This document shows positions 1 through 32,000 of a stretch of DNA of 32,000 bases, piece by piece; within the stretch, counting starts at the first letter, position 1, and each line of letters starts with the position of its first letter. Location of the stretch: NCBI GenBank assembly GCA_019058275.1, contig JAHLVW010000094.1, positions 71,980-103,979 on the forward strand. Direction: 5' to 3'. Under the pieces are notes generated by a model. That model was not told the DNA's origin and searched no databases. It worked only from the letters and a program-made list of their open reading frames with translations. A program made the position numbers and the translations under genes. This DNA comes from Candidatus Heimdallarchaeota archaeon. GTDB taxonomy: Archaea; Asgardarchaeota; Heimdallarchaeia; JABLTI01.

Positions 1-168
1 ATTTCGTACCAAAGAAACGATTCTTCGTAATTTCTTCTCTTTCTCTCCTCCACAATTTTGGAAAACCCATAAAGAACATGAAGTGTCACCCTTCTTTGGA
101 TTTCCTTTTCTACTATCTGTAGGTATTTTTACTGTTTCAATTGAAATCTCACTTTTACCAGTTTTCAT
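1..168 (-). CDS. Partial CDS (N-terminal 56 codons, runs off the window edge), unknown function
   Basis: ATG at 168-166 is preceded by AAGGAG about 10 nt upstream. The frame is open to position 1 (MKTGKSEISIETVKIPTDSRKGNPKKGDTSCSLWVFQNCGGEKEKKLRRIVSLVRN). No recognisable family. Confidence 0.3.
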   Translation of the reverse strand, partial: MKTGKSEISIETVKIPTDSRKGNPKKGDTSCSLWVFQNCGGEKEKKLRRIVSLVRN

Positions 169-313
169 TGTTTGAGGACTCCTTTGAACAAGAAAAAAAT
201 ATCCGTTATAGTATTTTATGTTTTCTCAAGGAACAAACTTTTGTAAAAGGCTAGTACTACTTTCTCGATAAGATTTTTTAATAGAAAATATAGCTATTTT
301 TGAAGGTATAATA

Positions 314-1075
314 ATGTTCAAGAAATTAATGCCTGGAGCAAAACCATTTTTCTATGAACGAGGTAAAGTGGGCTGTTTACTCTGCCATGGATATACTGGT
401 ACTCCTGATGAAGTACATGGAATAGGAAAATATTTAGCTGAAAAAGGCATTACAACAATTGCACCATTATTACCTGGTCATGGTACTACATTAGATGAAC
501 TGATAAAAACGAACACTGATGATTGGTCTAAAGAATATAGTTATGCATTTAACTGGTTGAAAGAATATTGTGAAGAATTTTTTGTTTGTGGATTATCTTT
601 GGGTGGAGTATTAACACTACGTTTTGCTATTGAAAATGAGGTTAATGGCATTATTTCAATGGCAACCCCTGCGAAGTTTAAATTCCATCAAGGACTCCTC
701 TTGTCTTTAATAGCTCCTATTTTGAGAAACTTTGCTATCAAAAAAAGCAAAGAAGAATTGAAAGGACAAGAAAAATACAACATTATCTGTTATGATAAGT
801 ATCCCATTTGGCCGGCAAATTCCATAAGAAAATTAGTAAAAAGAAATCAATTTCAACTTAAGGATATTACTGATCCCATACTTATTATCCAAGGATCACT
901 TGATGAAAATTGGTTAAAGGAATCTGCAAAAATTATCTATGATAGAGTTTCATCAAAAGACAAAGAGCTAGTGTTTCTTGAAAAATCTCCACATAGTCTA
1001 ACTCATGGTTCAGAAAAAGAGCTAGTTAATGAAATCATTTACAATTTTATTAAAAAGAACTCTAAATTGATTTAG
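314..1075 (+). CDS. Alpha/beta-hydrolase fold esterase/lipase (carboxylesterase or monoacylglycerol-lipase-like)
   Basis: 253 aa. It has an HGYTGTP oxyanion-type motif, a GLSLGG nucleophile elbow (GxSxG), and a C-terminal SPH(S) region consistent with the catalytic His. It ends in TAG. Confidence 0.8.
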   Translation: MFKKLMPGAKPFFYERGKVGCLLCHGYTGTPDEVHGIGKYLAEKGITTIAPLLPGHGTTLDELIKTNTDDWSKEYSYAFNWLKEYCEEFFVCGLSLGGVLTLRFAIENEVNGIISMATPAKFKFHQGLLLSLIAPILRNFAIKKSKEELKGQEKYNIICYDKYPIWPANSIRKLVKRNQFQLKDITDPILIIQGSLDENWLKESAKIIYDRVSSKDKELVFLEKSPHSLTHGSEKELVNEIIYNFIKKNSKLI

Positions 1076-1202
1076 ATTTTCAATAAATATTTGCGAAAAG
1101 AATAGCAAAAACTTGGATCACATTTTTGGTCATTTTTATTAAATCCTCGCATTTTAGCGAGAAACCTTTAAATAATTGAAGTCAGACCTCTAACTGATTG
1201 GG

Positions 1203-1631
1203 ATGTGGATACTCGACATAAAATCTGATCTTGGGAAAATGAGTTCTATACAAGTAGCGATACTTATGGAATATGCAAAATCAGGTGAAGAACCAAAAAA
1301 GATTACAGACATAATAGCTGTTTTAAGCAATGCTTTTGAAGGTTACTGGGAACCAAAGAAAGGAACAATTTACCCAGCAGTACATAATTTGCATGTGAGG
1401 GGATTCCTGAAAATGCATGCGATAAAACCATATGGGTATTCAATCACTGATAAAGGCTTGGAATTAATTCACAAAATGATTTCCAATATAAATCTGCAAA
1501 TGGAAGTATACATGCAGTACTATTCATTTCTACTAAATAATTATGATGCTATAGACCTAAAAAAAGCTACAAAAATAAGAAATCAAATTTTGAAGTCGAT
1601 AGAAGATTATACAAAATCAATTAAAGAATGA
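1203..1631 (+). CDS. PadR-like winged-helix transcriptional regulator
   Basis: The GTIYPAVHNLHVRGFLK wing/recognition pattern is typical of PadR. The real start may be the internal ATG at 1239 (MSSIQVAILMEY...). Confidence 0.55.
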   Translation: MWILDIKSDLGKMSSIQVAILMEYAKSGEEPKKITDIIAVLSNAFEGYWEPKKGTIYPAVHNLHVRGFLKMHAIKPYGYSITDKGLELIHKMISNINLQMEVYMQYYSFLLNNYDAIDLKKATKIRNQILKSIEDYTKSIKE

Positions 1632-1734
1632 AAAAAATGAATAGTGGACCGCCTCTTATATCCTAATTGTCCATAAAATGAAACAACTGTTGATACCCTT
1701 TATTTATTTCCTTTTGAAAAAGGAGTATAGAAAA

Positions 1735-1813
1735 TGGAGCCGTTGGAGGGATTTGAACCCTCGTTCTACTGATTACGAAGCAGGTGCCTTAGACCAAGCT
1801 TGGCCACAACGGC
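1735..1813 (-). tRNA. tRNA, most likely Thr (anticodon CGU), with genomically encoded CCA
   Basis: The reverse complement is GCCGTTGTGGCCAAGCTTGGTCTAAGGCACCTGCTTCGTAATCAGTAGAACGAGGGTTCAAATCCCTCCAACGGCTCCA. It has a 7-bp acceptor stem (GCCGTTG/CAACGGC), a T arm GAGGG-TTCAAAT-CCCTC, and the D-arm positions U8, A14, G18G19 and A21. In standard register the anticodon loop is TTCGTAA (U33, CGT, A37). The discriminator is U73. The anticodon stem is irregular (see findings). Confidence 0.75.
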
Positions 1814-2029
1814 TGTAAATTGCTATTCAACTATCCAATTCTTTTCTTTAATATTTCTTACCATTCTGCAAAAAAATCACTTTTCTCTTTTGCTTCAGTA
1901 CATTTGCTTTTAAATTTTCATAACATCATCATCCCCAAAGCTTTTAAGTACTACTTCAGCAATGAAACGTATTACCGATTAGAGTTTATTTTCTGACAGT
2001 TAAACAATAAAAAGGTGTTATGTGAAACC

Positions 2030-2188
2030 ATGAACCTCATTTCAGTGAAAATTCCAGAAACTTTTCTTGAAGGATTAGATGATTTAGTTAGATTAGGTGT
2101 TTATCCAAGCAGGTCTGAAGTGATAAGAGTAGCTATAAGGGATCTATTACGAAAGGAGTTATGGGATAGTAGAAGAAGAGGCTCTTAA
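2030..2188 (+). CDS. Ribbon-helix-helix (CopG/NikR-type) DNA-binding protein, 52 aa (below the ORF-track cutoff)
   Basis: Hand translation gives [52 protein letters not shown]. This is the classic RHH pattern: beta strand (ISVKIP), helix (LDDLV), then [20 protein letters not shown] lies upstream and the stop is TAA at 2186-2188. Confidence 0.6.
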
Positions 2189-2271
2189 GTATAATTCATC
2201 CTATTCCGAAACTAAAAAAAGGATTAATATTAACTAACATTTAGAGTATATGACAGAAGGGATAAAGAATT

Positions 2272-2691
2272 ATGGTGATCTATTCTACTGAAATTGATTT
2301 GGCTACAGAAGGTGAAACTCAGATTTTTGATATCACGCTTCAAGTAAGAAATGTTGTGAAAGATTCGGGTATTCTGAAAGGATTAGTTAATGCTTTTGTT
2401 CCTGGAGCAACAGGAGCAATCACAACCATGGAATATGAACCTAGATTAGTTGAGGATACAATTAACCTTTTGAAACGAATTGTTCCTAAAGGAGTTGGTT
2501 ATCAACATGATTATCAAGATGATAATGCTCATAGTCATTTACGAGCAAGCTTACTTTCACCTGAAATAACTTTTCCAATAATTAAAGGTGAGCCAGTACT
2601 TGGAACATGGCAACAAATTGTTTTCATAGAACTAGACACTCGAGGTAGAGAAAGAAAGATTATTGTGACAGTTGTGGGAGACAAGAAGTAA
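2272..2691 (+). CDS. YjbQ/UPF0047 family protein (secondary thiamine-phosphate synthase-like)
   Basis: 139 aa. It shows the family pattern: ...GATGAITTMEYEP...D, NAHSHLRASLL, LGTWQQIVFIELD.RGRERKI. Confidence 0.8.
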   Translation: MVIYSTEIDLATEGETQIFDITLQVRNVVKDSGILKGLVNAFVPGATGAITTMEYEPRLVEDTINLLKRIVPKGVGYQHDYQDDNAHSHLRASLLSPEITFPIIKGEPVLGTWQQIVFIELDTRGRERKIIVTVVGDKK

Positions 2692-2741
2692 TTTCATTAG
2701 AATTTCTTCTTTTTTTTACACCAAGTATTTTTGGGATAGAA

Positions 2742-2942
2742 ATGAGTACCAATGAGTTTATTGTTATAAGATGTCCTAGATGTGGAAAATGGACATATGC
2801 CAAAAGTAGACAAAAAACTCGTTTTTGTAGTAGGTGTGAAAAAAGATTCAAGATTAATCCTATACAAGTTATTTACGCAACAAGTCACCAACATGCAAAT
2901 TTGCTTGTGAAAATGAAAAATGAAGAAGAGATGCATAAATAA
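2742..2942 (+). CDS. Small archaeal zinc-ribbon protein (DUF1922-like)
   Basis: 66 aa with CPRCG...x14...CSRCE (two CxxC knuckles) in a basic context. The DUF assignment is tentative. Confidence 0.5.
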   Translation: MSTNEFIVIRCPRCGKWTYAKSRQKTRFCSRCEKRFKINPIQVIYATSHQHANLLVKMKNEEEMHK

Positions 2943-3069
2943 TCTTATTAATTATATAGAATTTGAATAACTATTTAATTTGCACAAACAAACGGAAAAA
3001 TATTTTAAAGACAAATATTTTTACAAACACTAGTCCAAAAAAATCTGAGTATCATATGTGGTGTAAAAT

Positions 3070-3258
3070 TTGAAACCAAGGTCATGGATGATCCTAATAA
3101 TTGCTATAGGAGCAATTGCTCTTGTCACTGGTATACTATTAGCAATGCCTGATAGAATTATAGAGTTTTTCAATATCCCTCCAACGTCAATTGACGCTTT
3201 TAAGGACTTTATTCAGCAATATGTGACCGGAATACCTATCCCACCACCGATATCATAA
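3070..3258 (+). CDS. Small single-pass membrane protein, hypothetical
   Basis: It has a hydrophobic N-terminal helix (ILIIAIGAIALVTGILLA). The track start is TTG; the ATG at 3088 with AGGT upstream is an alternative. It lies directly upstream of the polyferredoxin gene. Confidence 0.35.
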   Translation: MKPRSWMILIIAIGAIALVTGILLAMPDRIIEFFNIPPTSIDAFKDFIQQYVTGIPIPPPIS

Positions 3259-3287
3259 TAACCAACTAACTTACGGAGAAAAACAAG

Positions 3288-4238
3288 ATGGGTACACGCG
3301 CTCAAGATTCAAAGGTCAAAGCATTTGGTTTACGTGTATTAGAAACTATGAATGCTAGAAAGGTACGTCTCTTAAGATGGCTTGTTCAAATAGTTTCTTT
3401 TGTACTAATCAACGGTGGATTGATTGGCCTAGGTTGGACCTATATACCTTTACCAATTAATCAACCAGCAGGTGCTCCATTTACCACTATTGTTGGAGGA
3501 TTCGATGCATTTCAACAGATTTTTTCTGCTGGCTATTTTCCATTCTTAATATTTGGTGTATGCTTAATAATTGGTGGTATATTTGGTAGAATGCTATGTG
3601 GCTGGATCTGTCCTTTCGGATTCTTCCAAGATTTAATGAGATTGGTACCAGTTAAGAAGCTAAAGGTTTCAAAACCATTGAATAAAGGATTGCGAGATAT
3701 GCGTGCAGTCGTTTTCTGGGCAATAATTATTATCGCTGGATTTCTAGGTTACAGAGAACTAATAGGTGATAGTGTTGCAGAAGGGTTCAGAGCATTTGCT
3801 AAGCAACCATGGACTCCTTTAAATCCTGCAGCAACTTTATTTGTAATGTTCTATTACATGGTATTCTGGAAACAATACCCAGGCGGAGAGGAAGACTTCG
3901 TAGCTGGTGATTGGAAATTCATGTTCTATTTCAGAATAATCCTATTGCTAGCAGTAATTGGATTAAGCATCTTTATTCCAAGATTCTACTGCAGATATGT
4001 CTGTCCAATTGGTTATACGATGGGTTATACTGCAAAATACAGTCTTATAGGAATTGCTCGAAATCCTGCAAGATGTACACGATGTGGTAGTTGTGAAGAC
4101 ATGTGTGAAAAGAGCGCAATGCAAGTACCTATACTTGACTACTCGTATGAAAGGGTGCGGGATACCAACTGTACGAATTGTGGCTCTTGCTTAGATGCAT
4201 GTCCTCATGGAGCTATCTACTTCAAATTCAAAGGATAA
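3288..4238 (+). CDS. Membrane-bound 4Fe-4S polyferredoxin (NapH/MauN-like)
   Basis: Several TM segments. CGWICPFG and CRYVCPIG are CxxxCP motifs. There are two C-terminal ferredoxin motifs, CTRCGSCEDMC and CTNCGSCLDACP. Confidence 0.75.
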   Translation: MGTRAQDSKVKAFGLRVLETMNARKVRLLRWLVQIVSFVLINGGLIGLGWTYIPLPINQPAGAPFTTIVGGFDAFQQIFSAGYFPFLIFGVCLIIGGIFGRMLCGWICPFGFFQDLMRLVPVKKLKVSKPLNKGLRDMRAVVFWAIIIIAGFLGYRELIGDSVAEGFRAFAKQPWTPLNPAATLFVMFYYMVFWKQYPGGEEDFVAGDWKFMFYFRIILLLAVIGLSIFIPRFYCRYVCPIGYTMGYTAKYSLIGIARNPARCTRCGSCEDMCEKSAMQVPILDYSYERVRDTNCTNCGSCLDACPHGAIYFKFKG

Positions 4239-4252
4239 TCTTATTAACTATT

Positions 4253-4290
4253 AAATCCCTTTAGGGATTTTTTCTTATTCTTTTTCATTT
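4253..4290 (+). terminator. Hairpin plus T-rich tract after the polyferredoxin gene
   Basis: AAATCCC-TTTA-GGGATTT (4253-4270) is followed by TTTCTTATTCTTTTTCATTTT. Archaeal termination relies on oligo-T, so the role of the hairpin is uncertain. Confidence 0.4.
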
Positions 4291-4315
4291 TCCCGCAAAA
4301 GCATTTTAGTTTGAA

Positions 4316-5092
4316 ATGATATACTCTTCTAGTGTGGGAATAATGAATTCAGATATGGAATCATGCATTAAGATAGTAAAAGAGCTAAAACGTAAAGGTG
4401 CAATTAATGCTTATGTTCTTACAGGAGCAGGAATTTCGAGAGCTTCTAATATTCCTACATTTCGAGGAGAAGATGGTCTATGGGAAAAGTACAATTTTGA
4501 AGAAGTTGCTACAATTGATGCATGGTTGAAAAATCCAACTAAGATATGGACTTTCTATGCTGAGGGTATTGATATTATTCTGAATGCTGAACCCAATCCA
4601 GCACATAAATCCATTACTCAATTACAAGAACATGGATTCTGCAAATACATAATCACTCAAAATGTTGATAACCTTCATCAAAAAGCTGGATCAAAGGATG
4701 TTCTTGAGATACATGGAAATATAACACGTGTTCGTTGTATGGAGTGCAATGAGAAGCAAGTTTATACAGAACCCCTAAAAGAAATTCCTCCAATGTGTAA
4801 GTGTGGAGGTATGCTGAGACTAGATGTCGTTCTATTTAATGAACAACTACCATACGAATTGATAAATAAGGCATTTGATATTGCAAAAAAAGCTGATTTA
4901 GTATTTATAGTTGGTACAAGCGCTGAAGTTGTACCAGCAGCTACATTACCATATATCTCTAAGAAAAATGGAGCAAAAATTATAATATTTAACAAAGAAA
5001 AAACTGAACATGTTCAAATTGCTGATTGCTTCATAACCGGAAAATGCGAGGAAAGTCTTCCGAAATTTCTGAATATGTTGCTGAATCATTAA
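4316..5092 (+). CDS. Sir2-family NAD-dependent protein deacylase
   Basis: Motifs GAGISRASNIPTFRG, QNVDNLH and HG, a zinc module CMEC...CKCGG, and GTSAEV. The start may be an internal ATG (MNSDME). Confidence 0.85.
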   Translation: MIYSSSVGIMNSDMESCIKIVKELKRKGAINAYVLTGAGISRASNIPTFRGEDGLWEKYNFEEVATIDAWLKNPTKIWTFYAEGIDIILNAEPNPAHKSITQLQEHGFCKYIITQNVDNLHQKAGSKDVLEIHGNITRVRCMECNEKQVYTEPLKEIPPMCKCGGMLRLDVVLFNEQLPYELINKAFDIAKKADLVFIVGTSAEVVPAATLPYISKKNGAKIIIFNKEKTEHVQIADCFITGKCEESLPKFLNMLLNH

Positions 5093-5194
5093 ATTCTAAT
5101 TAAAACAATAAAAAAGTAAATTAATTGCTTATCATCGGAATATTTACATTAACAAATGAAATCAAAGTCTATTTGATGATTTGGAGCTAGGAGA

Positions 5195-6454
5195 ATGAAA
5201 ATTTACTTAACAATTTCGCTAATAGGACCTTTCATTCTAGATGATGATGGAAATATCATTAATACTAGAGACTTTAAATTAGATCCGAAACTCGTAGCAA
5301 AGAAGCTATCTGCTATTGATTCAGGAAAGGGTCCCAAAGAATTGGATGAAATCCTCAAAGAACACAAAAAAGACGATATTGTTGTTACAGACTCAAAACT
5401 TAATCGAATCCTTTCATCTCAAGGATTTAAAGTAATTAGCGAATTCCAGAATCCTATTATTAGAAACTTCCACAAGGAGATAATTACTCATATACAAAAT
5501 ATGGGTATCTTCAAAACCGAGAAAGATTATCTGAAGTTCCTCAGAGAAACATCCATAGCATTAACTCGAGAAAGAGTTAGAGCAGCAGCTGAAAAAAGAG
5601 ATCGATTGATTGTTCATGCTATAGAAACAATAGATGATACAGATAAAACAACTAATCTGTTTGCTAATAGGTTAAGGGAATTTTATGGTATGCATTTTCC
5701 GGAATTAGTTGATGCTATTGAAAATCACAATACTTTTGCTATCATTGTAAGCAAAACTGGAGATAAGATGAACATTGACAAAAAATTACTTGTAGATGAA
5801 ATCAAACTTCCAGATAAAAAAGCAGAAACACTTTTGGCATCACGCGAAACTTCAATGGGTTCTGATTTACTCGAACAAGATATGATAATAATTAAAGAAC
5901 AAGCAAAAACACTTGTTAATCTATTCAAGCGTCGACAAGCACTTGAAAAATGGATGGAGGAAGCTATGACAACAGTAGCACCAAATATTTGTGGAGTTGT
6001 TAGCCCACTTTTAGGTGCTAGGTTAATTTCACTAGCAGGTTCTCTGAAAGGTTTAGCTTTATGTGCATCAAGTAAAATACAAATTTTGGGTGCGGAGAAG
6101 GCTCTCTATAGAACAATTAAAACAGGTGCACCTCCTCCAAAACATGGTATTATTTATCAAGATCCAAGATTAAATCAAGCTAAGTGGTGGCTTAGAGGAA
6201 AAATTGCTCGAGTGCTATCTGGAAGACTTTCAATTGCAGCTCGTATGGATTATTTTGAAGCTGACGATAAATCTAAGGATTTAGCTAAGGAATTAAGTAA
6301 AAAAATAGAAGAAGTTAAGATCAAGTATCCCGATCCTCCTAGTAGACCACCTCGGAAACCAAAACCCATGAAAAGTTTTGCAAAAGGTGGTGCTACAAGA
6401 CCAAGACCTTCTGGTTCAAAGAAGAGCAAAGGCAGCTATAAGAAGAAGAGATGA
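5195..6454 (+). CDS. nop5: Nop5 (Nop56/58) C/D box sRNP core protein
   Basis: 419 aa. It has a coiled-coil middle region and a NOP domain (FPEL...APN...GA.LI..AGSL..LA..P.S.IQ.LGAEKALFR...HG.I.Q). The C-terminal tail is Lys/Arg-rich. AGGAG ribosome-binding site. The gene lies immediately upstream of fibrillarin. Confidence 0.9.
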   Translation: MKIYLTISLIGPFILDDDGNIINTRDFKLDPKLVAKKLSAIDSGKGPKELDEILKEHKKDDIVVTDSKLNRILSSQGFKVISEFQNPIIRNFHKEIITHIQNMGIFKTEKDYLKFLRETSIALTRERVRAAAEKRDRLIVHAIETIDDTDKTTNLFANRLREFYGMHFPELVDAIENHNTFAIIVSKTGDKMNIDKKLLVDEIKLPDKKAETLLASRETSMGSDLLEQDMIIIKEQAKTLVNLFKRRQALEKWMEEAMTTVAPNICGVVSPLLGARLISLAGSLKGLALCASSKIQILGAEKALYRTIKTGAPPPKHGIIYQDPRLNQAKWWLRGKIARVLSGRLSIAARMDYFEADDKSKDLAKELSKKIEEVKIKYPDPPSRPPRKPKPMKSFAKGGATRPRPSGSKKSKGSYKKKR

Positions 6455-6476
6455 ATTATAGAAGGTGAATTGACAA

Positions 6477-7163
6477 ATGGAAATTAAAAAATACAAATCT
6501 TTTGAAGGCATTTATCATGTAATCTTTCCAGAGGGAGTGCGAAAAATCGCAACATTGAATTTTACCCCCGGTCATCGAGTTTATGGTGAAGATTTAATTC
6601 CATTGGGTAAGCAAGAATATCGCTTATGGGACCCAACAAGATCAAAGCTCGCAGCTGCCATTGTTAAAGGTTTAAAGAAAGTACCAATAATTCCAGGTAG
6701 CTATGTTCTATATTTGGGTGCTGCTTCTGGAACAACTCCAAGTCATGTCTCTGATATCATTGGTTTAAAGGGATTTGAATATTGTATTGAATTCTCGCCT
6801 AGATCAATTAGAGATTTAGTCTTTCTATGTGAAAAACGTCAAAATATGTCGCCGATTTTAGAAGATGCAAGATATCCCAAGAACTATGAATATTTGGTTA
6901 ATCCAGTAGATGTAGTATATTGTGATATTGCACAGCCAGATCAAGCGAAAATTATGGCTGATAATGCAAATGCCTTTCTAAAGAAAGGGGGGTATATCTT
7001 ACTAGCAATTAAAGCAAGAAGCATAAGTTCGACTAAAAATCCATCAATTATTTACAAGCAACAAATGGAAATACTAGAAGATGAGGGTTTTGAAATCATA
7101 GAAGCTATAGACTTACATCCTCTAGAAAAAGACCATGCTATGATTTTAGGAAAGAAAAATTAA
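6477..7163 (+). CDS. flpA: Fibrillarin-like rRNA/tRNA 2'-O-methyltransferase
   Basis: Motifs YRLWDP.RSKLAAAI, VLYLGAASGTTPSHVSDI and D.AQPDQA. AGGTGA ribosome-binding site. Conserved operon partner of nop5. Confidence 0.95.
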   Translation: MEIKKYKSFEGIYHVIFPEGVRKIATLNFTPGHRVYGEDLIPLGKQEYRLWDPTRSKLAAAIVKGLKKVPIIPGSYVLYLGAASGTTPSHVSDIIGLKGFEYCIEFSPRSIRDLVFLCEKRQNMSPILEDARYPKNYEYLVNPVDVVYCDIAQPDQAKIMADNANAFLKKGGYILLAIKARSISSTKNPSIIYKQQMEILEDEGFEIIEAIDLHPLEKDHAMILGKKN

Positions 7164-7265
7164 GCTAGATTTTCACAAACAAAAGATTATATAAACTTGA
7201 AAGTAAATCAATAAGTATAAACTTTGAATAAAATCGCTGGATATGCATTATAGGAGTTTGCCAGA

Positions 7266-8135
7266 TTGAAACTTAGAAGAACCAGAATTAAAAAAATGTT
7301 CAAAGATAAAAATGCTGTTTCTCAAATTCTGGCTGCTATAATGATGATCTTTCTATTTACAGCTGCGATAGGTGTTGTATGGGGCTATCTCTATCCTACT
7401 TACAGACGATTTCAAACAACAAATGCAATAAACAGTGTTACATTATATATGCTGAATATTGATGAATCGATTTATGATATATATGGAAAAGGAGAAGGAA
7501 CAACAAAAACCATAAGAGTCGATCCTAGTTATGGAACTTTCTTTTATGAGGAAGGAAAAAATGTTAGTTTACAGTATAGTAATACTGCAGGAACATTTAC
7601 TGGGTCATATGTTTTCTCTAAATTGGGTGCGTTTTCATATTCACTTGAAAATAGAAGGGGAGTAATCCTTGACGTAGGACAACATCGATATCTTAAAGGA
7701 CCTAAAGTCCAAAATACTTTCTTCATAAATGGATCAGACGATGGTTTAACTTACCAGGGCTTAACAAATCTCACCTTATCACGCACAGATGAAAAAGCAA
7801 TGAAAATAGAGCTTGAATACCGAGCAAGAGTTTACTATTGGTTTGATCAAACAAATAACGTATTATCTGTAATCATTAATTTAGTACAAATAGACATTAA
7901 TGGAGTAGAATTCAGTTTTCATGATTATAATGAATTGGTATTAGCTTATAATACTACAAGAACAGTTTATTCAACTAGTGCTAATATTGATGACGATTTC
8001 TTTATAGATGGCTCAATAGCTTCAGTTGGCTTTAACCCTTCAGAACCAGCTTTAACATTTATTAAACCTCTAGCTGTTGCTAATTATGATGTAAATATAG
8101 ATGTTGTAGTTTCACAAATTCTATTTTATTATTGA
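7266..8135 (+). CDS. Archaeal type IV pilin-like protein (class III signal peptide, DUF1628-like N-terminus)
   Basis: KDKNAVSQILAAIMMIFLFTAAIGVVWGY matches the archaeal prepilin N-terminal pattern (basic stretch, AVS, long hydrophobic helix). The track start is TTG; the ATG at 7296 (MFKDKNAVS...) is more likely. Confidence 0.55.
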   Translation: MKLRRTRIKKMFKDKNAVSQILAAIMMIFLFTAAIGVVWGYLYPTYRRFQTTNAINSVTLYMLNIDESIYDIYGKGEGTTKTIRVDPSYGTFFYEEGKNVSLQYSNTAGTFTGSYVFSKLGAFSYSLENRRGVILDVGQHRYLKGPKVQNTFFINGSDDGLTYQGLTNLTLSRTDEKAMKIELEYRARVYYWFDQTNNVLSVIINLVQIDINGVEFSFHDYNELVLAYNTTRTVYSTSANIDDDFFIDGSIASVGFNPSEPALTFIKPLAVANYDVNIDVVVSQILFYY

Positions 8136-8203
8136 AAATTAAACAACTTTCATTTATCCTTTTTCATACTAACTTTTAAATACAAGCTTATAGTGCCAAA
8201 TCA

Positions 8204-8545
8204 TTGCTGAAGAGAATAAGCTGGAGATTGAATACGATGGTCAAAATCCCCGCGAAAATGCGTACCTATTGTAAAAAATGCAACAAACATACTACCCAAA
8301 CCGTTAGACAAGAAAAAGGCGGTCGACGTGGTAGTGGTCTTGTAAAAGGTACTAGACGTGCTAAAAGACATAAAAGAGGATCAGGTAATAAAGGAAAATA
8401 TTCCAAGAAAGCTGTTTCTCAACTTAAGATGGCTTCCAAAACCTCAGCAAAGGTCGATTTAAGATTAACTTGTGATGAATGTAAAGCCACATGGGTTAGA
8501 ACCTATGCTCGTGCACGTTCTGTAGAAATAGTCAAAACGGGTTAA
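8204..8545 (+). CDS. rpl44e: Ribosomal protein L44e (eL42)
   Basis: KIPAKMRTYCKKCNKHTTQTV...LRLTCDECK is a four-Cys zinc ribbon in a very basic protein. The probable true start is ATG 8237 (MVKIPAK...). Confidence 0.85.
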   Translation: MLKRISWRLNTMVKIPAKMRTYCKKCNKHTTQTVRQEKGGRRGSGLVKGTRRAKRHKRGSGNKGKYSKKAVSQLKMASKTSAKVDLRLTCDECKATWVRTYARARSVEIVKTG

Positions 8546-8617
8546 ATCCCAATTTTTCAATATTTTACTGATACTTTTCCTTATTTTTCATTCATAAAAG
8601 TTAGTCATTTTATTTAT

Positions 8618-9451
8618 GTGATGCTTAGTTATATTACAAATGAAATGTTAGTGTGTGTAGAAATGAGTGGAAATCATCTAAATATCATTACAAAAATAAT
8701 TAGCGACTTTAAATTGAAAAATGGAGTACTAATACAATGCTTCCCAGGACAAGGTCTTGTTGGTCGTATTGCAGGGATGCAATTAATAGAGTACTTCAAT
8801 GCTAAAAAAGCTGCCAAAATATATTCAAGTTATTTTCCTCATCTTGTGATATTTCAAGGAGAACTCGGGAAATTAGTTCATGGTGAATTGTGGGCTATTG
8901 AAAAAAACAATCCTCCTCTGTTAATTCTCACAGGTGAAAGTCAACCCCAAGAAGGCGCTGAAGGAATGTTTCAAGTTTTGAATGCAACATTAGACATTGC
9001 TGAAAAGTGGGGTATTAACAAAGTAATTGCTATAGGTGGTTTTAGACCAGCAGATTTAGAATCAACACCTGAAGTAACTGCTTTTGCCTATACTGAAGAT
9101 GATGCTAATAGGCTTAAAGAACATAACATTAATCTCTTCACTGAAGGAAGAGTTAGTGGTGCAGTAGGAGTTCTAACAGCTCTTGCTTCAGAAAGAGGTT
9201 TCATGTCATATGGAATAATGGGTAAAGTAAGACCAGGTGAAGGTTCCGCACTTGCTTTTGGAGTTGATCCTATTGCTTCAAAAAATGTTTTAAATGCTGT
9301 CTGTAAATTATTAGGTTTTGAAATGGATTTATCTAAAATGGATCAAATGATTCAAGATATTCAGCAAACTGAAGCAAAAGCAATGCGTGTCATTGACGAT
9401 TTAAGTAGAACAAGAACTGATAGAGCAGAAAGAAAGACCTACTATATTTAA
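8618..9451 (+). CDS. PAC2-family proteasome assembly chaperone (PbaA-like)
   Basis: It has the FPGQGLVGRIAG motif near the N-terminus and the overall COG1938-like layout. The C-terminus ...TYYI resembles an HbYX docking motif. The track start is GTG and the true start may be internal. Confidence 0.6.
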   Translation: MMLSYITNEMLVCVEMSGNHLNIITKIISDFKLKNGVLIQCFPGQGLVGRIAGMQLIEYFNAKKAAKIYSSYFPHLVIFQGELGKLVHGELWAIEKNNPPLLILTGESQPQEGAEGMFQVLNATLDIAEKWGINKVIAIGGFRPADLESTPEVTAFAYTEDDANRLKEHNINLFTEGRVSGAVGVLTALASERGFMSYGIMGKVRPGEGSALAFGVDPIASKNVLNAVCKLLGFEMDLSKMDQMIQDIQQTEAKAMRVIDDLSRTRTDRAERKTYYI

Positions 9452-9524
9452 GAAAAAAAGATTAGAATTTTTGAGATTTCTCTCAAAATTTCTTATCCAA
9501 TATTTGGCTTTTTTTTTATTAATG

Positions 9525-10367
9525 TTAAATTTTAATCTTTGCAAGGAGATTATCAATAATCTTCTCGAAGATTTTTTGCGAATCACAATTTGTAGAAACT
9601 ATTGGTTTACCTGAATCAGCTAAGGGAACAATTTTCGGATCGATAGGGATTGATCCTAGGAAAGGTATTCCAAGTTCTTGAGCTGCTTTCTTTCCACCAT
9701 CCTTACTAAAGATATTAATCTCTTCATCACAATGAGGGCATTTGAATCCGCTCATATTCTCAATAATCCCTAGAACCTTCATACCAACTTTAGCTACAAA
9801 GCTAATTGATTTCTTCACATCAAGTAGTGCAACTTCCTGTGGTGTTGTTACAATAATTACACCATCTGCTCTTGGAATCATTTGTGCAACACTTAGAGGT
9901 TCATCACTTGTTCCGGGGGGTAAATCAATTACTAGAAAATCAAGATGACCCCAATTAACGTCACCAAGAAACTGATTAATTGCTCCCATTTTCAATGGGC
10001 CTCTCCAAATAATTGCGTCCTTTTTATTTTCTAAAAGAAATTCCATGGAAATAATTTTTACACCATCAATTGATTCAACAGGAATCATCTTCTTCTTCTC
10101 TTGATCATAATCAGGTCTTTTATCTTCAAGACCAACCATCTTTGGTACATTTGGACCAGTTATATCAGCATCTAATATGCCGACAGCATGACCTCTCTTA
10201 GCCAAAGATGTGGCAAGGTTTACTGCAATAGTAGTTTTACCAACTCCACCTTTCCCACTAGCTATAACAAAAACATGATCTATGTCCTTCAATGCAGCCA
10301 TTATTTTTGCTTTCATTGGATCTATTACCGGTGCACCAGTTGGTGTCTTAATTTCTTTTTTGTCCAT
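9525..10367 (-). CDS. Mrp/NBP35/ApbC-family Fe-S cluster carrier ATPase
   Basis: Deviant Walker [26 protein letters not shown], and the CPHC cluster-ligand motif. Confidence 0.85.
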
Positions 10368-10535
10368 GATTGGTTAAACCAGCATAAGAATTTGAGTAAT
10401 AGGTGATTGCTCCTTCTTTTAAAATTGTCCTCATACATGTTAAAGAAAAGGAGCTAAAATTTCTTATAGAATAAAGAAAGGGCAGAAGATTGAAACTATT
10501 TAGCAATCAGTCTATTAGTATCAAAAGGTTATGAA

Positions 10536-10865
10536 TTAACACCAAGCTATAACTTTCTCATACTTGTCCATTATCAAAGAAATAGTCTCATCATAGTCTA
10601 ATTGTTTTATATCAGGATGAACATTATCTCCATAAATACCTCTGGCTTCAAGATCTTCTTTAATTGCATAAACAGTTATACCAAATTTTGCAGCATCTGC
10701 AATAATGTTCTTTCCTCCTTTCCAACAAGCAAGAGTACTGTCTTGAATAAGAAGAACACCAACATCGTTTCCATGTTCTTTTTGAGTCTTTGTTATGTCA
10801 AGAAGGGTACCTTGTGCTGCGCAAGTATAGATACTTTTTGAAGTTATAAATAGAATTTTAGTCAT
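10536..10865 (-). CDS. dsrH: DsrH/TusB-like sulfur relay protein
   Basis: The LLIQDS..., VYAIKEDLEARG and ...VIAW patterns parallel E. coli TusB. It is the last gene of an E-F-H operon. Confidence 0.7.
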   Translation of the reverse strand: MTKILFITSKSIYTCAAQGTLLDITKTQKEHGNDVGVLLIQDSTLACWKGGKNIIADAAKFGITVYAIKEDLEARGIYGDNVHPDIKQLDYDETISLIMDKYEKVIAWC

Positions 10866-10877
10866 TTCTTGTACCTC

Positions 10878-11237
10878 CTAAAGTGCAATGGTTGCATCAG
10901 CTTGCAAGAGCAATTCACTAAATTCATCAAGAGAAATGATTTTCACTTCTAACTTTGGGTCTAAATCTTCAGGTTTTACTCCTCTTTGTTTTAAGGAGTT
11001 TTCAAAAGCAAATATTGGAATATCATATCTATGCATAGCTTCTAGTGCTCCCATAACAGAATGATGCCCAATGCCATCAGGATTCTGATCCTTAATTAAA
11101 TTAAAGACACCATCATCAATGAAAATGGCATCAGTTTCTACATCTAACACTAATAATCCTTGAGCAACACGAATGCCTTCAAGGCTGTTAATTTGCCCAT
11201 ATGGACCTTTACGGAAAATAACAATTACTTTTTCCAT
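10878..11237 (-). CDS. dsrF: DsrF/TusC-like sulfur relay protein
   Basis: The start is refined to ATG 11237 (MEKVIVIFRKGPYG...) with AAGGAG upstream; the longer track ORF would overlap dsrE. The IFIDDGVFNL pattern is typical of TusC. Confidence 0.7.
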   Translation of the reverse strand: MEKVIVIFRKGPYGQINSLEGIRVAQGLLVLDVETDAIFIDDGVFNLIKDQNPDGIGHHSVMGALEAMHRYDIPIFAFENSLKQRGVKPEDLDPKLEVKIISLDEFSELLLQADATIAL

Positions 11238-11250
11238 TTTTCGTTTCTCC

Positions 11251-11616
11251 TTATGCTGAAAAGATGAGTATACGATCTGCCTCTTCGACAAACTCACTTA
11301 ATGCTCCAAGCCCATCGAATCCAGTTCCTTCTAATAATATGTCCTTACTTTGTGTTCCACGATATTCTGCACAAATAGGACAAGAAACAACTGTAACACC
11401 TTTATCAACTAATTCTTTGAATAGCCCGGCGATATTTCTATCACGGTCATCAGATGGTTTGATGGTGTTAACATTGTTATATACCCCATCTGTATACAGG
11501 TAAATCCCAGTTACTTCATGACCAGTTTTAAGAGCTGCATTAGCTAACTTCAGTACAGTATCAGAATTCTGAAAACTGTATGGGGATGTCATTAATAAAA
11601 ATGCTATTTTACCCAT
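11251..11616 (-). CDS. dsrE: DsrE/TusD-like sulfurtransferase
   Basis: MGKIAFLLMTSPY..., YLYTDGVYN, the conserved Cys in SCPICAEYRG, and GLGALSEF. The ATG at 11616 has GGTGA 5 nt upstream. Confidence 0.75.
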   Translation of the reverse strand: MGKIAFLLMTSPYSFQNSDTVLKLANAALKTGHEVTGIYLYTDGVYNNVNTIKPSDDRDRNIAGLFKELVDKGVTVVSCPICAEYRGTQSKDILLEGTGFDGLGALSEFVEEADRILIFSA

Positions 11617-11781
11617 TTTAGTCACCATATTTTCCTATCAAAAAGAGCTAGGTAGTTAAAGTATAAGTTATACGGTTTAAAAAATAAACCACTAATTTTT
11701 CCTTAGAAAATAAATGCTCAACTTTATTTAAATGTCAAAGAAGAAGAATATAGCTAAGCTTAAATTAAAGCCCTTAGGATT

Positions 11782-12210
11782 TTGATTAAAATGGCTGAAA
11801 CAAAAAGAATGGCTATTGTTGTACATTCTGGTACATTAGATTTAGCCTATCCACCATTAATGCTTGCTGCTGCAGCGGGTGCATCTGATATGGAAGTTGA
11901 TATGTTCTTCACATTTTGGGGATTAAATCTCTTAAAAAAGAAAGGATTAAAAAGAGCAAAACTTTCTGGTGCATGGCGACTTGGTACAGGCATGATGAAA
12001 TTGATGATTAAAAGAACAGGAATGGCTTCTCTACCTGAATTGCTAGAAGCTGTTATTGATACTGGTAAAGTAAGACTCTATGCTTGTACTGCTACAATGG
12101 ATATTATGATGGTTAAAAAAGAACAATTGATACCAGAAGTAACAGGTTTCATGGGAGCAGCTGGATTTTTAGATATTGCTGCAGATTGTGATATACAATT
12201 ATTCATTTAA
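11782..12210 (+). CDS. DsrE2-like protein (DsrE/F-like family, COG2210-type)
   Basis: MAIVVHSGTLDLAYPPLMLAAAAGA...FFTFWGL...LYACTATMD. The ATG at 11791 is more likely than the TTG at 11782. It is divergent from dsrEFH and upstream of tusA. Confidence 0.6.
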   Translation: MIKMAETKRMAIVVHSGTLDLAYPPLMLAAAAGASDMEVDMFFTFWGLNLLKKKGLKRAKLSGAWRLGTGMMKLMIKRTGMASLPELLEAVIDTGKVRLYACTATMDIMMVKKEQLIPEVTGFMGAAGFLDIAADCDIQLFI

Positions 12211-12222
12211 GGTGAAAGCAAA

Positions 12223-12465
12223 ATGTCTGATATGCCCACTCCAGACAAAACACTTGATGCTCGTGGATTCCAATGTCCTATGCCAATTTTAAAGGCTAAG
12301 AAAACCATCCAAAGTATGAAAACAGGACAAATTCTTGAAGTTCTTTCTGAAGATCCTGGATCAAAAGAAGATTTTCCACGATGGGCAAAACGTACAGGTA
12401 ATGAATTACTAGGTATTTTTGATGAAGAAGATTATACTCGTTATTTCATAAAGAAGACAGTATAA
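12223..12465 (+). CDS. tusA: TusA/SirA-family sulfur carrier
   Basis: LDARGFQCPMPILKAKK carries the CPxP active-site motif. 80 aa. AGGTGA ribosome-binding site. Confidence 0.8.
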   Translation: MSDMPTPDKTLDARGFQCPMPILKAKKTIQSMKTGQILEVLSEDPGSKEDFPRWAKRTGNELLGIFDEEDYTRYFIKKTV

Positions 12466-12561
12466 ACATCTTCTATACCGTTTTTTCTATTTTTTAAGGT
12501 TAAAAATAAGTGGAATTTGAGCTTTAATCAAACACTCATTTATACCAAAAAAACGGTAAAC

Positions 12562-12569
12562 TTTAAAAA
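12562..12569 (+). promoter_or_regulatory. TATA-box-like element upstream of the 5S rRNA locus
   Basis: TTTAAAAA lies about 25-30 nt upstream of the start of the processing helix (12590-12596), which is appropriate spacing for an archaeal TATA to transcription start site. Confidence 0.4.
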
Positions 12570-12595
12570 GTGAAGATTACTCGAAAGACTACGCA

Positions 12596-12744
12596 GAAAC
12601 TCATCGCCGGAAGTTAAGCCTTCATACGTTATGTTAATTACTGATCTGAGCGATCGTTCGGGAACAACATAAAGCTGCGTCTCGACGCGGTCAAAGCTGG
12701 AGGGTAACACCCGGACTCGTCCGATCCCGGAAACGATGAGTTTC
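12596..12744 (+). rRNA. 5S rRNA encoded in circularly permuted order, including the leader/trailer processing helix
   Basis: 12613-12681 is the 3' two-thirds of a 5S rRNA (GTTAAGCC loop C half, helix V, helix IV hairpin, GGGAA, 3' strand of helix I). 12682-12683 is a TC linker. 12684-12732 is the 5' third (GACGCGGTCAAAGCTGGAGGGTAACACCCGGACTCGTCCGATCCCGGAA). The flanks GAAACTCATCG (12596-12606) and CGATGAGTTTC (12734-12744) are perfectly complementary. The helices are detailed in findings. Confidence 0.7.
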
Positions 12745-12809
12745 GTGCTATCAGACTTTCATTATCTCTTTAACTATTAGAAAATAAAATTTGGATGAGA
12801 TTGTCTTAG

Positions 12810-13163
12810 TTAAGACTCATCCTCAACATCAAAAGCAATTTTGCCAGCTTCTTTAGTAAATAATGAAAAATCTATTGTATGTTTGCCTAGTTCTAATTTT
12901 CCACTCACTTTAAAAGTAAAAGTGTCCCCCTTGGTCAATTTAAAGGGATTCTCTTCTGATATACTATCCAAATTTATCTCTTTTTCATTGACAATAACTT
13001 TGATTTTACTAGCATCAAATTCCTTTTCATCAATTTTCAAAGGATCTAAACCAATAATTGTTGCAGGATAAATGGTGTTCAATAATTGAAATGAGATTTC
13101 TTCTCCCTCTTGTTTTAAGCTTCCTTTTAGATAGAGTTTCTTCAACATAAATTTTGGAATCAT
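12810..13163 (-). CDS. Hypothetical protein, 117 aa
   Basis: Clean ORF with coding-like composition and predicted beta-rich sequence. No recognisable motifs. Confidence 0.4.
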   Translation of the reverse strand: MIPKFMLKKLYLKGSLKQEGEEISFQLLNTIYPATIIGLDPLKIDEKEFDASKIKVIVNEKEINLDSISEENPFKLTKGDTFTFKVSGKLELGKHTIDFSLFTKEAGKIAFDVEDES

Positions 13164-13291
13164 TGTACTAACTCTCCAAATATCTAAACTAATTAAACAA
13201 TACTACTAGTTTTTAATTTATCGTAATTCTAGATTTTACCTCCGAAGAAATCTTATATAATAAAGCAATATTAACGATTAGTCATTACTGG

Positions 13292-14347
13292 TTGGTTTTA
13301 TTCATAATGAGAAGGACTAAATTTCATTTGCTTTCATTTCTTCTTGTTATTTTTGTATTTGGTAGTTTCATCATTAACTTTCTTCCCATTACAGCATCTC
13401 ATGAATCCCTTCATCCCATAAGTAAGAAAGCCAATACATTAACAATAGTAACCTCAATTTCAATTGTAGCTGATTTTGCATCAAAAATAGGAGAAGGTAT
13501 TTTCACAGTTGAAAGTATAGTTACTGGTAATGAGAATCCACATATTTATGAACCTAGTCCTTTGGAGATTCAAATGGTAGCTGAATCTGATTTATTTATC
13601 AGGTTTGGACTTGAAGGATTAGAACCATGGGTTCAATCAGTTGTAGATGTAAATCTTGGTATAAAAGTACTGGAACTTGTTAACAGCTCGATGATTGAAT
13701 TTGATTCATTGATAAATGCTGATAACCCCCATGTTTGGATGAATCCTAATAATGTAAAAACAATGGCAAGTATGATTTATCAACAAGTTTCACTTTTAGA
13801 TCCAGAAAATATTGCAACATTTAATACTAATCTCAATAACTACTTGAGTAATTTAGATTCTTTATTATCAAGAATTGAGGATGCTAAGGTGGATATGGAT
13901 GGAATGAAAGTTGTTGTCCATCATCCTTCTTTCAAGTATCTATTTGATTTGCTAGGAATTATTCGAGTTGGTGCAATTGAAGAGAGAGAAGGTTCTGAAC
14001 CTTCACCAGATCATATTCAAAAGATAATGTCTGACATAGAGACTGAGAATGTTAGTTTAATTGTGAATCAACCACAGTTGGAGGAGGAAACTGTAAATCA
14101 AATTGCAAGAGAAACAGGGATAAAGATAGTGGATCTAACTCCTTTACTGGGAGTTTTTGGTCTTAATTCATACATTGCTATGATTGATTACAATCTAATA
14201 GCATTGAAAAATCCATTTGAACCCCCCAAAGTAAATATTGATTTGCCATTTTGGTTTTTGGTTAGTTTTGGAATTACAATTATCTTATCATATATATTAT
14301 TCATCATTGTAGTTAGGTATCGACATTCAAGGTCGTTGCTAGTGTAA
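13292..14347 (+). CDS. Metal (Zn/Mn/Fe) ABC transporter substrate-binding protein, ZnuA/TroA family, membrane anchored
   Basis: NPHIYEPSP, DNPHVWMNP and HHPSFKYL motifs of cluster-9 binding proteins. It has an N-terminal signal/anchor helix and an additional C-terminal TM helix. The ATG at 13307 is more likely than the TTG at 13292. Confidence 0.75.
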   Translation: MVLFIMRRTKFHLLSFLLVIFVFGSFIINFLPITASHESLHPISKKANTLTIVTSISIVADFASKIGEGIFTVESIVTGNENPHIYEPSPLEIQMVAESDLFIRFGLEGLEPWVQSVVDVNLGIKVLELVNSSMIEFDSLINADNPHVWMNPNNVKTMASMIYQQVSLLDPENIATFNTNLNNYLSNLDSLLSRIEDAKVDMDGMKVVVHHPSFKYLFDLLGIIRVGAIEEREGSEPSPDHIQKIMSDIETENVSLIVNQPQLEEETVNQIARETGIKIVDLTPLLGVFGLNSYIAMIDYNLIALKNPFEPPKVNIDLPFWFLVSFGITIILSYILFIIVVRYRHSRSLLV

Positions 14348-14371
14348 AATAACTTAAAAGAATAAAATAAG

Positions 14372-15433
14372 GTGCATTTAGGAGAATTAATAAGATTGCC
14401 AACAATAATTGAATTCTTTGAAGCATTTCGATTTTCATTTATGAGAAATGCATTCTTCTCAGCAATAATCATCGGTATAGTTTGTTCGGTGATAGGTGTT
14501 TTCGTGCTTCTTAGAGGGATGGTGTTTCTTGGTCAAGCTATTGCTCACTCAGCTTTTGCTGGAGCTGCGCTAGCAATCCTAATTAATTTTGATCCCATTA
14601 TTTCAATTATGGGATTTTCACTTATTTCTGCGTTAGGTATTGGATTTGTTAACCAAAGAAAGGTAATGAAAGATGAAGTAATCATTGGTGTGGTGTTTTC
14701 CTTCTTCATGGCTCTTGCAGTGCTATTTATAGGGTTACATGGTGAGTATAGTTCCGATATTAATTCTATTCTCTTCGGTAACATACTCCTTGTTGATACT
14801 GCCGATTTTATCCTCCTAGGAGTTTTTTCAATAGTAATACTACTAATAATTTTTTCAATCAAAAAAGAATTATATTTTATCACTTTTAATTCAGAACTTG
14901 CACAGATATCTGGTGTCCCTGTAAATCTTCTTAGTTATGTTTTTCTAGTTGCTGTATCATTTACAATATCTGTTTCGTTAAAAGCGATTGGCGCAATTTT
15001 GGTTTTTGCTATGATAGTAACCCCAGCAGCAGCAGCGTACCAATGGACCTTTAAATTGAACAAGATGATAACTCTTTCAGCTATTTTCGGTGTTTTTTCA
15101 TCGATTTTTGGTTTATTCTTCTCATATTTGCTAGACATTCCTTCTGGAGCAACAATAGTATCGTTAGTGACAATCATCTTCATAATTTCCTTTATTTTCT
15201 CTCCTAAAAGACGTTCAATGAAAAAAGCTATTACTGAGTGTCCTTTCTGTAAAGATTTCATTACAGAAGAAGGTCGTTGCAAAAATCCAAAATGTGCTTT
15301 TAATGATGTGCCACATTCACATGATCATGAAAGAATTGACATCCGTAAAGATAATTTGCCGCATAAGGAATCCACTATTCATGATCATGATGATTTGAAC
15401 GATGATACAAACAACAAAACTGGAGGTAATTAA
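14372..15433 (+). CDS. Metal ABC transporter permease (ABC-3/ZnuB/TroCD family) with a Cys/His-rich C-terminal extension
   Basis: Multi-TM protein with the LLRGMVFLGQAIAHSAFAGAA pattern. The tail contains CPFC...CKNPKC and HSHDHE...HDHDD. GTG start. Confidence 0.8.
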   Translation: MHLGELIRLPTIIEFFEAFRFSFMRNAFFSAIIIGIVCSVIGVFVLLRGMVFLGQAIAHSAFAGAALAILINFDPIISIMGFSLISALGIGFVNQRKVMKDEVIIGVVFSFFMALAVLFIGLHGEYSSDINSILFGNILLVDTADFILLGVFSIVILLIIFSIKKELYFITFNSELAQISGVPVNLLSYVFLVAVSFTISVSLKAIGAILVFAMIVTPAAAAYQWTFKLNKMITLSAIFGVFSSIFGLFFSYLLDIPSGATIVSLVTIIFIISFIFSPKRRSMKKAITECPFCKDFITEEGRCKNPKCAFNDVPHSHDHERIDIRKDNLPHKESTIHDHDDLNDDTNNKTGGN

Positions 15434-15435
15434 AA

Positions 15436-16203
15436 ATGGCTATAAAAACAACTCCAGAGATAGCTGAAATGGTTGAAAATAAACCAATAATCTGCTTTAA
15501 GGATGTAGCAATAGCTTTCCAAACTAATGTTGCTCTATTTGATGTTAATTTAGATATATTTCAAAATGATCTCTTTGGAATTTGTGGACCTAATGGCTCT
15601 GGTAAGAGTACTTTATTGAAAGCAATTGTTGGTAGCGTAGAACCATTTAGAGGTCACGTTAAGGTATTTAGAAAAGATATTTCAAAAGGAAATATTAGGC
15701 ATATAAAATCAAAAATAGGTTACCTGCCACAGAAAGAGAACATTGATAGGAATTTTCCGGCATTGGTAAGAGATGTAGTTGGAATGGGATTATTCTCACA
15801 AGTAGGATTTTTCAAGAAATTGTCTAAAGAGGACAATGATAAAATTCATCAAGCATTAGAAATCGTTGAAATGGAAAACCTTGATATGAGACCAATTGGC
15901 CATCTTAGTGGTGGACAACAACAGAAAGCTATGATTGCTCGAGGAATAGTGAATAATCCAGAGATTTTACTTATGGATGAACCTTTCAGTGCTCTTGATT
16001 TTAAAGTAGAGCAAAGTATTATGCATCTAATTAAAAAAATCCACGATGAAACCAATGTCACCATCGTTATGATAACACATAGTATTAATTTCATTAAACA
16101 ATACTGTAATAGAGCTGCATGTTTAGACAGAAGGATAATTTGGAGTGGCAATCCAAAAGAACATGATTTTGATGATGTAATCAAAAGAGTATTCTTTCAC
16201 TAA
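15436..16203 (+). CDS. Metal ABC transporter ATP-binding protein (ZnuC/TroB-like)
   Basis: Walker A GPNGSGKST, signature LSGGQQQ, Walker B LLMDEP, H-loop ITHS. GGAGGT ribosome-binding site. Confidence 0.85.
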   Translation: MAIKTTPEIAEMVENKPIICFKDVAIAFQTNVALFDVNLDIFQNDLFGICGPNGSGKSTLLKAIVGSVEPFRGHVKVFRKDISKGNIRHIKSKIGYLPQKENIDRNFPALVRDVVGMGLFSQVGFFKKLSKEDNDKIHQALEIVEMENLDMRPIGHLSGGQQQKAMIARGIVNNPEILLMDEPFSALDFKVEQSIMHLIKKIHDETNVTIVMITHSINFIKQYCNRAACLDRRIIWSGNPKEHDFDDVIKRVFFH

Positions 16204-16205
16204 TT

Positions 16206-17498
16206 TCATGGAAATGCTGATTTCAAGAATTCAATTACGTGCTTAGAAGAGATTTTCGATTCACCTCGAGTTCGAGGACTGAAAACAAAACCAACCCTTC
16301 CAACTTTTGTTTCTTTTTTAGATGAATGCTTCATTAATTCAAACATAACTTTGTATCCTTTAGCTCGAAATCCTTCTGGATTTGCTTTAATGATTTTTCT
16401 CGAGTAATCAGTTTCTCCGCCAAAAAAACCACTCATTACATCTCCACAACTAGCAGAACGATGGATCCAATGTGAGAATTTTCCTATAACACTTGCTCCC
16501 CAAGAAATCAATCTTCTAGTGAATGGCCAATCAGGAATCTCATCACGCTCACCAGCAACATAATGATATCCTTCTTGAAGTCTCGCAACTATTTCACCAA
16601 CCTTTTCTGGAGGATGTTGAAAATCACAGTCCATTACAACATAGTATTTTGTATCTGCCATTTTAATTGCATCAAGAACACTGATAGTTAGTCCATGGAT
16701 GGGTTCATCTTCACGATCAAGTAATTGTACACCTGGATTTTTTTCATGAAACTCTCTTACTTGTTCACGAGTACCATCAACAGAACCATCATCAGCAACA
16801 ATAATCTTTATTCCCTGATACTTTTCTGTAAGGACTTCCAATAATGGACCAATATTTTCCCCTTCATTAAACGTTGGAGTAATTACTGTTACATCGCTGA
16901 AATCAATATCTCGAGGAATAATAATTGGTTGTTCTGGAAGTTCTTCAGCAACCTCAAATGTCCAAACCTCATTCCAAATATAGTTCCAAAATACTGTTAT
17001 AACAAATGCTACAGCGCTTGCAGGGACAGTGGCCCATCTATCGCTATGAATGACCAATAGGAATGCTGTTTTGAATGCTGTAGTAAGAAGATATTTCAGA
17101 ATGGCTCCAGAACCACCTACAATAGCGTATTTAAGAAATTGAGTCGTAACTCTCTCAGTTTTTGCTTTGCCAAAGGTCCAATATCTATTGAGAAGATAAT
17201 TTGAGATTGTAGCAGCTCCAATGCCCATGGCTATAGCAACTAAATCAATGATAGTAAAACTAAAAATCCAAATTTGATGATTATATTCCAAAACACTTGA
17301 GTCAAATCTGTACATAATAAATTCAGTTAAGTTTAATGCAGCTAGATTTACACCTAAACCAATCAAAGAAACTATAGAGAATTTTAGCAATCTTTTTCTA
17401 AATCCTTCTCTTAATCGACCAAACCTCTTTTGTAATCCTGAGGTACCCTTCTCTTTTTCCTGCTCGTTCTCCTCTAAAGTAACATTTTCCTTATTCAA
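16206..17498 (-). CDS. GtrA-like membrane domain fused to a GT2 polyprenol-phosphate glycosyltransferase (Dpm1-like)
   Basis: The N-terminal four-TM GtrA pattern includes NYLLNRYWTF. The C-terminal part has VITPTFNEGENI, IIVADDGSVDGT and VVMDCDFQHPP. Confidence 0.8.
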   Translation of the reverse strand: MNKENVTLEENEQEKEKGTSGLQKRFGRLREGFRKRLLKFSIVSLIGLGVNLAALNLTEFIMYRFDSSVLEYNHQIWIFSFTIIDLVAIAMGIGAATISNYLLNRYWTFGKAKTERVTTQFLKYAIVGGSGAILKYLLTTAFKTAFLLVIHSDRWATVPASAVAFVITVFWNYIWNEVWTFEVAEELPEQPIIIPRDIDFSDVTVITPTFNEGENIGPLLEVLTEKYQGIKIIVADDGSVDGTREQVREFHEKNPGVQLLDREDEPIHGLTISVLDAIKMADTKYYVVMDCDFQHPPEKVGEIVARLQEGYHYVAGERDEIPDWPFTRRLISWGASVIGKFSHWIHRSASCGDVMSGFFGGETDYSRKIIKANPEGFRAKGYKVMFELMKHSSKKETKVGRVGFVFSPRTRGESKISSKHVIEFLKSAFP

Positions 17499-17600
17499 CT
17501 GTAAGCACCTGGTGGTTTAGTAAAGATATCAAGCTAGCTAATATGATATTTTAATTATATTATTAAAACTATTCAATAAAAACAAAACTTCACTAAAGCA

Positions 17601-18434
17601 TTAAACTTTTTTAGCAATTTTAAACAACTCATCATAAGCTACAAGTTGTCTATTAATGATCTGTTTTGAGTGAATCCAAATACCAAAATATGTTTCGCGT
17701 GGAAAAAGTGGAAGAATGATTGCAGACTCACCGTTATCAGAGATAATGATGCCTACATAATCAATAATAGAACCTATTTGTCTAATGATATTTACAAATT
17801 TTAGATTGGGTTTCATACTAATTGGAACATCAACAGTAAAATGATCGAAGCCAAGTTCACTATAAAGCTCAGGCTTCATACTTGAAGCAACACGTGAAAG
17901 TTGACTAAAAGTCATCGACCTAAGTTTTACACCCCTTTCCTTTAATTCCTCAATTTCATCCTTGAACAGAGCAAGAGTTTTAGCACTCATAGCTACTGAA
18001 AGCTCCTTCCTTACATTCTGTATAAGTCCTTTAACAATTCGTTTAAAGGCACTCAATCCATTAAAAGGTGATATTTCTCCAACAAATGATGGAGCAGTTA
18101 ATTCAGAGAGATGATCAAGACCAGTCTTTAGATTGTTTTCTAGTTCTCGATTTTCTTCTTGAATTCTTCGAACAATAATATCAGGTGAGTAGATTGTGTA
18201 TTGAACTGGACGAGTTTTAGAATGCTGCTTTATCAAATTCTTTCTCAATAAACTTTCAAGTGTCTGGTATACCTTTGGTAAAGGTACATCTGTATGACTA
18301 TGTATGTCCTTAACAGTAGAGGTTCCAATAGCTGTAAGTATCGCTAAAACTTGTGACTCGTATTTAGGAAATCCAATATTCATAAACGCATCTACTGTTG
18401 GTTCTAATTTCTTTTTAATGTCCTCTGAACTCAT
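17601..18434 (-). CDS. TrmB-family transcriptional regulator
   Basis: N-terminal wHTH (GFPKYESQVLAILTAIGTSTVKDI...VPLPKVYQTLESLLRKNLI), a coiled-coil linker, and a C-terminal effector-like domain. Confidence 0.7.
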   Translation of the reverse strand: MSSEDIKKKLEPTVDAFMNIGFPKYESQVLAILTAIGTSTVKDIHSHTDVPLPKVYQTLESLLRKNLIKQHSKTRPVQYTIYSPDIIVRRIQEENRELENNLKTGLDHLSELTAPSFVGEISPFNGLSAFKRIVKGLIQNVRKELSVAMSAKTLALFKDEIEELKERGVKLRSMTFSQLSRVASSMKPELYSELGFDHFTVDVPISMKPNLKFVNIIRQIGSIIDYVGIIISDNGESAIILPLFPRETYFGIWIHSKQIINRQLVAYDELFKIAKKV

Positions 18435-18551
18435 TTTTTCTCAACTCTGTCAGAACCAGTTATGGAGATCTGGTTTGTTCTTTAGATAATTTTATATACT
18501 CTGAGTATATAATTTTTATTGTTGGCATAGCAATTCTAATACTAATTAGAA

Positions 18552-19298
18552 GTGATGACACAAATGACCGAATGTGCTGTTAAATTAACAGATCTAACAA
18601 AAGACTACAAAGAGTTACGAGCTGTTGATAGTATGAATTTAGAAATCCCTGAAGGTGAGATCTTTGCATTGGTAGGTCCTAATGGTGCAGGGAAAACAAC
18701 TGCCATAAAAATGATATTAGGAATAACACCACCAACTTCAGGAGAAATTCAAGTTTTGGGTTGGAACATCCCAAAAGAAAGAAAGAAAATCAAGCGTGAT
18801 ATAGGTTATTTAGCTCAACAGAGAGCACTATATAAATCTCTAACAACTCGAGAGAATATTGAATTCTTCGCTGCAATAAAAGGAATGACTAAAGAGGATA
18901 TACATGAAAAGACAGACGAGTTAATTGAGGTTTTGAATCTAAGTGAATATGAAAAAGTTAGAGCTATTAATCTATCTGGTGGTACACAGCAAAGAGTAGC
19001 TCTTGCTTCTGCCTGTGTAAATTCCCCTCGTTTACTACTACTAGATGAAGCTACTGTTGGACTTGATCCTGTTTTGCGGAAAGATGTTTGGGATTATCTT
19101 CGGAAATTTAACAAGAAGGTAAAAGGAGCAATAATAATTACAACTCACTTTCTGGATGAAGCTGAATATGCTGATCGTGTAGGGTTTATGCGTACTGCAA
19201 ATATCATTGCTTTAGATACTCCAGATGCTCTCAAAAAACAAACTTCTTCTGTAACAATGGAGGAAGTGTTTCTAAAATTAGCTAAGGAGGAAAACTAA
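18552..19298 (+). CDS. ABC transporter ATP-binding protein (ABC-2 exporter type)
   Basis: Motifs GPNGAGKTT, LSGGTQQR, LLLDEATVGLD and TTH. The ATG at 18555 directly follows the GTG. Confidence 0.85.
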   Translation: MMTQMTECAVKLTDLTKDYKELRAVDSMNLEIPEGEIFALVGPNGAGKTTAIKMILGITPPTSGEIQVLGWNIPKERKKIKRDIGYLAQQRALYKSLTTRENIEFFAAIKGMTKEDIHEKTDELIEVLNLSEYEKVRAINLSGGTQQRVALASACVNSPRLLLLDEATVGLDPVLRKDVWDYLRKFNKKVKGAIIITTHFLDEAEYADRVGFMRTANIIALDTPDALKKQTSSVTMEEVFLKLAKEEN

Positions 19299-19299
19299 A

Positions 19300-20436
19300 G
19301 TGCGAATGACGTGGCTAGTCTCAACAAGAGTGTTTAAGTTCATATTACGAGATAAACGCTTAATCGCACTAATGTTAATAATTCCCGTTGTTATGGCTTT
19401 AGTAATAGGTTATGGTTTCGGTGGAGAAATTGATCATGTCTCAGTTGCAATAATCAATCTTGATGAACCAACAGCAATACCGATATCCTTTAGCAACCGT
19501 TTAATTGATTATCTTGATCTCAAAACAGATCTAGTTGATGTTACAAAGATAATTGATCCAACAATTGAAGATTGGGAAACAATAAAACAAGCAGTTTTTG
19601 ATGAAGAGTATTACGGAGTTATTTTGTTTCCAGAAGACTTTACTGATAATCTTGCAGCTAGATTACTGAATGGCACAGCAGTTGAAACATACATAGATAT
19701 ATTTGTAGATAATTCTAACCCACAAATAAGTTCCTCAATTATTAAGGTTGTAAGCAAAGGTTTTCAAACAGAATTTGGTGAAAGTATGGGTTTAACAATA
19801 AACACTGAATTTGCTTTTGATGAAACGCTTACACAATTACAGTATATGATACCTTCAATCATGCCTTTCGCAGTCTTCTTCATGTCTTTCATCCTTTCGA
19901 TTATCTCATTAATTAATGAACGAAAAGCAGGAACCTTAGATTTACTTCTATTATCCCCATATCGTAAAATCAACATTATTCTTGGTTATATGATTCCGCT
20001 TTCAGCTGTTTCAATTATTCAAGCAACTATTCTTCTTCTCTTGACAATATTTGCTTTTAACGTACCAGTTGTAGGAGGAGTCGGAGCTTATTTTGCAATC
20101 TATATTATGATGTTGTTGTGTGGTTGGTGCGGTATGGGACTAGGTTTCTTACTTTCAACTGTTGCAAAGAGTGAGCTTCAAGCAGTGCAATTTATTCCTA
20201 TGGTTATCTTCACAATGCTCTTACTATCAGGTATACTAATGCCATTAGAGACGTTACCAACATGGTTACTACCAATATCATACATGATACCTTTAACATA
20301 TGGAGCTGAATATCTGAGAACAGTAATGGTAGAAGGAACAGGTTTCCTATGGCACTGGCATATTGCTCCGGTCGTAGGATTTGTCGTACTGATGGTATTA
20401 TTGTCTGCTCTAACATTGCGGGAAAGACAAATATAA
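19300..20436 (+). CDS. ABC-2 type transporter permease
   Basis: N-terminal TM helix, a large extracytoplasmic loop, and a C-terminal 5-6 TM bundle. It is coupled to the preceding ATPase gene (stop and start are adjacent). Confidence 0.75.
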   Translation: MRMTWLVSTRVFKFILRDKRLIALMLIIPVVMALVIGYGFGGEIDHVSVAIINLDEPTAIPISFSNRLIDYLDLKTDLVDVTKIIDPTIEDWETIKQAVFDEEYYGVILFPEDFTDNLAARLLNGTAVETYIDIFVDNSNPQISSSIIKVVSKGFQTEFGESMGLTINTEFAFDETLTQLQYMIPSIMPFAVFFMSFILSIISLINERKAGTLDLLLLSPYRKINIILGYMIPLSAVSIIQATILLLLTIFAFNVPVVGGVGAYFAIYIMMLLCGWCGMGLGFLLSTVAKSELQAVQFIPMVIFTMLLLSGILMPLETLPTWLLPISYMIPLTYGAEYLRTVMVEGTGFLWHWHIAPVVGFVVLMVLLSALTLRERQI

Positions 20437-20534
20437 AGAAATGGACAAACCATTTCTCTTCTTTTTTTCTTAAATCTTTATATTTCTGAAGATAAAAAAA
20501 GAGTGAAGAGAGGTTGATTAAACCTCCTAGTTTT

Positions 20535-21956
20535 CTACTTAACAATTCCAACTATTGATTTACTTGGGTCAAGTGTTTTTCTTGCGTCTTTCAAATCACT
20601 ACGTAGATTTGCAGGCATTCTTGTAGGTAGATTAAATCCACTTTCTTCATCCTGAGCGTAAGCAAATACAAAAGTTAGGTAAGCTGTTTTCATAGGTCTA
20701 AATATGAAGAAAGTAGGAATATTTGCGAATATTACCATTGGAATTATGCAAATTAACATTGCTGTAGTCCAACTTAAAGAAGGAACTGCTGCTTTTACGA
20801 TTAAACCAACAATTGCTCCAAGAATACCATAAATAAAGAAAGCGATCCATTGAACGATGGCCATAGCTCGTTGAACACCAGTTTCACGAATGAGGACATC
20901 CATATAGTATTTCTTCAAAAGATTAAAACTACGGGTAACACCACTTCTGAAATTTAGTCCTTCCACAGTAATTGCTGGTAAGGTGAAATATGTAAGATAC
21001 TTGAATACAAAACCAACTATAGCTGCAATAGCACGAGCTAGAATTGCCAAAACCAAACCTGCAACATTACCTTTTGATTGAGAAGTCGTTGCAGCATTCC
21101 TTAACATTTGCTGAATCCAACTGACTATTGCAGTAATTGCTCCAAAGGCAAATATAGGACCAAATTGCCCTGCAACATTCCTTACACAGAATTTCATATC
21201 CGGATCTCTTTTACGATACCATTCGTATGCATATGTTGTATTAATTGATTCAGCAATGTAGAAACTTCCATAATAGACAATTAATTGTAATAATGAAGCA
21301 ATTGAAGCTACGAGATATCCAGCCCAAACGAAAGATGTTTCATAGAAAATGGCTACCAAATATGCAAAAATAGATCCCATAGTTAGAAAGTTAATGACTG
21401 AAACCCAAGAGACAAAGAGTGGAGCTAAAATCATACCTTTTTCAGCTAACACTACTTCACCTGTGAACTTCATAAATTCTCCAGCTCTTTTGAACTTTCG
21501 AATATTTGTAAACATGCCAATAATAAGAAATACTACTGGTACTAGGGAAATCAATGCAATAAGTACACCACCAAATGGTATTGCTAAGAGTATTCCTACA
21601 ACAGCTCCTATAATATAAACAGCGATTCCTGCGTAAACCAAGATGTGTCCGAATTTCTTAACCAAGAAAAGCAAAAGCCAACCTACGAGGAAACCAACAA
21701 CCATCAATCCAACAACGATTAGGAGGATAACCCACCAGTATTGTTGAATCGTACCTCCAGCAATAATTAGAGCAACTACTGTAGTTAATAAATCACTAAT
21801 AACTTCACCAAAAGTATCAGAAGTATTTGGAACTAACGTATTCCATAAAAGAATAAAACAAAGGATACCTATACCAAAGAAAATTAGCGAAACAAAAGTA
21901 TAACCAAAAATTGCTTTTTTGTTTGCTGGTTTTGTTGTAATTTTACCAACAGTCAT
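20535..21956 (-). CDS. Polytopic membrane protein, possibly choline-transporter-like (CTL/SLC44/Pns1-type)
   Basis: About 10 TM segments. The C-terminal half, FGPIFAFGAITAIVSWIQQMLRNAA...KYLTYFTLPAITVEGLNFRSGVTRSFNLLKK, resembles my recollection of the CTL signature (G..afGSL..aiv..iR ... nAy..iaiyG.sFc.SA...f.Ll). This has not been verified. Confidence 0.45.
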   Translation of the reverse strand: MTVGKITTKPANKKAIFGYTFVSLIFFGIGILCFILLWNTLVPNTSDTFGEVISDLLTTVVALIIAGGTIQQYWWVILLIVVGLMVVGFLVGWLLLFLVKKFGHILVYAGIAVYIIGAVVGILLAIPFGGVLIALISLVPVVFLIIGMFTNIRKFKRAGEFMKFTGEVVLAEKGMILAPLFVSWVSVINFLTMGSIFAYLVAIFYETSFVWAGYLVASIASLLQLIVYYGSFYIAESINTTYAYEWYRKRDPDMKFCVRNVAGQFGPIFAFGAITAIVSWIQQMLRNAATTSQSKGNVAGLVLAILARAIAAIVGFVFKYLTYFTLPAITVEGLNFRSGVTRSFNLLKKYYMDVLIRETGVQRAMAIVQWIAFFIYGILGAIVGLIVKAAVPSLSWTTAMLICIIPMVIFANIPTFFIFRPMKTAYLTFVFAYAQDEESGFNLPTRMPANLRSDLKDARKTLDPSKSIVGIVK

Positions 21957-22168
21957 TTTTTAACCTCAAAAAATGTTTTTTGATTCTATTTAATGGTTAC
22001 AACAATGACTTAAGAATATTATTGCGAATTAATCTGAAAGATACTTGGTTGCTAATGTAAGCAAATATTGCAAGAATCCTTTTAAAAGAAATAAGCAGTC
22101 TTTTTGTTATATACTAAGCAAAGAGTTTAATGAATATTATTCATTGAATGTAATTAGTGGTGAACTAA

Positions 22169-23614
22169 ATGACTTTGGTTGTTCGAAATACTCTTACTCG
22201 AAAAATGGAAGAATTCAAACCGCTAGTTGATGGTAAAGTTACTATGTATACTTGTGGTCCTACAGTTTATAGCACTCCACATATTGGTAATTATAGAACT
22301 TTCTTCATGTCAGATATGATTCGTAGATATCTTGAATTCAAAGGCTATGAAGTCTTTCATTTAATGAACATCACAGATATTGACGATAAAATAATCCGTG
22401 ATATAAAAAAAGAGGAAGGTCTTTCTCTTAAGGAATTTACAGAGAAATACATTGATGTGTTCTTTGAAGGTATTGATTGGCTTAACATAAAACGTGCTCA
22501 TTTATATCCCAGAGCTACTGATCACATTGAAGAAATGGTTGCAATGATCAAAACTCTTGAGGAAAAAGGGTTTGCGTATGAAACGGATGATGGTGTTTAT
22601 TTCAACATACGAAAGTTCAAAGAATATGGAAAGCTAGCGAATATTGATCTCGATTCTTTGCAAGTCGGTGAGCGAGCTAGAGCAGACACCTATGAAAAAG
22701 GAAGTGTTCAGGATTTCGCATTATGGAAGAAAAGCACTGAAGATGAACTAAAACGAAAGATATTCTATGAGAGTCTTTGGGGCAAGGGTCGTCCCGGTTG
22801 GTCTATAGAATGTTCAGTTATGTCAATGAAGTATTTAGGTGAAACACTGGATATTCATACAGGTGCTGTCGATCTAAAATTCCCACACCATACGAATGAA
22901 ATTGCCCAATCAGAAGCAACTACTGGAAAACTTTTTGTAAAATATTGGTTACATGGTGAATTCTTAAATCTAAAAGAGGAAAAAATGTCAAAATCACTTG
23001 GCAATGTTACTACACTTCATGTGCTAATGGATAAATTCGATGCTGATACAATTCGATATTTCTTCCTTTCAACAAGGTATGATGCTATACTAGAGTTCAC
23101 TGAGGACAAGATTATTGGAGTAAAAAATAGTGTAGACAGATTACGAACAACATATGAGAATGTTCAGAGCTATATGCGATCACTTACTCAAAAATCTCCT
23201 ATGGGTAAACGAGAAGAAACGTTGCTCAAAGAAGCTCATAAAGTCAGGGAGAATTTCGAAAGAGATATGGACAAAAACTTTGACACACCAAAGGGACTCA
23301 AAGCTATTCATGAATTAGCAAAGGCTTTGAATAAATACATAGAAGGAGAAATCAACCACGGAACCTTAAGTGAAGCATTTGATATTTACAAATTACTACT
23401 CTCAATCTTTGGACTCTTTGAAAAGATCTCTGAAGGATCTCTCGCTGACAATAAAACTTACGATGAGTTACTAAAATTGATTATTGAGCTAAGAAATGAA
23501 GCTCGTAAAAAGGAAGATTATCCAACTAGTGACAAAATACGTGATAAGTTGGCTGAATTGAATATAGTTCTTGAAGATTCAGCAAAAGGAACAATTTGGA
23601 AAATCAAGAAATAG
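22169..23614 (+). CDS. cysS: Cysteine--tRNA ligase
   Basis: MYTCGPTVY, HIGNYR (HIGH motif), WGKGRPGWSIEC and KMSKSLGN (KMSKS motif). GGTGA ribosome-binding site. It ends in TAG. Confidence 0.95.
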   Translation: MTLVVRNTLTRKMEEFKPLVDGKVTMYTCGPTVYSTPHIGNYRTFFMSDMIRRYLEFKGYEVFHLMNITDIDDKIIRDIKKEEGLSLKEFTEKYIDVFFEGIDWLNIKRAHLYPRATDHIEEMVAMIKTLEEKGFAYETDDGVYFNIRKFKEYGKLANIDLDSLQVGERARADTYEKGSVQDFALWKKSTEDELKRKIFYESLWGKGRPGWSIECSVMSMKYLGETLDIHTGAVDLKFPHHTNEIAQSEATTGKLFVKYWLHGEFLNLKEEKMSKSLGNVTTLHVLMDKFDADTIRYFFLSTRYDAILEFTEDKIIGVKNSVDRLRTTYENVQSYMRSLTQKSPMGKREETLLKEAHKVRENFERDMDKNFDTPKGLKAIHELAKALNKYIEGEINHGTLSEAFDIYKLLLSIFGLFEKISEGSLADNKTYDELLKLIIELRNEARKKEDYPTSDKIRDKLAELNIVLEDSAKGTIWKIKK

Positions 23615-23643
23615 TAGATTTAAGGAATCTACTTCTCTTTTTT
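23614..23643 (+). terminator. Hairpin plus oligo-T after cysS
   Basis: GTAGATT-TAAGG-AATCTAC (23614-23632) is followed by TTCTCTTTTTT (23633-23643). Confidence 0.45.
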
Positions 23644-23707
23644 AATTTCATTATATTAATAAAGTAAGATACATAAAGTCCATTTGCATTATTGCATGTG
23701 AATTCTT

Positions 23708-23962
23708 ATGTTCGGGAACTATATTAGAAAATTAAAGGATAGAGAGTATGCTTTCGAGTTTGGTCGAAAAATGCAATGTCCTCATTGCAAAGAAAATGTT
23801 TCCTGGATAAAGGGATATATTGGTCAAGATCAAGGATTGAAATCACTAATTGGTACCAAAATAAACATCATGGTTATGGTTTTCCTTTGTCCAAATTGCG
23901 AAACAATACTAAATGCACAGCAAGTTGGTGTAGGAAATAAAATATTTGCAGATTTAAAATAA
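23708..23962 (+). CDS. Hypothetical zinc-ribbon protein, 84 aa
   Basis: CPHC...x32...CPNC. No family recognised. Confidence 0.35.
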   Translation: MFGNYIRKLKDREYAFEFGRKMQCPHCKENVSWIKGYIGQDQGLKSLIGTKINIMVMVFLCPNCETILNAQQVGVGNKIFADLK

Positions 23963-24158
23963 TCCTATCCAACAAAGATTCGATTTTTTTTCTTTTTACA
24001 TTTTTTTGTCTATAAATGAGATTTTTTAAGGTACAAATCATTAGTTATATTCAAATATAATAGAAAAACTTGAAAAGCGTTTATGATTGCCGATTAACTA
24101 GTAAAAGTGAAAAATAATTCCTAAAATATCTGATATCCTTTGGGAAGAGTGAAATAAA

Positions 24159-26351
24159 ATGCCAACAAAGTCTAATATAAATCTAAAAGTTGCAGAAGCA
24201 AGACAAAGGGACATTGGAAGACAAAAAGTTCGAATTGATGGTCTTTCAATGCGACAAATTAATGTCACCACTGGTGATGTTGTCGAAATTAAGGGGAAAA
24301 AGGTCACAGCTGCAATTGCCTGGCCAGCATATCCAGAAGATCAAAATGCAGGTCTTATTAGAATGGATAAATTACTGAGAAACAATGCAGATGTTGGATT
24401 ATCCGAAAAAGTAACTGTAACAAAAGCAAATGCAAAGAATGCTAAAATAGTCACTTTAGCACCCTTCCAAACACCTGTAGCAATAGACTATAGTTTTGAG
24501 AATTTTGTTAAAAGAAAATTACTAGGTTATCCACTAACAGAAGAAGATACTGTTTTAATTCCCATTTTAGGTAAATCTTTACCATTTACTGTAACCTCTA
24601 CTACTCCCAAGGGTATTATTAGAATAACAGAGGATACTGAGCTAAAAGTAATTGACAAACCAGTTCAAGTTTCTGACAAAGCACTGCCCAGAACCTCCTA
24701 TGAAGATATTGGTGGTTTAGGTGACCAGATTCGCAGGATTCGTGAAATGGTAGAACTTCCTATGAAACACCCAGAACTTTTCCATAAGCTGGGAATTGAT
24801 CCGCCAAAAGGAGTTCTTTTACACGGACCACCTGGCTGTGGTAAAACATTGATTGCAAAAGCAGTAGCTAATGAAAGTGCTGCAAATTTCACAACAATTA
24901 ATGGTCCTGAAATCATGTCCAAGTTTTATGGTGAATCAGAACAAAGACTTCGTCAAATTTTCAAAGATGCATCTGCAAAAGCTCCAACAATAGTTTTCAT
25001 TGATGAATTAGATGCTATCGCTAGTAAGAGAGCTGATGTTACAGGCGAGGTTGAACGAAGAGTTGTAGCTCAGCTATTAGCACTTATGGATGGCATGGTA
25101 TCTCGAGGAGAAGTTTTAGTCATAGGAGCAACCAATAGACCTAATGTAATTGATCCTGCTTTAAGAAGGCCAGGTCGATTTGATCGAGAAATCGAAATAG
25201 GAGTTCCTGATCGAGATGGCAGACGAGAAATCTTACAAATCCACTCAAGAGGTATGCCTTTAGCAGAAGATGCTAATTTAGATCTAATCGCTGAAAAGAC
25301 TCACGGATTTGTAGGAGCAGATTTACAGGCACTATGTCGTGAATCAGCTATGAAAGCTTTGCGACGCTTCCTACCAGATATCGATTTTGCTGATAAAATA
25401 ATTACACCAGAATTACTAGATAAGCTAGAAGTTACTCAAGAAGACTTCCAATCAGCTATGAAAGAAGTCCAACCTTCTGCAATTAGAGAAGTATTTACGG
25501 AAATTCCAAACATTAGATGGACGGATGTTGGAGGTTTAGATAATCAAATAAGAGAATTAAAGGAAGCAATTGAATGGCCCCTTAAATTTAAAGAATCATT
25601 TTCAAGAATGGGCATTCGACCTCCACGTGGAGTTTTGTTATTTGGTCCTCCTGGTTGTGGCAAGACTTTGCTTGCAAAAGCTGTTGCAACAGAGAGCGAA
25701 GTTAATTTCATTAGTATTAAAGGACCTGAGGTTATGAGCAAATGGGTGGGCGAGTCTGAGAAAGCAGTTAGGGAAATCTTCAGAAAGGCAAAAATATCTG
25801 CTCCAACCATTGTTTTCTTTGATGAGATAGATGCATTAGCACCAAAAAGAGGTAGCGGTTTTGGTGATTCTGGAACAACTGAAAGGGTCATTAGCCAATT
25901 GCTAACAGAAATTGATGGTTTGGAAATGATTAAGCAAGTGGTCATTATTGCAGCAACTAATCGTCCTGATATTGTTGATAATGCTCTATTAAGGCCTGGT
26001 AGGTTTGACAGATTCGTTCTAATACCACCACCTAATCAAAAATCAAGATTGAAAATTCTCAAAATCTTTACCAAAGAAATGCCATTAGATGACACTGTTG
26101 ATCTAAAACAAATAGTAAAAGAAATTGACGGATTTTCTGGAGCTGATATAGAATCTCTGTGCAGAGAAGCTGCAATGTTAGCATTACGTGAGGATATGAA
26201 CGCCAGTAAAGTTTGTGCAATACATTTCGATGCTGCAAAGAAGAAAGTTCATGCTTCAATAACTCCAGAAACAATGAAATATTACGAGAAATCCGTAGAG
26301 AAATTCAAACGAGCTTCGGTAGAAATAGCTGAACTTAAACCAATAATATAA
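24159..26351 (+). CDS. cdc48: Cdc48/VCP-like AAA+ ATPase (two AAA domains plus an N domain)
   Basis: Two complete modules: [14 protein letters not shown]...IVFIDELDA and [14 protein letters not shown]...IVFFDEIDA. Each has ATNRP...[10 protein letters not shown], and an N-terminal double-psi/beta-barrel-type region is present. Confidence 0.95.
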
Positions 26352-26492
26352 AACTAAAAGTTAGCACTACTAGCTTCTTTACAATTTCTTTGTATATTCC
26401 ATAATTTTTTAAAGGGTATAAACCACATTGTAAAATGAGAATTTTCCTCAATTTTTTACTGATTAACCTATTTATGGAGTTTTATATTTAAA

Positions 26493-26765
26493 ATGTCAAA
26501 AGAGAAAGCAGCTATCTGGAAAACTATGCCCTTAGCAACAGCAGTTCTTATGGCTATTCAGAAAAGACAAGGCGTTTTGCTAGATGATGAACTACTAAAA
26601 ATCCTTTCCATGGAATTTGGTGAAGTATCTAAAACAGAAATCAATGAAATTTTGATGGAGTTAGAAATAAGAGGACTAATTCATGTTAGTTATATCACCA
26701 AAACCAAAAGACGCATTGAGCTTATAGGAAAAGATATGGTTTACATGGCTGTAGGTGAAGACTAA
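26493..26765 (+). CDS. Small winged-helix-like protein, hypothetical
   Basis: 90 aa. LSMEFGEVSKTEINEILMELEIRGLIHVSY looks like a wH recognition helix plus wing. No family recognised. Confidence 0.4.
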   Translation: MSKEKAAIWKTMPLATAVLMAIQKRQGVLLDDELLKILSMEFGEVSKTEINEILMELEIRGLIHVSYITKTKRRIELIGKDMVYMAVGED

Positions 26766-26777
26766 AAAAATTCTTTT

Positions 26778-26798
26778 GTAGCGTGAAAAACACGCTAC
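26778..26798. terminator. Bidirectional hairpin between convergent genes
   Basis: GTAGCGTG-AAAAA-CACGCTAC is a perfect 8-bp stem. AAAAAAATTCTTTT on its left supplies an oligo-T tract for the minus-strand ESCRT-III transcript. Confidence 0.5.
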
Positions 26799-26811
26799 CG
26801 ATATTCTTATT

Positions 26812-27474
26812 CTATGCTCCGCTTCTTTCACGTTCTATTTTCTTTCGGAGCTCGGATATTTCATCCCCAATTTCATCGTCTTCTTCTTTTACTTTTGTTT
26901 TAGTTGGTTTAGTTGATACTCCTACATCTGGGAGTTCATCAACTTGACCTAAAGACAATTCCATTTCTAATTCTTTCATTTCTAGGTCGATCATATCTTC
27001 CATATCGATATCCAATTCTGTTTCGGAGAATGAAGTATCTGATAATGCTTCAGAAGCGAACGATACCTTTTCCATGGATGATTGCATTTCAAACATAGCC
27101 CTTTCAGTATCTGCAGGAGTTACATCTTTGAGCGTATCTTCTATAACTACAACCCCTTCTTTTATTGCATGAGTGGTTTCTGCAACATCCTTAGCTTCTG
27201 AAATGGATTCAATCATTCCTTGTAAATTGAGAATTTTATTTTGAGTTTCGTTTAATTTCTTAAGATAAAGCTGACGTCTCATTAGTGCTTGTTTTGCTCC
27301 AGCTTTATTACCACTTTTCATCATATCTCGAGCAATATCTTTCTGCTCATCGGATTGTTGGGTTAACCTTCTAGATTGGAGAGTATATTTGTTAATTACT
27401 CTTCTAATTTTAGCAATACTTTCAGTATCTTTAGGTTGATCTTTTCCGAAAAGCCAGTTTTTGATCTTGGGCAT
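26812..27474 (-). CDS. Snf7-family ESCRT-III protein (Vps20/32/60, CHMP4-like)
   Basis: N-terminal WLFGK, a basic helical hairpin (...GNKAGAKQALMRRQLYLKKL...NLQGMIESISEAKDVAETTHAIKEG), an acidic region (ELDIDMEDMIDLEMKELEME), and a C-terminal amphipathic DEISELRKKIERE tail. The layout is collinear with yeast Snf7. Confidence 0.75.
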   Translation of the reverse strand: MPKIKNWLFGKDQPKDTESIAKIRRVINKYTLQSRRLTQQSDEQKDIARDMMKSGNKAGAKQALMRRQLYLKKLNETQNKILNLQGMIESISEAKDVAETTHAIKEGVVVIEDTLKDVTPADTERAMFEMQSSMEKVSFASEALSDTSFSETELDIDMEDMIDLEMKELEMELSLGQVDELPDVGVSTKPTKTKVKEEDDEIGDEISELRKKIERERSGA

Positions 27475-27539
27475 GCTTTTATTACCAACCAGTTATTTTT
27501 TTGACAATTTTTTTTATTATTTTTTGGTTTCTTCCCTTT

Positions 27540-28379
27540 CTATGTTCCGAGCCTTCTTTTCATCGAACTGGTAGCATTCTTCAAGTCAGCATTGCTCATG
27601 AGAGGGAATTGATGCTTCTCAGCATCTTTGGTACATTCAAGATTTCTCTTTTTTGTTACCGATTCTGAGATTTCCTTTAAGATTATTCTGTCATTCACAA
27701 TTTTTAATGTTCCCATATAATACTCATTTATTGCTAAGTTCACCATTATTAATAAATGGGTTCTTAATGAAGTTTTTTTATAACTCATTGCTTCTACTAT
27801 GCGAGTTAACTTGTTGGAATGATATATAAAGTTATACAATTTGTAAGCGGAATCACTTCTTTTTTCAATTTCTTGTGCTAACTCTTGGAAATCTATTTCC
27901 CCATTGATTATGTCATATCTTGATTTGGTCTGCAAAACTTTTTTCCTTGTAATGTAAGATGCAATGGAATCATAACGTTTGATCAATCTGATTAGTTGAT
28001 TATCATTCAAATTGTTTCCGTGGTGGTTTAGACAAGCTTCTCGAACCTCTTCATCAAGTATCGTAACTTGTTTATAGATTTTACTTGGATGTTTCTCAGT
28101 ATGAACAAAGTCATGAAGCATAAGAGCAATCAGTAAACGCTGTAAAGATCTTGGATAATTAACTCCTAATCCTTTTCGAATCCTGAGTTTCCTTCTACGA
28201 GAAATTACCTTCTTTTTGTATGCTTCAACTTTGTAATTTAACCATTTCACTTTTCCAAATCCTTGATTTCTCTTGCTTCCTAAGTTATCGAATGCCAGTA
28301 TTCGTTCTATTTTTTCTTTACCCCTCTTTTCGTTATGATCAACACAAGTTACTTTGACAAATCCGCGAAAAGCTTTCAA
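27540..28379 (-). CDS. Downstream reading frame of a small-RAMP (Cas5/Cas6-like G-rich loop) / Cas3''-type HD nuclease fusion
   Basis: LGSKRNQGFGKV (28248-28283) is a RAMP/Cas6-type glycine-rich loop. LIALMLHDFVHTEKH has its HD at 28110-28115. The NHHG motif is at 28017-28028 and YDSIAS follows, matching the Cas3 HD motif order (HD...HHG...D..AS). The frame is open upstream to 28466 with no ATG, and the track start is TTG. See the frameshift finding. Confidence 0.6.
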   Translation of the reverse strand: MKAFRGFVKVTCVDHNEKRGKEKIERILAFDNLGSKRNQGFGKVKWLNYKVEAYKKKVISRRRKLRIRKGLGVNYPRSLQRLLIALMLHDFVHTEKHPSKIYKQVTILDEEVREACLNHHGNNLNDNQLIRLIKRYDSIASYITRKKVLQTKSRYDIINGEIDFQELAQEIEKRSDSAYKLYNFIYHSNKLTRIVEAMSYKKTSLRTHLLIMVNLAINEYYMGTLKIVNDRIILKEISESVTKKRNLECTKDAEKHQFPLMSNADLKNATSSMKRRLGT

Positions 28380-28408
28380 AACAATTGGCGCCTTTCGTTC
28401 TCCCCTTA

Positions 28409-28567
28409 CTAGTTTTCCAACATAACTCCTGCGAGGTTTTTTCTTTGTTGCAAATCCCCTACTATCTTAAACCAACACCCATGTTTCTTAAAAAATGGAG
28501 AAGAAGATACAAGAGGAGTAAGTAGTTTCCCTTCCAAAGCGAAGAGTTTCTTTTCTTGTGTTACCAT
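28409..28567 (-). CDS. 52-codon ORF, probably the true N-terminus of the RAMP-HD gene (zero frame before a -1 shift)
   Basis: Hand translation gives MVTQEKKLFALEGKLLTPLVSSSPFFKKHGCWFKIVGDLQQRKNLAGVMLEN*. Its ATG overlaps the stop of the upstream RAMP gene (ATGGTAA, 28567-28561). LTPLVSSSPFF resembles the first strand/loop of Cas5/Cmr3/Csm4-type RAMPs. It is below the ORF-track size cutoff. Confidence 0.45.
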   Translation of the reverse strand: MVTQEKKLFALEGKLLTPLVSSSPFFKKHGCWFKIVGDLQQRKNLAGVMLEN

Positions 28568-29319
28568 GCTTCCTCCATTTGCTTCCAGAGGTTTCGTTCT
28601 TTTTCCTCCTCGATTATTTTACCATTTTTTCCAATTGTTCTTGTCCGAAAAACTTCTTGGAGAACAATCTCCAGTAATTCAATTTTACCTGAGCCATTGT
28701 TTACACTTCCTCCGAGTCCAAGTTCAGGCATGAATAGTATCGCTTTGAGAAGAAATCCTAGTTCTTCTTGTTTTAGTTCCTCGTTGAAATCTATTATGAA
28801 TGTGAATTCTCCAGAGAAATATCGTTCCCCGAAATCTTGCATTGCTTGTTTTAAACCATGTGTTAAACTATTTCTTGTTTCAGTTGCTATGTGCACTTTT
28901 TGTGCATCCCCATTCTCCCCTTTTGAATATGTTGAAACAATAACTACTGGTTCGAATTTTACTCGAGAAAATCTTTTTATTGACCCCATAATACTATGCC
29001 AAATACATTCACTTTCAGGGAAACACGCACCATTTGGATGGAATCCTTCTGGGAGTAGTTTTTCCCCACTTTGTGTTTCTGTTTTATCTGAAGAGTGACA
29101 GATCTCTACTCCTTGTTGTTTTGCTATTGCCATCATGGAGTGATTAAGTAATCCTCTTATCCCTTTCACTAAGTATCTTTTCCCATCGTTTCCATTTTCT
29201 CCATTTGTTCCTAGGAGTAGTAAGTTGTTTACTTTTCCTCCGGAAAACGCTCCATTTCCTGTCTTAGTAATGGGTGTTCTTACTCTTACTTTTATTCGCT
29301 TAAATTTTCTCGAAACCAT
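28561..29319 (-). CDS. Cas7-family RAMP protein (Csm3/Cmr4-like)
   Basis: Beta-1 RIKVRVRTPITKTGNG, VKGIRGLLNHS (29137-29169), a Cys/His cluster C74...CFPESECIWHSIMGS (as in the Csm3/Cmr4 ...C..C.lFGS motif), ETRN...GERYFSGEFTFIIDF, and a C-terminal G-rich loop LGLGGSVNNGSGKI (28684-28722). AGGTGA ribosome-binding site before the ATG at 29319. Confidence 0.65.
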   Translation of the reverse strand: MVSRKFKRIKVRVRTPITKTGNGAFSGGKVNNLLLLGTNGENGNDGKRYLVKGIRGLLNHSMMAIAKQQGVEICHSSDKTETQSGEKLLPEGFHPNGACFPESECIWHSIMGSIKRFSRVKFEPVVIVSTYSKGENGDAQKVHIATETRNSLTHGLKQAMQDFGERYFSGEFTFIIDFNEELKQEELGFLLKAILFMPELGLGGSVNNGSGKIELLEIVLQEVFRTRTIGKNGKIIEEEKERNLWKQMEEAW

Positions 29320-29353
29320 GTTTTTTCACCTTTTCTCTTAAATTCATTTTTCA

Positions 29354-29431
29354 AGATATGTTCATCGTGCATATCTTTAGTATATACTTTGTATATGGCA
29401 AACATTATTTATAAATATTCCTACCATATAC
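29354..29431. promoter_or_regulatory. Divergent promoter region with three palindromic elements around a TATA box
   Basis: AGATATG-N9-CATATCT (29354-29376). The 10-bp palindrome AGTATATACT (29379-29388). GTATATGG (29391-29398) and CCATATAC (29424-29431) bracket TTTATAAATA (29408-29417), which sits about 31 nt upstream of the AbrB-like ATG at 29449. Confidence 0.35.
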
Positions 29432-29448
29432 ATGTGGAGACAATTATT

Positions 29449-29613
29449 ATGACAGGACTAAAGTTTAGACGAAAGGTTATAATGAGCAACAGGAGTCTAA
29501 TGGTCAACATACCACAAGAGATAGCTGAAGCAATGGAAATAGAGAAAGGTGATGAGATAGAAATAACTTATCAAGAGAAGTCATTTACTTGCAAGAAGAA
29601 AATCAAAAATTGA
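29449..29613 (+). CDS. AbrB/SpoVT/MazE-type (swapped-hairpin) DNA-binding protein
   Basis: MTGLKFRRKVIMSNRSLMVNIPQEIAEAMEIEKGDEIEI fits the SpoVT-AbrB pattern (...vtIPkeir..lgi..Gd.v.i). The start is refined from the TTG at 29389 to the ATG at 29449, downstream of the TATA box. Confidence 0.55.
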   Translation: MTGLKFRRKVIMSNRSLMVNIPQEIAEAMEIEKGDEIEITYQEKSFTCKKKIKN

Positions 29614-29703
29614 TTTAGTTCAATCATATGTGCTTATTCTGTTATAACTCATTACCGAGGAGTTAATATTGATCGTACAAACAAAGCTTCGAGGAATTAC
29701 TCC

Positions 29704-31278
29704 ATGTCCGTGATTAATTGGCAAAATGATCCACTACTTTTCGATTTAGAACCTCAACCAGTTAATCAATGGGTAAATGCCAATGAGTTAATACAGCAAA
29801 ATCGGAGTGAAGAAATTTTTCTTTCAGATGGGTATCTGAACCTTTATCCTATTATGGTTCGGAAAAACGATTTTGTGAGACAGAAGGTTTCGGACCGGAT
29901 CATGGCTCGGTTTCCGTTCCTAGTCATAGACAAAGAAATACAAGAGCAAATAGTAAATAAAATCCTTCTGATCTCTGAAGTTACTCGAGACTATTTCTAC
30001 AAGTCAATCAATAAATCGATCTTGCAATGGAAACAAGACATTCTGAAATATTTAGGACGAGGAATTCTTCCATATCCAATTGTAAGATGTTGTTTCGAAT
30101 TAGTGCCAAATTTACACACTTTAATTAATGAAACCTCTCTTCGATTTACCAGTGCTCGAGGTGAAGGATTCAAGATGCCTAGAAAACTCACCAAAGAGTT
30201 AGCCTACCTAGCTGGAATGGTCAATGGCGACGGCAATCTCCAAAAGTATACTTTGCGAATCGTTGATTACTCGATTAAGAATATCAAGCAATTACAAGTA
30301 ATGTTCCAAGAATACTTTGATCAAACAGGAAACATTCTCTACAAAACACCAAACAGTCCGGAAGTGGTGATAACAAATCTCTGGGTCGTAAGACTTTTCT
30401 CATTCTTGACAGAACAACCTATAGGCATTAGGAAATATGATCATTTAGGAGAACCATTAGTTTTCAAACAGGAACCTTTTCGAACATATTACTGGTCTGG
30501 GGTTATGGATGCAGATGGGAGTTATAAGAAATCAAAAGTAACATTTGTTAGTGCTTCTTTACATTTTGCAAAAGATTTCAGAAATTTTCTTATAAACAAT
30601 AATATTGATTCAAAACTAACAGAGAGAGAGGATAACACAATCACTATATATATTCCTGTTAGATTTCATTCACTGCTAACTAAAGTATTAACTTGTTTAC
30701 ATCCAGAAAAGAAACTTGAATTTATACAATTAGATTCCGTTCCCTATCGAACAGTAGCGTTTTTTGCGGGATTCAAAGATTCAGCACTTGTCAATGATTA
30801 TTTTAATTTCAAATTAATGAACAATTTGAGTGTTGCTAATTTAGGGCAAACAATCCGCCAATTTAGGGGAGAACAACCTAGAAGAATTTTCGTTAAGAAT
30901 TTAGATATAAGTGAACGTGCTTTACAGGATATCGAAAAAGGGATAATGAGTATCAATATTTTACTTTTAGATGAAATCTTACAACATCAAAAGATATCCT
31001 TAATGCCTTTTCTTACACAACATGAAAATATTCGATACCATATTCGAGGTTCAAAACATGTTAAACTTGACACACGACCAAATGAGACTTTAACTTCTCT
31101 TCTGAAACCTCTTAAGTTTTACAAACACAGAACAAATATTCCTCTTTCTAATAATGTCCTTACACAAGAATTAGAAGATCATTTTCAAATCAAAATAACT
31201 AACAATAAAATAACGACTAAATTACTTCTACAATTCTTTTCAATATTCTGTAAAACACAATTAACGGAAAATCAGTAA
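29704..31278 (+). CDS. Free-standing double-motif LAGLIDADG protein with a C-terminal XRE-type HTH and an N-terminal region of about 165 aa with unknown function
   Basis: LAYLAGMVNGDG (30199-30234) and YWSGVMDADG (30490-30519) lie about 97 aa apart, and both keep the acidic residue. IRQFRGEQPRRIFVKNLDISERALQDIEKGIMSINILLLDEIL (about 30844-30978) looks like a Cro/C1 HTH. It is not embedded in an intron or intein host gene. Confidence 0.7.
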   Translation: MSVINWQNDPLLFDLEPQPVNQWVNANELIQQNRSEEIFLSDGYLNLYPIMVRKNDFVRQKVSDRIMARFPFLVIDKEIQEQIVNKILLISEVTRDYFYKSINKSILQWKQDILKYLGRGILPYPIVRCCFELVPNLHTLINETSLRFTSARGEGFKMPRKLTKELAYLAGMVNGDGNLQKYTLRIVDYSIKNIKQLQVMFQEYFDQTGNILYKTPNSPEVVITNLWVVRLFSFLTEQPIGIRKYDHLGEPLVFKQEPFRTYYWSGVMDADGSYKKSKVTFVSASLHFAKDFRNFLINNNIDSKLTEREDNTITIYIPVRFHSLLTKVLTCLHPEKKLEFIQLDSVPYRTVAFFAGFKDSALVNDYFNFKLMNNLSVANLGQTIRQFRGEQPRRIFVKNLDISERALQDIEKGIMSINILLLDEILQHQKISLMPFLTQHENIRYHIRGSKHVKLDTRPNETLTSLLKPLKFYKHRTNIPLSNNVLTQELEDHFQIKITNNKITTKLLLQFFSIFCKTQLTENQ

Positions 31279-31466
31279 TAATCTGGTTAAAATAGTAAAG
31301 GAACCAATGAGTAAAGAAAAAAACCAAACTTATCTGTCAAAAATTAGACAAAAAAAATTCAAAAAAGAAAACTAAAATGAAAAGCTAAAAGTTAATAGCA
31401 TTAAGAAGAATTATTAATAGAAGAAATACATCTTTCTTTATATTGGAAATCCGAAGGTGGTAAAAA

Positions 31467-32000
31467 TTGAACGCAGGATACTCAAAATCACCTATACGTG
31501 AAGCTATTTGTCAATTTAAATTTCAAAATAAGAAAGAGTGGGATTGGACAATTCCAGGTATAATTTACCAAAAAATAGAAAAAGAGTATCCGATAAAGAA
31601 AGAGTTAACAGCTTTTGGTTTTAGTTTTCCTCTTAAAAAAGAAGATGTTGAAACAACTGAATATCTGCCTTTAGTGAAAAAACCTGAGGGTATGCGTTTT
31701 CTAAATGAAGATAAAAATCGAATAATACAGGTTCAAGAAAAAACACTTTCCATTTTCATGCAATAGCCTTATTCCTCGTGGAAAGATTTCAAAAAGCAAA
31801 TTATGAAAATATTAGAAATTTACACAAAATTGCTAAAACCTGATGGAATTGTACGCATTGGTTTAAGATACATAAATAATTTCAATTTCTTACCTGATAG
31901 ATTTGAGGTAGAGAAATATTTTAATTACTATCCAGCATTCCCTAATAAAATACAAGCCACTATGGGGGAATTGATTGTTAGAAGCACAATACCCATACCA
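31467..32000 (+). pseudogene. TIGR04255-family protein gene interrupted by an in-frame TAG (31764-31766); runs off the window
   Basis: YSKSPIREAICQFKFQ is the family's N-terminal signature. After the TAG, the same frame stays open for 78 codons to the window end and contains the family's GIVRIGLRYINNF motif. The TTG start has GGTGG upstream. Confidence 0.55.

What the first reader, a model, noticed from the sequence alone, without database searches (positions are those of the whole stretch)
12590..12750. Circularly permuted 5S rRNA gene with a bulge-helix-type leader/trailer processing stem
A GC-rich block of about 150 nt sits in an AT-rich spacer. Read 5'->3', positions 12613-12681 match the 3' two-thirds of an archaeal 5S rRNA. 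That part contains the loop C half GTTAAGCC. It contains helix V (TTATGTT 12629-12635 with AACATAA 12666-12672) and the helix IV hairpin GATC-TGAGC-GATC (12643-12655). It also contains the conserved GGGAA (12660-12664) and the helix I 3' strand GCTGCGTC (12674-12681). After a 2-nt linker (TC, 12682-12683) comes 12684-12732, which matches the 5' third. That part contains the helix I 5' strand GACGCGGT, which pairs over 8 bp with 12674-12681. It contains helix II (TGGAGG 12698-12703 with CCTTCA 12619-12624). It also contains helix III (CCGG 12711-12714 with CCGG 12727-12730) and the loop C 5' half ACTCGTCCGATC. Every canonical helix is therefore formed between the two blocks, but the gene order is 3'-part then 5'-part, with the break in loop C. 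Both new termini carry the same hexamer CCGGAA (12607-12612 and 12727-12732). The flanks GAAACTCATCG (12596-12606) and CGATGAGTTTC (12734-12744) form a perfect 11-bp helix. Next to that helix is a 4-bp CCGG/CCGG helix with AAA (12731-12733) bulged out. This is the geometry recognised by the archaeal splicing endonuclease, although the second bulge (AAG 12611-12613) is not cleanly closed by a further helix. Cleavage in the bulges followed by ligation would give ...GATCCCGGAAGTTAAGCC..., exactly the canonical loop C, in a circle of about 120 nt (49 + 69 nt plus the linker). Alternatively, the RNA could stay linear with its termini in loop C and helix I capped by CUCG. Neither flank contains the missing halves in normal order. 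Permuted tRNA genes, SRP RNA and 23S rRNA are known in a few lineages, and permuted 5S rRNA is known in some mitochondria. I am not aware of a genomically permuted archaeal 5S gene.
Basis: partly seen in the sequence, partly recalled or inferred. Interest (0 to 1): 0.85.

Follow-up and report, generated by a model that had tools for sequence, protein, structure and literature searches.

The report
Circularly permuted 5S rRNA gene, Heimdallarchaeia
In this Asgard archaeon (Heimdallarchaeia, the archaeal class usually placed closest to eukaryotes) the universal 5S ribosomal RNA gene is written back to front, and its flanks form the archaeal RNA-splicing signal that would cut it out and join its ends into a 120-nt circle with the normal 5S sequence, which also explains why 5S genes go undetected in these genomes.

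Summary
Window 12613-12732 (+) is a complete 5S rRNA in the order 3' two-thirds, 4-nt cap, 5' third.

- **Matched model test.** A covariance model built from 20 genuine 5S genes rotated at the same point hits exactly 12613-12732, full length (35.5 bits, E 2.5e-9). The same genes in normal order give at most 5.8 bits on the element. Rfam RF00001 gives 18.3 bits against a cut-off of 38.
- **Conservation.** The same element occurs in 12 other Asgard species genomes (Gerd-type and other Heimdallarchaeota, one labelled Hodarchaeota). None has a standard 5S hit in the DNA held. Across the 13 sequences, 98.8% of pair cells form and 24 of 45 pairs carry compensatory changes.
- **Processing signal.** All 13 have a 7-11 bp outer stem, a 4-bp helix and two invariant 3-nt bulges (AAG, AAA). 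By the established cleavage rule, this bulge-helix-bulge (BHB) geometry releases G12613..A12732 (120 nt). Ligation would give the canonical ...CCGGAA-GUUAAGCC... junction.
- **Not shown.** Expression, circularity and the final form in the ribosome are inferred, not demonstrated.
The break lies at the AA bulge of helix III, not in loop C.

No published report was found, and a 2022 paper states that 5S genes could not be predicted in complete Heimdallarchaeum genomes.

The parts
12550..12569 (+). Putative archaeal promoter: conserved AAAACGG(T/C)AAA followed by the TATA-like CTTTAAAAA (12561-69). It lies about 50 nt upstream of the mature 5' nucleotide and about 27-35 nt upstream of the outer stem.
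   Evidence: AACTTTAAA sits at -53 to -49 from the core start in 11 of 13 orthologous loci. Promoter function is inferred from position and conservation only.
12596..12606 (+). Leader strand of the outer processing stem (h): GAAACUCAUCG. It can extend to 12593-95 (GCA with UGC 12746-48) across a 1-nt bulge.
   Evidence: Perfect 11-bp pairing with 12734-44. Nine of the 11 pairs show compensatory changes across 13 species, and 98.6% of cells are paired.
12607..12610 (+). Leader copy of CCGG. It forms the 5' strand of the 4-bp central helix (H) of the BHB-like motif and pairs with 12727-30. After cleavage it is discarded with the leader.
   Evidence: All 4 pairs form in all 13 sequences. The leader copy is CUGG in 5 of them, giving a G-U wobble. 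In L004 the pairing with the 3' copy is 4 of 4, whereas the alternative pairing with the helix III 5' strand has a C-A mismatch.
12611..12613 (+). 5' bulge AAG. Predicted EndA cleavage falls between A12612 and G12613.
   Evidence: Invariant in 13 of 13 sequences. G12613 is the first nucleotide of the full-length R1 hit. No continuous inner helix closes this bulge. GUUA 12613-16 pairs with UAAC 12705-08 across a three-way junction.
12613..12732 (+). The permuted 5S rRNA itself (120 nt). 12613-12680 holds the 3' part: outer helix III pair, loop B, helix II 3' strand, helix V, loop E, helix IV, loop D and helix I 3' strand. 12681-84 is the CUCG cap. 12685-12732 holds the 5' part: helix I 5' strand, loop A, helix II 5' strand, helix III and loop C.
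   Evidence: R1 gives 35.5 bits, E 2.5e-9, model positions 1-121 of 121. It is the only R1 hit in the 32-kb window. The rotated sequence is 86 of 119 identical, collinearly, to a canonical archaeal 5S.
12619..12624 (+). Helix II 3' strand, CCUUCA. It pairs with UGGAGG at 12698-12703.
   Evidence: Six pairs, 100% of cells paired, 4 pairs with compensatory changes.
12629..12672 (+). Gamma domain. Helix V is UUAUGUU 12629-35 with AACAUAA 12666-72. The loop E region includes GGGAA at 12660-64. Helix IV spans 12641-49 with 12654-61, capped by GCGA at 12650-53.
   Evidence: Helix V has 7 pairs, 5 of them compensatory. Helix IV has 7 pairs, 3 compensatory. This region aligns to the RF00001 consensus at high posterior probability.
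12674..12691 (+). Helix I closed into a hairpin: GCUGCGU 12674-80, cap CUCG 12681-84, ACGCGGU 12685-91. In an ordinary 5S gene the 5' and 3' ends lie here.
   Evidence: Seven pairs, 3 compensatory (L019 GCAC/GUGC, L023 GAGC/GCUC). The caps are 4-5 nt: CUCG, UGCG, UUCG, CGCG, UGUG, AAUG, AAUUA.
12711..12730 (+). Helix III (CCGG 12711-14 with CCGG 12727-30) enclosing an intact loop C (ACUCGUCCGAUC 12715-26). In the precursor, 12727-30 can pair with the leader CCGG instead.
   Evidence: Aligned to helix III and loop C of both models. L004 carries a compensatory G-C to A-U change. Precursor energies: MFE -55.9, BHB conformer -54.1, native helix III conformer -51.0 kcal/mol.
12731..12733 (+). 3' bulge AAA. 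Predicted EndA cleavage falls between A12732 and A12733. A12731-32 are the conserved AA bulge of helix III in the mature RNA.
   Evidence: Invariant in 13 of 13 sequences. A12732 is the last nucleotide of the full-length R1 hit. The bulge is flanked by an 11-bp and a 4-bp helix, which is a clean hBH half-site.
12734..12744 (+). Trailer strand of the outer processing stem: CGAUGAGUUUC.
   Evidence: Pairs with 12596-606. The pairing covaries across species.
12757..12772 (+). Short T-runs downstream (CTTTC, CTCTTT) that may act as an archaeal oligo-T terminator. They are weak in this genome. Longer T-runs (T6-T8) follow the stem in L010, L016, L018, L023 and L004.
   Evidence: Sequence inspection only. 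This is an inference.

Best explanation
This is the functional 5S rRNA gene of a Gerd-type Heimdallarchaeon, encoded in circularly permuted order.

**Proposed pathway**
- It is transcribed from its own promoter as a precursor of about 160 nt.
- Leader and trailer pair into an 11-bp stem.
- The leader copy of CCGG pairs with the 3' strand of helix III to give a 4-bp helix, flanked by two 3-nt bulges on opposite strands. This is a relaxed bulge-helix-bulge (BHB) motif.
- The archaeal splicing endonuclease EndA cuts after the second nucleotide of each bulge (12612|12613 and 12732|12733) and releases a 120-nt RNA.
- The RNA ligase RtcB joins A12732 to G12613. This recreates the canonical ...CCGGAA-GUUAAGCC... 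sequence, and native helix III then forms.
- The product is a covalently closed 5S rRNA whose helix I is capped by a tetraloop.
- I think it most likely stays circular in the ribosome.

**Shown here**
- The sequence is a 5S rRNA in permuted order.
- It is conserved and covaries across 13 species.
- The BHB-like geometry is conserved.
- The predicted cleavage product matches the model hit to the nucleotide.

**Inferred**
- Transcription.
- The enzymes involved.
- Ligation.
- The final topology.

**Likely origin**
A tandem 5S-5S duplication that lost its outer halves. The leader CCGGAA would be the remnant of the upstream copy.
For: 1. **Identity and order.**
   - R1 (permuted model built from genuine 5S genes) gives a full-length hit at 12613-12732 of 35.5-35.6 bits, E 4.7e-7 to 2.5e-9.
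   - R1 also gives 32.5-53.5 bits in all 12 Asgard loci and nothing else in 106 kb.
   - R2 (same genes, normal order) gives at most 5.8 bits on the element.
   - RF00001 gives 18.3 bits, with only the 3' part aligned.
   - The rotated sequence is 72% identical, collinearly, to a canonical archaeal 5S.
2. **Selection.**
   - Across 13 species, 98.8% of 585 pair cells are standard pairs, against 34-47% when partners are slid.
   - 24 of 45 pairs carry compensatory changes, and 0 of 500 shuffles reach the observed values.
   - The flanking genes are only 51-90% identical at the protein level in the same syntenic locus.
3. **Processing signal.**
   - The outer stem covaries at 9 of 11 pairs.
   - H is 4 of 4 paired in all 13 sequences.
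   - The discarded nucleotides A12611, A12612 and A12733 are invariant.
   - The BHB conformer lies only 1.8 kcal/mol above the MFE.
   - The predicted cleavage product equals the R1 hit ends exactly.
4. **Enzymes and precedents.**
   - Asgard archaea, including a Heimdall genome, encode the (alpha-beta)2 EndA with the L1 loop that confers relaxed-BHB specificity (PMC5829648).
5. **No competing gene seen.**
   - There is no RF00001 hit at gathering in the window or in the 12 loci.
6. **Own promoter.** A conserved TATA-like box sits at about -50.
7. **Cap.** It is 4-5 nt, and 10 of the 13 caps are Y-N-C-G (CUCG, UGCG, UUCG, CGCG). This looks like a structural tetraloop rather than a spacer to be removed.
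Against: - No RNA data were available. Transcription, cleavage, ligation and circularity are all untested.
- The motif is not a strict hBHBh'. The 5' bulge is not closed by a continuous inner helix; a 19-nt strand (12708-26) interrupts it.
- The MFE fold pairs the leader CCGG with 12711-14 rather than with 12727-30. Because both partners are CCGG, covariation barely separates the two registers. Only L004 favours the BHB register.
- The rest of the 4.42-Mb genome (16 contigs) could not be scanned for a collinear 5S.
- The published 'not predicted' statement concerns a different Heimdall family, not this MAG.
- The covariance models come from one bacterial group, and their E-values are rough.
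Confidence: 0.78

Rival explanations
1. The gene and the BHB excision and ligation are the same, but the circle is only an intermediate. It is reopened in or next to the helix I cap (12681-84), giving an ordinary linear 5S rRNA with the usual ends. Permuted tRNA genes and circular pre-16S/23S rRNAs behave this way.
For: Permuted tRNAs and pre-rRNAs are re-linearised after circularisation (established knowledge; PMC4267664; PMC12918454). Cutting the cap would recreate canonical helix I termini.
Against: The cap is only 4-5 nt and is mostly a Y-N-C-G tetraloop, with no spacer or second processing motif. 5S rRNA has no known need for free ends. Circular SRP RNA (established knowledge) and circular 23S rRNA (PMC12918454) function as circles. 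No nuclease signal is evident.
Confidence: 0.13
2. The mature RNA is a linear permuted 5S, with ends at helix III (near 12613 and 12732) and helix I capped. It would be cut by EndA or other nucleases but never ligated, like the permuted mitochondrial 5S of brown algae, whose product is also permuted.
For: Brown-algal mitochondrial 5S is permuted in the final product (PMC4267664). A nick at the AA bulge would leave every helix intact.
Against: EndA products (5'-OH and 2',3'-cyclic phosphate) are the natural RtcB substrates, and excised archaeal BHB RNAs are generally circularised (established knowledge). The leader duplication CYGGAA is set so that ligation restores the canonical sequence with no base gained or lost. 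That precision would not be needed for a nicked product.
Confidence: 0.07
3. It is a rearranged, non-functional 5S relic, or a 5S-derived RNA with another role, and the ribosomal 5S is encoded elsewhere in normal order.
For: Only 32 kb of a 4.42-Mb genome was examined. RF00001 does not reach its cut-off here.
Against: Compensatory changes maintain every helix in 13 species, while neighbouring proteins diverge to 51-75% identity. The promoter and processing stem are conserved. No collinear 5S is seen in any of the 12 related loci or predicted in complete Heimdallarchaeum genomes. Other Asgard classes have readily detected 5S genes (PMC9723677), so the detection failure is specific to this lineage.
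Confidence: 0.02

Closest known systems
Circularly permuted SRP RNA gene of Thermoproteus
   Same: An essential, universally conserved non-coding RNA is encoded with its 3' part before its 5' part. The termini of the precursor form a BHB motif. EndA cleavage and ligation give a circular RNA that restores the canonical sequence, and the circle is the functional form.
   Different: The RNA is different (SRP RNA versus 5S rRNA) and so is the lineage (Thermoproteales versus Heimdallarchaeia). That case has RNA-seq and biochemical proof; this one has none.
Circularly permuted tRNA genes (Cyanidioschyzon merolae, Soma et al. 2007; Thermofilum pendens), cited in PMC4267664
   Same: The gene order is 3' half then 5' half. 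There is a BHB-like motif at the junction of leader and trailer, a circular intermediate, and a short direct repeat at the termini.
   Different: In tRNAs the circle must be reopened by RNase P and tRNase Z at the acceptor stem, and the intervening sequence is removed. Here the helix I cap is a 4-nt tetraloop with no evident reopening signal.
Permuted mitochondrial 5S rRNA of brown algae and other stramenopiles (mtPerm-5S; Valach et al. 2014, PMC4267664)
   Same: It is a 5S rRNA whose helix I is a closed hairpin and whose ends lie elsewhere. It is missed by the standard model and found by a dedicated permuted covariance model.
   Different: It is organellar. The ends lie at the junction of the alpha and gamma domains (loop A), not in helix III. 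The product stays permuted and linear, and there is no BHB stem or ligation. No match to that family appeared in the Rfam scan of the region, where RF00001 was the only 5S-clan hit kept.
Archaeal pre-16S/23S rRNA processing stems with BHB motifs, circular pre-rRNAs, and circular or permuted mature 23S (PMC7758197; PMC12918454)
   Same: A long leader-trailer stem carries a BHB. EndA excision and circularisation of an rRNA follow. Circular rRNA can be retained in ribosomes.
   Different: Those genes are collinear, so circularisation joins the natural ends. Here circularisation is needed to create an internal canonical junction. 5S was explicitly stated not to follow this route.
Low-level circular 5S rRNA in Sulfolobus and Halobacterium (Danan et al. 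2012, PMC3326292)
   Same: It is a covalently closed 5S rRNA of about 120 nt in archaea, showing that joined helix I ends are chemically and sterically possible.
   Different: Those circles come from collinear genes by joining the natural ends. They are minor species of unknown role and were not validated by RT-PCR.

Membership tests
5S rRNA (Rfam RF00001) | Three-domain fold: helix I, loop A, helices II and III with loops B and C, and helices V and IV with loops E and D | tested here: met
   All helices form once the sequence is rotated. R1 aligns positions 1-121 of 121 at 35.5 bits. Pairs are kept in 98.8% of cells in 13 species.
5S rRNA (Rfam RF00001) | Conserved sequence signatures (CCGAxCxCGGAAGUUAAGC, loop E GGGAA, ACUG) | tested here: met
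   Invariant columns in A1. These positions align to the consensus. The first signature is contiguous only after joining 12732 to 12613.
5S rRNA (Rfam RF00001) | Collinear gene scoring at or above the curated gathering score (38 bits) | tested here: not met
   18.3 bits, E 0.3. There is no hit at gathering in the window or in the 12 related loci. The cause is the gene order, not divergence (R1 versus R2).
5S rRNA (Rfam RF00001) | Presence in the large ribosomal subunit | not testable with these tools
   This needs ribosome purification or cryo-EM from a Heimdallarchaeon.
BHB-matured circularly permuted ncRNA genes (permuted tRNA, permuted SRP RNA) | The 3' part of the RNA is encoded upstream of the 5' part in one transcription unit | tested here: met
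   One conserved promoter-like box lies upstream.
BHB-matured circularly permuted ncRNA genes (permuted tRNA, permuted SRP RNA) | Leader and trailer form a helix carrying two 3-nt bulges separated by a 4-bp helix, each bulge lying 3' of that helix on its strand | tested here: met
   The arrangement 12596-606/12734-44 (h), 12607-10/12727-30 (H), AAG 12611-13 and AAA 12731-33 is present in 13 of 13 species.
BHB-matured circularly permuted ncRNA genes (permuted tRNA, permuted SRP RNA) | In-silico cleavage and ligation restore the canonical mature sequence exactly | tested here: met
   The product 12613-12732 equals the full-length R1 hit. The junction CCGGAA-GUUAAGCC equals the Rfam consensus uCggAAguUAAGc.
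BHB-matured circularly permuted ncRNA genes (permuted tRNA, permuted SRP RNA) | Circular RNA with the predicted junction detected in cells | not testable with these tools
   No transcriptome access. The one metagenome scan for the junction 22-mer returned only collinear genes of another lineage.
Strict archaeal hBHBh' splicing motif | An inner helix h' (at least 2 bp) continuous with H closes the second bulge | tested here: not met
   UUAA 12614-17 cannot pair with GAUC 12723-26. The only partner (UAAC 12705-08) lies across a three-way junction. The motif is therefore a relaxed hBH-plus-loop type. According to PMC5829648, Asgard-type (alpha-beta)2 EndA with the L1 loop is expected to accept such motifs.
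mtPerm-5S (permuted mitochondrial 5S) | Termini at the junction of the alpha and gamma domains, and a linear permuted product | tested here: not met
   The termini here lie in the beta domain, at the AA bulge of helix III. RF00001 was the only 5S-clan match kept in the Rfam scan at E up to 10.

The most novel reading that the evidence does not exclude
Ribosomes of Heimdallarchaeia contain a covalently circular 5S rRNA made from a permuted gene. The permutation would be a shared derived character of a large part of the class: Gerd-type order JABLTI01, Hodarchaeales, and possibly Heimdallarchaeaceae, where 5S genes are 'unpredictable'. If so, it is a rare genomic change that bears on where eukaryotes attach to the Asgard tree, because eukaryotes have a collinear 5S gene. 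It would be the first permuted cytoplasmic rRNA gene that must be circularised to be functional.
Probability: 0.4. Interest if true: 0.9.

Novelty: new variant of a known kind. Interest (0 to 1): 0.86.

Why it matters
[quoted passage not shown] A permuted 5S gene in a cellular genome, as opposed to an organelle, was not found in any paper searched.
- **It explains a published puzzle.** 5S genes could not be predicted in complete Heimdallarchaeum genomes (PMC8813620). It also affects MAG quality standards that require a 5S gene.
- **It extends a known pathway to a ribosomal RNA.** BHB, EndA and RtcB 'repair' of permuted genes was known for tRNA and SRP RNA. Here it predicts a circular 5S rRNA in working ribosomes.
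- **It gives a discrete phylogenetic character.** The lineage is the one usually placed closest to eukaryotes, so the permutation is a discrete, easily scored character for Asgard phylogeny.
- **It gives a practical fix.** A permuted covariance model finds the gene.

Tried and rejected
1. **Rfam at gathering** on the window and on 12 related loci found no 5S. At E up to 10 there is only an 18.3-bit RF00001 hit, plus chance hits. One of these is Hammerhead_3 at 16 bits against a cut-off of 48.5, driven by the CGAAACUCAUC of the stem. These were rejected as chance.
2. **The permuted-order DNA pattern also returned 18 Clostridia/Eubacteriales loci.** Inspection and Rfam show ordinary tandem 5S-5S arrays with 4-18 nt spacers, not permuted genes. 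I used them as the source of genuine 5S genes for the matched models.
3. **A first idea was dropped.** Building the models from chimeras of copy 1 and copy 2 would break helix I and II covariation. Each gene was rotated on itself instead.
4. **The metagenome scan used the ligated-junction 22-mer** (TCCGATCCCGGAAGTTAAGCCT). It was meant to find collinear Gerd-like 5S genes or assembled circular junctions.
   - All 18 hits are one unrelated low-GC hot-spring archaeal lineage with a normal 5S of 88-90 bits.
   - None is Heimdall-like.
There was also no positive control showing that Gerd-type DNA is present in that collection.
5. **The mechanical ORF at 12540-12710 (-), 56 aa,** overlaps the element. 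No gene is called there in the public annotation tables, so it was rejected as a gene.
6. **ARAGORN on L004, L023 and L014** found no tRNA.
7. **Literature searches** found no report of a permuted archaeal or nuclear 5S gene.
8. **The whole genome could not be scanned** for a collinear copy, because only the window and loci with flanks of at most 10 kb are accessible.
Full report
**What is there**

The window comes from contig JAHLVY010000001.1 of GCA_019058195.1. The contig is 2,258,244 bp. That length identifies it as MAG hikurangi1519_12R2_mb2_bin1, a 4.42-Mb, 32.4% G+C 'Gerd'-group Heimdallarchaeon from Hikurangi margin sediment (supplement of PMC8813620). 'Gerdarchaeota' corresponds to GTDB order JABLTI01 in the class Heimdallarchaeia (PMC9723677).

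Positions 12591-12780 form the only island above 50% G+C in the 32 kb. The island lies between a TusA gene (12223-12465, +) and a 117-aa gene on the minus strand (12810-13163). No gene is called in the gap. The minimum-free-energy fold of 12590-12750 gives the proposed architecture (-55.9 kcal/mol, z = -3.6).

**Is it a 5S rRNA in permuted order?**

Rfam finds no 5S at its curated threshold. With relaxed thresholds RF00001 gives 18.3 bits (cut-off 38) at 12566-12683. Only the stretch from AAGUUAAGC to the end aligns convincingly; the 5' third is forced onto unrelated upstream sequence.

1. I took 20 distinct, genuine 5S genes (Rfam 81-88 bits) from Clostridial loci that my pattern search had returned.
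2. I mapped the Rfam consensus structure onto them.
3. I built two matched covariance models. R2 holds the genes as they are. R1 holds each gene rotated at ...CGGAA|GUUAAGC... with a 4-nt linker.

Results:

| Model | Order | Result |
|---|---|---|
| R1 | rotated | Full-length hit (model 1-121 of 121) at exactly 12613-12732: 35.6 bits, E 4.7e-7 in 106 kb; 35.5 bits, E 2.5e-9 with filters off |
| R1 | rotated | All 12 related Asgard loci hit at 32.5-53.5 bits; nothing else reported |
| R2 | normal | Nothing in the window at E up to 10 with default filters; with filters off, 5.8 bits (12561-12674) and 5.2 bits (helix III alone) on the element |

The rotated order therefore beats the native order by about 30 bits with identical training data. 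As a simpler check, the rotated sequence is 86 of 119 identical in one collinear alignment to a canonical archaeal 5S gene from a metagenome. The native order aligns only with many gaps.

**Anatomy**

- 12613-12680 carries the outer pair of helix III, loop B, the 3' strand of helix II, helix V, loop E, helix IV, loop D and the 3' strand of helix I.
- 12681-84 (CUCG) caps a 7-bp helix I.
- 12685-12732 carries the 5' strand of helix I, loop A, the 5' strand of helix II, helix III and an intact loop C (12715-26).
It lies at the conserved AA bulge on the 3' side of helix III (Rfam consensus uCggAA|guUAAGc).

**Related sequences**

One scan of the 185,579 species genomes used a pattern that can only match the permuted order: GAAGWTAAGC, then GGGAA, then CCGAWCNCGGAA. 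It returned 30 loci.

- Eighteen are Clostridia/Eubacteriales with tandem 5S-5S genes separated by 4-18 nt. These are false positives.
- Twelve are Asgard archaea:
  - seven labelled Heimdallarchaeota;
  - two labelled 'Promethearchaeati', including JABLTI01, the reference genome of the Gerd order;
  - one Hodarchaeota (L004);
  - one 'uncultured archaeon' (L023);
  - one labelled Bathyarchaeia (L021). L021 shares the Gerd synteny and is probably mislabelled.
- None of the 12 loci has an RF00001 hit at gathering.
- In 9-10 of them the element sits in the same place (DsrE, DsrE2, TusA, [5S], orf117/ZnuA). The neighbouring proteins are only 51-90% identical to those of the window. These are orthologous loci across substantial divergence.

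**Covariation**

On the 13-sequence alignment A1, RNAalifold recovers the permuted 5S plus the outer stem. It predicts 49 pairs, 24 of them with compensatory changes.

I also counted pairs for an explicitly stated precursor structure of 45 pairs:

| Measure | Observed | Control |
|---|---|---|
| Cells forming standard pairs (585 cells) | 98.8% | 34-47% when 3' partners are slid by 1-3 columns |
| Pairs with double-sided changes | 24 | 8.3 ± 2.1 in shuffles (0 of 500 reach 24) |

Per helix, the numbers of compensatory pairs are:

| Helix | Compensatory pairs |
|---|---|
| II | 4 of 6 |
| V | 5 of 7 |
| IV | 3 of 7 |
| I | 3 of 7 |
| Outer stem | 9 of 11 |

Examples of outer-stem variants are GAUCCUG/CAGGAUC in L023 and CAACGCCUG/CAGGCGUUG in L004. 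This rules out chance and a decaying pseudogene.

**The processing signal**

The layout of each strand is:

- Leader strand: outer helix 12596-606, then CCGG 12607-10, then AAG 12611-13.
- Trailer strand: CCGG 12727-30, then AAA 12731-33, then outer helix 12734-44.

Each 3-nt bulge lies 3' of the 4-bp helix on its own strand. That is the orientation of the natural BHB substrate. This rests on established knowledge, reconstructed from the canonical tRNA intron, where nt 32 pairs with intron position -3 and both cuts fall between bulge nucleotides 2 and 3.

Applying that rule gives cuts at 12612|12613 and 12732|12733. The product is 120 nt with the same ends that R1 found independently. Ligation gives ...GAUCCCGGAA-GUUAAGCC..., the canonical sequence with no base missing or added.

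Across all 13 species:

- H is 4 of 4 paired.
- Both bulges are invariant, including the discarded A12611, A12612 and A12733.
- The adjacent stem sequence drifts.
- The leader copy is CUGG in five species, which keeps the pairing by wobble.
- In L004 the leader pairs 4 of 4 with the 3' strand but mismatches with the helix III 5' strand. This is slight evidence for the BHB register over the alternative register that the MFE prefers.
- The BHB conformer lies 1.8 kcal/mol above the MFE.

The motif is relaxed. No continuous inner helix closes the 5' bulge, and GUUA/UAAC lies across a three-way junction. According to PMC5829648, Asgard archaea including a Heimdall genome carry the (alpha-beta)2 EndA with the L1 loop, which is associated with cleavage of relaxed motifs. 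Circular 16S and 23S rRNAs are reported for Asgard archaea.

**Transcription unit**

A conserved AAAACGG(Y)AAACTTTAAA(A) box lies about 50 nt upstream of the mature 5' nucleotide in 11 of 13 loci. T-runs follow the stem. This suggests a stand-alone gene, but it is an inference.

**Fate of the circle**

The helix I cap is 4-5 nt. In 10 of the 13 sequences it is Y-N-C-G (CUCG, UGCG, UUCG, CGCG). That fits a retained structural tetraloop better than a spacer to be removed. Low-level circular 5S exists in other archaea, and circular 23S functions in ribosomes. I therefore favour a mature circular 5S. Reopening at the cap, or a nicked linear permuted form, remain open as the first two rivals.

**Is there a normal copy elsewhere?**

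I could not scan the whole genome.

- Indirect evidence against a normal copy:
  - No collinear 5S appears in any held Asgard DNA.
  - Other Asgard classes, Sif- and Jordarchaeia, have ordinarily detected 5S genes.
- The metagenome scan for the ligated-junction 22-mer returned only collinear genes of an unrelated hot-spring lineage.
  - No collinear Gerd-like gene was seen there.
  - That negative result lacks a positive control.

**Comparison and novelty**

The mechanism is that of permuted tRNA genes and, most closely, the permuted SRP RNA of Thermoproteus. The RNA and the lineage are new.

The only permuted 5S known, in brown-algal mitochondria, differs in three ways: the break point, a linear permuted product, and no BHB or ligation. 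Recent literature states that archaeal 5S, unlike 16S and 23S, is not processed via excision and circularisation.

Six literature searches found no report, and Rfam 15 has no family that detects the element. I rate it a new variant of a known kind, of high interest.

The main reservation is that expression and circularity are inferred from sequence alone.

Noticed in passing
window 29704-31278 (+): A 524-aa ORF with a LAGLIDADG_3 domain (PF14528, 34.8 bits; motif LAYLAGMVNGDGN). It contains the third-richest G+C patch of the window (30141-30240). It may be a homing endonuclease or an intein-derived protein.
   Followed up: partly
L021 (DATKZI010000026.1) 5000-7700: This 256-kb contig is labelled 'Candidatus Bathyarchaeia'. 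It carries the Gerd-type permuted 5S and the same DsrE, DsrE2, TusA, [5S], ZnuA synteny as the window. The taxonomic label or the binning is probably wrong.
   Followed up: partly
window 10536-13163 and the matching parts of L008, L010, L011, L016, L018, L019, L020, L021, L031: The permuted 5S always sits just downstream of a DsrH/DsrE/DsrE/DsrE2/TusA sulfur-relay cluster. Upstream of it (in the gene's orientation it follows) lies a small HMG-CoA_red_N-like gene and/or a ZnuABC transporter. This synteny holds across species whose proteins are only 51-90% identical.
   Followed up: partly
L004 3294-3379 (+): In the Hodarchaeota locus an 86-nt tRNA-like sequence (Rfam 34.2 bits) lies about 75 nt upstream of the 5S processing stem. 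ARAGORN does not call it. It may be an intron-containing or otherwise disrupted tRNA.
   Followed up: no
L033-L050 (JGI and ENA metagenome contigs, mostly hot-spring): One low-G+C (30-38%) archaeal lineage has a stand-alone, collinear 5S gene (Rfam 88-90 bits) that shares the unusual UCCGAUCCCGGAAGUUAAGCCU stretch with the Gerd-type 5S. A tRNA lies next to it, and 114-nt tRNA hits (possibly intron-containing) occur nearby. The organism was not identified.
   Followed up: partly
L003, L005-L007, L009, L012, L013, L015, L017, L022, L024-L030, L032: Eighteen Clostridia/Eubacteriales species genomes carry two tandem 5S genes separated by only 4-18 nt. The two copies differ by compensatory changes in helix I. 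This is a natural example of the duplicated state from which a permuted gene could arise by loss of the outer halves.
   Followed up: partly
window 12793-12822: The inverted repeat GGATGAG...CTCATCC lies at the 3' end of the minus-strand gene 12810-13163. Together with the 5S outer stem it produces a spurious 16-bit Hammerhead_3 match. It may be a terminator hairpin shared by the two convergent units.
   Followed up: no
window 1735-1813 (-): tRNA-Thr (CGU), 57.8 bits. It is the only RNA gene in the window that standard tools detect.
   Followed up: yes

Follow-up and report, generated by a model that had tools for sequence, protein, structure and literature searches.

A Cas7-like gene and a RAMP/HD-like gene in a Heimdallarchaeota genome: probable effector half of an ARAMP locus

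Two overlapping RAMP genes

The window studied here is a 32,000-nucleotide stretch of a Heimdallarchaeota genome. Two RAMP genes lie on its minus strand. Gene A (28561-29319) encodes a Cas7-like protein of 252 aa. Gene B (27540-28567) encodes a small RAMP domain followed by an HD-like domain, 342 aa in all when intact. In the window it is present as two ORFs in different frames, 28409-28567 (52 aa) and 27540-28379 (279 aa). Both genes are found where the initial annotation had placed them. Its estimate of about 342 aa for the joined gene B equals the length of the intact counterpart P0072 (342 aa, 99% identical). All the motifs it listed are found, namely KGIRGLL, ECIWHSIMGS and the terminal G-rich loop LGLGGSVNNGSGKI in gene A, and LTPLVSSSPFF, LGSKRNQGFGKV, LHD, NHHG and YDSIAS in gene B. 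As proposed there, the two genes are coupled, with 7 nt (ATGGTAA) shared between the gene A stop and the gene B ATG. Overlaps of 7-22 nt are also seen in three homologous loci, and the genes are adjacent in almost all of the 31 related loci compared. In one relative, P0250, both are joined in a single protein, a natural Cas7-Cas5-HD fusion. The 7-nt overlap, the adjacency in almost all loci and the fusion support a functional link between genes A and B. Downstream, the reported lack of an oligo-T tract between the gene B stop and the Snf7 start is borne out; the coding strand is A-rich there. Database searches gave 71 homologues of gene A and 117 of gene B (35-99% identity), with many invariant residues, so the pair is not a chance occurrence.

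Gene A encodes a Cas7 that belongs to the type III/VII lineage. It matches the Pfam RAMPs family with 32.3 bits (cut-off 22.1 bits), and its family profile detects type VII Cas7 in the PDB (E 2e-6). Foldseek comparison of its AlphaFold2 model (pLDDT 86) with the PDB ranks type VII Cas7 first (E 9e-11, TM about 0.7), followed by Csm3 and type IV Csf2. The Pfam score and the matches to type VII Cas7 and Csm3 uphold the earlier view of a Csm3/Cmr4-like Cas7. A Cys/His cluster is invariant in the family (C74, H75, H94, C99 and C105), H108 being nearly so. G-rich loops, predicted from sequence to bind RNA, are kept across the families of both genes. In Csm3/Cmr4, the catalytic aspartate of Cas7 is expected in the loop after strand beta1. 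No conserved acidic residue is found within residues 15-50 across the gene A family alignment. Gene A therefore appears to be a Cas7 devoid of the catalytic residue of the Csm3 type.

Gene B is composed of a small RAMP domain (residues 1-120) and a helical HD-like domain (residues 125-300), a putative metal-binding domain with HD motifs of the Cas3'' kind. Search for structural similarities with its AlphaFold2 model (pLDDT 82) using Foldseek revealed RAMPs only, namely Csm3, type VII and type IV Csf3 proteins (E about 1e-3, probability 1.0). The PADLOC type IV Cas5 model matches the family weakly (E 7e-4, 3 of 23 members). Type IV Cas5 matches at E about 1e-3, together with the pairing with Cas7, weakly suggest that the RAMP domain may be a Cas5. 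At 20-45% identity, residues G105, H152, D153, K163, D200, Y245 and H271 are invariant. The HD, HH and D(xxAS) motifs and a C-terminal histidine are retained throughout the family; the upstream histidine that forms motif I of the HD superfamily is not found in gene B. Pfam HD (PF01966) matches 10 of 42 members below threshold, with a best E of 0.0045. No HD fold appears among the top 50 Foldseek matches of the model in the PDB or BFVD. Family profiles of the full-length protein and of the C-terminal domain alone find no match among PDB sequences, and an NCBIfam scan gave nothing useful. When the C-terminal domain was aligned by hhalign with one Cas10d HD sequence, the sole aligned stretch was the motif V 'ADrlAS', and the alignment was not significant. 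An HMMER profile of this domain identified 108 relatives among 1.84 billion proteins. Nearly all are fragments or share its placement within the protein (about residues 105-135 to 250-300), P0250 and P0256 being longer exceptions, and none of the 108 forms a bridge to other HD families. The initial description of gene B as a RAMP-HD protein holds for the RAMP N-terminal domain and for an HD-like C-terminal domain with invariant HD motifs; the HD fold itself has no structural or PDB-profile match. The HD assignment is a putative one, by motifs only.

Conserved neighbours and family distribution

Upstream of gene A, a short intergenic region (29320-29448) separates cas7 from a divergent gene. 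It contains an AT-rich repeat or palindrome at about 29371-29397 (29371-29396 by Tandem Repeats Finder), and a palindrome occupies the equivalent position in the sister genome (L001:9162-9189). This sister genome is a Heimdallarchaeota contig, 99.7% identical to the window, that carries the locus here called L001. The region is presumed to be a shared promoter and operator region. The divergent gene (29389-29613, plus strand) encodes a small DNA-binding protein of the AbrB/MazE (SpoVT/AbrB) type, matching Pfam PF04014 with E 1.8e-6 (28.3 bits, cut-off 24.7 bits). Its true start is likely at about 29452, as called in the sister genome, which gives 54 aa. It is followed on the same strand by a gene for a 524-aa LAGLIDADG and HTH protein (29704-31278). 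This protein matches Pfam LAGLIDADG_3 (E 1.9e-8). Its profile matches intein/homing endonuclease domains in the PDB (E 4.7e-5), as well as a HipB/Xre-like HTH at residues 378-440. Both LAGLIDADG motifs are invariant in the family (G175, D176, G177; D269, D271, G272, S273). The initial annotation had treated these two genes as mere neighbours. AbrB-like genes are present in at least 22 of the 31 related loci, with two clusters at the equivalent position in 15 and 7 of them, and the LAGLIDADG-HTH gene in 18 of 31. As judged from gene neighbourhoods, the AbrB-type regulator and the LAGLIDADG-HTH protein are conserved partners of the RAMP pair.

Further genes become visible in the sister genome, between 1.7 and 6 kb past window position 32000: a gene for a wHTH regulator, a Cas1-like gene, a gene for a 228-aa protein and a Cas4-like gene. 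The diverged Cas1-like protein (L001:2079-4070) has 663 aa. PADLOC Cas1 models match 12 of 25 members of its family (best E 5.7e-6), and hhalign aligns the family with canonical Asgard Cas1 over 202 columns (E 2.4e-4). The catalytic residues EG, H and D..E line up, leaving the Glu/His/Asp-Glu triad intact. The signal comes from the PADLOC models and the Asgard Cas1 profile only; comparison with E. coli Cas1 alone and with the PDB gave none. The Cas4-like PD-(D/E)xK nuclease (L001:623-1378) is matched by PADLOC (E 2e-5), TIGR00372 (E 1.4e-3) and Pfam PDDEXK_1. Pfam recognises no cas1, cas2, cas4, cas6, cas10 or helicase gene among the window ORFs near the pair or among the L001 genes. The reported absence of cas10 and of a helicase in the window is thus confirmed at this level. 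The claim of a stand-alone pair without adaptation genes is correct inside the window; it does not hold for the sister genome, given the Cas1-like and Cas4-like genes beyond position 32000. The stand-alone look of the pair is partly an effect of the window end.

Nearly all homologues of genes A and B come from metagenome-assembled genomes of Heimdall-, Hod-, Borr- or Thorarchaeota; these sequences place the family in Asgard archaea only. In some Borrarchaeum loci, and only there, a DEAD/Hel308-like helicase of about 1320-1360 aa is encoded immediately upstream. Several family copies occur per genome, with at least seven in CSMAG_2352. Such multiplicity could be explained if the locus were carried by a mobile element as cargo or formed its end, or if the LAGLIDADG endonuclease made it a homing unit, and some loci do adjoin mobile-element-like genes (DUF87/TrwB-like ATPase, IS605 OrfB). 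However, identity between copies of the same genome is only 40-57%, and each locus type has a constant chromosomal neighbour from genome to genome (HD-Snf7 in L001, L012 and L014; HD-EF2 in seven loci). No relative of the gene B family was found in IMG/VR viral contigs, nor of genes A and B in plasmids by tblastn, and no terminal repeats were seen at the locus. Since the paralogues are old and the chromosomal neighbours are kept, we rejected a recent mobile element or homing unit, and consider this origin highly improbable.

CRISPR arrays and integrity of gene B

Repeat searches found no tandem or CRISPR-like repeat array anywhere in the 32 kb, as first noted, nor within 10 kb on either side of the L001 pair. 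In about 28 of the 31 related loci, the nearest 10 kb or so contain no array. One paralogous locus, on the contig of the sister genome that also carries L001, has two arrays; its repeat has no match in the window or in L001. In metagenomes, this paralogous locus type flanks arrays common to type I-D loci, and in some of its loci the Cas1-like module directly adjoins the leader of the array. The idea that such loci own these arrays was rejected, as shared spacers show that the same arrays adjoin canonical type I-D genes. Most simply, the arrays are a property of the neighbouring type I-D systems. Because this locus type flanks arrays shared with canonical type I-D, it is possible that guide RNAs are supplied in trans to the RAMP pair, one of the options of the initial annotation. 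The source of RNA that we favour would be arrays elsewhere in the genome with 37-nt repeats, the guides being processed by type I-D Cas6 to carry a ATTGAAAT 5' handle. The candidate guide-RNA repeat for such a trans-guide model is GTTGCAAAAGTAAAAGCTCAATTAAGAGTATTGAAAT.

The gene B frameshift in the window corresponds to one missing base at about 28451, outside any homopolymer. Gene B is intact (342 aa) in two independent near-identical assemblies, L001 and L002. The HD subunit may be inactivated in the present strain. One may ask whether the module is here a decaying remnant, with a frameshifted nuclease subunit and relaxed selection at the locus. The deletion cuts gene B off after about 39 correct residues, and of the three indels in the 14.5-kb alignment to the sister genome, two sit within the 1.8-kb module. 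Moreover, Cas7 departs from the consensus at both of its substituted positions: Arg107 is changed to Trp, and Phe stands instead of Ser at 115, a position occupied by Ser, Pro, Gln or Ala in the other members. On the other hand, the 1-nt deletion may be an assembly error, and it is the sole difference between gene B and the intact copy. The family is also strongly conserved overall, with intact copies in both sister assemblies. Altogether, we hold decay in the present strain to be plausible but less probable than not.

Relation to ARAMP and possible mode of action

ARAMP (Asgard RAMP) was reportedly described from genome analysis by Makarova et al. in 2020 (CRISPR J 3:156). According to two published summaries, ARAMP loci occur in Asgard archaea and combine highly diverged Cas7 and Cas5 proteins closest to type III with no adjacent array; most have a distinct Cas1 homologue, and PD-(D/E)xK or HNH nucleases are present (PMC8730458, PMC12669027). 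Knowledge of ARAMP comes only from comparative genomics, and the mechanism has been termed enigmatic. The gene pair fits these summaries and is provisionally assigned to ARAMP by this match. The initial annotation had recognised no described type I, III or IV subtype with this architecture; the summaries of ARAMP fit it. The host is an Asgard archaeon, as shown by the 99.7% identity of the window to a Heimdallarchaeota contig, and nearly all homologues are from Asgard archaea. Cas7 is diverged, its top matches being type VII Cas7, itself a type III descendant, and then Csm3. There is no adjacent array in the window or within 10 kb of the L001 pair, and a diverged 663-aa Cas1 and a Cas4-like PD-(D/E)xK nuclease lie beyond the window. 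Two differences emerge. The summaries' accounts of ARAMP mention HNH and PD-(D/E)xK nucleases but neither HD nor LAGLIDADG domains, nor an AbrB regulator, whereas the present locus has an HD-like fusion, a LAGLIDADG-HTH protein and an AbrB-type protein. ARAMP is also summarised as array-free, while one paralogue type here flanks arrays and type I-D genes.

Other systems show partial similarities. Type VII (Cas14, Cas7 and Cas5) supplies the Cas7 to which gene A is closest by structure and by profile. Like the gene pair, it is reduced, of type III descent and without Cas10, and it has an inactive Cas7 that leaves cleavage to another nuclease, as predicted here. However, its nuclease is the beta-CASP Cas14, whereas the present candidate is an HD-like domain on a Cas5-like subunit, with no adjacent array. 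No metallo-beta-lactamase/beta-CASP was found among the Pfam matches of the genes of four homologous loci, nor beta-CASP among the clusters of conserved neighbours, of which several are unannotated. HRAMP (haloarchaeal RAMP), as summarised, shares diverged Cas5 and Cas7, extra nucleases, the lack of an array and restriction to a single lineage, but is not reported there with Cas1, unlike the present locus with its Cas1-like gene. The tblastn search of genes A and B against plasmids gave no sequence link to HRAMP. Type I-E2 Cas5-HNH and the HD-bearing large subunits of types I-D and IV-C also have the effector nuclease built into a Cascade subunit, with no separate Cas3. These systems differ from the gene pair in nuclease family or in carrier subunit, and they have large subunits and arrays. 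Cas10-like matches are absent from the window ORFs near the pair, from the L001 Pfam results and from PADLOC results for five genes located upstream of it in L001. The Cas3 helicase and the Cas8/Cas10d large subunit of type I are absent from the window and L001.

We propose that the gene pair is probably the effector half of an ARAMP locus, reduced, type III-derived, Asgard-only and normally array-free, and that it may work by a guided mechanism. A small Cascade-like particle would form on RNA from multiple copies of Cas7 and a single Cas5-like/HD subunit. Pairing of guide and target would switch on or position the HD nuclease, and possibly also the LAGLIDADG nuclease. The AbrB protein would control expression of the module. 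A more specific form of this proposal, to which we give little credence, is that Cas7 and Cas5-HD need neither a large nor a small subunit to form a minimal class 1 effector. This effector would use type I-D guides processed by Cas6d, with the ATTGAAAT handle, alongside its own Cas1/Cas4 module and LAGLIDADG nuclease.

Alternatively, the pair may belong to a non-programmable defence or stress module, in which the RNA bound, if any, would be a fixed one of cellular or viral origin. The Cas7/Cas5-HD scaffold would act with the LAGLIDADG and PD-(D/E)xK nucleases without spacer guides, and the Cas1-like protein would serve some purpose other than adaptation. Most loci indeed lack an array, the several old paralogues per genome are unusual for CRISPR effectors, and the adjoining AbrB/MazE-type gene recalls toxin-antitoxin-style control. 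Published expert opinion on HRAMP and ARAMP leans the same way, predicting mechanisms distinct from CRISPR (PMC8730458, PMC12669027). Yet the Cas1-like protein keeps its full catalytic triad and adjoins the array leader in some loci, and the RNA-binding G-rich loops are conserved. We consider the non-programmable alternative plausible but distinctly less probable than a guided effector.

The locus supplies experimental material, with overlapping Cas7 and Cas5-HD genes, a three-domain natural fusion, and a candidate guide-RNA repeat and handle. Candidate catalytic residues are defined in four predicted enzymes (HD, LAGLIDADG, Cas1-like and Cas4-like). If the minimal-effector reading were true, ARAMP would be programmable and share type I-D arrays rather than be an array-less oddity, and the paralogues of one genome would provide different effector outputs. 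If guide RNAs are used, few known class 1 effectors would be as small as the gene pair; if not, the locus would show the fate of Cas proteins after array loss in the archaea most closely related to eukaryotes.

The Cas7-like and RAMP-HD gene pair

The two genes lie on the minus strand as the initial annotation had described, and every motif quoted there was found in the window translations. Gene A, the Cas7-like RAMP gene, is a 252 aa ORF (28561-29319, minus strand) whose stop codon overlaps the ATG of gene B within the 7-nt sequence ATGGTAA. Gene B, encoding a small RAMP and an HD-like domain, is split into two frames (28409-28567, 52 aa, and 27540-28379, 279 aa, minus strand) by one base missing at ca 28451, outside any homopolymer. 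In a near-identical organism, two independent assemblies have the gene intact (P0072, 342 aa), one at locus L001 (sister genome, GCA_050009915.1) and the other, a Logan assembly, at locus L002. The RAMP pair is real.

The gene A product is above the Pfam RAMP threshold. Comparison of its family profile (36 members) with the PDB identified type VII Cas7 (E 2e-6) and M. jannaschii Csm3 (E 1.5e-3). With the AlphaFold2 model (pLDDT 86), Foldseek retrieved type VII Cas7 (E 9e-11, TM ~0.7), followed by Csm3, type IV Csf2 and Cas7-11 domains. A Cys/His cluster, C74 H75 H94 C99 C105, is invariant in the family alignment and probably forms a zinc site. The same alignment contains no conserved acidic residue at the position that we take to be that of the catalytic Asp of Csm3, so that the protein looks like a non-cleaving backbone subunit, as in type VII.

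The AlphaFold2 model of gene B (pLDDT 82) shows one RRM-type RAMP domain, including a G-rich loop, in residues 1-120. All Foldseek matches to this domain were RAMPs, namely Csm3, type VII Cas7 and Cas5, type IV Csf3 and Cas5d (E ~1e-3, probability 1.0). Weak PADLOC matches and the pairing with a Cas7 hint that it is specifically Cas5-like. Residues 125-300 are helical. Among gene B members of 20-45% identity, H152 D153, K163, D200, Y245 and H271 never vary, while H183 and R208 are almost invariant. The spacing LHD...H...HH...YDxxAS is similar to that of HD motifs II-V in Cas3'' and Cas10d. In hhalign, the sole stretch aligned with the HD domain of a Cas10d was motif V ('ADrlAS'), and Pfam HD was found below threshold in 10 of the 42 members (best E 0.0045). 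Gene B profiles had no match in the PDB, an HD structure was absent among the Foldseek matches listed, and an exhaustive HMMER profile search returned just 108 relatives of the HD-like domain, mostly fragments or proteins that carry it at the same position. An HD-type metal-dependent nuclease is a fairly probable prediction for this C-terminal domain, at the level of motifs only. P0250, a metagenomic relative of 536 aa, is a natural fusion protein in which a Cas7-like domain is joined to both the small RAMP and the HD-like domain; this links genes A and B functionally.

Across 14.5 kb, the window and L001 share 99.67% identity and differ by three indels, two of which fall in the 1.8-kb module formed by genes A and B: the gene B frameshift and an in-frame deletion of 9 nt at the Cas7 C-terminus. 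Gene A also differs from its L001 counterpart by two substitutions, each displacing a family-consensus residue (two indels and two Cas7 substitutions in all, at window 28451, 28574, 28970 and 29001). Because the indels cluster and the substitutions break the consensus, the module may be decaying in this strain, one of two rivals to the RNA-guided assembly proposed below; alternatively, these differences may be errors in the window's assembly.

Conserved neighbourhood and distribution

Clustering of the neighbours in 31 loci revealed a conserved layout. Genes for a Cas4-like PD-(D/E)xK protein, a 230-aa protein, a ~670-aa protein and a wHTH protein are followed, after variable genes, by LAGLIDADG-HTH and AbrB genes, the latter divergent from the Cas7 and Cas5-like/HD genes. 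The AbrB (Pfam PF04014) and LAGLIDADG-HTH (524 aa, both LAGLIDADG motifs invariant) genes inside the window had been taken for unrelated neighbours; both belong to this layout. The short divergent region from the AbrB-like gene to cas7 contains an AT-rich repeat/palindrome (window 29371-29397) that may be an operator site.

PADLOC Cas1 models match 12 of 25 members of the ~670-aa family (best E 5.7e-6). Alignment with canonical Asgard Cas1 using hhalign (E 2.4e-4, 202 columns) superimposes the catalytic Glu, His and Asp/Glu positions, which are conserved in the family. On these comparisons, the ~670-aa protein is a diverged Cas1. In the sister genome, the adaptation-like half with the Cas1-like and Cas4-like genes occupies L001:623-4822, 1.7-6 kb past window position 32000 (L001:6559). 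The earlier statement that adaptation genes are lacking thus holds within the window, and only because of where it ends. Three genes with no assigned function (253, 137 and 222 aa; window 31467-32000 and L001:5237-7092), the first of which begins inside the window, separate the LAGLIDADG gene from the wHTH/Cas1-like half; none of the three is conserved at the other loci.

The gene A and gene B families are essentially Asgard-specific, occurring in Heimdall-, Hod-, Borr- and Thorarchaeota with several copies per genome, and searches of viral contigs and plasmids found no relatives. Paralogues within a genome are 40-57% identical, and each type retains its own housekeeping neighbour across genomes, as seen for the Snf7-neighbour type (L001, L012, L014) and the EF-2-neighbour type (seven loci). 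Such low identity and stable neighbours argue that the paralogues are old, vertically inherited duplicates; recent mobile copies were rejected on these grounds.

In three Borrarchaeum loci (L026, L028 and L031), a DEAD/Hel308-like helicase gene (~1320-1360 aa; divided between two ORFs at L028) is located directly upstream of the Cas7 gene on the same strand, and a shorter Cas5-HD accompanies Cas7. This helicase together with the HD domain resembles a split Cas3. Locus L004 contains a further paralogous RAMP pair. DUF87/TrwB-like ATPase genes are found upstream of this pair, and an IS605 OrfB/TnpB-like gene with a Cas12f1-like TNB domain (L004:20120-21044) is ~9 kb away from it. A tRNA gene in the window (1738-1813, minus strand; Rfam RF00005, 57.8 bits) is unrelated to the module.

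CRISPR arrays and type I-D neighbours

As first noted, no CRISPR-like repeats were detected anywhere in the 32-kb window, and loci of its type have no array within 10 kb. Arrays are present in only 2 of the 31 loci. One is L006, a paralogous locus of the ARAMP (Asgard RAMP) type, which shares a contig of the sister genome with the window's locus and is ~300 kb away from it. L006 has two arrays between the Cas4-like and LAGLIDADG genes (L006:4548-4886 and L006:6744-7238; a 37-nt repeat in 5 and 7 copies, with spacers of 38-40 nt). A HEPN-like gene and two ~200-aa genes form a cassette between the two arrays, of which the left-hand one is degenerate. At L033 (1-1180 and 6652-7233), an array of 15 repeats of the same family has an HD-family gene fragment and a 1326-aa LRR plus DUF4132 protein nearby.

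A metagenome scan for the L006 repeat gave 35 loci. This repeat family is that of canonical type I-D systems, whose loci encode Cas6d, Cas3d, Cas5d, Cas7d and Cas10d/Cas11d along with ordinary Cas1, Cas2 and Cas4. Metagenome contigs also place ARAMP-type genes next to these arrays. The array beside the LAGLIDADG-AbrB-Cas7-Cas5HD-EF2 genes of L057 is the one beside Cas6d...Cas10d in L052 and L054, and that beside the Cas1-like module of L038 is the L069 array, which runs on into type I-D genes. Shared spacers are identical and in the same order on the ARAMP and type I-D sides, so the same arrays are bordered by both sets of genes. Thus, the EF-2-type ARAMP paralogue lies next to a type I-D locus, and the simplest reading is that the arrays beside ARAMP-type genes are type I-D arrays. 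Their leader end adjoins the Cas1-like module or the LAGLIDADG side, if the transcribed strand of the type I-D repeat ends, as we assume, in ATTGAAAT. A 242-aa protein with no assigned function always precedes the Cas1-like gene in this group (L057, L052/L054, L038, L069). Given this arrangement, ARAMP proteins might use or feed type I-D arrays.

Relation to known systems and proposed mechanism

Cas8 and the Cas3 helicase of type I, Cas10 of type III, Csf1 and DinG of type IV and Cas14 of type VII are all absent at the locus, and assignment to these four types was rejected. The likeness to type VII lies in the apparently non-cleaving Cas7 backbone, type VII Cas7 being the top structural match. 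One published summary describes ARAMP loci as CRISPR derivatives present in many Asgard archaea, with the HRAMP loci of haloarchaea as distant relatives; their Cas5 and Cas7 are diverged and nearest to those of type III, and most have a distinct Cas1 (PMC8730458). The window's locus fits the published summaries and belongs to a class known from comparative genomics.

The published expectation, a non-programmable nuclease module, is the other rival to the reading favoured here. This best-supported reading is an RNA-guided assembly of Cas7 and the Cas5-like/HD protein. The analysis shows the RAMP folds, the residues that are conserved, the linkage of the genes and how they are distributed among genomes; that the assembly binds RNA and acts as a nuclease, and where any guide would come from, we infer. 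Copies of Cas7 and one Cas5-like/HD subunit would assemble on RNA, and target pairing would license the HD nuclease, perhaps the LAGLIDADG nuclease too. AbrB would regulate the operon, and the Cas1-like and Cas4-like half would carry out DNA integration of some kind.
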